64,000 nt of DNA. Origin: Macrostomum lignano. Lineage: Eukaryota. The position numbers and the translations under genes are program-made. The notes under the pieces were generated by a model. That model did no database searches, was not told where the DNA came from, and saw only the letters and a program-made list of their open reading frames with translations. Shown one piece after another: positions 1 to 64,000 of the stretch. Each line of letters begins with the position of its first letter. The stretch's first letter is position 1. Location of the stretch: NCBI GenBank assembly GCA_002269645.1, contig NIVC01000815.1, forward strand, positions 172,080 through 236,079. The letters are read 5' to 3'.

Positions 1-2219
1 TAGTAGCGGAGGAGGCCAAGCGGCGGTTGGTTGCTCTCGCTGCCTGGCCTGGCGGGGGGAGGTTTGGTTGGTTAACTCCTTACTCAGCTTGAGCAGGCTA
101 GGGGGACTGACGGAGCCAATACGGCCGCTGGGGCTCCAGCCAGCCACCCCCGCCCGCCAAACCTTCTCTGCCCCCCCTTGAGTCCTCGTGTTTGAGCAGT
201 TCTAATCTCCCTCGTTCCTCGACTGTTCAAATCGGAGGTACGAGTATTGTGTTGCAATCGCATAGCATATCCGTTCTCAGCCTAAGCTAGCTGTGCTCAA
301 ATTAAACTGTATGAAATCAAACTCGAGCTTGATAAAAAAACTTAATAAAAACTACGACTACGACTATAAATCCCCCGAGTTCGTCTACGCACGCAAACAG
401 AAACAAATAATATTTGGGAAGAAACTTTCATTTCCTGTGGTGGTGAAAGGGAATCGAAAAAACTCAGTTTTTGCACTGTCAATTAAGGCTAAGAACTGGC
501 CTTTCAGTTTTAGCTAACCTTTCCCTGTCTTCTACTGCAGTGTCCTTACACACACACTACATACTCCGATTGTTGCTTTGCAGGTGTAATGCGAGCGATC
601 CAATCCTTCCCAATGGGTGAGCCAGGTCCATGTGACTACAGGCACCTATAGATGAAATCCTGTTTATTAAATATCAATCAATCACGAGTCAATCCATATG
701 GGTTTCTATTGAGCAACTAGTTTTAGTCTTTTATACTCAGCTGCCCCCAGACAAGAGTTCATCAACAGGTTGTTGTCATACAGGGCCAAGGGGCGCCAGC
801 ACAGCGAACGGCGAGTGGTTTAGCTGTTGTGAAGTTATAACTCCCAATGGGTCGCATACAACACAAACCTGCAATTCATAGATTCTTACCCATGCTACAT
901 TTGTAGAGCCTCATTCTGGTTTTAGCTTCGACAATTGAGCTCAGCAGATTAAAAGTTCAATTAAAATATAATGCTAAAAAACTCGCAAGTATAAAGAAAT
1001 GACGAGTCGGTTTTTCACCTGTCAATAAATAATTTATTGACGAGTTGATTTTTTATGCAAATATTCTGATTATAATTAATCAGAGTCAAGTAAACTGCAA
1101 ACGGTCGAACGGAGGTGGTATGAGGGGCTGTCGTTGTCAATCTCTCCTCCATTGGCATTGTCATCGTGCACAAGGCAAGATAGACATGTACAGCAGTATT
1201 TTATTTCAAAAATGTCAACATATCAGGGTCAGAAATTTCACTAATTAGTATAGGGGGGGGGGCAAAAACAAACTCACCGTTCTCGCAGGTGAAGCGAAGC
1301 AGGGCGCACGGCTCGTCACTAATTAGGGTGCGCGCGAATATGTCGTCGCAGATGCACTTGGACGGGCAGGTGGTGAAGGCCGCCATCTGGTGCAGGTGGA
1401 AGGCAAAGTGGAAACTTGAATTGCACAGGTTGAAACTTAGAGGGAGGGGGCGGCCTCTATGGCTTGGCTTTTCAACTGGCGGAGGGGATAGGGGTGGTGG
1501 CGTGGCTTGCGTATGTACATTGACACTGTACATTGATAGAGCAACCTCTGTTCTCCAAGCCAAGTAGCGGGTACCGCCGGGCAGACAGGATCGATATTTA
1601 TTTAGTATTATTATTACTATTACTATGGCTCCCTGTTAATTAGAGGTGCAACTTAGAGGCCATGATGCAAATGTTTACGAACTTGACGGCGGCGGCGGCA
1701 AAGATAAAAGGAAGGTGAATAAGGCGAGCATGTTGTTATTGGGGTCTCTCCCTGTTTATCTGAGCTCTGTCGTCAGCCCTGCTTGTGTCTCTTGAACATT
1801 CAATTTAAGATTTCGCTTTTGCCCAGAACTTTTACTATTCTGTGAGTTTTTGAATGTTGACTTGAACCTGTAGTGTAGGAAATGCTATAAACGAATTGTA
1901 AACAATTCTTTCTTTTCTTCTGCGCAAAATTTATGCAAAATTTTACAAGTGAAACTATAAATTTAATTAAAATCAGATTTATACATTCACGCCAAAATTA
2001 CTAGTGCCATTTAAAATATGCATATAAAAATATATTGTTTACTGATGTTAAAGTTTGCTATATTACTTTTAGTAGGCCAAGCTCAACCAGAAAAATAGGC
2101 TTTATTATTTTAAAAGTAGATAAAAGACAAAACTAAAAAACAACTTCATCTCTCACGGAAAGTCCTTAGAATCTTTAAACAGATTCACAGGATCAGAATA
2201 AGTGCACAGTCCCTAAACA

Positions 2220-2473
2220 CCCATAGTCCCTAGATCAGACAGAAACCCACAGTCCAGAGATCAGAACCCACAGTCCCTGGATCAGAACCCACACTCCCTG
2301 GATCAGAACCCACACTCCCTGGATCAGAACCCACACTCCCTGGATCAGAACCCACAGTCCCTGGATCAGAACTCACACTCCCTGGATCAGAACCCACAGT
2401 CCCTGGATCAGAACTCACTCCCTGGATCAGAACCCACAGTCCCTGGATCAGAACCGACAGTCTCTGGATCAGA
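2220..2473. repeat. 21-bp minisatellite (CACAGTCCCTGGATCAGAACC), about 11 copies
   Basis: Direct inspection. Confidence 0.9.
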
Positions 2474-3144
2474 ACAGAACAGAAGCACAGTCGGGGTAGC
2501 GGAAGTTCTTCATTCCAGGAATCCGCAGTGCAAATGCATGATGAGATGACAGATAACGCGGCAAGCGACAGAGCGCAGCAGTTTTAACTTTGAACTGATG
2601 GATGATGGGTTTATGCAAAACAGCTAGAAAAATCGAACTATAAGTAAAAAACGAGGGACCTCCTCCTTGGTCCCATATCTTTCCTATATGGTGCAAGGTC
2701 ATCGCTTTGGAAATATTCCTTCGATATTGGAGCCGCAGGGTGACGCTGTGTATTTCCGTCAGGCAGCTGTCACCTGCGGATCGCAACTGTCTAGCATCGC
2801 ACAGGGCGGTGGCGGCAAGGCAGATGGATACTGCTGCCTGACCCCTAGAACTTCCCAAATCCTATTTGTATTCCCATATCTTAGCCATGGCATCAGCTGC
2901 AGTCTTTTTAAAATGCACACACAGCGAAATGCAACTTTACTGAAACATTCTTGTACAGCAGCAGCAGTCATCAGCCATCAGCCATCGGGATACCGCGGTG
3001 CGGAGGGGTGTGTGCAATTCCCTGATTTTTTTCTCAACCCTGAATGCACTGCATGCATGCATGGCTTTTCAATGACTTACATATTGCGGTAAATGCATGT
3101 ACTACGAGCTATAATTAAAATTTTGATCGACGAAAAAATTCTAT

Positions 3145-3149
<5 letters not shown>

Positions 3150-3197
<48 letters not shown>

Positions 3198-3216
3198 AAG
3201 AGAGAGAGAGAGAGAG
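3150..3216. repeat. (GA)n microsatellite
   Basis: Direct inspection. Confidence 0.95.
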
Positions 3217-3917
3217 CGCGAACAGTCGTCATTTAAGCGACGGAGATTTCTTGCAGAGAATGCATGCAGCAGCTGTCTTTGTCCGCTATGGAATCGAGCA
3301 TCTCTGCATTACTGGCTGAAACTTTCACACCGGTCCTGCGCTGAATCTCCTATCATCTCCCACGTTGCCCAGGAGGTTACTTATACATCGCTATATTGGA
3401 AGTTTTTAACGCAATTCTATCTAGGAGAAATGGCGCGATCCCATTTAGGGGGGGGGGGGTCGGGGATAAACAATTTACATGTGGCGGTTGGCGGTTGTAG
3501 TTGCACTTTTTAGAAGGCTGTTTTGCACAGCCTCGAATTACACAGTACGAATGTGCACTTACTGTATACATTTAGTGCATGCATGTCCCAAACATATTGT
3601 TCCCTCCAATATAGAAGAAGATCTGTCATTTCCACAGAGCCCTGCAGCTTTCACTGATGCACCACCGTCCTCCGACTGAAGCAATACGCAGTGTAGGTGA
3701 ACAGCGACAGAACGACCGTGCAATCGTTTCATGCAGACATTGCCAAATTGCAACTTTGTGCCATTTAAAGCTTTGATGATGAATAAAACACGTCTGGCTT
3801 GCTGGCTTTTGCTTTTTCTTCAGCTGCACTATTGAATTAGATTGTGACCGTTTGTCTTTTCACCTGCGCATTTTATCAGAACCAAAAATGGTAGATACTG
3901 CAGATGCAGTTAAACAG

Positions 3918-4970
3918 TGAACACTGCCCTGAGACAGGAGATTGGCAGTCCAATAAAGAGACAGGAAAGTGACAGCCCAATTCAGAGACAGGAGAGTAAC
4001 AGTCCAATTCAGAGACAGGAGAGTAACAGTCCAATTCAGAGACAGGAGAGTAACAGTCCAATAAAGAGACAGGAGAGTAACAGTCCAATAAAGAGACAGG
4101 AGAGTGACAGTCCAATACAGAGACAGGAGAGTGACAGTCCAATAAAGAGACAGGAAAGTGACAGCCCAATTCAGAGACAGGAGAGTAACAGTCCAATAAA
4201 GAGACAGGAAAGTGACAGCCCAATACAGAGACAGGAGAGTAACAGTCCAATAAAGAGACAGGAGAGTGACAGTCCAATAAAGAGACAGGAGAGTAACAGT
4301 CCAATTCAGAGACAGGAGAGTAACAGTCCAATAAAGAGACAGGAGAGTGACAGTCCAATACAGAGACAGGAGAGTGACAGTCCAATAAAGAGACAGGAGA
4401 GTAACAGTCCAATAAAGAGACAGGAGAGTAACAGTCCAATAAAGAGACAGGAGAGTAACAGTCCAATACAGAGACAGGAGAGTGACAGTCCAATACAGAG
4501 ACAGGAGAGTAACAGTCCAATAAAGAGACAGGAGAGTAACAGTCCAATACAGAGACAGGAGAGTGACAGTCCAATACAGAGACAGGAGAGTAACAGTCCA
4601 ATAAAGAGACAGGAGAGTGACAGTCCAATAAAGAGACAGGAGAGTAACAGTCCAATTCAGAGACAGGAGAGTAACAGTCCAATAAAGAGACAGGAGAGTG
4701 ACAGTCCAATACAGAGACAGGAGAGTGACAGTCCAATAAAGAGACAGGAAAGTGACAGCCCAATTCAGAGACAGGAGAGTAACAGTCCAATAAAGAGACA
4801 GGAAAGTGACAGCCCAATACAGAGACAGGAGAGTAACAGTCCAATAAAGAGACAGGAAAGTGACAGCCCAATTCAGAGACAGGAGAGTAACAGTACAATA
4901 AAGAGACAGGAAAGTGACAGTCCCAGAGAGACAGGAGAGTGACAGTCCCAGAGAGACAGGAGAGTCGTGA
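3918..4970. repeat. 27-bp minisatellite (AGAGACAGGAGAGTAACAGTCCAATAA), about 38 copies
   Basis: Direct inspection; 9-aa periodicity in the ORF track. Confidence 0.95.
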
Positions 4971-5844
4971 GACAGATGTTGACAACACAGATGGTCAATG
5001 CTGGCGGGAGGTCCTGTCCCACTCGCAAAAACTCACCCTATAGTCCTCGTGCTACTTTATTGGTGCAAAGGCTGCGGAATCAGTGAGTGCAGAAGCGGTC
5101 GAGCCCGAGCTGCCACAGGCACATCCAGGCCGCGGACTTCATGACGCCTGCATCGATGGCCTGTGCCGCGGACGGCTGTATCTCTGCTTCTGCCTTACTC
5201 TTTTCGCCGAATTTAAAAAGGCCGCAGGTAAAAATCGTTTTGCAGTTTAGTGAAATCACCTGTTGGGAGAAAAAATTTCTAAGCTATTTCAAGATTCAGT
5301 CCCATGACGATGTTGAATTGATTGGAGAATTCTGTGCAGTCCTTTCCAGCATCCTTCTGAAGGAGCATTTTTTCTTGCTTATTCTAGCGTTGCTAGGCGG
5401 TGGGAGTTGGAGGCAAGCTTTTTTTAAGAGGTTGGGCCGCCACTTTTTGATCCAACTGTCGAGCCTCTCGCAAAAAATATTGTCCCGAAAAGTCGCGGCA
5501 GCCCAGGTAGCTCGTAGCATGAGAGAGAGGGGGGACAGATCATTGGGGATCAGCATTGGTGCTGTTTGGTCGAATAGGGACCTGGCCAGGGCTATCGAGC
5601 CGCCACCGCCAGTTCCCCTCCCCCCTCCATCTTGCATGCAGTGGCGCTGTTGCCGACTGCTTGATGACGCTGCCGCATTTTTTTCCTATACTGCTGGTTG
5701 GCAAGCCGCGCAAACTTCTGCGATCTTTCGATTTTATAAATGCAGCTATTAGCATGCGCGGGTTCCCACACTCGGGGGCCCAGTCAGGATTCTTCATTGG
5801 GGGGGGGGTTGGATCTTTCGGTCCCGACATTCCATTTGAGTGGG

Positions 5845-6845
5845 CTGTAGCACCAAAGTCTGTAGCACCAGAGTCTGTAGCACCAGGGGCTGTAGCACCA
5901 GAGGCTGTAGGGGCTGTAGCATTAGGGGCTGTAGCATTAGGGGCTGTAGCATTAGGGGCTGTAGCATTAGGGGCTGTAGCATTAGGGGCTGTAGCATTAG
6001 GGGCTGTAGCATTAGGGGCTGTAGCATTAGGGGCTGTAGCATTAGGGGCTGTAGCATTAGGGGCTGTAGCATTAGGGGCTGTAGCACCAGAGTCTGTAGC
6101 ACCAGAGGCTGTAGGGGCTGTAGCATTAGGGGCTGTAGCATTAGGGGCTGTAGCATTAGGGGCTGTAGCATTAGGGGCTGTAGCATTAGGGGCTGTAGCA
6201 TTAGGGGCTGTAGCATTAGGGGCTGTAGCATTAGGGGCTGTAGCATTAGGGGCTGTAGCATTAGAGGCTGTAGCATTAGTGGCTGTAGCATTAGAGGCTG
6301 TAGCATTAGAGGCTGTAGCATTAGAAGCTGTAGCATTAGAGGCTGTAGCATTAGAGGCTGTAGCATTAGAAGCTGTAGCATTAGGGGCTGTAGCATTAGG
6401 GGCTGTAGCATTAGGGGCTGTAGCATTAGGGGCTGTAGCATTAGGGGCTGTAGCATTAGGGGCTGTAGCATTAGGGGCTGTAGCATTAGAGGCTGTAGCA
6501 TTAGGGGCTGTAGCATTAGGGGCTGTAGCATTAGGGGCTGTAGCATTAGGGGCTGTAGCATTAGAGGCTGTAGCATTAGGGGCTGTAGCATTAGAGGCTG
6601 TAGCATTAGGGGCTGTAGCATTAGGGGCTGTAGCATTAGGGGCTGTAGCATTAGGGGCTGTAGCATTAGGGGCTGTAGCATTAGGGGCTGTAGCATTAGG
6701 GCTGTAGCATTAGGGGCTGTAGCATTAGGGGCTGTAGCATTAGGGGCTGTAGCATTGGGGCTGTAGCATTGGGGCTGTAGCATTAGGGGCTGTAGCACTA
6801 GGGCTGTAGCACTAGAGGCTGTAAGGCTGTAGCGCCAGTCTGTAG
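5845..6845. repeat. 15-bp minisatellite (GGGGCTGTAGCATTA), about 65 copies
   Basis: Direct inspection; the tandem junctions create TTAGGG. Confidence 0.95.
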
Positions 6846-7456
6846 CACCAGGAGGGGCTGCCGGGGCGCCAGTACCCGGGGCGCCAGCACATGGGGCGTC
6901 AAAGCTGTTGCAAGGGTTACCCCATGTACTTTTGCCAGCGGATGGGGGCGCCACGACCCCCCCCCCCTTGCCCCCTAGCTTGCCCCTCCCCGAGCAGATT
7001 TTGATAGTCGCCTGGCTGCACGATGAAGTGAAGATCTGCACGATGAACAAAACACAAAGCACAAAGAAAACACACGGCAGGATTGCCGCCATCATCGCCT
7101 AGAAGGAGCAGCTTAGTCTCTGCGCGTGCTATCCTGCCAGATCCGTTCCTGCTGGTGCCCCCGCAGCCCTTCTTGACGCGCGACAGTTGGCCCACTTGAT
7201 CTCTCTTGTACTGTCAGCCCGGGTGCAGCGCTTTCGAATCTTAATGAATTCTTTGGGAAAAGTCAAGTCTATTTGCCTGCAATTCTCGATCAAAAACCAT
7301 CTCTATCTATCGCGTGCACTGCGTCTTGTGCGTGGCATTTCATTTGTCTGCATGCCCATCAGTGGGGTATTGCGGTAAGACTAAAACAACTCAGACAAAT
7401 GCCAATGGTGTACAAGACACTCTATTGAGCTGTACAAGATACGATTACTTTATTTA

Positions 7457-8632
7457 GCTGTGTACAATAATCTATGGTGATCAATGCCGAGCTGTGTACA
7501 ATAATCTATTGTGAACGCCGAGCTGTGTACAATAATCTATGGTGAACGCCGAGCTGTGTACAATAATCTATGGTGAACGCCGAGCTGTGTACAATAATCT
7601 ATGGTGAACGCCGAGCTGTGTACAATAATCTATGGTGAACGCCGAGCTGTGTACAATAATCTATGGTGAATGCCGAGCTGTGTACAATAATCTATGGTGA
7701 ACGCCGAGCTGTGTACAATAATCTATGGTGAACGCCGAGCTGTGTACAATAATCTATGGTGAACGCCGAGCTGTGTACAATAATCTATGGTGAACGCCGA
7801 GCTGTGTACAATAATCTATGGTGAACGCCGAGCTGTGTACAATAATCTATGGTGAACGCCGAGCTGTGTACAATAATCTATGGTGAACGCTGAGCTGTGT
7901 ACAATAATCTATGGTGAACGCCGAGCTGTGTACAATAATCTATGGTGAACGCCGAGCTGTGTACAATAATCTATGGTGAACGCCGAGCTGTGTACAATAA
8001 TCTATGGTGAATGCCGAGCTGTGTACAATAATCTATGGTGAACGCCGAGCTGTGTACAATAATCTATGGTGAACGCCGAGCTGTGTACAATAATCTATGG
8101 TGAACGCCGAGCTGTGTACAATAATCTATGGTGAACGCTGAGCTGTGTACAATAATCTATGGTGAACGCCGAGCTGTGTACAATAATCTATGGTGAACGC
8201 CGAGCTGTGTACAATAATCTATGGTGATCAATGCCGAGCTGTGTACAATAGTCTATGGTGAACGCCGAGCTGTGTACAATAATCTATGGTGAACGCCGAG
8301 CTGTGTACAATAATCTATGGTGAACGCCGAGCTGTGTACAATAATCTATGGTGAATGCCGAGCTGTGTACAATAATCTATGGTGAACGCCGAGCTGTGTA
8401 CAATAATCTATGGTGAACGCCGAGCTGTGTACAATAATCTATGGTGAACGCCGAGCTGTGTACAATAATCTATGGTGAATGCCGAGCTGTGTACAATAAT
8501 CTATGGTGAATGCCGAGCTGTGTACAATAATCTATGGTGATCAACGCCGAGCTGTGTACAATAATCTATGGTGATCAACGCCGAGCTGTGTACAATAATC
8601 TATGGTGATCAACGCCGAGCTGTGTACAAGAA
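7457..8632. repeat. 31-bp minisatellite (GCCGAGCTGTGTACAATAATCTATGGTGAAC), about 38 copies
   Basis: Direct inspection. Confidence 0.95.
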
Positions 8633-9445
8633 ATCTAAGCATATTTAATCAGACAAATAAGCAGCATTTTTAGTTTATCTTCTATTCAAACAACAGACAA
8701 GATGCAACACTGCGATTTAATAAAGTTATATTTATATGATAAAAAAGATTCGTTGGCTACAAAATGAGTTTATTGCTGCATACATGTAGTAATTGTACGC
8801 TCAAACAAGACAGAAACAATGACAACAAAGAAGCGAGCAGAATAAACAAAACACACGCGGGAAAAAGCACAAACAAAAGACAACAACACACAACTAGCTA
8901 AGCTAAATTGCGCGAGAAAAGAAAATCTCTAAAAATTTACGCGCTTTGAAGAAAATGATAAAAAAAGAAACGGTTTTGATAAACATTGCTATAGGGGTGC
9001 TGTGCAAGTCTATAGTAACATAATATTACTAAGCATAGCTATCTGCATACTCGTATTCCTGCTGAAAATTGCCAAAACTTCTAGAGAAAAGAGGAAACTG
9101 TTGTCAATAAAGTTAGCTGGGACCACGCCAGGCCAGCATCACATGAGGGGGGATAGCAGTCGCATTTGGGAAGAAAATTTTCTAAATAGTTGATCCCAGA
9201 TCATAGACGCGGGCCCTTGCTGGTCTCGAAGATCCAAACACAAAATGCTGAACAGCCTATGGTAAGTGAAAACAGAATCTGCACATTGTAAACACAGTTC
9301 GCCGTGGAGATCCGGTGGTACAGAAGGGAACGGGGAGGTGAGCTTTCAGCACTGCTGCCGGCTTCTTCAAGTCACTGATGGGGCTGGCTCGGATGCTGTG
9401 TTGCAAGCTGCGCCGCTGCGAATATTCACCACTGCAAGAGGCATT

Positions 9446-9933
9446 GACTGACTGACTGACTGACTGACTGACTGACTGACTGACTGACTGACTGACTGAC
9501 TGACTGACTGACTGACTGACTGACTGACTGACTGACTGACTGACTGACTGACTGACTGACTGACTGACTGACTGACTGACTGACTGACTGACTGACTGAC
9601 TGACTGACTGACTGACTGACTGACTGACTGACTGACTGACTGACTGACTGACTGACTGACTGACTGACTGACTGACTGACTGACTGACTGACTGACTGAC
9701 TGACTGACTGACTGACTGACTGACTGACTGACTGACTGACTGACTGACTGACTGACTGACTGACTGACTGACTGACTGACTGACTGACTGACTGACTGAC
9801 TGACTGACTGACTGACTGACTGACTGACTGACTGACTGACTGACTGACTGACTGACTGACTGACTGACTGACTGACTGACTGACTGACTGACTGACTGAC
9901 TGACTGACTGACTGACTGACTGACTGACTGACT
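9446..9933. repeat. Perfect (GACT)n microsatellite, about 122 copies
   Basis: Direct inspection. Confidence 0.97.
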
Positions 9934-9951
9934 CATTTACTCACCATGCGT

Positions 9952-11803
9952 CTAAACAGCTTCCGCCTCTGCACTGGGCTCCGCAGCGACCTCCCTGACG
10001 GTCTTGCCATTGTCATCGGTTCCATCGTCCTCCGCCGCGGACTCGGCAGCCCGCAGCAGGGCAGCCAGGTGCCGCTCGGTGTACAGGTGCTCGCTAGCCG
10101 GCAAATCAGCGGGCAGCTCGCCAGCGCACAGGCGGCACCGACCGCCAGGAAGGCCCAGCCAGCTGGCCGCAGGACTTGGCGCCCGCTGAGTGGACGAGCC
10201 GCGGCCACGGCCACCGCCGCCGGCGTCGCCGCTGCTGACATTGTTGCTGAGCCAGGCGCGGATGAGACGGCCGGGGAGGCCGAGAGCGGCGGCCACAGAT
10301 TCAACCTGCGGCTCGGACGGGGCGCCGCCGTCGATGCGCAACAGCTGCTGTTGCTGCTCGAAAAGCAGCCGCAGAGCCACCGCCTGCTGGGGACTCGGCA
10401 AGCCGGCCGCGGCAGGCGTCTGCGGTTGCTGCCGCTGTTGCTGCTGCTGCCCAGCAGTGCTGAGATCGAGCGGAGCGTCCAGCTCCGGGTTCTCTTCCTC
10501 CTCCTCGGCGGCAACAGCAGTCCGACAGCCGAGCAGCCAGCTGCTGTCCGAAGGAATCTGCGACGCAGGCGTCGGCTGCCGCCGTTCAATGCGCGCCCGC
10601 TTGCGCCCGCTGGCAGCTTCGGCAGCTTCAACGGCTGCTGGAGCAGCGGCAGCAGTGGACACCTCGTCGCCGGCGGCGGCCGCGGAAGTAGCGGACGGCC
10701 GCGGACGCTTTCGCCTCGCGGCGCCGAGCGCCTGAGTGTGCAGCTGAACGCGCACGTGCTGCTCAATCTCCTCGGGCCGGGCGGGGAGCACCTCCACCTT
10801 GCCGGTCTTCTCGTACTCCTCCAGGTTGAGCTGCGTAGCCGGCGGGATGCTGAAGTTATATGGCGAGTCTTTGCAGCGCTGCCGCTCCTTGAACAGCGTG
10901 TTGCGGAACCAGTGCTTGATGACCTTCACAGGCAGGCCGGTGTCGCCCGACATCTGGGCGATCAGCTGATCGTTTGGCGAGCTGTTCAGATTGAAATTGG
11001 CCTTCAGCACGCGTAGCTGGTCCTCCGTGATGCGGGTCCGCGCCCGCTTGCCGTTCTGCTGGCCGCCGCCACCGCCCGCGTCGCTACCGCCGTCTCCACT
11101 GCAGCCGCCAGCGCTGCCGGCGCCGCCGCCGCCACTGCTACCGCCGCTGGCAGCCGCGGACGAGCTGCTGTTGGTGCCAACCGACGAAGTAATTACGGAT
11201 GTCGCAGCAGCGGCACTCGTTGCCATCGTGATGGACGCAGCCGGAGTGACCGCTGCTGACTGTGCCGGCTTCGCCGACGGGGCCGTGCCGTTAGCGGCCT
11301 GAGCTGCCGCGGCGGCTACAGCGGCTGCTGCGGCGGCCACCGATGTTACTGGCGGCCCGGGCGGCGGCTTCGTAAGCGGCGACGGAATCAGCGGAGGCAG
11401 GAAGTGGCAGAGCAGCGGCGGCGGGTGGGTGGGCGGAGATCCGGCCGACGAGGCAGCGATGGAATGCGGCGGCAGCGGCGGCGGCGGAACAGCCAGCGAG
11501 GCCGCAGACATGGACGATGGCGTCGGATGCGGCGGGTGCAGCGGGAACGGCAACAGCAGCGGCGGCAGGAAGAGCGGCAGCTGATGAGACTTGGCGTGCG
11601 ACCTCAGGTGCTCCGGGCCGGCGCAGGCGAGGCCGCAGAGCGGGCAGCGGCAGCTGGCCAGCCGCTTGTGCGTGTTGGAGCGCATGTGGGCCGCCAGCTG
11701 GATCTGGGCGCCGAAGCCCACCTGGCACTGCTCGCAGCGGTAGACCTCGCCGCCCCCGCCAGTTGGCGAAGATTCCGGCAGAACGGCCGAGACGGAAGCG
11801 GAG

Positions 11804-11834
<31 letters not shown>

Positions 11835-12094
11835 ATGGTGTCAAGTGAAGAGTCTCGTAGTGGAGGCGGAGCTCCACCGAGCTGCCCAGCCGCTGGTGGC
11901 AAAGCAGGCAGGCGAGCCGACTGGCCGCGTGCTGCCGTCGGTGCCGCTCCAGCTGGCGGCCATCCCTGAAGGCCAGGCGGCAGGCGGCGCAGGCGTGGGG
12001 GAATCTGGCGGAGGAAGCCGCAGCTACCGCCGAACCGCTGGACGGCAGCTCGGCGTCGCCGCCGGCAGAGCGGGTTGTCTTGGCGTGGATTTCG
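9952..12094 (-). CDS. zfh2: ZFHX-like gene, last coding exon (C2H2 fingers, homeodomain, degenerate homeodomain, terminal finger)
   Basis: Acceptor aaatcccgcag|C GAA ATC; open to TAG at 9952. Contains several C2H2 fingers and the homeodomain [25 protein letters not shown]...[28 protein letters not shown], typical of ZFHX. The five exons sum to 1655 codons after the 1-nt correction. Confidence 0.93.
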
Positions 12095-13004
12095 CTGCGG
12101 GATTTATAAGCATAATATTTTTACGTTACTACTGGCAGTAGGGTGGCTTGCTTATCACTGTATTCTTGAACTATGCTGGCTCTGAGCCTTTGTAACAAAA
12201 CTGTGCAGCCAAAAAATGCAAATTTGCGAGCCCCTCTGCTGAGAATGTCTATGGCCAAAAGCCTATTGGTTTAGCAGTGCAAAGCCAGCGCTAGCTGAGA
12301 CACTCACTGTCTATGGCAAATCCTCACTTGTCTAATTAAAAGGAAGCAAAGCAAAGCGGTCTTGAATACTGAGACAAAAGATCGAATTTATAAATGTCTA
12401 ATGAAATTTTTACGAGCCCTACTGCAAGTAGACAGTTTGGGTTACTATAGAAAAAGTCTAAAACAGCTTAGAAGAGGGAGAGGAGACCTGAACCAACAAG
12501 AATTATTTGGCCTGCAAAAAAACACAGAGAAAATATTAAACCAGTAAAAACCGGAAGTAGGGAGGAAGAGTGGAAAAAATGATGGAGCCAATAAGGAACC
12601 AGACGAGGATAAATGGATGGATGGGAAAGAATATCCCGTCGGCCTGGATTGCATCGGGAACGGAACTGGAATAAAAAAGGCCTGGGACAATAAAGAGAAA
12701 AGAATGATGAAGCGGGGAGACTGGATTGCCAGACTCTTCAAGACTCTTCTATTGCTTAAAAACTCTACGCTGAGATCATTTCTGGTTAAAGTTTTTCAGC
12801 ACCAAATTTCCTGTCTCAAATCCAAAGCAATTTCTGTGTTTTTATACTCTGCTATCTTTGCTGCTATAACTCTTCAAGCTAGATGGGAGAGTTGAAACAA
12901 GCCAAGAGTCATCTGCGAGTTAGCGTCGGAATAGAGTGGGAACTGGGACTCAAAACTTAAAATTTGTGTTTATGATAGACTGCCAGTCACGTGTCTCTAA
13001 GAGC

Positions 13005-14668
13005 TAGATTAACAATCCATTCTATTCTCTAATCAGTATTGACTAGATTAGCAATCCATTCTATTCTCTAATTAGTATTGACTAGATTAACAATCCATTC
13101 TATTCTCTAACTAGTATTGACTAGATTAGCAATCCATCATTCTATTCTCTAATCAGTATTGACTAGATTAGCAATCCATTCTATTCTCTAATCAGTATTG
13201 ACTAGATTAGCAATCCATCATTCTATTCTCTAATCAGTATTGACTAGATGACTAGATTAGCAATCCATCATTCTATTCTCTAATCAGTATTGACTAGATT
13301 AGCAATCCATTCTATTCTCTAATCAGTATTGACTAGATTAGCAATCCATTCTATTCTCTAATCAGTATTGACTAGATTAGCAATCCATCATTCTATTCTC
13401 TAATCAGTATTGACTAGATTAGCGATCCATTCTATTCTCTAATCAGTATTGACTAGATTAGCGATCCATTCTATTCTCTAATTAGTATTGACTAGATTAA
13501 CAATCCATTCTATTCTCTAATCAGTATTGACTAGATTAGCAATCCATTCTATTCTCTAATCAGTATTGACTAGATTAGCAATCCATTCTATTCTCTAATC
13601 AGTATTGACTAGATTAGCAATCCATCATTCTATTCTCTAATCAGTATTGACTAGATTAGCGATCCATTCTATTCTCTAATTAGTATTGACTAGATTAACA
13701 ATCCATTCTATTCTCTAATCAGTATTGACTAGATTAGCAATCCATTCTATTCTCTAATCAGTATTGACTAGATTAGCAATCCATCATTCTATTCTCTAAT
13801 CAGTATTGACTAGATTAGCAATCCATCATTCTATTCTCTAATCAGTATTGACTAGATTAGCGATCCATTCTATTCTCTAATTAGTATTGACTAGATTAAC
13901 AATCCATTCTATTCTCTAATCAGTATTGACTAGATTAGCAATCCATTCTATTCTCTAATCAGTATTGACTAGATTAGCAATCCATCATTCTATTCTCTAA
14001 TCAGTATTGACTAGATTAGCAATCCATCATTCTATTCTCTAATCAGTATTGACTAGATTAGCGATCCATTCTATTCTCTAATTAGTATTGACTAGATTAA
14101 CAATCCATTCTATTCTCTAATCAGTATTGACTAGATTAGCAATCCATTCTATTCTCTAATCAGTATTGACTAGATTAGCAATCCATCATTCTATTCTCTA
14201 ATCAGTATTGACTAGATTAGCGATCCATTCTATTCTCTAATTAGTATTGACTAGATTAACAATCCATTCTATTCTCTAATCAGTATTGACTAGATTAGCA
14301 ATCCATTCTATTCTCTAATCAGTATTGACTAGATTAGCGATCCATTCTATTCTCTAATTAGTATTGACTAGATTAGCAATCCATTCTATTCTCTAATCAG
14401 TATTGACTAGATTAGCAATCCATTCTATTCTCTAATCAGTATTGACTAGATTAACAATCCATTCTATTCTCTAATCAGTATTGACTAGATTAACAATCCA
14501 TTCTATTCTCTAACTAGTATTGACTAGATTAGCAATCCATTCTATTCTCTAATCAGTATTGGCTAGATTAGCAATCCATTCTATTCTCTAATCCGCATTG
14601 GCTAGATTAGCAATCCATTCTATTCTCTAATCCGCATTGGCTAGATTAGCAATCCATTCTATTCTAAT
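13005..14668. repeat. 39/42-bp minisatellite (GACTAGATTAGCAATCCATTCTATTCTCTAATCAGTATT) in ZFHX intron 4
   Basis: Direct inspection; variant units recur at about 200-bp spacing. Confidence 0.95.
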
Positions 14669-14745
14669 ACTTTATCCTTAATAGGCCCCGCCCGCCAGGT
14701 CACAGGAAGTAGTAGTCACAGGTAATAAAAAATGAATGCACTCAC

Positions 14746-14992
14746 GTGAAGTGCATCTGCAAGGTGTCCAGATCCGGGAAGTACTGGTTGCAGCCCTTGC
14801 GCCAGCACAGGTAACTAGGAGCCGCCTGGCCCTGCCTGTCCACCAGCAGCCTGTGGTGGCCGGCCTCTCGCTGATGGCGGAGCAGCTCCTCGAGGCTGGC
14901 GGCCGTTACGTGGCAGGCCTGACAGCGGAACTGCTGCTGCTCCTCGCCTGGCGACTCCGCAGTCGGCGGCAGCAGCAGGACGTCGGCTTCCG
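14746..14992 (-). CDS. zfh2: ZFHX-like gene, coding exon 4 (absent from the ORF track in this frame)
   Basis: Acceptor tattgcag|CG and donor TTC AC|gtgagt. Encodes FRCQACHVTAASLEELLRHQREAGH and YLCWRKGCNQYFPDLDTLQMHFT, which joins EIHAK in exon 5 to give the conserved ZFHX YLCWKKGCNQ...HF.E.HAK finger. Confidence 0.9.
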
Positions 14993-15446
14993 CTGCAATA
15001 AATACGAGCGTAGCAAATCATGATCGATCAGCTTTACCCGCGAAATCCGGGATTCGAACCCGGGACCTTTGTTACGATGGACCTAATGTTTCTTTTTCAT
15101 TGGTGTCAGGGGGCTGCGTGCACTCTGGCGCACGACATTGTCACACAACCGGCGAGAGGTATTACTGTGATGCTCATTCCGCCGACTCCCCTGAGCAGGC
15201 ACACACACAGGAGTGTACAGCGGCCCTAACTTTATTTATATTTATGGCATGTACACTTCACTGCGCCTTGGGGGCTGGTCATCAAGGCCGTTAATTGCAC
15301 GAGCAGACCCTAGCTGAGATTCCAATTTAGCCCCAGATTAATGTGACTGCACTTGGAATCGAGCCTGGGCCGCTGGCACACCGGAGCACGCCCTAAATGA
15401 CGCACCTATATTTTTTTGGTCAAAAATGCCTGGCACTGGCACTCAC

Positions 15447-15896
15447 CGCAGCTGGGGTCGCACGTGATCACAAAATCGGTTTCGTCAGCAGCGGCCTCTT
15501 CATCAGCTTCAGCCGATGATGCCAGGGGCAGCTCCGGCTGCTCCTCTTCGACTGGACCCGTCACGTCAACGATGTCCTCGTCGACCTCGGTGCCCTCCGC
15601 CTGCTCATCCTCCTTGCTGGCAGCCGGAGGCGTCGCCCGCTGCTGCCGCTGCCGCCGCCGGCCGCCGGCCTCCTCCACGGCCGTGTCGGCCATTTCGATG
15701 AATCTCTCCAGCTGCTCATCGGAGACAGAGTGGGCGCTGCGCAGGTGGCTACGAAGGGCGTTGAACTTGGTGCTGGAGTCGCCTTCGGCCGAGCAGCCGC
15801 AGCGGCAGCACGGGCACAGGTACACCAGCTTGGACCTGGCAGCTGAGTAACGCATTGTTGAGCTGGGATCAGCGGCGCCGCTGCTGCTACTGCTGT
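15447..15896 (-). CDS. zfh2: ZFHX-like gene, coding exon 3
   Basis: Acceptor ccctgtattgcag|AC and donor TGC G|gtgagt (phase 1/1). Encodes YLCPCC...LRSHLRSAHSVSDEQLERFIEM, a zinc finger followed by an acidic linker. Confidence 0.85.
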
Positions 15897-16849
15897 CTGC
15901 AATACAGGGGGGGGGGTTCGAACCTGCGTCGTGCACACGGACAAGACATTCTGTTAGCTAGAAAATAGAAAAATTCTAGCTCGATAGATTACAGTAAATT
16001 AGATATAAACAGGCTTTCTTTGGAAGAATAGAAAATTTTAAATTAGAAACGTAGAAGACATTAGTACCAGCAAAGAGATCTAGCACAGCACAGGTGCATA
16101 CTCGTACAAAAGTGCACAGAGTGAATTTGATCTGGAATTTAAAGCTCCAGCATTTTTCATAATTCAAGTTTTTTGCCTTGTCCAGTGCGCCACAATGCCA
16201 ATCACTTGAGCCTGCGGCGGGTCTGTAACCATGGACGCCACAAACATAACTGCCGAACATAACACTATAATAACCTAAAACCTGTTCTAAAACCTAATTC
16301 CCTACGCACTAACCCTAAAAATCTAACCTAACCCTAGCTATAAACCCGACATAAACCCGGAAACAAATCTAACTTAAATCCTATCCTAAACCCTTAATCT
16401 AAGCCCTAAATCATAAATCCTAAACTCTGACCTAACTTTAAACCTAACCTACTTCATAGATCGTAGGCAGTCCAATTATCTTGCCCCGGTCCTTTCACAG
16501 CTCTCACTTGGCAGTTGAAATGCTAATTTGTACAGTGAGACAGGCACTACGATTGGCGTATAGTTAAAGTACAGATAGACACACAGGTAGAAGAGTCACA
16601 CTTGCACGTGTGCTAAATAAAGCGGTAAAACTTATAGTCAGAGATAGGCTATTAAAGACTTAAGATGATATAGACAAATATATAACAGATTGACTGGTAG
16701 ATTGGTTGGACATTTACTCGACTGCTCAATCTGGTTGAGTTCATAATTCCAACACTGATGCGGACTGCAAGGAGACTGCAAGTTGTTCGAGTTTCAGTAT
16801 TAATTAATTTATTATTATTGGAATCAACGGTAATAGCCAGGATTGCTAT

Positions 16850-17265
16850 TGGGGGCGAGGGGCGCCAAGGGGCGCCAGCACCAAGGGGCGCCAGCACAAA
16901 GGGGCGCCAGCACCAAGGGGCGCCAGCACCAAGGGGCGCCAGCACCAAGGGGCGCCAGCACCAAGGGGCGCCAGCACCAAGGGGCGCCAGCACCAAGGGG
17001 CACCAGCACCAAGGGCCGCCAGCACCAAGGGGCACCAGCACCAAGGGCCACCAGCACCAAGGGGCGCCAGCACCAAGGGGCGCCAGCACCAAGGGGCGCC
17101 AGCGCCAAGGGGCGCCAGCACCAAGGGGCGCCAGCACCAAGGGGCACCAGCACCAAGGGGCGCCAGCACCAAGGGGCACCAGCACCAAGGGCCACCAGCA
17201 CCAAGGGGCGCCAGCACCAAGGGGCGTCAGCGCCAAGGGGCGACAGCGCCAAGAGGCGCCAAAGA
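16850..17265. repeat. 16-bp minisatellite (GGGGCGCCAGCACCAA), about 26 copies
   Basis: Direct inspection. Confidence 0.93.
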
Positions 17266-18884
17266 ACACATCAAAGTAGTTGTTGGGGGGTTTGAAAAAT
17301 TGGGAACTGCGGATGGGGCGATATGGGGCGCCCCTGGTTTTGGCAACACTGCAGAGCTTTGAAAAGGACTCACCAGGAAATACCGGCAAAATGCTACGCC
17401 TCGCAATCAGGGGAAAAAGCCCTGGCAACTAACGAAGATTTCTGAGATGAAGATATAAATATACGCGGCTCTGTAGTTCGCGCTGTTTATCTTGGAGCGG
17501 CGAAAAACCCCTCAGAGTGGCCGGTCCGGTGGATTAAAAAACTGAATGAATGAATTGAATCTGGAGTTTTGAATTGTGTAGAGGAGGCTGGGATGGCGGG
17601 GGGGGGGCGGCTAGAGAAATAAAGGAGTTGCGGGTCAGCCAGCTATTATTTTCCATGAATAGAATGGGATCAGCCAATGCGATGCTCTCCCTCCCTCTCT
17701 CTAATGGAAAGATTAGGCAACCCCCTCCCCCTTAAAAGCGGGATTTATTAAGACTGCAGACTCAAGTTGAAAACGGACGAGATCGGGAAGAAAAGGCGCA
17801 ACGTTGGGATTAAAATGAGAGAGAGAGATTGAGGAATAAAATAGAGAGAGGCGGGAGGGAGAAAGAAAAGGGGGGTTGCAGCGTCTTGCTTTCACATGCA
17901 GATTTTCTGGGGATGGGTGGTTGGGCTGGCGGGTCCCAATGGGAGTCTTGGAGCTGGGGTTTGAGCAGATGAAGCTCATATAGAGGCGATAGGGGTGGGG
18001 ACAGAGGTCCCTCTCTCTCTCCCGGCACACACAGACTCACGAAACTCTTGCAAGCCAGAGCAGCGCGAGAAGGCAACTGTCCCAACTTTATTATTAGCGA
18101 GACCAATTAGACAATGGCTGGGTGTGGGGGGGGGGCGCTCCGTCACACAGTCAGCTACCGTAAACTGGGCAAGGATGATGGAAGCCGATGCTGACTGAAG
18201 GAAGAAGAAAAGAAGGAAGGCCTGCGGGAGGAAGCAGCGGCAGAAGCCACCCCCTCCCCATCCCCGGAGCAGATCCTCAAGGAGTTTTAATCACAGCCCG
18301 GGCAATCGTCAATTGCCAAGTCTCAGAGCCCGGGGCGGGGGCCCCAAACAATGAGCAGGCTTTTGAGCTGGTCAGGAAGTGCATTTGTGCTGGGTGCTCT
18401 ATCACGAGACAAAGCAGGGGGCTAAGGAATGGGTCTCCATTCTCTTGCAGCACCGGATGCGAGAGCGCGGGCTGCGGGGGAAGCCGAGGCTGCGGGACCC
18501 CATGGGAAACATTGTTTCGTGCTCAAAACTCCCGCTAAGGACCCGGGCAGGTAGGTGTGAGTGGAGCACGCAGATTCTTTCTGGCTGTTCTCTCTTTCTT
18601 CAAATCTTCTTCTTCACTTGCTCCGAGGGGAAGACTGGGAGGAAGAAGAAGAAGCAGAGGGGATGAAAAATCAGGCCAGCCAAGGGCCTGGGATGGCCGG
18701 AGCAGCCGGTTGCCCCAAGCCCGGTAGGTAACTGAGGCAGGTGTTGTGCCAGCGGCTTTATTTTTTTCAGGGCTTAAAGCAGCAGCAGCAAAAATAGCTG
18801 CAATGTTGCAAGCAGTTGCAAAGTTCTTGCTTTTACACAAAGTCATCTACCGTTGTTGGGCAGTTTCTGAGATTTGGAATCAAG

Positions 18885-19410
18885 TACTAGAGTAGTCTGC
18901 CTACCACACTGAGGTGGAGCTACTAGGGTAGCCTGTCTACCACACTGAGGAACCTGCCGATCACACTGAGGTAGAGGGCTACTAGGGTAGCCTGCCTACC
19001 ACACTGAGGAGCCTGCCTACCACACTGAGGTAGAGGGATACTAGGGTAGCCTACCACACAGAGCTAGGTAGAGGGCTACTAGGGTAGCCTGTCTACCACA
19101 CTGAGGTAGAGGGTTACTAGGGTAGCCTACCACACAGAGCTAGGTAGAGGGTTACTAGGGTACTCGTAGCCTACCACACAGAGCTAGGTAGAGGGTTACT
19201 AGGGTACTCGTAGCCTACCACACAGAGCTAGGTAGAGGGTTACTAGGGTACTCGTAGCCTACCACACAGAGCTAGGTAGAGGGTTACTAGGGTAGCCTAC
19301 CACACAGAGCTAGGTAGAGGGTTACTAGGGTAGCCTACCACACAGAGCTAGGTAGAGGGTTACTAGGGTAGCCTACCACACAGAGCTAGGTAGAGGGTTA
19401 CTAGGGTAGC
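18885..19410. repeat. About 38-bp variable minisatellite (CTAGGGTAGCCTACCACACAGAGCTAGGTAGAGGGTTA)
   Basis: Direct inspection. Confidence 0.9.
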
Positions 19411-20429
19411 CACTAGGATAGTGCATCATTCCGTGTACTAGCTTGCCAAGTGTCAATGATATATACTACCCTATAATTTTTAATTATATATTTCAGGCGC
19501 ATTACTAACAGTAGTCGCATCAGGCATAAAAAACCGTTGTCCAAAACCTCTATGGACTCAATGGCTAATGGCTAAATATGGCTAAATATGCAGGTATATT
19601 GCCGAAATTCGAGCACTAGCTCGTAACAGCCTCGCTTGAACAATGAATGATGAATAAATAATGCAAAATTTCGGATTGAAAGAGAATCTAGAAAAAGATT
19701 GACAAGCATTCATGCATATAAAACAACGCTAAACAAACAAATGACTCGATTGGTTGGTTCGATTTCCACTTCAAATAGACATGACGGCCCACTCGATCAG
19801 TGTCTCAGTTGTCAAGGGCACGGGAGCAGCCTCGATGAAGAGGTTTTTCCTATCAAATGGAGCCCACTGTTGAGCCAGTGAAATGGCCTATAAGCCGGTC
19901 CTGGAACAATGACGCTCGGATGCGATCGATAAAAAGTCTAAACAATATCGGCGGGAATCGAGGAAGCTCAATTGAGTAGTTTTATTCCGGCTGTCTGAAC
20001 TCCTGACCCTATAGCGCTTTCCGGGAAACACAAGTCCATACAGGGCTCGGTTACGTGAGCAGGCAGGCGTGCGAATGGGAAACCTTTATAGGGCTTGCCT
20101 AGGGGGTTGGGGGCAAAAGGTGAATTTCAGAAGCTCTTCGGGGCAGATCAAGATTATGAAAACTCAGCGAGCCGTGCACATTTTGTAAGTAGGCTATGAG
20201 TGTCTGAATCCACTTTGGCAACTGAGTCACACAGAAGCTTTTCAAACTTTATTTGTAAGTCGCTTATTGAACCCGAAAATCCTTGCTATAAATCAATTTA
20301 ACTATAAAGTCTAAGCCGATCGTTCCAACTTTTATCAATTATCACTGAAGCGGCAATACCTTAAATATCTCTGCAAAATAACCAAATGTAGTGCGAGTAC
20401 AAACAGTCTCTGAAGGACAGGAAATCGCA

Positions 20430-20716
20430 AGGATCGGGGCTAAAGGGCAGCACCAGGTCCTGAAGGATCAGGGCAAGAGGGCAGCACCAGGTCCTGAAGG
20501 ATCAGGGCAAGAGGGCAGCACCAGTCCTGAAGGATCAGGGCAAGAGGGCAGCACCAGGTCCTGAAGGATCAGGGCAAGAAGGCAGCACCAGTCCTGAAGG
20601 ATCAGGGCAAGAGGGCAGCACCAGTCCTGAAGGATCAGGGCAAGAGGGCAGCACCAGTCCTGAAGGATCGGGGCAAGAGGGCAGCACCAGTCCTGAAGGA
20701 TCAGGGCAAGAGGGCG
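20430..20716. repeat. 33/34-bp minisatellite (GGATCAGGGCAAGAGGGCAGCACCAGTCCTGAA), about 8 copies
   Basis: Direct inspection. Confidence 0.92.
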
Positions 20717-21535
20717 TTGCTATTCACAATACACGGTAGTTTATTGTAAATTGTGTATTAATTTGTGTATTATAAGTGTAATATTGTTTATTGTGTATTT
20801 ACAATACACGGCAGTTTAGTCATTAACCGGCGTCTTTCGCCATTTTTGCTATCACTACGAGACGGTAATATTTTGTATTTTCTATTCTTACAGTAAGCTG
20901 TACTACTTAACCTGTGCTGTGACTCCTTCTGTCTCTTCTGTCTCTCGTTACTGCATGCTTCTTTTTCTATAGCGCCATCTTCTATCATTTTGACAAGAAG
21001 ATTTTGTAAACAAGCTGCAGCCTGCCCTGATAGTCGGGATTCTGGATTCTGGAAAAGATAAATAAGAAATTATTCTTTTCTTAAACCTTGCTCTGTCTCT
21101 GTGTGTCTCTACCCAGTGTGTAGCAGGGTTCTTTTAAGTTTTTTACAGCCAACAGTGTCCGCCTTACATTGTCTCAAACTGTATCCAGCATTGTCTCAGT
21201 CTGGGGGCAGCTCAGAGAGGCGGGTAAGGCAGCCATCTCACTCGGTTTACTCATAGCTGTGTATAATTAAGATTGTAGAAGTTTAGCAAAAGAGAAATGA
21301 ATGAGCAGTTGAGTTAGTGGCGCTTGGTAAAGCTGTGCTATAGTTTTTGTCATTTTTTCTCTGGATGCTTTTTGCATAGTAATTGTAGAATTTCACACTT
21401 AGCAACTGCTCGTGGCTATGCGTACGATTTCAACTAATACTATTATAGGGCACCGAATGAGGTATGAATATGATCAACTACCTTACAAGTAGTCACGTGT
21501 TCGAATGAGTTTATAGTAAGCTAATTTATTGCACT

Positions 21536-21828
21536 GGGGTGGCACTGTTGTGAGGTGGCACTGTTGTGAGGTGGCACTGTTGTGAGGTGGCACTGTTGTG
21601 AGGTGGCACTGTTGTGAGGTGGCACTGTTGTGAGGTGGCACTGTTGTGAGGTGGCACTGTTGTGAGGTGGCATTGTTGTGAGGTGGCACTGTTGTGAGGT
21701 GGCACTGTTGTGGGGTGGCACTGTTGTGAGGTGGCACTGTTGTGAGGTGGCACTGTTGTGGGGTGGCACTGTTGTGAGGTGGCACTGTTGTGGGGTGGCA
21801 CTGTTGTGAGGTGGCACTGTTGTGGGTG
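21536..21828. repeat. 16-bp minisatellite (GGTGGCACTGTTGTGA), about 18 copies
   Basis: Direct inspection. Confidence 0.93.
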
Positions 21829-21937
21829 ACACTCATATCGCTCATAGACAGTTGAATTGTGTAAGAACTGCAGCTGTTACAGACTTGAAGTGAATGAACA
21901 AAAGCCGAGCAAGGCAAAGCAAAGCGCCGGTGCTCAC

Positions 21938-22061
21938 CACCCGTATCAGTAGGCAGGCTGTTGGCAAACCCAGTCGCCGCAGATGCTGCAGAGGCGGGCA
22001 GCACGGAGGCCAGCTTGTTGGGATCGGTGAGCAAGCCGCCGCCCTTCTGCTGCAGTTTGTG
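21938..22061 (-). CDS. zfh2: ZFHX-like gene, coding exon 2
   Basis: Acceptor ctaactttgcag|CAC and donor GGT G|gtgagc. Encodes HKLQQKGGGLLTDPNKLASVL...; its phase 0 to phase 1 ends bridge exon 1 and exon 3 exactly. Confidence 0.75.
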
Positions 22062-23590
22062 CTGCAAAGTTAGAAATTCGGTGAGTTCAGTGAATTACAC
22101 TAAGGCTGGGTCTGGGTTCCTCAGGCAGTCTCATTGATATAAATAGTCTCAAGCCTTCCGTATATTTATGCTATAAATAATGCAGCCCAGGCCCCTCGAG
22201 TCCGCTCGTGGCGGCGGTCACAGTGAGGGGTTTGAAGTTGTTTCATCGAAACAATATTCGGAATTTTTTGTTGGAACAAATGGCTGAGTCAGACCTCTAA
22301 AGGGCTAGTTTAGAATTTTATAATATAAAGCGAAAAAACACCGTATTGACGTCCCCAGACAGACAACCACAGCTGTGCACTCGATGCACATCTGTACCTC
22401 TCTCCCCAAATTTACTAAATGCATATAAGATATAGCACTAGTATTGCTTACACCGAGTCTAAAAGGAAGTCAAGGTGGAACAACGGGGGTTTACAAGCCA
22501 GGGAATCCTAAAGACCTGGAAGTGACACTGCAATATTCAGGCCCTCCAGGCCGGTCCAACCCAGGCCGATAACTTTTTTGGGAGAGAGGACAAAGAGGAA
22601 AAACATTTTCTTGCAGGGGCTAGTAAAGCGACTCGAAAAAGGGAGGAACGAAGGATAGAGAAGGGGTTGAGTGGACTGAGAGGATAGAGAGTGCAGAGAA
22701 AATCACTGTCCAAATAAAGACTGATTCTTTCCGACTCCTAAACTGTTTTCTGAAAAACCTTTCTTCTGAAGCTAACCGCCCATCCGTTGTAGGCAAACGG
22801 AAATCGGGAGAACAGAAGAGAACTGAGGACTGCTCTCGCAAACTGGCCAAATTGAATCCTTAGTACTCGTAATAGTATATTTTTATAAGCTTCATTGTTT
22901 TGACGATTCCGAGTTACTGCTAATTATTTTATTTACGAGTAAGCTCCCAGTTTATCCTGATGCATAATTACTGCCTTTCTGATGTCCGATGATCCTTCAA
23001 CCCTGGTAAGTTTGATTAAAACCCTTTTTATGTTTATATAGCCTATGGTTTACCAGTTTTATGCATAATTGTTTCTTATAAAAGGCCTCATGAAACTTTC
23101 GTTTATTTCGTTACAATAAGGACTTTAAAAAATTCAGGGGATATGACTTTTCAGCGCTGTATCATCGAGTTGATACTGAAAACCCTATAGAAAATGGCAT
23201 GGGCTGCCTTGTTTGGTTAGGTAGGATCGGCCTGAGTTGGACCGCCCCCATTGGACAGTGTCACTTCCAGGTCTTTAGGATTCCCTGTACAAGCCCTAGA
23301 TTTAACTCGTTCACAAACTCGAATACTTCTCTTCTCAAGCTCAAAGTGCCACAAACTCGAATACTTCTCTTCTCAAGCTCAAAGTGCCACAAACTCGAAT
23401 ACTTCTCGAGAATTGTCTTGCCCTCTTAGTAGAATTACTCGGCAAACTGCTCAGCTGAGATGCAGCAGCTTCATTCAAAATACATTTGGCTTTTAATTCT
23501 CGAATCAAATCTTTCGTAGACTTGGCTCTTTGTTTAATTCGCCTTATGCTTTGAGCGGAGAGATCGAATTTTGCGGTACTTGTTCTGGAG

Positions 23591-24090
23591 CAGGGGTTGG
23601 CAAACTCTTTGTCTCAAGGGCCAGATGGAGAACCTAGCGCGTGACTGCGGGCCAGAGGAGGAGAGAGAGGAAGAGGAGAGGAGAGGAGAGGAGAGGAGAG
23701 GAGAGGAGAGGAGAGGAGAGGAGAGGAGAGGAAAAGAAAGACCGGAGAGGAGAGGAGAGGAGAGGAAAAGAAAGACCGGAGAGGAGAGGAGAGGAGAGGA
23801 GAGGAAAAGAAAGACCGGAGAGGAGAGGAGAGGAGAGGAAAGGAGAGGAGAAGAGAGGAGAGGAAAAGAAAGACCAGAGAGGAGAGGAGAGAGAGAGGAG
23901 AGAGGCGAGGAGAGAAGAGAGAGGAGAGGGGAGGAAAGGAGAGAGGATAAGAAAGATGAGGAGAGAGGAGATTAGAGAAGATAGCTGAAAAGAGACAAGC
24001 CTGGAGCGGGCCGAATTGCAATTGTGAAGTTTCAAAGGACCCGATGACCGGACAGAGAGGCTTGGTGGGCCGATCTGGACTCTAGAGCAA
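23591..24090 (+). mobile_element. hAT-type MITE fragment with internal (GAGAG)n tract
   Basis: Starts CAGGGGTTGGCAAAC (hAT/Charlie-like TIR). The flanks on both sides of the GA tract match the reverse-oriented copy at 35748-35910. The right TIR is not found. Confidence 0.55.
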
Positions 24091-24145
24091 ACGTACTAGG
24101 ATTTCATTAGCCTAGCTGCACTTTTCTTGGGCCGGCAATGAGCAG

Positions 24146-24643
24146 CTAGAAGCCTACTGTATCTGCGCTTGAGATCTTCACCTTATCGAAGCAGTTAGCA
24201 TGGAGGTCCGGTCTTGGATGCTCATCTTTTTCACTGCCAGCCACAGGGGCTTCAATTTCGCGAGCTGCGGCCGCGGTGGCAGTCTTTCGTTTCTTTTCAG
24301 CTTTCGGCTGCAGATGGTCAGGGAACGCCGGGAAGATGGAAGGAACGGCGTTCGGATACAGGCGTCTTCTGACGGTAGGCAGAAAGCCTGCGAACTGCTC
24401 CTTGAAGCAGGATTGCTCAAAATGAATCGAGCAGAGCTGCGTGGATGGCGATGGCTCGAAGTTTTTTCGTCTCAGCGCTACCAACCACCTGTTCCTGAGC
24501 TGCTTGTCCTTTGGAAAAGTATGGAAGGACACTCCGGGCAGAGACATTGCTGCGTTGTTTGAGCAGCCAAAAGCGCAGCAAAAGCTGCCGTGATTTCCTC
24601 TTATTTTTCTCGGCAATTTGGAAGATTCCGATTGTTGTTCCAT
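24146..24643 (-). CDS. THAP zinc-finger domain protein nested in ZFHX intron 1 (same strand)
   Basis: CCAFGC...FHTFP...W......R......LCSIHF...CF...AVPSIF gives the full C2CH THAP signature and AVPTIF box, followed by a basic KKRK segment. No transposase catalytic domain is seen nearby. Confidence 0.85.
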   Translation of the reverse strand: MEQQSESSKLPRKIRGNHGSFCCAFGCSNNAAMSLPGVSFHTFPKDKQLRNRWLVALRRKNFEPSPSTQLCSIHFEQSCFKEQFAGFLPTVRRRLYPNAVPSIFPAFPDHLQPKAEKKRKTATAAAAREIEAPVAGSEKDEHPRPDLHANCFDKVKISSADTVGF

Positions 24644-25244
24644 TTCGTTTTGAATAAGTTTGCTTAGCTGTGTAAAATTAGTTGGCCTTGCTATTCATAC
24701 TTCGGTCCCCAGGCCGTATTAATATGCATGCTGGTTTAAAATGGGGCAGACGGCTGGCCTCCGCAGGCCCCAAATATCGATCGTTTTTGGATGCGGTTCA
24801 CGCGGGGAGAGGACCATTTTTGCTTTGTCATTTTGTCAACAAACGAGCCCAGACAAGCAATGTTGGATGCATGCAACAGTCAAGTTTATCTGGTCTATCT
24901 GTGACCGTGTCTGTCTGGAACAAAGATCTATGGGCTCTACTAAGACCTAAAAAATCTTATTTATAGTTATGATGCTATTTTTAGAATTTGCGGCAATAAA
25001 TCATCCGCAATTTTCTTTTGTGGCTTTGCAGGTTCGAAGCGTCGAGATTCTGTGGGAATTGGGGAGCTCAAATGACAACTACGGCCAGGCAGGGAATACT
25101 TTACATAGAGTAGAGTATTCCCTGGGCCAGGTGTTCGAGATTTGGCCGAAAAAACTGAGCAATAAAGAAGCTCACTACTTAATAGAAAATTTAGAGACGG
25201 AATAGCTTCCATTGATGTAATATTATCCTATACATCCCTTTTCG

Positions 25245-26178
25245 GAGAGGCGGGTGAGAGAGACGGAGGAGGGAGGGAGAAAGGCGGAGAGAGGTGGGAG
25301 AGAGACAGAGGAGAAGGAGACAGGCGGGAGAAAGGCGGGGGAGAGCAGAGGAGAGAGAGAGGTGGGAGAGAGGCGGGGGAGAGGCGGGAGAGGCAGAGGA
25401 GAGAGGCGGGAAAGGCAGAGGAGAGAGGCGGAAAAAGCGGGAGAGAGCCGGAGGAGTGGCGGGAAAGGCGGGAGAGGCAGGAGAGAGGTGGGGGAGAGGC
25501 GGGAGAGAGGTGGGGGAGAGGCGGGAGAGAGGTGGGGGAGAGGCGGGAGAGAGGTGGGGGAGAGGCGGGAGAGAGGTGGGGGGGAGGCGGGGGAGGCAGA
25601 AGAGAGAGGCGGGGAGAGGTGGGGGAGAGGCGGGAGAGAGGTGGGGGAGAGGCGGGGAGGCAGAAGAGAGAGGCTGGAGAGAGGTGGGGGAGAAGTGGGA
25701 GAGGCAGAGGAAAGAGGCGGGAGAGGTGGGGGAGAGGCGGGGGAGGCAGAAGAGACAGGCGGGAGAGAGGCGGGAGAGGCGGAGAGAGGCGGGAGAGGCG
25801 GGAGAGAGGCGAGAGAGGCGGGAGAGGCGGGATAGAGAGGCGGGAGAGAGGCGGGGAGAGGTGGGGGAGAGAGGTGAGAGAGGCAGGAGAGAAGCGGGAG
25901 AGGCAGAAGAGAGAGGCAGAGGAGAGAGGCGGGAGAGAGGTGGGGGAGAGGCGGGAGAGAGGTGGGGAGAGGCAGAGAGAGGTGGGGGGAGGCGGGGGAG
26001 GCAGAAGAGAGAGGCGGGAGAGAGGTGGGGGAGAGGCGGGGAGAGGTGGGGGAGAGAGGCGAGAGAGGCAGGAGAGAAACGGGAGAGGCAGAAGAGAGAG
26101 GCAGAGGAGAGAGGCGGGAGAGAGGTGGGAGAGAGGCGGGGGAGAGGCGGAGGAGAGAGGCGGGAGAGAGACGGAGAC
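25245..26178. repeat. G/A-rich low-complexity repeat (GGGAGAGAGGCG variants) at the start of ZFHX intron 1
   Basis: Direct inspection. Confidence 0.9.
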
Positions 26179-26210
26179 CCCAGCAATACCAGCACCTGCG
26201 TCTTGCTCAC

Positions 26211-28210
26211 CTCTCTCAGCTTGTGGCCAGGCTGTTGGAAGTGCCGCAGCAGTTCCGCCTTAGTCTGGCAGACGCAGCTGCACAGCTGGCAGCGATAGCG
26301 ACAGCAGCCGGGGCCGCTAGTGAGCCTCCGCTCCTCGCTGCAGAGGTGCAGTAGCAGGTAGGCATTCAGCTGGTGACTGGGAGTGCCAGGTGCAGCTGCA
26401 TTTTGTGCAGCGAGGCCGCCACGTAGCCGCAGGCATTGCAGCGCAGCTGCACAGGGTTGCCACTGGTTGCAGTGGACAGCCGGGAGGTGCCGCCGTTGGC
26501 ATCGCCGCCGGCGCCCAGCCGCAGGTGGTTGAGCAGCTGCAGCCGCTGCATGTGCTTATCAGTCTTGCAGTGGAGGTGAAAATTCGCCTTCAGATTGGAG
26601 CGATAGTCGCATAGCGCGCACTGCCAGTAGCCTGCGGCGTAGCCTGTGGCCTCCGAGCTGGGCTCAAGTCGCGGCTCCACGGAGTGCGCGTGAAGCTCCG
26701 GCAGCGAGTCGGTGTGGAAGCTGTCGCACACCTGGCAGGTGAACAGGTGCGACGGATCGTTGGCGGATCGAGCACCGGCTGACCGAGGCTGATGCGGCTG
26801 TCTGTGCTGCTGGGCCTGCTGCTGCTGATGGTGCCGCCCGCTGCCGCCCGGCTTCGGGTGCATCGCCGATCGAGCAGCGCCCGAGGCCGAAGTCGACGCC
26901 GGAGCGAGGCCTGACAAAGCGGAGGCGCCGCCGTTTCCGCCGGAGCCGGCAATGACGCCGGCGGCGCGCTGCAGATCGTGCACGTTGTTGCAGTGCTTAT
27001 CGGACTGCATGTGGATGGCCAGGTTGCCCTTGGTGGTGGTGCTGTAGTTGCACACCTCGCAGCGGTAGGGCTTGTAGCCGCAGTTGTAGGTCTCGCCGCG
27101 GGCTAGCCGCGGATGGCTCTGGTTAGTCAGGCAGTAGTGGCAGGCGTCGCATCGGCCCTGACCGCCAGGATCGCCCGAGCCGGTTTCCGGGTGCTTCTCT
27201 TTGAGGTGAATCTCCAGAGTCTCCTGGTACTTGTAGTGCCAGTTGCATTTCGGACACTTGATGTGCTTGTTCAAGTGGCGTGCCTGGCCGCTGCTCTGCT
27301 GCTGCTGCTGCTGTTGCTGCGAGTCGGCTGGCAGATGCGGCATCGGCGGTGGCGGCCCCAGCGGCGGCGGCAGGAAGGCTGTCCAGGGAAAGGCGGACAA
27401 GAGGCCGGCAAAGGAGGGCGGCGGATGAGGCGGCGGCAGCGGTGGCAGCGGCAGAGACGGCAGCTGGACAGGCAGCATGGATGCTGCAGCTTCATCAGGT
27501 TCATCCGCGGACTCGTCAGCAGACTCGGGGTTGGCCGCATCAGCAGCTCTTTCCTCGGTCTCCGCCTCGTCGCCTTTGTTATTCTCCTCGTCCGAGCCAT
27601 TCGCGGCTTCCTGGTCCTGTTCGCTACGGCTGTCGCTGTGCCACGGGCGGTCCTCGAACAGCCGCAGGCGGAGTCCGCGCCCGCCCCAGTCAGCGATGAC
27701 GCCAGCCACTCCGGCGCCAAACGGTTCGTCCGGCGCCGCCAGACTGTGCCCCGCGCAGTGTCCGGTCAGCTCGTCCGCCCTGGCCAGCCGCCGCCTGCAG
27801 GCGAGACAGACAAGCAGCGGCGGCTCTTCAGTTGGCGAGGCGGCGGACAGTCGGCAGTAATCGACTGCGACCGAGCGACCGAGGGCTCTGTGGAGGCGGG
27901 TCTCGGCGGCCTGACGACATTCGGCCAGCGACGTCAGCGGATCAGCGGCTGCACCGCTACTGGATCGCTCGCGCAGCAGGAAGGCTCGAACTCCGCACTG
28001 CTCGGCCAGGCACAGGAGCACAGAATCTGTTGCAGACTCGGCCAGCAGCAGCTCGGACTCTTCATCAGTCACGGCGTCAGTGGAGTCTGCGCCAATTTTG
28101 TTATCATCGTTGACTTCGGTCTGACCAGCCAGGAGGAGCAGCAGCTGGAGGCTCGCGCCACTGCTGGCGCGGATTTTGGCGCCAATTAATCGGTTGAAAT
28201 CTGTCGACAT
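26211..28210 (-). CDS. zfh2: ZFHX3/4 (zfh2/ATBF1)-like zinc-finger homeobox gene, coding exon 1; apparent 1-nt deletion at 26379-26381
   Basis: Translation contains hallmark ZFHX blocks KCPKCNWHYKYQETLEIHLKEKHP and HPRLARGETYNCGYKPYRCEVCNYSTTTKGNLAIHMQSDKH. The ORF track stops at 26366, but after adding one C the frame continues PSHQ...YRCQLCSCVCQTKAELLRHFQQPGHKLRE to donor GAG|GTGAGC at 26210 (phase 0). Length 2000+1 is divisible by 3. Confidence 0.92.
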
Positions 28211-30044
28211 GCTGCTGGCCGGCTGCAGCTGTGCGATGGCGCGTGTGCGGGCAGTTTATTTGAGCAGGAACAGAAAAATTTCTTATGGGGGGGGGCCTCG
28301 CTGAGCAGCCGAGAAGGCAAAGAGAATAAGTCTGATGAAGACACGGCGCGGTCTGCGAATTGCGAGAGGAGGCTGCGGGCCGCTGCTGCTCAGGGGAGGG
28401 CCAGGATAAATATTATGAGGGAGGAGCGGGAGGGAGGGAGGCTGAGAGCGGGAAGGCCGGCCCCTGATGAGGCCCTAATCAAGAGCTCATCTTATATGCA
28501 AAATAGATAATTAGAATGGTTTGCAATCAGCCAGGGCCCCAGCGGTTAGTTGTATCTTAATCTCGGGAGGCAAATCTTAAGCACCTAATCAGCAGAGAGA
28601 ATGGAGCGGGCGGAGCGGGCCTAACACAATTCTACAGTGAAAATGAGCACTAATCACTTGCGCTTTAAGTAAGCACAAATTAATGCAGCCTCCCGGGCCC
28701 CCGGTTCGCTAACTCGATAATCCAGCCTGAGGACTCGGCACCATCCTCAATCTTAATTACCAATATCAGAACTCCAATCTCCACTTGGTGGTCCCTCGGC
28801 CCTTCCCCCCTCAGACCCAATCCAGACCTCTCCAGCCTCCGGTCCGGGGAGGGAATACCAGAGGGACCTCCTGTGGCCGAGTTGCCCCAGTCCAGCCGCG
28901 CTGGTCGGTGCCAAGGGATGCCGCGGAAGCTGGTGACGGGGCGCCAACCCCGCTCGAGCCCAAGAAGATATCGAAGGGTGGGGCTGGTGGGCCGAGCGGA
29001 ACGAAAGTCGAAAGGAACGGAGCCGAGGCTTAGGCCCGCAGCCGGGAGCTTATCAAGGCAATTATTATCAAGTATTCTGCTAATTACTGGGATACTCGCC
29101 GCCTGAATTAATCAGCATTTTAAACAGGCGCATGGCCCGCGGCTTCAGGCGGATGGGGATGGGTGAAAACTTGTTTTTCTGGCGCTGGTATATGCTTGGA
29201 AATTACTGGGCACCGAGAGGAGTCGAGTGGCCGCTCGTGGGATTGGGGGAGGGGAGGAGGCTGCGGACCCTCACCCAGCCTCTGTGAAGAGATGCTCGCC
29301 GAATAATGTTGAAAATTAGGGCTCCCCCGCCTCCAGAGAGGATGGGGACTGCATGGTCCTCGTCCATCAGGCCCATCCCCTCCTGCCACTCAGCGCTCCG
29401 GCCAGCCCGTGAATGCCGCCAGTTGTCTGCCGCGCGGTTCTCTCCTCAAGTGCCCCAGCGCTAACAGCATGAGCAACAGCACCGCATCATCCCCAGCCTC
29501 CTCCGCCCGGCTCATCCCCGCCTCTTATCATCCCCTTGCTTTACTTCTATTTCTCTGTCTCTCTCTCTAGGGGCAGTCGAGCCAAGTTGTTCTCTACTTT
29601 TCTTTCTAGCTGCTCAAGCCTGGCTGTGCTCAAGTTAAGACACTGGTGTTGTCTGGACTCAGCCAGTGCTGCATGTGTATATGGAAGCTAATATCCAAAA
29701 AATCCATGCCTTCAGCATTGCATAGGGCCGCATGGCCAAGCCGTGCTCAATCATCGTCTTCAGTCTGCTTCTCTCCAATCTGGCCCGGGCTTCATCATCA
29801 CTTCAGCCAGCGGAGTCCAGACTCCCAGACTGACTCCCAAAAGTCGAAGACTATAGGGGTGATAATTGGGCGCGAGAGAGCAATCAATACAATATTATTA
29901 TTGGGGGATAAGTTGGAAGGAACAGATGCAGAGTATAACGAATATTCAGCATCCAAAAATGCCCAGCAGATTGTGGATAAGAAGACAGCAGCAAAAACTA
30001 GCAAACAGATGGCGAACTAAACTTTAAGGCAATCTTTGTAGCTC

Positions 30045-30130
30045 ACTTACCTTTTTCTGTCGCTTTTTAATCCTCTGCTGATCTCTCCGTCTTTCGCTGT
30101 TTAAATACTAGACTCCGCCGTCATTAATTA
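30045..30130 (-). other. Probable non-coding 5' exon of the ZFHX gene
   Basis: Perfect donor AAAAAG|GTAAGT at 30050 on the ZFHX strand. Candidate acceptors (CACAG, CTGCAG) lie 18-24 nt before the ATG at 28210. The exon start is not defined. Confidence 0.4.
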
Positions 30131-31594
30131 TATGAATTGTTAAAACTGAGATAAAGTCATAAGAGATTGAAAATAACAATATCAAAATTCTTTACTAACA
30201 ATTTGTATGTGGAATAGTAAAATAAAATAACGCTGTTTTTGTTTCCAACTTCGCCTTGTTAGATTAGATAGGCTTGTAAAATTTTTCACTGGTGGTTGGG
30301 ACCCTCGGGGAGGTCGGGGGTTATTAGACGGTTGGCTATTAATTAGTCTGGTGCCCCGGGATTGGGTGGTGGGGAGCTGGGGTGGTTGGGGGTTGGGTTT
30401 GGATTTTTATTGATACCGACGCTTGAACGGAGCCAGCCACTTTGCATAAGAAATCATATCAATTATCGGAAATTACACCCAACAAGTATAGAGTAAACAC
30501 GTAGCGCGTATACCACAGAATTATTAAGACTTTAATATCTTTTTATTATTTTTTAGTGTTTTGTTAGTTAAAAGTAACGTCATGGCGCATCCCCCCAGAC
30601 CGACATTGTAATATTTGACTGGGCATTGTTGCACAATCAATTAGACTACCCACTACCCAGACGTGTTATAACAAAAATAATTCCAACTGTTCAAAGTTAA
30701 AGTAGCCCTTTTTGGGCGCGCTTGTGTTGCTGCCCAGACAAACATGCGCACCATTTGTGTTGTGTATCCTATACAGTCTTAACAGGTCATCTACAGTATA
30801 TTAATAATAGAAATGAATCAATTACTCACGCAAAGGAAATCAATCATATTTTGAAAAATAATGTTACATTAGCTAGAAAAGCTCCGAGGCCAGTTGTTCT
30901 GTGTATTAATAATAATATAATATTTTGTTAACCAAATTTTCTAAATTTGTTTCACATCTGCACGCAATGCTTATTCGCATAGAAACTATTTAATAGCCAT
31001 GCTTTACATGTACTTCGATACATTTTCAAAACTTAGCATTGTTTCCCAGATAAATTCCCATCGTCTGGGGGAAGCCAAAGTATTTGAGAGCATAGGCGTT
31101 AAACCGAGAGGGTTGGTCCAGAGTCTAGGTAAAATGCTAGGTAAAAAATGCATTCAGCTTGATAGTTACCAGCATGACGGATCTTCGAGACCTTCAACAC
31201 GATGAAACAAGTAAATTATTTAAATTTCTGTCTATTTGAGCACAGTGGCAGCAAACGTGTGCCTTTTTAAAGAAAACAAACGAGAACAGTAGTATCTTGA
31301 GGATAAGAGCCAGTTCATTTGAAATTAAATTTATTGGATATAATTAGAAATCTTGTCTAGTTTAAAAGAGAAGTACTAGACGCGAATCTTTACATATGTA
31401 TATATCAATTTATTTATTCATAGACGTTTTGAAAGAAAAAACAATCATATACGGTAACACGGTAACACTACAGAAGTAATATATTGTTCATTCAGATTTC
31501 ATTTGTAAGCAATGCAATAAATGAGTAACAAGGTATAGCCAATGTACACTTGTTAAAGCAACAGTCACTCATACAAGTTCCGATAGAGTGCCCA

Positions 31595-32235
31595 CAGTCG
31601 CTCATAGAACGATAAACAGTCGCTCATAAAACGGTAAACTGTCGCTCATAGAATGGCTAACTTACAGTTGATAATAGGATGACAACTAATCACTCATAGG
31701 ATGGCAAACAGTAGCTCATAGAATGGCAAACGATCGCTCATAGAATGGTAAATAATGGCTCATAGAATGGTAAATAATGGCTCATAGAATGGCAAACAAT
31801 CGCTTATAGGATGGCAACTAATAGTTCATAGAATGGCAAACGATCGCTCATAGAATGGTAAATAATGGCTCATAGAATGGTAAATAATGGCTCATAGAAT
31901 GGCAAACAATCGCTTATAGGATGGCAACTAATAGCTCATAGAATGGCAAACGATCGCTCATAGAATGGTAAACAATCGGTCATAGGATGGCAAACAGTCT
32001 CTCATATAATGGCAAATAATCGCTCATAGGATCGCAAACAGTCGCTCATAGAACGGTAAACAATCGCTCAAAGAATGGCAAATAATCGCTCATAGAATGG
32101 CAAATAATCGCTCATAGGATCGCAAACAGTCGCTCATAGAACGGTAAACAGTCGCTCATAGAACGGTAAACAATCACTCATAGAATGGCAAATAATCGTT
32201 CATAGGATCGCAAACAGTCGCTCATAGAACGGTAC
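31595..32235. repeat. 22-bp degenerate minisatellite (CGCTCATAGAATGGCAAACAAT) directly 3' of SNF8
   Basis: Direct inspection. Confidence 0.9.
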
Positions 32236-32264
32236 AGAACTCAGCACACAGTTCGATCACCCCC

Positions 32265-33010
32265 CTAGGCAGCCAGTAGCGCGGGCACCAGACTGGGGAA
32301 CCAGAACGCCCTTTCGCCGCTCGGCTCGCCGTCGTCAACCCAGGCGAAAGCTTCGCGCACCAGCTGGTCGAGCACGCGGTCGACTCGCTCAGGCGCCCAG
32401 GCCAGGGCTGTCCGACAAGCTGACGCCGTCACTCGGCCGCCATTGCCGTCGGCAAGGCGCATCACCGAGTTGGCATCGAGGCTGAGCTCGCCAGGCACCG
32501 ATTGCACCAATCGCCGGTTGCCAAGCGTTACCAGAGTGAATCCGTTGCCTAGGCAACGGAGCTTATCCACGGCGCGAACAATGTCGTCCTCGGAGACCGG
32601 ATCTCCGGCGCCTCGTCCAGCATTGAGCGCTTTCAATAAATCGCTAACGTCCATCAGACCGCCGTGCTTGTGGCTAGTTGCCATGGTAACCTCGATAATC
32701 TTGACGCCAAGCTCGAAATAGAAGCCGCCAACCCGAGCATGTCGGACCAGAAGCCTTTGCCGGATTGCAGCGGATCGACGCCAATAGCGGCGCACATCTG
32801 CTGGAACTGCGCCCGGAACTGCTGATTGCGTCGAATCTTGTCGGCGTGCTTCCTGGCGAACTCCTCCAGGTGTTGCCGGAACGCGCCAACCTGGGCGCTG
32901 ACCTGCGCCAGCTCCTGGTCGGCCAGTTGGCCGCCTTTGCTTTTGAATCGATCGGCCGCGGCCGCGTGCCGCTGAGCGCCGCCAACGCCAACACCGCGTC
33001 CGCGTCGCAT
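32265..33010 (-). CDS. SNF8: SNF8/Vps22/EAP30 (ESCRT-II subunit), intronless; apparent 1-nt deletion at 32732-32734
   Basis: MRRGRGVGVGGA...FRAQFQQMCAAIGVDPLQSGKGFWSDMLG (ORF 32654-33103) continues in another frame as VGGFYFELGVKIIEV...LVQSVPGELSLD...LDQLVREAFAWVD...FWFPSL* (ORF 32265-32795). The span is 746 nt; adding 1 gives 248 aa plus stop. Confidence 0.92.
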
Positions 33011-33113
33011 GGCAACTAAATTTGGCGTAGCATGAATGGTGTTTGCCGGTTGAGCGATTCCGCTTAAAAAACTGCTGGACACATGCTTAATATAAAAAGG
33101 CACGCCAAAACAA

Positions 33114-33165
33114 GCATGTTTAAAGCCAACGCGTTTCGATGCAATCTGTCATCTTCAGGGCATGC
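33114..33165 (-). ncRNA. Second hammerhead ribozyme copy, inverted, with weakened stem II
   Basis: The reverse complement reads GCC-CUGAAGA-U-GACAGAUUGCAUC-GAAA-CGCGUU-GGC. It differs from the plus-strand copy by 3 substitutions, all in stem-loop II. Confidence 0.6.
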
Positions 33166-33603
33166 CACAGTCAAGACTGATTTCATTTAAGGCCGGTCGA
33201 TAAATAAGCGAACACTAGAGGGATAGTCACCCTGTCAACTCACAGCACTCTGAGTTGGGTGTTCCACTACGGCTAGCAAGCTGCACATTCAAACTAAGGC
33301 TTGTGTAATTTTATTTGCAAAGCTTTAATCATTATTAGTTTGAAATCGTTTTTGCAACCATTGAACAGCTGTATCGGATCGTTGTCACGACACGCAACGC
33401 AACCAAACAAGTAATCTTGAATAGACGAGACGAACTCTTTAGCCAGTGTTCTCTTGCTCTTGTGTGCAGGTGTCGCTTAGTTTTTCCTATGTAGGAAACT
33501 GATCAACAAAGCAACGGAATTGATAGAAAACACCTGCCTTGAGAGGAATAGGCACAACCGACATAAGTGTCTGTTTATAAATTTGTTTTTTGTGATGATT
33601 GTG

Positions 33604-33655
33604 GCATGCCCTGAAGATGACGGTTTGCGTCGAAACGCGTTGGCTTTAAACATGC
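33604..33655 (+). ncRNA. Minimal type I hammerhead ribozyme motif (Penelope-like element type)
   Basis: GCC-CUGAAGA-U-GACG(guuug)CGUC-GAAA-C(gc)GU-U-GGC. All core nucleotides are present, stem II is perfect, stem III is palindromic (ACGCGU), and stem I is GCC/GGC, extendable via GCAU/AUGC. Confidence 0.75.
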
Positions 33656-34509
33656 TTGTTTTGGTGTTCCTCCTTATATCATTCATTAAGCGAGCTAATC
33701 TTCCACAGTTCCACATGCTTGACGTTATCACGTTATTAGGCCATACGACCAATTAAGGTCATGGTCCATAGGAGACGGGATTTTTTTAGCATCACCAAAA
33801 CTGCTCGATGGAGCAGTTGCTAATTGCATTGCAAGCCGTGTCAGACTACTGCTAGTAGACAAAATCAATTCAAATAGTCAAAATACTCAATAATAAGATT
33901 TACTAGCAATAAAAAAGACCTTAAGTCGTCTTAGTTCTCAAATGAGAAGTATATAATCTTAAACACAATACTCAAATATCATATGCAATCTAAAATATAA
34001 TGGTATATAATTTCAAAAGGGATCTTTCTTAGAAATTCCCCAAGTTGAAACTCAAAACTGACTCGAGCCTAGACATGGATCCAGGAGCCTAAATAGTTGA
34101 CAGTTATACTGAAAGTACTCTAAACTTATGCAAAACAAAAATAACAGACTCAATTAAAACTCATTACATTATTTCTTCCCACAAGCCTTGAAAACATACA
34201 AGGAATCCAACACATCCGATGTCTATGGTAATGAGACGATTCAACCTTTTAAGGAAATTTTTTAATAGATAGCTTACTTCTAATTATGTACGGAATCTCA
34301 GGAACCAGCGACAGAAGCAATAAAGGGTATTGAGCACGGACGGATTAGTCGTTAATCCCGGCGTCATGAGCCGCAGCAGCCTGGCATGGGTCAGCTCGCC
34401 TTACATGGCTCATTTCAAACACAAAAGCGCAGCTGTGCAGGTTGTGCTCTACAGTTCAAGGCTGTGCGTCACCTGCCAGGAGAAGCTGGTGAGTGTCTCT
34501 AAATACGTA

Positions 34510-35748
34510 TCTGATGTACTGTCGGAGGGTGTCATGGAGGTGTTGTGCTGTTGGAGGCGTGTCATGGAGGTGTTGTGCTGTTGGAGGCGTGTCATTGAGG
34601 TAGATGTGCTGTTGGAGGCGTGTCATGGAGGTGTTGTGCTGTTGGAGGCGTGTCATGGAGGTAAATGTGCTGTCGGAGGCGTGTCATGGTGTTGTGCTAT
34701 CGGAGGCGTGTCATGGAGGTTGTGTGCTGTGGGAGGCGTGTCAAGGTGTTGTGCTGTCGGAGGCGTGTCATGGAGGTTGTGTGCTGTGGGAGGCGTGTCA
34801 TGGAGGTAGATGCGCTGTCGGAGGCGTGTCATGGAGGTGTTGTGCTGTCGGAGGCGGGTCATGGAGGTGTTGTGCTGTCGGAGGCGTGTCATGGAGGTGT
34901 TGTGCTGTCGGAGGCGTGTCATGGAGGTGTTGTGCTGTCGGAGGCGTGTCAAGGTGTTGTGCTGTCGGAGGCGTGTCATGGAGGTTGTGTGCTGTCGGAG
35001 GCGTGTCATCATGGAGGTGTTGTGCTGTCGGAGGCGTGTCATGGAGGTGTTGTGCTGTCGGAGGCGTGTCAAGGTGTTGTGCTGTCGGAGGCGTGTCAAG
35101 GTGTTGTGCTGTCGGAGGCGTGTCAAGGTGTTGTGCTGTCGGAGGCGTGTCATGGAGGTGTTGTGCTGTCGGAGGCGTGTCATGGAGGTGTTGTGCTGTC
35201 GGAGGCGTGTCATGGAGGTGTTGTGCTGTCGGAGGCGTGTCAAGGTGTTGTGCTGTCGGAGGCGTGTCATGGAGGTTGTGTGCTGTCGGAGGCGTGTCAT
35301 CATGGAGGTGTTGTGCTGTCGGAGGCGTGTCATGGAGGTGTTGTGCTGTCGGAGGCGTGTCAAGGTGTTGTGCTGTCGGAGGCGTGTCATGGAGGTGTTG
35401 TGCTGTCGGAGGCGTGTCAAGGTGTTGTGCTGTCGGAGGCGTGTCATGGAGGTGTTGTGCTGTCGGAGGCGTGTCATGGAGGTGTTGTGCTGTCGGAGGC
35501 GTGTCAAGGTGTTGTGCTGTCGGAGGCGTGTCATGGAGGTGTTGTGCTGTCGGAGGCGTGTCATCATGGAGGTGTTGTGCTGTCGGAGGCGTGTCATGGA
35601 GGTAGATGCGCTGTGGGAGGCGTGTCATGGAGGTAGATGCGCTGTGGGAGGCGTGTCATGGAGGTAGATGCGCTGTGGGAGGCATGTCATGGAGGTGTTG
35701 TGCTGTCGGAGGCGTGTCATGGAGGTGGTGTGCTGTCGGAGGCGTGTA
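34510..35748. repeat. 30-bp minisatellite (GTCATGGAGGTGTTGTGCTGTCGGAGGCGT) with shorter and longer variants
   Basis: Direct inspection. Confidence 0.95.
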
Positions 35749-35910
35749 ACAATTGTAAAACTTCACAATAGCAATATAGCCCGCTCAAGTCTCATGACTT
35801 TTTTCAGCTGTCTTCTTTTTTCTCCTCTCCTCTCTCATCTTCCCTCTCTTCTCTCTCCCCTCTTTTTTTGTTTCTCTGGCCCTTACGTTAAAAAAGCTTG
35901 CCAACCCCTG
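35748..35910 (-). mobile_element. Second fragment of the same hAT-type MITE family
   Basis: The reverse complement begins CAGGGGTTGGCAAGC...AAGGGCCAGA, then a GA-rich tract, then AGCTGAAAA...GAGCGGGC...ATTGC.ATTGTGAAGTTT, shared with 23983-24035. Confidence 0.55.
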
Positions 35911-36304
35911 ATCTAAGTGGTATGCAATGAAGGTTAACGCACAGTCAGATATATGAAGTGATGATTTGTTTCTAACATAACCGAACCTCGTGTTCGTGAG
36001 AGAGCCTGTGCATGCAGCAGCCAAAAACTAAAACAGAAATAAAATGCTTCTAAGGTGCCGCTGTTCGAAGAGCTGTCAGCTTGGCCGCTAAGCCACTGGC
36101 GCGCACACGGCTACAAGGCGCCGGCCGCTCTCAGATTTAGCGCTATTGACACAGTGAGCAATGCCAGGCCAAGCCAGTCTGAGTCGCACGATGTACAGCG
36201 CGTGCCCTGCGTGCAATTGTGGGCGCCAGCGGAGATGAACTACGCGCCAAAACTCTATTGCGAACGGGCCTGCCGCCGGTTGAGCTATGGCGCTCTGCGG
36301 CGCA

Positions 36305-36372
36305 ACCTGATTGGCTGGATTATCAAGCATGCAAATAGCATTTGATTGTTAATTCATGTCTGCAATTGGCTG
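36305..36372. promoter_or_regulatory. Promoter-like cluster: two CCAAT boxes and an octamer, at the edge of the CpG-rich to CpG-free transition upstream of FoxO
   Basis: TGATTGGCTG at 36308, ATGCAAAT at 36329, ATTGGCTG at 36365. Assignment to FoxO is inference. Confidence 0.3.
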
Positions 36373-39300
36373 TTTGCTTATCTATTATTTACTTGCTTTC
36401 AGTAGCTGGCAACTGACTGCAACAACTTTATAATGGCTAACTAGGCGAGGGTTTGATTTTAGCAGTTAAACCATTGGGAAGTCTTGACATAAAAATGAAA
36501 ATCATTAAATTAAGCATTTTCAAAACAACATTGGCTGTTTAAAATGGATATTTTTTTCAAATTTCATTTTTGCAGTTCCATTTGCTAACAAAACTCACTG
36601 AAAAGACTAGCATTTATAACTTCAATACTTTTGTGATAAATATTTGATTTTGGCTTTTGCATTAATTTGTTGCTTCATTTTATGATTATTTTTATGATGC
36701 AGAACAGCAAAGAAAATGCTGCTTAAAATAAACTTCTTGCCAATGGCAAGTGAATCCAAACTAAAGGTCAGATAAAGTAATTTCTTGGACTATCTATATG
36801 ATTAGGATTGAACTAAAATTGAATATTTGAATATTACACCTAGTAGTCAAGAGATAAATATACATTATTTTTAAGGGTTGGTAAAGTCTAGGACATGGGC
36901 CATATTCAGTATATAAAGCCTTTCTATCTAGCCCTCAGGTCCTTTGAAATTTTTGCAATAGCAATCTAGCCTATTCAAAACTAGAAACTAGAAATTTGTT
37001 GAAAGGGTAGATTCTTAAAGATAAAGACCCAAAGAGGATATAAGAAGATAACTTTGAATTTTGGCAAAAATACACTTGGCCCCCCTTTTATTTCTTAGGT
37101 TTCTATCAAAAGGGGCAGCTGCCCTTTACTTCCTATTGCTATTGGTATGTCTTTATACTTACCTTTATTTAAATAAAATAATAAATGTCAATAAAATCAG
37201 TGAACAATAATAAACATATATAAACATAGTTAAATACTTATAAAAAAGTTAAAAACCTTGAAAATGTCAAGAAATAGTAGACCATTTCTTGTACTTGTAA
37301 GATCCCAATAAACCCAATGAATAATTAAAAGTAGGAAACTAGGAAATTGAATATATATAACTATATCTATATCTACATAGGCTTATGTTTTGTCTAAAAA
37401 CCTTGATATCCAGCAATAAATTTATAATTATAAGGAAAGTACAAAGGGTATATCTCTCCTATTTCTATTAACTTTGATTTTTTCTATGGAGATTACATTG
37501 TCAAATAAAAAAACAATCAAAAGCAGTGTACTAGGTGCTTGAGTAATTTGTGCCTCCCCCTTCAATATTCTCTGATATATGCATATATATCTTGAATCTA
37601 TAACTTCCATTAATCATATAGATCATAAATGTCTATAATAGCCATAATCCATAGTCAGTACTAATCACAATTAATGAAAAGCTTAACTTCTATGAATGGC
37701 AAAAGTATAGATATGGAATTAAAACAAAAAATCTTAACTTATTACTTTTAATTCATGAATTGGACAATATCAAATTTTCAAGATTCAAGATTTAGCTTAA
37801 TTAGCATATTGTAGGCCTATTTACACTATAGTTTATCTATTAATTGTTAATAATGTTACTTGTTAAATGTATCCAATGATGATAATAAAAAGAAAAAACA
37901 ATGATGATTTAATATTAAGCTTGTTAATAACTTGATGTATATATCAAATATAGATATAAAAATATTAGCAAGCTTCTAATTTGTTTTGCAATATTAGTTT
38001 CTAGTTTGAATCAGTGCCACAATATAGTGTCTCTAAGCACTAGATGGAACAATTTATTGAGAAGTAAATAGAGCAATAGCTAGAATAGTAAATAAAGCAA
38101 TCGATAGGGCAGTAAAAGTAGAAATAGATAGAGTGGTCAATAGAGTAATAGATAGAGCAATAAATAAGAGCTAAGGGCTAAATAATTCTTTGATACTATT
38201 TAACTATCCCTTTTGTCCATAGATATCATTTTCTACCATGGCACTATATTGTAATATCAATTCAAACTTGAAATTAATATCATTTCAGGAAACAAACACT
38301 ATAACCATAGTGTTATATAACCATCACTATAACCATAATATCATATTCATCTTGAAAATCTTGACTTTTTTGAGATCTTAAAACCAAGATTAAACTTGAA
38401 AAAGTGAAAAATGCTTAGATCTTGACAATTAAGATCTTGTCAAACCTCTATTTAATTTTATTAAGTTTACTGAAAGTAATTAATAAGTATTAATCTATTA
38501 ACATAATACAAATTCAAAATATAAGATATTTTTCAAAACAGACTTTATATGGCATTGCCCTTGTTTTTCTTTTTAGGTAATATAGGCTTAGTTTCATAGA
38601 GGTTGTCCTGTTTTCCAAGCAATTCATTTGCTGAAAAGTTGAAAAATAATAATTAAAACTTACTTACAAAAATATTATTTAAAAAACAAGTTCAAAGTAA
38701 AATAAGTAAGTCTAGACTTATTTAGGCCCTTCTTGAAACTTGAAAGCTAATTAATTAATTAAATATAAACAAAGTTATTTTAAGCATGCAGCTAAAAACT
38801 TTCTTTAGAAAGAAAAGATATGCAGCTTCTAATCAATCCAGAGACAACACAAGCTAGTCAGCTAGTGATTTTCTAGGGGGGGGGGGACACATGACCCTGG
38901 TGCCGCAAGCTCCTGCCACCCATACTGTCGCCACCAGCCCACCACTAGGATGCTAGATTGACTAGATACTAGGATAGGCTACCCCAGCAGAGGGAAAAAA
39001 GAAAAATAGTAGAAAAGCAGACTTCAATTTTTTTACGCTGTTTGGGGGGATACATCTCCCCTTTCCTATACCCCTGGTTGTCTCAGAGCAGAGCACTAGA
39101 AGATGCAGCAGAAAGTTACAAAAGAATCAAAAAGATTAGGAAAGAAGTGAATGAATCAAAGCAATAGGCCTACTTATGTGCAAGCAGTAAAATTCATAAT
39201 TTTAATGCATTTAAATTTATAAGTAAGAATTTTTTACATTTGCATGATCACAATCATAAGTAGAGACTAATTGGGCACTTATGAGTTATGGTCAATAATG

Positions 39301-40694
39301 CCGGCGGCCCAATTTAATTGATGCCCATGATCGATCGTGAATTGATGTGAAAAATGCAGCTGTTTGTAGCTTTCAAAACTTTAAATAATTTTTTTTTGAA
39401 GATTGGCGTTGCAAAGCTTAGAGCGAAATATAGTTTACTAGGTCAATGTTACAGACAATTCTTTGCCATAATGAATAAAAATGCAAAATCTTTTGTTTTT
39501 CGATTTGAAAGATTTTTTTTCATATTTAAGTTGGGTTGTATCTAAGAAAAAATTATCACTATCTTTACGCCTCTTTAATACCTAGTCTGCTCTTCTCACG
39601 CTTTACCATGTTAAAATTTCGACTTTCACGTCTGTCTGCGTCTCGTCGACTATGCTAATTTTTTTCTAATTACACTTACTGTAAATCTGATAGTGTTTTG
39701 ATACCATTCTATGTATGTTCTGTTAAGTGTTAAGTTTTTTCAAGTGTTGATTATAATTTTTAGTTTTAAGCTGTGCAATCCATGGACAGGCAGAATGTAT
39801 ATATTTTTAGGATTATCTTGAATATTAAGCTAATTCTACTATTGACTTTGATCATTTGACTCAAAACTCAGTTAAAACTAGTAAGTCAGCCAAAAGTAAA
39901 CTATCAAACCAATATTTAGAAAGCAATTGGGACCATTATGTCCCATGGTATAAGTCAACTAGTCTAGCCATATTATTTTTATGTCAAGTGCTAGGCATGC
40001 CATGTATGTGACCTGTGTCATTACTTACAATTAAGAGATTATGTTTATTTACATATTTATTTTATATATATAATTGATATTTAATGTAAATGATGTAGGC
40101 CTCAATTCAATAGTTGTAGCAAACTCATAAATTAATATCAAGTACTTTACCCAAGAGGCAAGACTAAAAACAAGAAACAAGAAAAATAGGTCCTATTGTA
40201 CTTTTGATCTTCATTTTCTATTTTATTGTTCTTATCTTAGTTTAGTAAATTATGTAATATTTTTTTAATTGTTATCAATATTAACATTGCACTATTTATC
40301 CTAATCTTTAGTCAAATATTTTATAATGTTTAACAAAATTTGGCTCATCTGATTTAAAACTTATATAGAATTTAAAAAATTGCATTCTACTATATCCTAT
40401 ATTTTTACTTTGGGGAAATATCAAATATTCTTTTTATTAAATTTGTCTAGAAGTTTGTCAATTATAAGTTTGTGAACATATTTAGCTCTAGTTGTATTCA
40501 ATTAGTAATGCTTTTGCTAAAGCCTATAGTTCTTTGTTGTTAAGTAAACTTTGGGTATAGTCAATATGTATTATATTTATGTCATTATATAGTCTAGATT
40601 CTCTCCTATTTGAGTTCATAAACAAATATTCTAAATTTATTTTTCTTCATGTGCCTTTGGGCAAAGCCTCTCCACTTCTTTGATATTCTTTACA

Positions 40695-41234
40695 ATGGAG
40701 CTAGACAATGAATGCGAAATGGATGACTACCTATTGAATGGCGACCCCATTGACACTGATGCAATCATCTACCACAATGGCTCCCAGTCATCAGCTGAGG
40801 CTGAGGCCAGCTTCCGCGGTCGCGCCTCTACCTGGGACCCCTCATTTAAACGTCGACAGCATGATGCTGCCGCAGCCGCTGCTGCAGCCGCTTCAGCGAG
40901 TCCATCCTCGTCATCGGCCGCCACCGATGTTGCATCGTCGCTTGACGAGCCTGGGCCTAGTTATCTGCAGTCTGGTAGCCTCTTCAATTCTCAATTCGGC
41001 TCCGGCACTGCCAACTCGTCAACGTCTGCCGCTGCAGCGGCGGCCGCGGCTGTAGCTGCTGCACAGAAGCGACGGAACGCTTGGGGCAACCAGAGCTACG
41101 CTGAGCTTATCACCCAGGCCATCCAATCCAGTCCGAATGGCCGGCTGACCCTGGCCGAGATCTACGACTGGATGGTGCGTCACGTGCCCTACTTCACAGC
41201 CCGGAGTGACTCGGCAAGCTCGGCTGGTTGGAAG
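40695..41234 (+). CDS. foxo: FoxO transcription factor, coding exon 1
   Basis: Akt site RGRASTW; forkhead N-half [42 protein letters not shown]...SSAGWK; donor AAG|GTTTGT at the intron position conserved in FoxO genes (GWK^NS). Confidence 0.93.
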
Positions 41235-41250
41235 GTTTGTTAATGTGATA

Positions 41251-42358
41251 TTTTGTCTGTGGGTAGGCAGTGATATTGTGTCTGTAGGTAGGCATTGCAG
41301 TGATATTGTGTCTGTGGGTAGGCATTGCAGTGATCTTGTGTCTGTAGGTAGGCATTGCAGTGATATTGTGTCTGTGGGTAGGCATTGCAGTGATATTGTG
41401 TCTGTGGGTAGGCATTGCAGTGATATTGTGTCTGTGGGTAGGCATTGCAGTGATATTGTGTCTGTGGGTAGGCATTGCAGTGATATTGTGTCTGTGGGTA
41501 GGCATTGCAGTGATATTGTGTCTGTGGGTAGGCATTGCAGTGATATTGTGTCTGTGGGTAGGCATTGCAGTGATATTGTGTCTGTGGGTAGGCATTGCAG
41601 TGATATTGTGTCTGTGGGTAGGCATTGCAGTGATATTGTGTCTGTGGGTAGGCATTGCAGTGATATTGTGTCTGTGGGTAGGCATTGCAGTGATATTGTG
41701 TCTGTGGGTAGGCATTGCAGTGATATTGTGTCTGTGGGTAGGCATTGCAGTGATATTGTGTCTGTGGGTAGTCATTGCAGTGATATTGTGTCTGTAGGTA
41801 GGCATAGCAGTGATATTGTGTCTGTAGGTAGGCATTGCAGTGATCTTGTGTCTGTGGGTAGGCATTGCAGTGATATTGTGTCTGTGGGTAGTCATTGCAG
41901 TGATACTCGTATTGTGTCTGTGGGTTGCCATGGCAGTGATCTTGTGTCTGTGGGTAGGCATAGCAGTGATATTGTGTCTGTGGGTAGGCATTGCAGTGAT
42001 CTTGTGTCTGTAGGTAGGCATAGCAGTGATATTGTGTCTGTAGGTAGGCATAGCAGTGATATTGTGTCTGTAGGTAGGCATAGCAGTGATATTGTGTCTG
42101 TAGGTAGGCATAGCAGTGATATTGTGTCTGTAGGTAGGCATAGCAGTGATATTGTGTCTGTAGGTAGGCATAGCAGTGATTTTGTGTCTGTAGGTAGGCA
42201 TAGCAGTGATATTGTGTCTGTAGGTAGGCATAGCAGTGATATTGTGTCTGTAGGTAGGCATAGCAGTGATATTGTGTCTGTAGGTAGGCATAGCAGTGAT
42301 ATTGTGTCTGTAGGTAGGCATAGCAGTGATATTGTGTCTGTGGGTAGGTACTGCAGTG
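41251..42358. repeat. 30-bp minisatellite (GTGATATTGTGTCTGTGGGTAGGCATTGCA), FoxO intron
   Basis: Direct inspection; begins about 10-15 nt after the splice donor. Confidence 0.95.
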
Positions 42359-43034
42359 AACTTTAGCCAATTATATTTTGTGAGAATAAAAACAATAAAA
42401 GACACTAACATGGTTTCTTGCTTTATTGCTGAGCAGCAAACTCTAGCTAATCTACTGGCTCAAGTTCTAATAGACACACAGGAGCGACGGCACCAGTTGT
42501 ACTAAATTGTTGCAGAGCGCGCCACCTAATGTTCTGTCTCTTCGCAGCCGAGTTCCAATAAGTTGCACAGGCTTGGATAATTTCTTACTCTCACCCCTAC
42601 AGCCAAACTCGTTGCAATTTCCTCTGCTCAGTTGCTTCCAACCGCCCCCCCCCCAGTCCCTTCCTTTTAGGTAATTGAAACGTTTAAATAAAATTGCTGG
42701 CTGCGCCAAGGCTTCTGGGGAAATGCATAAAATCTTGAATAATTCAAATTGCCCGAAGCCAGCTTCTATGTCTTGAGGCGTTGGAGGATTTTTATTTAGA
42801 AAGTTGTTATTTTCAATTTCCGCTAACAAATTGCAGCTCAGCTGTTTCGAAAAATTCTGCTTTTGGTACAGCGACAAATTCGATTTCGATATGGTTTTAA
42901 TAGAATCGAAATGTACTCGAACGAACCGCGTTTCAAAACTGTTCCAAAAATTATGCAACTAATTTTCATTAACAATTCATTAAGCGCATCATTTTATTTA
43001 ATTACAATATGGATTATTTTCAAAATTACCGCTT

Positions 43035-43540
43035 TCTGAAATTCGGAGCTTCATTTCTTAAATTCGGAGCTTCATTCTGAAATTTGGAGCTTCATTTCTT
43101 AAATTCGGAGCTTCATTCTGAAATTCAGGGCTTCATTTCTGAAATTCGGAGCTTCATTTCTGAAATTCGGAGCTTCATTTCTGAAATTCGGAGCTTCATT
43201 TCTGAAATTCGGAGCTTCATTTCTGAAATTCGGAGCTTCATTTCTGGAATTCGGAGCTTAATTTCTTAAATTCAGAGCTTCATTTCTGAAATTCGGAGCT
43301 TCATTTCTGAAATTCGGAGCTTCATTTCTGGAATTCGGAGCTTCATTTCTTAAATTCGGAGCTTCATTTCTGAAATTCGGAGCTTCATTTCTTAATTTCG
43401 GAGCTTCATTTCTGAAATTCAGGGCTTCATTTCTAAAATTCAGAGCTTCATTTCTAAAATTCGGAGCTTCATCTCTGAAATTCGGGGTTTCATTTCTTAA
43501 ATTCAGGGCTTCATTTCTGAATTTCGGAGCTTCATTTCTT
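43035..43540. repeat. 21-bp minisatellite (AAATTCGGAGCTTCATTTCTG), FoxO intron
   Basis: Direct inspection. Confidence 0.93.
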
Positions 43541-43859
43541 CATTTTGCATTTTGCTGCACTCTACTGGAGCTGTACTTTAGACGCCATTTCCTTATTCTT
43601 TCCTAATCCTCGTTTTTCGGCTTCAAGCAGGGGCCGGCGAATATCCGTGACGTGCGTGTCGTGCACTTCTAGCAGTCAGCTGCTAATTAATTCACTCAAT
43701 TCCAACCTGACGTCATTAACGGCTGTTCGCTTCTCTTCGCTAGGCAAAGAGATTAATTCATTTCTATTCAGTCCAAAGTTCAAAGGCTGATCACAGAAGA
43801 TTGTTCAAATTTTCATCTCGGAGAGAAGCTTGCTAATGCGACAAGACGTTTCAAGGCTA

Positions 43860-45228
43860 AGCCTGTCAGTCCACCTGTCCGCTAAGTTTACAGCATCTGT
43901 CAGCTCACCTGTCTGCTGTGTTTACAGCATCTGTCAGTCCACCTGTCTGCTGTGTTTACAGCATCTGTCAGCTCACCTGTCTGCTGTGTTTACAGCATCT
44001 GTCAGTCCACCTGTCTGCTGTGTTTACAGCATCTGTCAGCTCACCTGTCTGCTGTGTTTACAGCATCTGTCAGTCCACCTGTCTGCTGTGTTTACAGCAT
44101 CTGTCAGCTCACCTGTCTGCTGTGTCTACAGCATCCGTCAGCTAATCTGTCTGCTGTGTTTACAGCATCTGTCAGTCCACCTGTCTGCTGTGTTTACAGC
44201 ATCTGTCAGCTCACCTGTCTGCTGTGTCTACAGCATCCGTCAGCTAATCTGTCTGCTGTGTTTACAGCATCTGTCAGTCTACCTGTCTGCTGTGTTTACA
44301 GCATCTGTTCCAGCTCACCTGTCTGCTGTGTTTACAGCATCTGTCAGATTATCTGTCTGCTGTGTTTACAGCATCTGTCAGATTATCTGTCTGCTGTGTT
44401 TACAGCATTCGTCAGATTATCTGTCTGCTGTGTTTACAGCATCCGTCAGCTCACCTGTCTGCTGTGTTTACAGCATCTGTCAGTGCACTTGTCTGCTGTG
44501 TTTGTTTACAGCATCTGTTCCAGCTCACCTGTCTGCTGTGTTTACAGCATCTGTCAGATTGTCTGTCTGCTGTGTTTACAGCATCTGTCAGATAATCTGT
44601 CTGCTGTGTTTACAGCATCCGTCAGTGCACCTGTCTGCTGTGTTTACAGCGTCTGTCAGCTAATCTGTCTGCTGTGTTTACAGCATCTGTCAGTCTACCT
44701 GTCTGCTGTGTTTACAGCATCTGTCAGTCTACCTGTCTGCTGTGTTTACAGCATCTGTCAGATGATCTGTCTGCTGTGTTTACAGCATCTGTCAGCTAAT
44801 CTGTCTGCTGTGTTTACAGCATCTGTAAGTCTACCTGTCTGCTGTGTTTACAGCATCTGTCAGTCTACCCATGTCTGCTGTGTTTACAGCATCTGTCAGT
44901 CTACCTGTCTGCTGTGTTTACAGCATCTGTCAGCTCACCTGTCTGCTGTGTTTACAGCATCTGTCAGATTATCTGTCTGCTGTGTTTACAGCATCTGTCA
45001 GCTCACCTGTCTGCTGTGTTTACAGCATCTGTCAGTCTACCTGTCTGCTGTGTTTACAGCATCTGTCAGTCTACCTGTCTGCTGTGTTTACAGCATCTGT
45101 CAGTCTACCTGTCTGCTGTGTTTACAGCATCTGTCAGTCTACCTGTCTGCTGTGTTTACAGCATCTGTCAGTCTACCTGTCTGCTGTGTTTACAGCATCT
45201 GTCAGTCTACCTGTCTGCTGTGTTCCAA
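43860..45228. repeat. 34-bp minisatellite (TCTGTCAGTCTACCTGTCTGCTGTGTTTACAGCA), FoxO intron, about 40 copies
   Basis: Direct inspection; 36 units contain TGTTTAC. Confidence 0.95.
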
Positions 45229-45711
45229 CATCTTTCGGCAGACCGTTGCTGCGACTGTTTCAGATATTTTTTGCAGCCAGATTCATCTGATTTAGACAGT
45301 GTCTGCTGCTTACGAGTACTGCGCCAATTAAACCATTCCGCATCCGTCTTTCTGCACCTGCAATTAAATCCTTTGATTTTAAGTCAAGCGATTAAGCAAT
45401 TGCTGCGCCCATCTGCTTTTTTCGTTGGGCAACTGGGTGAAAATTGTTAGCATATTCTTTTCTTTGCCAAATAGCCTTTCCCGTCACTCTTTAGGCCTTG
45501 TATTGTAAAACCTGAACAAATTCTGCTTGGCCATGGTTTTCAGTCCCAGTTCTATTTTTTATTGAATAGTAATATTCTGTATGATAAGCTTGTTAGTTCA
45601 ACTCGAATAGCTTATGAATAAGTAAGTGTCAGTGCGTCTGCAGCTTTTGTTAATAAATCCAGATGGTTAGAAATTGGTTCCAGTAGTTTAAAATTAGTCA
45701 TAATTACATGT

Positions 45712-46600
45712 AGCTGAGTCCCAATCTCCTGTATCTGAGTCCCAATCTCCTGTATCTGAGTACCAATCTCCTGTATCTGAGTCCCAATCTCCTGTATCTG
45801 AGTCCCAATCTCCTGTATCTGAGTCCCAATCTCCTGTATCTGAGTCCCAATCTCCTGTATCTGAGTCCCAATCTCCTGTATCTGAGTCCCAATCTCCTGT
45901 ATCTTAGTCCCAATCTCCTGCATCTGAGTCCCAATCTCCTGTATCTGAGTCCCAATCTCCTGTATCTGAGTACCAATCTCCTGTATTTGAGTACCAATCT
46001 CCTGTATCTGAGTCCCAATCTCCTGTATCTGAGTCCCAATCTCCTGTATCTGAGTCCCAATCTCCTGTATCTGAGTCCCAATCTCCTGTATCTTAGTCCC
46101 AATCTCCTGCATCTGAGTCCCAATCTCCTGTATCTGAGTCCCAATCTCCTGTATCTGAGTACCAATCTCCTGTATTTGAGTACCAATCTCCTGTATCTAA
46201 GTCCCAATCTCCTGTATCTGAGTCCCAATCTCCTGTATCTTAGTCCCAATCTCCTGTATCTGAGTCCCAATCTCCTGTATCTGAGTCCCAATCTCCTGTA
46301 TCTGAGTACCAATCTCCTGTATTTGAGTACCAATCTCCTGTATCTAAGTCCCAATCTTCTGTATCTGAGTCCCAATCTCCTGTATCTGAGTACCAATCCC
46401 CTGTATCTGCGTCCCAATCTACTGTATCTGAGTCCCAATCTCCTGTATCTGAGTCCCAAAAATCTCTACCTGAGTCCCGATCGCCTGTAACTGAGTCCCG
46501 ATCGACTGTAACTGAGTCCCAATCTCCTATATCTGAGTCCCAATCTCCTGTATCTGAGTCCCAATAATCTCTACCTGAGTCCCGATCGACTGTATCTGAG
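45712..46600. repeat. 21-bp minisatellite (CTGAGTCCCAATCTCCTGTAT), FoxO intron, about 42 copies
   Basis: Direct inspection. Confidence 0.95.
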
Positions 46601-46691
46601 TCGGATCGCTTGTCCTGGAAGCCTAATGATCTGTAACCAGGCGAGCTATTATTATTAAAGCAGCCGCCGCCCTCCACCCGACACTCCGCAG

Positions 46692-47528
46692 AACTCCGTC
46701 CGCCACAATCTATCGTTGCACAACAAATTCGTCCGCGTACAAAACGACCAGTCGGGCAAATCCTCCTATTGGACCATCAATCGCGAGATCCGCGATCGGG
46801 CCAGCTACCGGCGGCGGGCGGCCACGGCCGAGACGCGAAGCGGTGAACTGCTGCACAAACGGCAGCTGGCGCTGGCCAAGCAGCGCGCTCGTACGGCTGC
46901 TGCGGCCGCCGCCGCCGCCTCCTCCGCCGTCGGGGCTTTCAGCGAGGCTTCTCCGCCGCCGCCGCCGAAGCAGCAGCAGCAGCAGCACCGGGCGCCAAGC
47001 GCCGCGCCTCTGTCGGCACCCGCCACTCCGATGCAGCGTCCGCCCATGCCGCGCACCCTCAGCGTCACCGAGGTTATGCGGGACCTGGTGCCGCCCGAAC
47101 AGCTGCTGGACCATTCGCGCACCACCGAGGACCTGCTGCTGGAGTCGCTGACAGATGCCGTCCTGCAGGAGGCCTGTCCGGAGATCGAGCAGCAGCAGCA
47201 GATGCCTATGCAGGAGCTCGCTAACCAGCTCAATCAGCTGTCCTGTCGCCAGCAACTAAGCGACTCATCCATTGTCTCTCCACAGCTGCCGCCTCAGCCT
47301 CAGCCTCCTCAATTGCTTCATCAGCAGTACCAGCATCAGCTGCATCGGCAGAGCAGCGCATCGGCTGGCATGTGGTTTAACAGCGATCTTGGGCTGCCTG
47401 ACATTCAGGAAGCAGCCGAGCAGCCGTCTAGCAGCGGCGGCTGCTGCAACGGCGGTCAGCCTCAACAGCTCCCGGGCGCCTCGTCGCAGTTGCAACAATA
47501 CGACCTGTTGATGGAGGAGTTTGCCTAG
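46692..47528 (+). CDS. foxo: FoxO transcription factor, coding exon 2
   Basis: Acceptor actccgcag|AAC; [30 protein letters not shown]; second Akt site RRRAAT; Q/P-rich tail to TAG. Total 458 aa. Confidence 0.93.
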
Positions 47529-47641
47529 GCTGCTGTTCGGTTTGTCCAGTTAATGACGCTACGTGTGAGCAGCAGCCTTAGATGGGGTCGTATTCAGTTA
47601 CTTTACCTTACGCCTAATTAGGCGTAAATTTCTTTATTTGA

Positions 47642-47780
47642 GGGTCTTGTAGCCTCGAGTGGTTTAAGCGTCGGACTCACGACTGAAAGGTTGGTCGGGG
47701 GTTCGATTCTCGACCCATCTTGAACAATTTGGGTCCTTGAGCAAGTCACTTAACTCTGCAGTGCTTCAGTTTACCCAGGG
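47642..47780 (+). mobile_element. tRNA-derived SINE with CORE-like body
   Basis: A-box-like TAGCCTCGAGTGG, B-box GGTTCGATTC, then CCTTGAGCAAGTCACTTAAC...TGCTTCAGTTTACCCAG resembling the CORE/MIR-type SINE body. No intact acceptor stem. Confidence 0.65.
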
Positions 47781-48448
47781 CAATTGAGGGGGTGTGTGGC
47801 GACCCCCCCCAGTCCTTGGACTGACCAGCCGTACGCAGCCTTCAGATGCGCCGCGCAATAGCTGCGGCTGAGCTGTCGGTTGCACATCTGGCCCTATTAG
47901 GACAGGTGTAATCAATTATTATTACTCTTTAGTTGAGTCAATCATTAAAGTTTAGAGACAGTCTCTTAGAGGTCAGCGGAGCTAACTAACTGTTGTTGAA
48001 GTGTTGAATAACCTGACGGCCTCGGCCGCTGCTGGTCCTTGTAGCTTCGATATCGCACTTGGCATCGGGACTGTCGATGCACTCTCTGGCAGTTATAAAT
48101 ATCTGTTATATTTTGTTCATTCTTCTCCTTTTCCAGCTTTCTGTGTCTGCGCAAATTATTTTAGAACCTCTGAAGATTTCTGTCATTTTCCTGCTCTTCT
48201 TGATGCGCTAAACCAAAGCATTGTTCCCGCGTTTTTTACCTGTGAATCAATCATTTCTATTTTAGTCATTATTTGTCTTACTGTGCGGCAAACAGGGGGC
48301 AACAGCCTCTCTCGGCATCCTTCTCAGTGCAGCTGCGGCGCTTTGTCTGGTGTTTTGTATGTTATTAGTAGTTTTGTGACGGCTTTATTAGAGGATTTTC
48401 TTAAAAATCATTGATTTCCATAGATTAATATTTATTAGATAAAGATAA

Positions 48449-50326
<1,878 letters not shown>

Positions 50327-50696
50327 GGCCCCACTCTACATGACTTGAATAATTTTCCTTTTCTTACTTGTACATGTAGTTATGTGCTGTTTGTTGTTTA
50401 CAAATGTCATATTGTTCTAGTGGATTTTTAATTATCAGGAGCTATTGATTGAGCTGTTTTATGTGCAGATTAATTTGACATAAAAGTGGGATTTTCTTGT
50501 CCTGTGTCGGCGTGGCTCTGCGTCATTCTTTGTTTTATTTTTTTACACTTTTAATTATCGTTAAGTAGTGTAGAATTTCACTGTGCTTCTGTTGGCTAAA
50601 ATGTATTGTTTTAAAGTAAAATCCGCAGATAAATTTTTACTGCAGTTCTTGACTGGATCATTTAGTAGCAACCAATGCTGGCATTAGCTGATCTCT

Positions 50697-50962
50697 CCCT
50701 CTGCTACCTTCTCACACCCTCTGCTACCTTCTCACACCCTCTGCTACCTTCTCACACCCTCTGCTACCTTCTCACACCCTCTGCTACCTTCTCACACCAT
50801 CTGCTACCTTCTCACACCCTCTGCTACCTTCTCACACCCTCTGCTACCTTCTCACACCCTTTGCTGCTACCTTCTCACACCCTCTGCTACCTTCTCACAC
50901 CCTCTGCTACCTTCTCACACCATCTGCTACCTTCTCACACCATCTACTACCTTCTCACATCC
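50697..50962. repeat. 20-bp minisatellite (CTGCTACCTTCTCACACCCT), about 13 copies
   Basis: Direct inspection. Confidence 0.92.
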
Positions 50963-53042
50963 TCTATCGGTGACAGCAGTTAATAAGAACTCCTTGAAAA
51001 AAAATTTCAATGTCATCAAATCTCAGAAATTCGTGTTGTTGGTGAGCCCGCCTCAATCCGCCTATCTAATATTTGGTTTCGAAATGCTAACTGTCTCACT
51101 ATTTTTGGACTAATTCTTCTGTGTAGAAAAATATACTTACTTTTGGAACATTTTCTCCAATATTTTCCGTTGCCATTATTTTGTATTTTTAGTGTACCTC
51201 ATTCTGGTTCAGTTGAGAGTTAGCTGTCTTATCTGTGTTAATTATTCCATCCACGCTTCTATTGTCTTGCAGATCTTTGTGTCACTATTATAAATAGAAC
51301 ATCGTGTTATATTTGCTTTTATTATAGAATTTGAATTAATTTTTCATTCAAGGGTATATCTAGATCGAAACAATACATATGAGATTATTGTGAGTTCATG
51401 AGATTACTTGAAATTTAAAAGCGTTAAAATTGTTTCAGTTCTTTGAGAATTCAGGATATTTAATCTCTTGCAAATGGTCTTTGTTTTGCATCGATTCTAC
51501 TGCAAATTGTCTTTGTTCTGTGTTGATTCTCTTGCAAATGGTCCTTGTTCTGCATTGATTCTCTTGCAAATGGTCTTTGTTCTGCATTGATTCTCTTGAA
51601 AAATGGCCTTTGTTCTGCATTGGTCCTACTGCAAATGGTCTTTGCTTCTCAAGGAAGCATCATTCACAATTTAAGTCGTGCACCTGTTACCAAAGTACAA
51701 GACTGAGAAGCCAGCCTTTGTCTGCTGTAAATTTTACGGAATTGTTGCGGTCTGGCGAGTCCAAGTGAACCTATAAAAATCTGCTAAATGCCTGCGTGGA
51801 AATGTCCTCAAAGTACTTTACCCACTGTGGTACGAGTGCACTCTGAGGCTCTTGCCTCGGCTGATTGCTCTGCCGCTGCATTTTCGATGACGCACAAAGG
51901 GGATTAGTAAGAGGAGAACGGGGAGAGGGGAAAGGGGAGAAAGGCAGAGCAGAGCTTAAAGGAAAACGAGGATTTGAACCGGAATAATTCTATTTATAGT
52001 CACTGCAACTGTTCTCAACTTGACTCGCATCTTCTTGAATATCTGCTTCGTCTGAAGCATCTTTTTGTGATGGCAAGGTATAATTAAAGAAGATTTGAAT
52101 GATTTAATAGATACGAGTAGATGATGGATAGATTGATAAGCCACCCAGCAGCCATTGAAGAAACTCGCTGTCTATCACGCCATAAGGTCGGTCGTGACGC
52201 ATGCAGCCCTGCTCTGTCTCAATCCAATCTGATCAGCTATGCAGTTGCGTGACAGATTCTTCACGGGCAAAGCGGCTGTGCGCAGCATAAAAGACGATTG
52301 CTGAAAGAAAAGTGCAAAAAAGTGAAAAGGAAGAAAAGAAAAGATGAGAGATTGTCTCCAATCTGGTAGATTAGCGCTCGTGAATGAGAATGCTTCTGTG
52401 TCGTATCGCGCGACTCAGCGGGTGTACATTGAGTACACTAGCTGTTTTATTTTTATCGATTGACTGACAATGCTTCATTGAGCGTGACTAGTGTGTGCGT
52501 TCTTTTAAAACCCTTGTGCTTTTATGCATCAATTATTCTTACGTTTGCTTGTACCAAAAATATAAAAGTCGTCTAGTGAGCTCAGAGCTCAATACTTTTG
52601 GTTTCTCGCACTAACCACTATAGAGCTGTTTTATTCTGTACTTCTTGAAGCCGCCTTTTGTACTTTTCGATGCTTTTCTGTCAGCGTGCGCTTCCTCAAG
52701 TTGAAAGATGGATTGCGCGTTTTCAATTTTTATAAATCTTTTTTTTCACTGGCTCGGCGATTGAAGGGGGTCATTGGGTCGAATAATGGATTGGTATTTT
52801 ATGATGTACTCGCAGGTACCTATGACTGTTCTTTACGTAATATTTGATTATTGGTAATTTTAACAAATTGGACTGAATATATTTTGTTTAAATAAGTGGA
52901 ATCGTATTTTATATTAGAAGCAATGCTTTTGTGAAAGGAGTGATTATCTGATTGTTTCTATGCAGTGAGCATGAATTGCCACTAAGATCATGGCGTTAAA
53001 ATCTCCAGTAGGGCGATGAGAGATTGTCACCAATCTGGTAGA

Positions 53043-53272
53043 TTAGACAGCCTGCTCTTCTTCATCCTCCTCGAATGCCTCCTCCTCGGCTGTGGCGTCC
53101 TGGTACTGCTGGTACTCGGAGATCAGATCGTTCATGTTGCTCTCGGCCTCCGTGAACTCCATCTCGTCCATGCCTTCGCCAGTGAACCAGTGCAGGAAGG
53201 CCTTGCGCCTGAACATGGCGGTGAACTGCTCGGAGATTCGGCGGAACAGCTCCTGGATGGCCGTGTTGTTGC
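53043..53272 (-). CDS. TUBB: Beta-tubulin, coding exon 4
   Basis: ggcag|GC AAC AAC ACG; [58 protein letters not shown] plus acidic tail, TAA. Total 444 aa. Confidence 0.96.
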
Positions 53273-53289
53273 CTGCCGGTGCGCGGGGG

Positions 53290-54425
53290 GCTCTAGCTTC
53301 GGCTCTAGCTGGCGGGACTGAGGCTCTCGGGCAGGGCGGGGAGGGAGGAGGGGCTCTGGGGCAGAGCGGGGAGGAAGGAGGGGCTCTGGGGAAGAGCGGG
53401 GAGAAAGAAGGGGCTCTGGGGAAGAGCGGGGAGAAGGAAGGGGCTCTGGGGAAGAGCGGGGAGGGAGGAAGGGGCTCTGGGGCAGAGCGGGGAGAAAGAA
53501 GGGGCTCTGGGGCAGAGCGGGGAGAAGGAAGGGGCTCTGGGGCAAAGTGGGGAGGGAGGGGGGCTCTGGGGCAGAGCGGGGAGGAAGGAGGGGCTCTGGG
53601 GCAGAGCGGGAAGAAGAAAGGGGCTCTGGGGAAGAGCGGGGAGGGAGGAAGGGGCTCTGGGGCAGAGCGGGGAGGGAGGAAGGGGCTCTGGGGCAGAGCG
53701 GGGAGAAGGAAGGGGCTCTGGGGCAGAGCGGGGAGAAGGAAGGGGCTCTGGGGCAGAGCGGGGAGAAGGAAGGGGCTCTGGGGCAGAGCGGGGAGAAGGA
53801 AGGGGCTCTGGGGCAGAGCGGGGAGAAAGAAGGGGCTCTGGGGCAGAGCGGGGAGAAGGAAGGGGCTCTGGGGCAAAGTGGGGAGGGAGGGGGGCTCTGG
53901 GGCAGAGCGGGGAGAAGGAAGGGGCTCTGGGCAGAGCGGGGAGAAAGAAGGGGCTCTGGGGCAGAGCGGGGAGAAGGAAGGGGCTCTGGGGCAAAGTGGG
54001 GAGGGAGGGGGGCTCTGGGGCAGAGCGGGGAGGAAGGAGGGGCTCTGGGGCAGAGCGGGGAGGAAGGAGGGGCTCTGGGGCAGAGCGGGAAGAAGGAAGG
54101 GGCTCTGGGGCAGAGCGGGGAGGAAGGAGGGGCTCTGGGGCAGAGCGGGGAGAAAGAAGGGGCTCTGGGGCAGAGCGGGGAGAAAGAAGGGGCTCTGGGG
54201 CAGAGCGGGGAGGAAGGAGGGGCTCTGGGGCAGAGCGGGGAGGAAGGAGGGGCTCTGGGGCAGAGCGGGGAGAAGGAAGGGGCTCTGGGGAAGAGCGCGG
54301 AAGAGGAAGGGGCTCTGGGGCAAAGCGGGGAGGGAGGAGGCGCTCTGGGGCAGAGCGGGAATCAAGGAGGGGCTCTGGGGCAGAGCGGTTTGGGAGGAGG
54401 CCGAGTGGGGAGGGAGAAAGGGCTT
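53290..54425. repeat. About 30-bp G-rich minisatellite (GGGGCAGAGCGGGGAGAAGGAAGGGGCTCT), tubulin intron 3
   Basis: Direct inspection. Confidence 0.93.
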
Positions 54426-54538
54426 TGGGGGCATCGAAAGTAATTGAGAAGGAAAGCATTAAAAAGCGGAAGGCTGTCTGTCTATGGAATTTGGCATCCT
54501 CTGTCTTGAAAATGAACAAAAGTGCGCCCCAGACCTAC

Positions 54539-55225
54539 CAATGAAAGTGACAGACATTTTGAGTCCCCTTGGAGGGACGTCGCACACAGCGGTCTTGACG
54601 CTGTTCGGTATCCATTCAACAAAGTACGAGCTGTTCTTATTCCTGGCATTGAGCAGCTGTTCCTCAACTTCCTTCATTGACATTCGGCCGCGGAAGACGG
54701 CAGCGACGGTGAGGTAGCGGCCGTGCCGGGGGTCGCACGCGGCCATCATGTTCTTGGCGTCGAACATCTGCTGTGTGAGCTCCGGGACAGTCAGGGCTCT
54801 GTACTGTGCACCGCCCCGGCTGGTCAGCGGAGCGAAGCCGGGCATGAAGAAGTGCAGCCGCGGGAACGGCACCAGATTCACGGCCAGCTTGCGCAGGTCG
54901 GCGTTCAGCTGACCAGGGAAACGGAAGCTGGTGGTGACGCCGGACATGGCGGCGCTCACCAGGTGGTTCAGATCGCCGTAGGTCGGCGTGCTCAGCTTCA
55001 GTGTGCGGAAGCAGATGTCGTACAGGGCCTCGTTGTCGATGCAGAACGTCTCGTCGCTGCTCTCGACCAGCTGGTGGACGGACAGGGTGGCGTTGTAGGG
55101 CTCGACAACCACCTCGGAGACTTTTGGCGAGGGCACCACGCTGAAGGTGTTCATGATGCGGTCGGGATACTCCTCCCGAATGCGGGACAATAGCAGCGTT
55201 CCCAGGCCCGAGCCGGTGCCACCGC
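54539..55225 (-). CDS. TUBB: Beta-tubulin, coding exon 3
   Basis: ccgcag|GC GGT GGC ACC (GGGTGSG motif); ...[20 protein letters not shown]...[16 protein letters not shown]...[10 protein letters not shown]|gtaggt. Confidence 0.96.
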
Positions 55226-55469
55226 CTGCGGTGTTTCAAACAGATTGCCACTGCTGAGTAATTAAAGCTGATAAATGTACGCAATGCTCTACTGACAGTA
55301 AGTAGAGCTGAGAAGTTTTTCAATTAAATGCATGTATCAATTGTATCTACACCATTGGGAACCGATTAATGCATTTGCAGATCTATGCGCCCAGTCTTTG
55401 CAAGACTATGGGACTATAGATCCCCGAGGATCTGCAGAAACTTGCGGAATTTTAGTGATATAAATCAGC

Positions 55470-55700
55470 AGAAGATCTATAAATAGAAATCTACTGAGAT
55501 ATACTGGTATGAATAGAAATCTACAGAGATATATAAATAGAAATCTACAAAGATCTATAAATAGAAATCTACAGAGATCTATAAATAGAAATCTACAGAG
55601 ATCTATAAATAGAAATCTACAGAGATCTATAAATAGAAATCTACTGAGATATGTAACTAGAAATCTACAGAGATATAAAAATAGAAATCTACAGAGACCT
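55470..55700. repeat. 24-bp minisatellite (TCTATAAATAGAAATCTACAGAGA), tubulin intron 2
   Basis: Direct inspection. Confidence 0.88.
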
Positions 55701-55795
55701 ATCCAGAACCTACTAGAATGCGTGAGGATTTTTAGACATCAACGGGATCAATTTGAACAATCCTTCCTCCAGCTCCCCCCTCGAGTCCCACTCAC

Positions 55796-56156
55796 CGAGC
55801 GAGTGGCACAACTGAAAGCCCTGCAGGCAGTCGCAGGCTTCGCTCTCCTTGCGCACCACATCAATGAGAGAGTCCACCAGCTCGGCACCCTCAGTGTAGT
55901 GACCCTTGGCCCAGTTGTTGCCGGCGCCGCTCTGGCCGAATACGAAATTGTCCGGCCGGAATAGCTGTCCGAACGGGCCAGACCGGACACTGTCCATGGT
56001 GCCGGGCTCCAGGTCTACTAGAACTGACCGCGGAACATATCGACCGCCTGCGGCTTCGTTATAATAAACATTGATGCGCTCCAGCTGCAGGTCCGAGTCT
56101 CCGTGGTAGGCGCCGCTCTGGTCTATGCCGTGCTCGTCTGAGATCACCTCCCAGAA
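55796..56156 (-). CDS. TUBB: Beta-tubulin, coding exon 2
   Basis: acgccag|TTC TGG GAG; [12 protein letters not shown]...[46 protein letters not shown]...HSL G|gtgagt. Confidence 0.96.
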
Positions 56157-56195
56157 CTGGCGTTGGGGATCGGGGATAGGGATTTAAGTTGATTG

Positions 56196-56809
56196 CCGAT
56201 AGACAGTTCCCGATAGACAGTTCCCGATAGACAGTTCCCGATAGACAGTTCCCGATAGACAGTTCCCGATAGACAGTTCCCGATAGACAGTTCCCGATAG
56301 ACAGTTCCCGATAGACAGTTCCCGATAGACAGTTCCCGATAGACAGTTCCCGATAGACAGTTCCCGATAGACAGTTCCCGATAGACAGTTCCCGATAGAC
56401 AGTTCCCGATAGACAGTTCCCGATAGACAGTTCCCGATAGACAGTTCCCGATAGACAGTTCCCGATAGACAGTTCCCGATAGACAGTTCCCCATAGACAG
56501 TTCCCCATAGACAGTTCCCGATAGACAGTTCCCGATAGACAGTTCCCGATAGACAGTTCCCGATAGACAGTTCCCGATAGACAGTTCCCGATAGACAGTT
56601 CCCGATAGACAGTTCCCGATAGACAGTTCCCGATAGACAGTTCCCGATAGACAGTTCCCGATAGACAGTTCCCGATAGACAGTTCCCGATAGACAGTTCC
56701 CGATAGACAGTTCCCGATAGACAGTTCCCGATAGACAGTTCCCCATAGACAGTTCCCCATAGACAGTTCCCCATAGACAGTTCCCCATAGACAGTTCCCC
56801 ATAGACAGT
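56196..56809. repeat. 14-bp minisatellite (GATAGACAGTTCCC), about 44 copies, tubulin intron 1
   Basis: Direct inspection. Confidence 0.96.
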
Positions 56810-56817
56810 CAACTCAC

Positions 56818-56874
56818 CTTCGATCCAATCTGGTTTCCGCACTGACCAACCTGAATGTGCACAATTTCTCTCAT
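56818..56874 (-). CDS. TUBB: Beta-tubulin, coding exon 1
   Basis: MREIVHIQVGQCGNQIGSK|gtgagt. Carries the MREI motif and the intron after codon 19 typical of animal beta-tubulins. Confidence 0.95.
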
Positions 56875-57146
56875 GCTGCCGTTACGATCTATTGCTTTCA
56901 AGTCAAATAAAATTAAAAAAGACGCCCTCGATAAAAGACGCGCAATGCCCGAAGTGGTTTGTTTGTGCTTCACGAAGCATTTGAGAATTATATTTATGCA
57001 TGTGATAGCAATCAAAGTCCACAGAGGTGCAATATACAGAGAGACAGAGAGGTGCACAGAAACGATAGGGAAAATTGGGCTCAGCACGAGGCTATTTCAA
57101 CAAAAGTACCCAAGCCCCCTGTACCTGCGCTTCGATAAGCTTGCTG

Positions 57147-57265
57147 ACTCACCAGCCGACTGACTTGCCTCAGCGATAAGCGAACCGATAGAAGGGAGGG
57201 GCTGACCCGAGCATGCGGTGCGGCTCGCCTGGGCTCACTGGGTGACGCATCGGGCGGGGCCTCCC
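57147..57265 (-). promoter_or_regulatory. Probable tubulin promoter and non-coding first exon
   Basis: Donor CTG|GTGAGT at 57152, GC box GGGCGGGGC at 57253-57261, and AG acceptor candidates just before the ATG. Confidence 0.35.
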
Positions 57266-57293
57266 ATGACTGTTGCCTGTTTTATGCCTACTA

Positions 57294-57419
<126 letters not shown>

Positions 57420-60400
57420 GCTTTTTGTTTCATGATGCTTCTCTTATGTTTTACATGGCGCTTGTTTTATGTTACATGGCGCTTCTTTTATGTATTACAT
57501 GACGCTTCTTTTATGTATTACATGACGCTTCTTTTATGTATTACATGACTCTTATTTTATTTTTATATGATGTTTCTTTTTTTATTCGACAAGTCGCCTC
57601 CTTTTTCTTGTTCTATCTTTAGCTATATACTAGACCTAAATATATAGCGACAGTCACGAGGGTAATCAAGCGAACCAATCAAAGGAATGAAAACGCATTT
57701 GGATAAAGTCAAAGCGGATACAGAATAGGTCTGCATCTAAATGTATTTACGATTTAATGCGAAATGCGAGATTTGAATTCTACAAATTTGATGCAGAAGT
57801 GTGAGTCACTTATAAATACATGAGCTAAATATAGCAGGATTCTGATCAAGACAGGACACAGATGGATTAAAAACATTTATTCACGAATATTATTGCAATA
57901 CAAGGGTTTGCAGAGGCAATATACAATGCAATAGCACAAGATGCCGAACATGAACTATATCGTTGTTAAAGACCGGAGAAGTACTAATATTGAAACAAAA
58001 TTTTATTGTTTATTCAATAATGAGCAACGTTATACAACAAAAAAGATTTTGCCTATGCAGAAAAAAAGTTTCATTGATAGGTTTTTTATTTTTCTTTAAC
58101 ATTTCCGGCAGCAATGTTTCGGGATAAATAAATGCAGCTAATGTTTAAATGTTTCCATTAGAGAAACTGGGCTGGGTAGTTCTCAAATTAAGGTCATGAT
58201 GTTTTGGTACAGAAAAAAAGTTTTTGAATAAAGTAATTATTTTGCAAAAACGATTCTTTCGTCAATTTAATTAAGAAACTGCCGTTAAAACCACAAGAAA
58301 CCAAATATTTAAGACGAAATCTAGCAATTTGTTATTTTTCGCAACGGAAAATAAAACGACCAAAAATTGTGAAATAATGCAAGTTTTCTTTTATTTTTTA
58401 TAAATAAGATACATTTTTATTTTATGTTTACTATTTAATAAGTATTATTTCAATAGAAAATATTATTTTTAAATCAGCATTTTGTTTTTTTCGTCTAAAT
58501 TGCTTGTATTTAAAATTATCGCGTAACAAGAAACACCCGAAATAATTGATATTGTACCACTCAAGAACTTAATTATTGTACTTAACACTGAAATATGAAG
58601 CTTAAAATCTACAAAACTGGTTTAGCTAAAAATTAGGCTTGCAAAATATGTCTTTTAAAGCATTAAAAGTTCTTTGAATTAGAAATATATAGTAAATGAG
58701 CTAGGAAGCCATTTCTTTTAAAACCTAAAATACATGTATCTTTTTTTCGAACAGACTTGCGTTTTTTTGAAAAAGAATTCAGCAAGCATTTATATTCTGC
58801 AACATAGCTTTAATACTATTTTACTATTTTACAATACTATTTTCTTATGTAATTAGGCTGCATAACTACTAAAAGAACAGAGCCATAAATTTAAATTAAA
58901 TACTTTGGTCTTGGTAAGTTGGCCTATTACAGACGTCTGACTTGGCAGCCACATGGATCACTGCAATTGCTCTGGCGAACCTCTGTAATCAATTCTGGCC
59001 CTGCACTAGCTGTCATGCTCGGTATACAATTCGTCTCATTTGATAAATTACGTCGATGCCTGCAGAACTAACCACATCCAAAGGACCGCTGCACATCTTA
59101 GCATTGTGGCACATACAATGATGCTGGTGTTCTGGCAGAGAAACAGGTAAAAGTGCAGCAAATGGCATTACATATCCGTCCGAGATGTGTGCAGTTTACA
59201 GTGCTTTAGCCAATTGGGTCAGTAGAATTAAATCGATCACATTAGAATAAAAGTAGATGTTCGCTGTACATGTAACAAACCAATAGCAAGACACTATTGG
59301 ATTTCTTTCCCTTCTACTGATGCTCGTACATCAGATGGCTGTCTCCACAGGCCACAGCTCATCGCATTCTCTGTTTATCGCCGCTTCAGTGCTGTCAGCC
59401 GCACTTAACTGTGTCCGGCCTCGGTATATATAGAGTCAGTCCCAATGGAAAATCATCATCTAAAACATATCTAAAGCGTAATTGTCAATCGAAGAGTAAA
59501 TATAAAATATAGTATGTCTGTTATGGGACTGCCATGACTAATCTGTTAAACACTTCACAAATTCGTGTGGCAGCACTCTGTAGAGATTCCATCTTTCTGT
59601 ACCATATTTAATATTACATTGCCAGCATCAATGGCAATTAAGTTTTTTCTTTTATCTTTTTTTTTGTTAGTAGCTATATGCATCCAAAGGTGCAAAGTAT
59701 CAACTGAATGTTTAAGTTGCTACATGTATATCTTTAATGAAGTGCAGCACATATGAGAATGAATTTAATGTTTCAAAGAAATTAATTTTTGTGCTTCAGA
59801 CAGATAATTTCATTGATAATAAATCAGATGCAAAATTGTTTTAATACTATTTCTTGACTGATCAAATCATGCAACTTTTTTATTATTCGTTACTCTTATT
59901 TTCTTTTCAGTTTCTACTACCTCTTGTTTTGACTCATTATGTTTACTTGTAACTTACAATACAAATTTTAAATCAGTTAAAAAATTTTTTGAGTGAAAAC
60001 AACAAAAAACGACTGTTTTTAAGAGAAAAATAGTCGATTTTATCTACATAAATCAAATTCTGTTTGTTCTGACTAACATACGCTCGTATTGGGTGATCAA
60101 TAGCAAAAATTCATCTAAATACATAAAAAAACATCCAAAAAACCTAACAATGTGCTGAGAAAATTTTTTTTCATAACTAGATTGAAGGTGTGCCACCTTA
60201 GCAGGTCGAAGTGCATTAATTGCTCAATATTTCGAAATTATTTTTGATTTCTTTGAGTACAGTTTTGCAACACATAAAACCCTAAAAATGTTAAACTATT
60301 GTAAACTACTTAGATGCTACGTATTTTAGTTACATATGTCCTATGTGACTAATTAATTATAATTTACCATTCATTAATTTTTTAATCACAAAGTTCTATT

Positions 60401-61194
60401 AAATAGACTCAAAAAATCAAACTGAGACACATGAATTAACATCATATACTAAGGTCCAAGAAATAATACTCATAATAAATATCTTGGACATTTGGACTTA
60501 CGAAAAATAATCTTGCAATTAACAACGAAATTAGTTAAAAAAATTTTCGCCGCTCCGATTCTGTTCACTGTAATTTGAAATGAGATTTTCCTAGAAATTC
60601 AGCATTTCAAATGTACAGTTTAACGCCCACAGGTACGTGAAACCACCGGATGCGACTTTGCAGTGAAATGCTTTGCCATTTGATACAAGTTACCCAACAT
60701 TAGGTAGCCTGATCATTTAGCTAAATCCATAATTAGGCACAGCAGCTTTCAAAACTCCGAAAAAACGAATTAATCAATAAATATGTAAACTATTATATGA
60801 GAAAAATACTGCCGTGTCTAAAACAAAAAGCGTCGAGCATTTAACTAACCTCACACAGTGCAATGAGAATTAAAAACATATTTTTATGGAAACTTTACAC
60901 CATTTTTTACACTGTAAATTTTTTTACACTGTGAAAGGTTAATCAATGCTACTCACACTTTTAGGGACTTTCACTGCACATTTTGTGGGCGGTGCTGCGC
61001 GCAATAATAGTTTCGCAAATTTGTATCAAAACCGCCAAACGGCAAACATGCGCGCAGTACCCACTCAATAGAGTGTTCGTTTTTGGAAAGAATATTTAAA
61101 TTGTAACTCGAGCAGACATTAGCTTTTTAAGTGCTTTGCTTATGAGAATTCAGCAGCCACTGCAACGCAAATTACGCAATTTATCGTAAATAAT

Positions 61195-64000
61195 TGGATG
61201 GTTGTTGACTGGACGTATGGTTGTGACTGGATTGTTGCTGACTGGATGGTTGCTGACTGGATGGACGGTTGCTGACTGGATGGTTGCTGACTGGACGTAT
61301 GGTTGTGACTGGATTGTTGCTGACTGGAATGGTTGCTGACTGGACGGATGGTTGCTGACTGGATGGTTGCTGACTGGACGTATGGTTGTGACTGGATTGT
61401 TGCTGACTGGATGGTTGCTAACTGGATGGACGGTTGCTCACTGGATGGCTGCTGACTCGATGGCTGCTGACTAGATGGCTGCTGACTGGATGGTTGCTGA
61501 CTGGATGTATGGTTGTGACTGGATTGTTGCTGACTGGATTGTTGCTGACTGGATGGACTGTTGTTGACTGGATGGTTGCTGACTGGATGGATGTTTGCTG
61601 ACTGGATGGTTGCTGACTGGATGGTTGCTGACTGGATGGTCGCTGACTGGATGGTTGTTGACTGGATGGGTGCTGACTGGATGGATGGTTGCTGACTGGA
61701 TGGATGTTTGCTGACTGGATGGCTGCTGACAGGATGGCTGCTGACTGGATGGTTGCTGACTGGACGGTTGCTGACTCGATGGATGGTTGCTGACTAGATG
61801 GTTGCTGCCTGGATGGTTTCCGACTGGATGGATGTTTGCTGACTGGATGGTTGCTGACTGGACGGATGGTTGTGACTGGATTGTTGCTGACTGGATGGAC
61901 GGTTGCTGACTGGATGGTTGCTGACTGGATGGTTGCTGACTGGATGGTTGCTGACTGGATTGTTCCTGACTGGATTGTTGCTGACTGGACGGACGGTTGC
62001 TGACTGGATGGTTGCTGACTGGATGTATGGTTGTGACTGGATTGTTGCTGACTGGATTGTTGCTGACTGGATGGACGGTTGCTGACTGGATGGTTGCTGA
62101 CTGGATGTATGGTTGTGACTGGATTGTTGCTGACTGGATGGATGGTTGCTGACTGGATGGACTGTTGTTGACTGGATGGTTGCTGACTGGATGGATGTTT
62201 GCTGACTGGATGGTTGCTGACTGGATGGTTGCTGACTGGATGGTTGCTGACTGGATGGTCGCTGACTGGATGGTTGTTGACTGGATGGTTGCTGACTGGA
62301 TGGACGGTTGTTGACTGGATGGTTGCTGACTGGATGGATGATTGCTGACTGGATGGTTGCTGACTGGACGGTTGCTGACTGGATGGATGGTTGCTGACTG
62401 GATAGTTGCTGACTGGATGGACGGTTGCTGACTGGATTGTTGCTGACTGGATTGTTGCTGACTGGATGGACGGTTGCTGACTGGATGGTTGCTGACTGGA
62501 TGTATGGTTGTGACTGGATTGTTGCTGACTGGATTGTTGCTGACTGGATTGTTGCTGACTGGATTGTTGCTGACTGGATGATTGGTTGCTGACTTGATGG
62601 ACTGTTGTTGACTGGATGGTTGCTGACTGGATGGATGTTTGCTGACTGGATGGTTGCTGACTGGATGGTTGCTGACTGGATGGTCGCTGACTGGATGGTT
62701 GTTGACTGGATGGGTGCTGACTGGATGGACGGTTGCTGACTGGATGGCTGCTGACTGGATGGCTGCTGACAGGATGGCTGCTGACTGGATGGTTGCTGAC
62801 TGGACGGATGGTTGCTGACTGGATGGTTGCTAACTGGATGGACGGTTGCTCACTGGATGGCTGCTGACTCGATGGCTGCTGACTAGATGGCTGCTGACTG
62901 GATGGTTGCTGACTGGATGTATGGTTGTGACTGGATTGTTGCTGACTGGATTGTTGCTGACTGGATGGACTGTTGTTGACTGGATGGTTGCTGACTGGAT
63001 GGATGTTTGCTGACTGGATGGTTGCTGACTGGATGGTTGCTGACTGGATGGTCGCTGACTGGATGGTTGTTGACTGGATGGGTGCTGACTGGATGGATGG
63101 TTGCTGACTGGATGGATGTTTGCTGACTGGATGGCTGCTGACAGGATGGCTGCTGACTGGATGGTTGCTGACTGGACGGTTGCTGACTCGATGGATGGTT
63201 GCTGACTAGATGGTTGCTGCCTGGATGGTTTCCGACTGGATGGATGTTTGCTGACTGGATGGTTGCTGACTGGACGGATGGTTGTGACTGGATTGTTGCT
63301 GACTGGATGGACGGTTGCTGACTGGATGGTTGCTGACTGGATGGTTGCTGACTGGATTGTTCCTGACTGGATTGTTGCTGACTGGATGGACGGTTGCTGA
63401 CTGGATGGTTGCTGACTGGATGTATGGTTGTGACTGGATTGTTGCTGACTGGATTGTTGCTGACTGGATGGACGGTTGCTGACTGGATGGTTGCTGACTG
63501 GATGTATGGTTGTGACTGGATTGTTGCTGACTGGATGGATGGTTGCTGACTGGATGGACTGTTGTTGACTGGATGGTTGCTGACTGGATGGATGTTTGCT
63601 GACTGGATGGTTGCTGACTGGATGGTTGCTGACTGGATGGTTGCTGACTGGATGGTCGCTGACTGGATGGTTGTTGACTGGATGGTTGCTGACTGGATGG
63701 ACGGTTGTTGACTGGATGGTTGCTGACTGGATGGATGATTGCTGACTGGATGGTTGCTGACTGGACGGTTGCTGACTGGATGGATGGTTGCTGACTGGAT
63801 AGTTGCTGACTGGATGGACGGTTGCTGACTGGATTGTTGCTGACTGGATTGTTGCTGACTGGATGGACGGTTGCTGACTGGATGGTTGCTGACTGGATGT
63901 ATGGTTGTGACTGGATTGTTGCTGACTGGATTGTTGCTGACTGGATTGTTGCTGACTGGATGATTGGTTGCTGACTTGATGGACTGTTGTTGACTGGATG
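61195..64000. repeat. 15/19-bp satellite (GACTGGATGGTTGCT variants) with about 1.4-kb higher-order duplication; runs off the window end
   Basis: Direct inspection; diagnostic variants recur at offsets of about 1412 and 1382 bp. Confidence 0.95.

What the first reader, a model, noticed from the sequence alone, without database searches (positions are those of the whole stretch)
33105..33664. Inverted pair of hammerhead ribozymes at the SNF8 5' end
The two 64-bp arms each encode a minimal type I hammerhead (CUGAAGA, extra U, stem II, GAAA, palindromic ACGCGU stem III, GUU cleavage triplet). The minus-strand copy is sense to SNF8, and its predicted cut (33128/33127) is 117 nt upstream of the ATG, in the putative 5'UTR or outron. 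Its three substitutions all fall in stem-loop II while the core is intact. Palindromic stem III hammerheads of PLEs are thought to work as dimers. The two arms could also base-pair into a long hairpin that inactivates both or feeds small-RNA pathways. A transposon ribozyme might therefore define or regulate the 5' end of an ESCRT-II mRNA.
Basis: partly seen in the sequence, partly recalled or inferred. Interest (0 to 1): 0.72.

Follow-up and report, generated by a model that had tools for sequence, protein, structure and literature searches.

The report
Decayed Penelope retrotransposon with hammerhead motifs
The inverted pair of hammerhead-ribozyme motifs upstream of the flatworm SNF8 gene is real, but it is the ordinary remnant of an old Penelope-like retrotransposon insertion, and nothing here shows that it shapes the SNF8 mRNA.

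Summary
The window is Macrostomum lignano DNA. The described sequence is there. It is a 91-nt inverted repeat (33083-33173 / 33596-33686), and each arm carries CUGAAGA, an extra U, helix II, GAAA, the palindrome ACGCGU and then U.

The 422 nt between the arms are not anonymous. On the minus strand they hold a decayed GIY-YIG endonuclease of a Penelope-like element (PLE), upstream of the minus-strand hammerhead. The locus is therefore a roughly 510-nt 5'-truncated PLE copy joined head-to-head to a 91-nt inverted terminal fragment. This is a documented PLE insertion architecture. I found the same outward-facing pairs in PLE loci of a sea urchin, a rotifer-like metagenome contig and several other metagenome contigs.

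Only the plus-strand copy passes a strict minimal-hammerhead descriptor. The SNF8-sense copy has two CpG-to-CpA changes that cut helix II from 4 bp to 2 bp. The gene models for SNF8 and its paralogue start about 19-20 nt before the ATG. That is about 98 nt downstream of the predicted cut and is not preceded by an AG acceptor. The hammerhead arm is identical in the paralogue, but so is the whole 970-nt tract around SNF8.

Verdict: a new member of a known kind. A regulatory role for SNF8 is unsupported but has not been tested experimentally.

The parts
33083..33590 (-). Long 5'-truncated copy of a Penelope-like element (about 510 nt). It comprises a decayed GIY-YIG endonuclease C-terminal region, a 3' UTR and a hammerhead motif. 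It has the same orientation as SNF8, and its 3' end lies 73 nt upstream of the SNF8 ATG.
   Evidence: tblastn with an Adineta vaga Penelope RT-EN protein hits 33523->33446. A PLE endonuclease profile gives its best hits of the whole window and of L001 here.
33297..33548 (-). Remnant of the PLE GIY-YIG endonuclease domain. It reads VY...C...SYIGKTKRHLHTRAREH...KLIMIKALQIKLHKP and is broken by a stop codon and a frameshift in the window copy.
   Evidence: hmmsearch with a profile of 26 PLE endonuclease domains. In the paralogue L001 it matches 9481-9732, profile positions 24-105, i-E 4.6e-6. In the window it matches 33496-33443, i-E 1.3e-4. tblastn shows 50% identity over 26 aa to Pen1a. The window coordinates of the full span are transferred from L001.
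33128..33158 (-). SNF8-sense hammerhead motif, C3 to H17, degenerate. The core boxes and the ACGCGU palindrome are intact. Helix II is reduced to 2 bp by two CpG->CpA changes. The predicted cut is at 33128/33127.
   Evidence: fails the strict descriptor; hammerhead-like fold +0.3 kcal/mol; 6.6 bits with covariance model R1.
33596..33686 (+). Short inverted 5'-truncated copy, holding the terminal 91 nt of the PLE. It is joined head-to-head to the long copy and forms the right arm of the inverted repeat.
   Evidence: Analogous 146-nt and 2620-nt inverted copies occur in PLE loci L005 and L002, and further ones in L043, L019 and L025.
33611..33641 (+). Intact-looking minimal type I hammerhead motif: CUGAAGA, extra U, 4-bp helix II GACG/CGUC, GAAA, ACGCGU palindrome, U17. 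Helix I is GCC/GGC. The predicted cut is at 33641/33642. It faces the divergent neighbouring gene.
   Evidence: the only descriptor hit in 64 kb; 0 in 200 shuffles; hammerhead-like fold -7.1 kcal/mol. The same core, helix III and helix I start occur in 50 metagenome contigs, where helices I and II covary.
32265..33010 (-). SNF8/VPS22 (ESCRT-II) coding sequence, a single exon. Relative to the paralogue it has a 1-bp deletion in a G run at 32735 that shifts the frame.
   Evidence: (EAP30, E 4.4e-50; 100% identical to M. lignano BOX15_Mlig005884g1 after correcting the frame).
33028..33031 (-). Inferred 5' end of the annotated SNF8 transcript models. It is about 98 nt downstream of the predicted hammerhead cut.
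   Evidence: P0001 starts at TPNLVAM (33028) and P0002 starts at YAKFSC (33029). Both are 5'-partial ORFs of 254 aa in different frames. This is an inference about how the models were built (TransDecoder on TBONE transcripts, PMC5730564).

Best explanation
The structure is the relic of a single old insertion of a canonical endonuclease-bearing Penelope-like retrotransposon (PLE) into the intergenic region between SNF8 and a divergently transcribed neighbour in Macrostomum lignano.

PLE integration often leaves a 5'-truncated copy joined head-to-head to a second, shorter, inverted 5'-truncated copy. Here the long copy runs 33590->33083 on the minus strand. It retains the end of the GIY-YIG endonuclease ORF, now broken, followed by the 3' UTR with its hammerhead. 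The short copy, 33596-33686 on the plus strand, retains only the terminal 91 nt with the hammerhead. The two hammerheads therefore face outward on opposite strands.

In an active PLE these minimal hammerheads sit in the pseudo-LTR. They have essentially no helix III of their own and are thought to cleave as dimers formed through the palindrome, helped by the element's protein. At this locus the element is dead. The SNF8-sense motif has lost half of helix II, and each strand has only one motif. The most likely present function is none.

Shown:
- the anatomy of the locus;
- the endonuclease remnant;
- the motif features;
- the same architecture in other PLE loci;
- presence of the insertion in both paralogous copies.

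Inferred:
- the twin-priming origin of the inverted copy;
- the direction of the CpG decay;
- the lack of cleavage;
- the position of the SNF8 5' end.
For: 1. Endonuclease remnant. A PLE RT-EN protein was translated from the supplement of PMC3846280. Its only notable tblastn hit in the window plus L001 (84 kb) lies inside the 422-nt interior, on the strand of the left hammerhead. A profile of 26 PLE endonuclease domains gives its top hits there too, covering profile positions 24-105 in L001 with i-E 4.6e-6.

2. Spacing. The hammerhead lies roughly 70-95 nt after the inferred end of the ORF. In bona fide PLE loci the distance is 100-130 nt in L005, L006 and L009.

3. Shared motif features. In 7 of 8 PLE loci fetched through their RT-EN proteins, the same descriptor finds a minimal hammerhead downstream of the ORF on the same strand. 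Every one has one extra nt after A9 and a palindromic helix III.

4. Outward-facing inverted pairs. They occur in L002 (arms 2620 nt) and L005 (146-nt arm, 100% identical). They also occur in at least 8 metagenome loci carrying the same hammerhead subtype. One of these, L043, has an endonuclease remnant between the arms.

5. Literature. PMC4209133 reports dual minimal hammerheads 100-700 bp apart on opposite strands in Schistosoma mansoni, an unpaired nt 5' of helix II, and a palindromic helix III. PMC8557442 describes the inverted 5'-truncated copy as a typical PLE insertion structure. PMC11167929 shows that a PLE protein cleaves and extends both DNA strands.

6. Covariation. The hammerhead subtype CCUGAAGAUG...CGAAACGCGUUGG occurs in 50 metagenome contigs. 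In the 19 distinct sequences of the modal-length (37-nt) class, helices I and II covary: 82.9% of cells are paired against 30-44% when the partners are slid, 9 of 12 pairs show compensatory changes, and 0 of 500 shuffles reach the observed value.

7. Decay. The endonuclease ORF has a stop and a frameshift. The arms are 88% identical, whereas the arms of L005 are 100% identical. Two helix II pairs are lost in the minus copy.
Against: - No other copy of this family could be retrieved from M. lignano. No RT domain, family consensus or intact element from the same genome supports the assignment.
- A homology search with the endonuclease remnant found nothing, and Pfam found nothing.
- Rfam has no hit.
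- A small covariance model built from five PLE hammerheads scores the window copies at only 9.1 and 6.6 bits, which is not significant.
- No target-site duplication or PLE 'tail' was identified.
- The 373 nt next to SNF8, including the minus hammerhead, are 100% identical between the paralogues. This would also fit selection on an exapted promoter or leader.
Confidence: 0.87

Rival explanations
1. First reader's idea. The SNF8-sense hammerhead is transcribed in the SNF8 5' leader or outron and self-cleaves, alone or as a dimer. It thereby sets or regulates the mRNA 5' end. Alternatively, the solo pseudo-LTR has been exapted as the SNF8 promoter and leader.
For: - The motif is in sense orientation 117 nt upstream of the ATG, with its core boxes intact.
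- In active PLEs the pseudo-LTR that carries the hammerhead lies directly upstream of the ORF and is thought to hold the promoter (PMC11167929; in L006 the hammerhead abuts the next ORF). SNF8 sits where a PLE ORF would sit.
- There is no same-strand upstream gene within 10 kb, so the SNF8 promoter must lie in or near the relic.
- The proximal 373 nt are identical between the paralogues.
Against: - Helix II of this copy is reduced to 2 bp. The hammerhead-like fold is +0.3 kcal/mol, and the favoured alternative pairing GAUG/CAUC sequesters G8 and A9.
- There is no second same-strand copy for dimerisation.
- PLE minimal hammerheads show low or no autonomous cleavage, and no RNA-seq reads start or end at the cut site of an active PLE (PMC4209133, PMC11167929).
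- Both gene models start about 98 nt downstream of the cut, and not at an AG acceptor.
- The identical tract also covers the entire SNF8 CDS, so it is not specific to the motif.
Confidence: 0.07
2. The inverted arms form a long hairpin RNA when read through. The hairpin feeds a small-RNA pathway (endo-siRNA or piRNA) that silences PLEs or modulates the flanking genes.
For: A transcript spanning 33075-33695 is predicted to pair the arms into an ~85-bp near-perfect stem (MFE -235.9 against -154.6 +/- 5.5 for shuffles, z -14.9).
Against: - This is a generic property of any inverted repeat.
- There is no evidence that the region is transcribed across both arms.
- The flanking genes diverge from it, so read-through from either gene runs away from the element.
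- No small-RNA data were available.
Confidence: 0.05
3. The 604-bp unit is a non-autonomous element in its own right. It would be either a MITE-like DNA transposon with hammerhead-bearing terminal inverted repeats or a non-LTR retrozyme, rather than a PLE fragment.
For: It has terminal inverted repeats of 91 nt and a small size. Animal retrozymes carry type I hammerheads and derive from PLE pseudo-LTRs (bioRxiv 10.64898/2026.07.22.740005).
Against: - The interior holds a one-sided endonuclease remnant in the orientation expected for a PLE 3' end.
- No target-site duplication is seen in the sequence.
- There is no direct or tandem repeat of the unit, and a tandem repeat is the defining feature of non-LTR retrozymes.
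- There is no other copy in 84 kb.
Confidence: 0.03

Closest known systems
Minimal hammerhead ribozymes of Penelope-like elements (Cervera & de la Pena 2014, PMC4209133)
   Same: - CUGANGA and GAAA boxes.
- One unpaired nt between A9 and G10.1.
- G10.1-C11.1 pair.
- Helix III reduced to a palindrome (ACGCGU).
- Location at the 3' end or pseudo-LTR of a PLE.
- Frequent solo or opposite-strand dual motifs 100-700 bp apart, described in another flatworm, S. mansoni.
   Different: - Helix II is short (4 bp, and 2 bp in the minus copy), against 5-8 bp in typical PLE hammerheads.
- Helix I is only 3 contiguous bp.
- The host element is a dead fragment.
- No other family member from M. lignano was seen.
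Canonical EN+ PLE insertion architecture: partial tandem plus inverted 5'-truncated copy (Arkhipova 2006; Craig et al. 2021, PMC8557442)
   Same: Head-to-head inverted 5'-truncated copies that share only their 3' termini, with the hammerheads facing outward. I reproduced this in L002, L005 and L043.
   Different: Both copies are severely truncated (about 510 nt and 91 nt). No RT, no direct pseudo-LTR and no recognisable 'tail' remain.
Hammerhead subtype CCUGAAGAUG-helix II-CGAAACGCGUUGG in 50 JGI metagenome contigs
   Same: Identical core, extra U, helix III palindrome, cleavage triplet GUU and first two helix I pairs. L058 carries helix II GACGC/GCGUC, against GACG/CGUC here. Some of these contigs lie next to PLE endonuclease remnants.
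   Different: Those copies have helix I of 5-6 bp and helix II of 5-6 bp, and their flanks are unrelated. The source organisms were not identified here. From memory these are termite-gut metagenomes, so the DNA is probably from the insect host.
Gene-embedded hammerheads with proposed regulatory roles (rodent Clec2 3' UTR discontinuous hammerhead; amniote intronic HH9/HH10)
   Same: A hammerhead motif in sense orientation close to or within a protein-coding transcription unit.
   Different: Those are canonical, efficiently cleaving, evolutionarily conserved monomeric ribozymes with tertiary loop contacts. This one is a degenerate dimer-type transposon relic with no evidence of conservation for its own sake.

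Membership tests
PLE minimal hammerhead (min-HHR) | Catalytic boxes C3-U-G-A-N-G8-A9 and G12-A-A, followed by A15.1...U16.1 and H17 | tested here: met
   Both copies carry CTGAAGA...GAAACGCGTT. There are 2 matches in the window and 0 in 100 shuffles.
PLE minimal hammerhead (min-HHR) | One unpaired nucleotide between A9 and G10.1 | tested here: met
   An extra U is present in both copies. The same feature (extra=1) is present in every comparator PLE hammerhead found.
PLE minimal hammerhead (min-HHR) | G10.1-C11.1 closing a helix II of at least 4 bp | tested here: inconclusive
   The + copy has GACG/CGUC, 4 bp, and meets the feature. The minus, SNF8-sense copy has GA/UC, only 2 bp, and does not.
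PLE minimal hammerhead (min-HHR) | Palindromic 15.x-16.x (helix III/loop 3), allowing a dimeric helix III | tested here: met
   ACGCGU is present in both copies. RNAcofold predicts an intermolecular AACGCGUU helix in the minus homodimer.
PLE minimal hammerhead (min-HHR) | Lies in the 3' region or pseudo-LTR of a PLE, on the strand of the RT-EN ORF | tested here: met
   A GIY-YIG remnant lies ~285 nt upstream on the same strand as the minus copy. The + copy belongs to the inverted terminal fragment.
PLE minimal hammerhead (min-HHR) | Helices supported by covariation within the family | tested here: inconclusive
   Covariation is strong for the same hammerhead subtype in metagenome contigs. It cannot be tested for the M. 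lignano family because only the two arms and their identical paralogues were available.
PLE minimal hammerhead (min-HHR) | Self-cleavage at H17 | not testable with these tools
   This needs in vitro transcription. Published PLE minimal hammerheads cleave weakly and only as dimers or with PLE protein (PMC4209133, PMC11167929).
Canonical EN+ Penelope-like element | GIY-YIG endonuclease with the PLE-type motif ...Y.I.C..C...YIG.T.R.L..R..EH... | tested here: met
   The remnant reads SIPLLC*SVSYIGKTKRHLHTRAREH. The profile hit has i-E 4.6e-6 in L001 and 1.3e-4 in the window. It is present only as a broken remnant.
Canonical EN+ Penelope-like element | TERT-like reverse transcriptase domain | tested here: not met
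   There is no RT similarity in the window or L001. This is expected for a 5'-truncated copy, so the locus is a fragment of a PLE and not an element.
Rfam hammerhead families (type I, II, III, HH9, HH10) | Score at or above the family threshold with the Rfam covariance models | tested here: not met
   There is no hammerhead hit at the gathering threshold or at E<=10. As a control, bona fide PLE hammerheads in L002, L003 and L005 are also missed. The models do not cover this class.
Non-LTR retrozyme | Tandem direct repeats, each unit carrying a type I hammerhead | tested here: not met
   There is no direct or tandem repeat of the unit. The two motifs are inverted.
MITE / TIR DNA transposon | Terminal inverted repeats flanked by a target-site duplication, with a non-coding interior | tested here: not met
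   Terminal inverted repeats are present, but no target-site duplication is visible. The interior carries an oriented endonuclease remnant.

The most novel reading that the evidence does not exclude
A solo Penelope pseudo-LTR has been exapted as the promoter and 5' leader of an essential ESCRT-II gene. Under this reading SNF8 transcription starts inside the relic. The sense hammerhead, weakened but rescued in trans by dimerising with PLE transcripts that share the ACGCGU palindrome, or by PLE protein, trims the leader. SNF8 output would then be coupled to PLE activity. The 100% identity of the proximal 373 nt between the paralogues would reflect selection on this arrangement.
Probability: 0.05. 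Interest if true: 0.65.

Novelty: new member of a known kind. Interest (0 to 1): 0.22.

Why it matters
As it stands, this is a clean, annotated example of a PLE relic in a flatworm model genome. The literature search found no paper mentioning hammerhead ribozymes in Macrostomum.

It also shows how to recognise such relics. The clue is to look for the GIY-YIG remnant between outward-facing hammerheads, because Rfam does not detect this hammerhead class. That is useful for repeat annotation and for anyone choosing the SNF8 upstream region as a promoter in M. lignano transgenesis.

It would matter more only if transcript data showed that the relic supplies the promoter or processes the leader of SNF8.

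Tried and rejected
- Rfam at the gathering threshold over the whole window and at E<=10 over 32900-33900 gave no hammerhead. A control showed that Rfam also misses true PLE hammerheads, so this negative result carries no weight.
- A self-BLAST of the element against the window found no other copy.
- Pfam on the endonuclease remnant gave no hit.
- A homologue search with the stitched remnant gave no hit. The M. lignano PLE family could not be reached this way.
- A homologue search with an A. vaga Penelope protein returned mostly rotifer proteins and none from M. lignano. The results served only to build the endonuclease profile and to fetch comparator loci.
- Covariance model R1, built from five PLE hammerheads, scored the window copies at 9.1 and 6.6 bits, which is not significant. 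An independent true PLE hammerhead (L006) scored only 14.9 bits, so the model is underpowered.
- The supplements of PMC4209133 and PMC8557442 are not held.
- I looked for a TATA-like element. TTTTTATATTAA lies at 33100->33087 at the PLE terminus, about 60 nt upstream of the model 5' end. That is too far for a canonical TATA box, so I drew no conclusion.
- I looked for a trans-splice acceptor at the model 5' end and found no AG. The nearest site, TTTAG, is 8 nt before the ATG, downstream of the model start.
Full report
**Observation.** The region holds one inverted repeat, with arms at 33083-33173 and 33596-33686 (91 nt, 88% complementary) and 422 nt between them. Aligning the arms shows a 69-nt core with three differences and more divergent outer ends. 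Each arm carries CUGAAGA, an extra U, a 13-nt stem-loop, GAAA, the palindrome ACGCGU and a U. The pattern occurs twice in 64 kb and never in 100 shuffles. A strict RNAmotif-style minimal-hammerhead descriptor finds exactly one hit in the window, the plus-strand copy at 33611-33641, and none in 200 dinucleotide shuffles. The minus-strand copy (33158->33128) fails only on helix II. Its three differences from the plus copy are G->A, U->A and G->A. Two of them are CpG->CpA changes that turn the G-C and C-G pairs at 10.4-11.4 and 10.3-11.3 into A.C and C.A, leaving 2 bp. The energy of the hammerhead-like fold is -7.1 kcal/mol for the plus copy and +0.3 for the minus copy. In the minus copy an alternative GAUG/CAUC pairing that consumes G8 and A9 is favoured.

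**Genomic context.** The downstream ORF is SNF8/VPS22 (EAP30, E 4.4e-50). After correcting one frameshift it is 100% identical to a Macrostomum lignano protein, so the window is M. lignano. A paralogous or homeologous locus (L001, NIVC01001010.1) is collinear with the window at about 95% identity. It carries the whole structure, and both arms are identical to those of the window. The insertion therefore predates the duplication. Between 32392 and 33362 the two loci differ only by one base in a G run at 32735, while the flanks differ by 1-3%. The perfect conservation of the SNF8-sense arm is thus part of a 970-nt identical tract that includes the whole CDS. It says nothing specific about the hammerhead.

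**What the element is.** I translated an Adineta vaga Penelope RT-EN ORF from the supplement of PMC3846280. Its best tblastn hit in the window, and one of its two best in L001, falls inside the 422-nt interior on the minus strand: SIPLLC*SVSYIGKTKRHLHTRAREH against SIPCLNCDKVYIGETSRMKETRMKEH, the core of the PLE GIY-YIG endonuclease. A profile of 26 PLE endonuclease domains (proteins) gives its top hits of all six frames at the same place. In L001, where a 5-bp deletion happens to keep the frame, the match covers profile positions 24-105 (i-E 4.6e-6), from the GIY strand to the C-terminal ...KLIMIKALQIKLHKP. In the window it covers the YIG...EH core (i-E 1.3e-4). The minus strand therefore reads: decayed endonuclease C-terminus, about 70-95 nt of 3' UTR, hammerhead, element end. 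That is a 5'-truncated Penelope-like element of about 510 nt (33590->33083). The right arm is a second, inverted copy truncated to the last 91 nt.

**Comparison with real PLE loci.** I fetched eight loci through PLE RT-EN proteins and scanned them with the same descriptor. Seven have a minimal hammerhead downstream of the ORF on the same strand. All seven have one extra nucleotide after A9 and a palindromic helix III (ACGT, AGCT or ACATGT). The distance from the stop codon is 100-130 nt in L005, L006 and L009. L006 even shares CUGAAGA-U...GAAAC..GUU. Two loci show outward-facing inverted pairs. L002 (Lytechinus) has 2620-nt arms. L005 has a 146-nt, 100% identical inverted terminal fragment abutting the 5' end of a full-length copy. 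This agrees with the literature:
- PMC8557442 describes the inverted 5'-truncated copy as a typical PLE insertion structure.
- PMC4209133 reports dual minimal hammerheads 100-700 bp apart on opposite strands in Schistosoma mansoni.
- PMC11167929 shows that a PLE protein nicks and extends both DNA strands, which offers a mechanism for the head-to-head copies. Applying that mechanism here is my inference.

**The hammerhead subtype elsewhere.** A scan of metagenome contigs for CCTGAAGATG-N9-15-CGAAACGCGTTGG returned 50 contigs with 27 distinct helix II sequences. In the 19 distinct sequences of the modal-length class, 82.9% of cells in helices I and II form standard pairs, against 30-44% when partners are slid. 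Nine of 12 pairs show compensatory changes, and 0 of 500 shuffles reach the observed values. The pairs fixed by the search pattern are uninformative. Seven of these contigs have PLE endonuclease remnants near the hammerhead. The 50 contigs hold 71 descriptor hits in 287 kb, including 10 outward-facing pairs, 8 of them with gaps of 74-1559 nt. Their inverted repeats resemble the one in the window. L043 has an endonuclease remnant between its arms. The motif class is therefore a selected RNA structure in active elements, and the window's arrangement is one of its usual footprints.

**Negative and inconclusive tests.**
- Rfam finds no hammerhead, but it also misses the hammerheads of bona fide PLE loci.
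- A covariance model built from five PLE hammerheads ranks the plus copy first in its 3-kb neighbourhood, but at 9.1 bits (E 0.71), with 6.6 bits for the minus copy. An independent true PLE hammerhead scores only 14.9 bits, so the model lacks power.
- Pfam and a homologue search with the endonuclease remnant found nothing.
- No further copy of the family from M. lignano could be reached.

**Does it act on SNF8?** The evidence points against this, though it is indirect.
- The SNF8-sense copy is the degraded one.
- Dimer-type hammerheads need a second copy on the same RNA, and there is only one per strand. A read-through RNA would instead fold the arms into an ~85-bp duplex that buries both cores.
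- PLE minimal hammerheads cleave weakly in vitro (PMC4209133). In the one active PLE studied, cleavage needed the element's protein, and no RNA-seq reads began or ended at the cut site (PMC11167929).
- The two independent gene models are 5'-partial ORFs in different frames. They begin at 33028 and 33029, so the transcript models begin at about 33029/33030, roughly 98 nt downstream of the predicted cut.
- That position is preceded by GC or TG, not by the AG of the M. lignano trans-splice acceptor (YTNCAG, PMC8629364). It therefore looks like a transcription start or an incomplete 5' end, and not like an outron junction.
- The nearest upstream genes are on the other strand, so there is no operon read-through.

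Some points keep a small probability open that the solo pseudo-LTR contributes promoter function. The relic ends only 73 nt from the ATG, and PLE pseudo-LTRs are thought to hold promoters.

**Verdict.** The transposon and hammerhead identification is right and can now be made precise: a decayed 5'-truncated PLE plus an inverted terminal fragment. The proposed role at the SNF8 5' end is unsupported. This is a new instance of a known kind.

Noticed in passing
window 32735 (minus-strand SNF8 CDS): The SNF8 ORF is frameshifted by one missing G in a GGGG run relative to paralogue L001. The surrounding ~970 nt are otherwise identical. This is either a homopolymer assembly error or a very recent inactivation of this copy.
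   Followed up: partly
window 32392-33362 vs L001: This tract of ~970 nt (the SNF8 CDS plus 350 nt upstream) is 100% identical between the paralogous loci, while the flanks differ by 1-3% and carry indels. This suggests gene conversion or strong constraint.
   Followed up: partly
window 31594-32229: A tandem array with a 22-nt unit (also scored with a 110-nt period, 5.7 copies) starts about 35 nt after the SNF8 stop codon. Its length differs between the paralogues.
   Followed up: no
window 34515-35747: A 30-nt minisatellite of about 41 copies at 90% identity produces long spurious ORFs in all frames. By transfer from the annotation of L001, it lies within the range of the divergent neighbouring gene (137-aa product, no Pfam domain).
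   Followed up: no
L010-L059 (JGI metagenome contigs): Fifty contigs carry the same hammerhead subtype. In all, 71 minimal hammerheads (ACGCGT, ACATGT and ACGT palindromes) occur in 287 kb, which looks like animal host DNA rich in PLE relics inside metagenomes. From memory these sample codes are termite-gut communities; I did not verify this.
   Followed up: partly
L008 2768-2799, L009 2629-2662: These PLE hammerheads have the U3-A8 covariant core (UUGANAA) in place of C3-G8, as described for the S. mansoni Cercyon element in PMC4209133.
   Followed up: no
window 9952-11877 and 26366-28210 (minus strand): Large GC-rich exons encode homeodomain and C2H2/ZFHX3-type zinc-finger segments (Pfam hits). 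They are probably parts of one zinc-finger homeobox gene downstream of SNF8.
   Followed up: no
window 33087-33100 and 33672-33682: Both PLE termini end in an A/T-rich TTATAT(T) motif. On the SNF8 side it reads as a TATA-like TTTTTATATTAA about 60 nt upstream of the gene-model 5' end.
   Followed up: no
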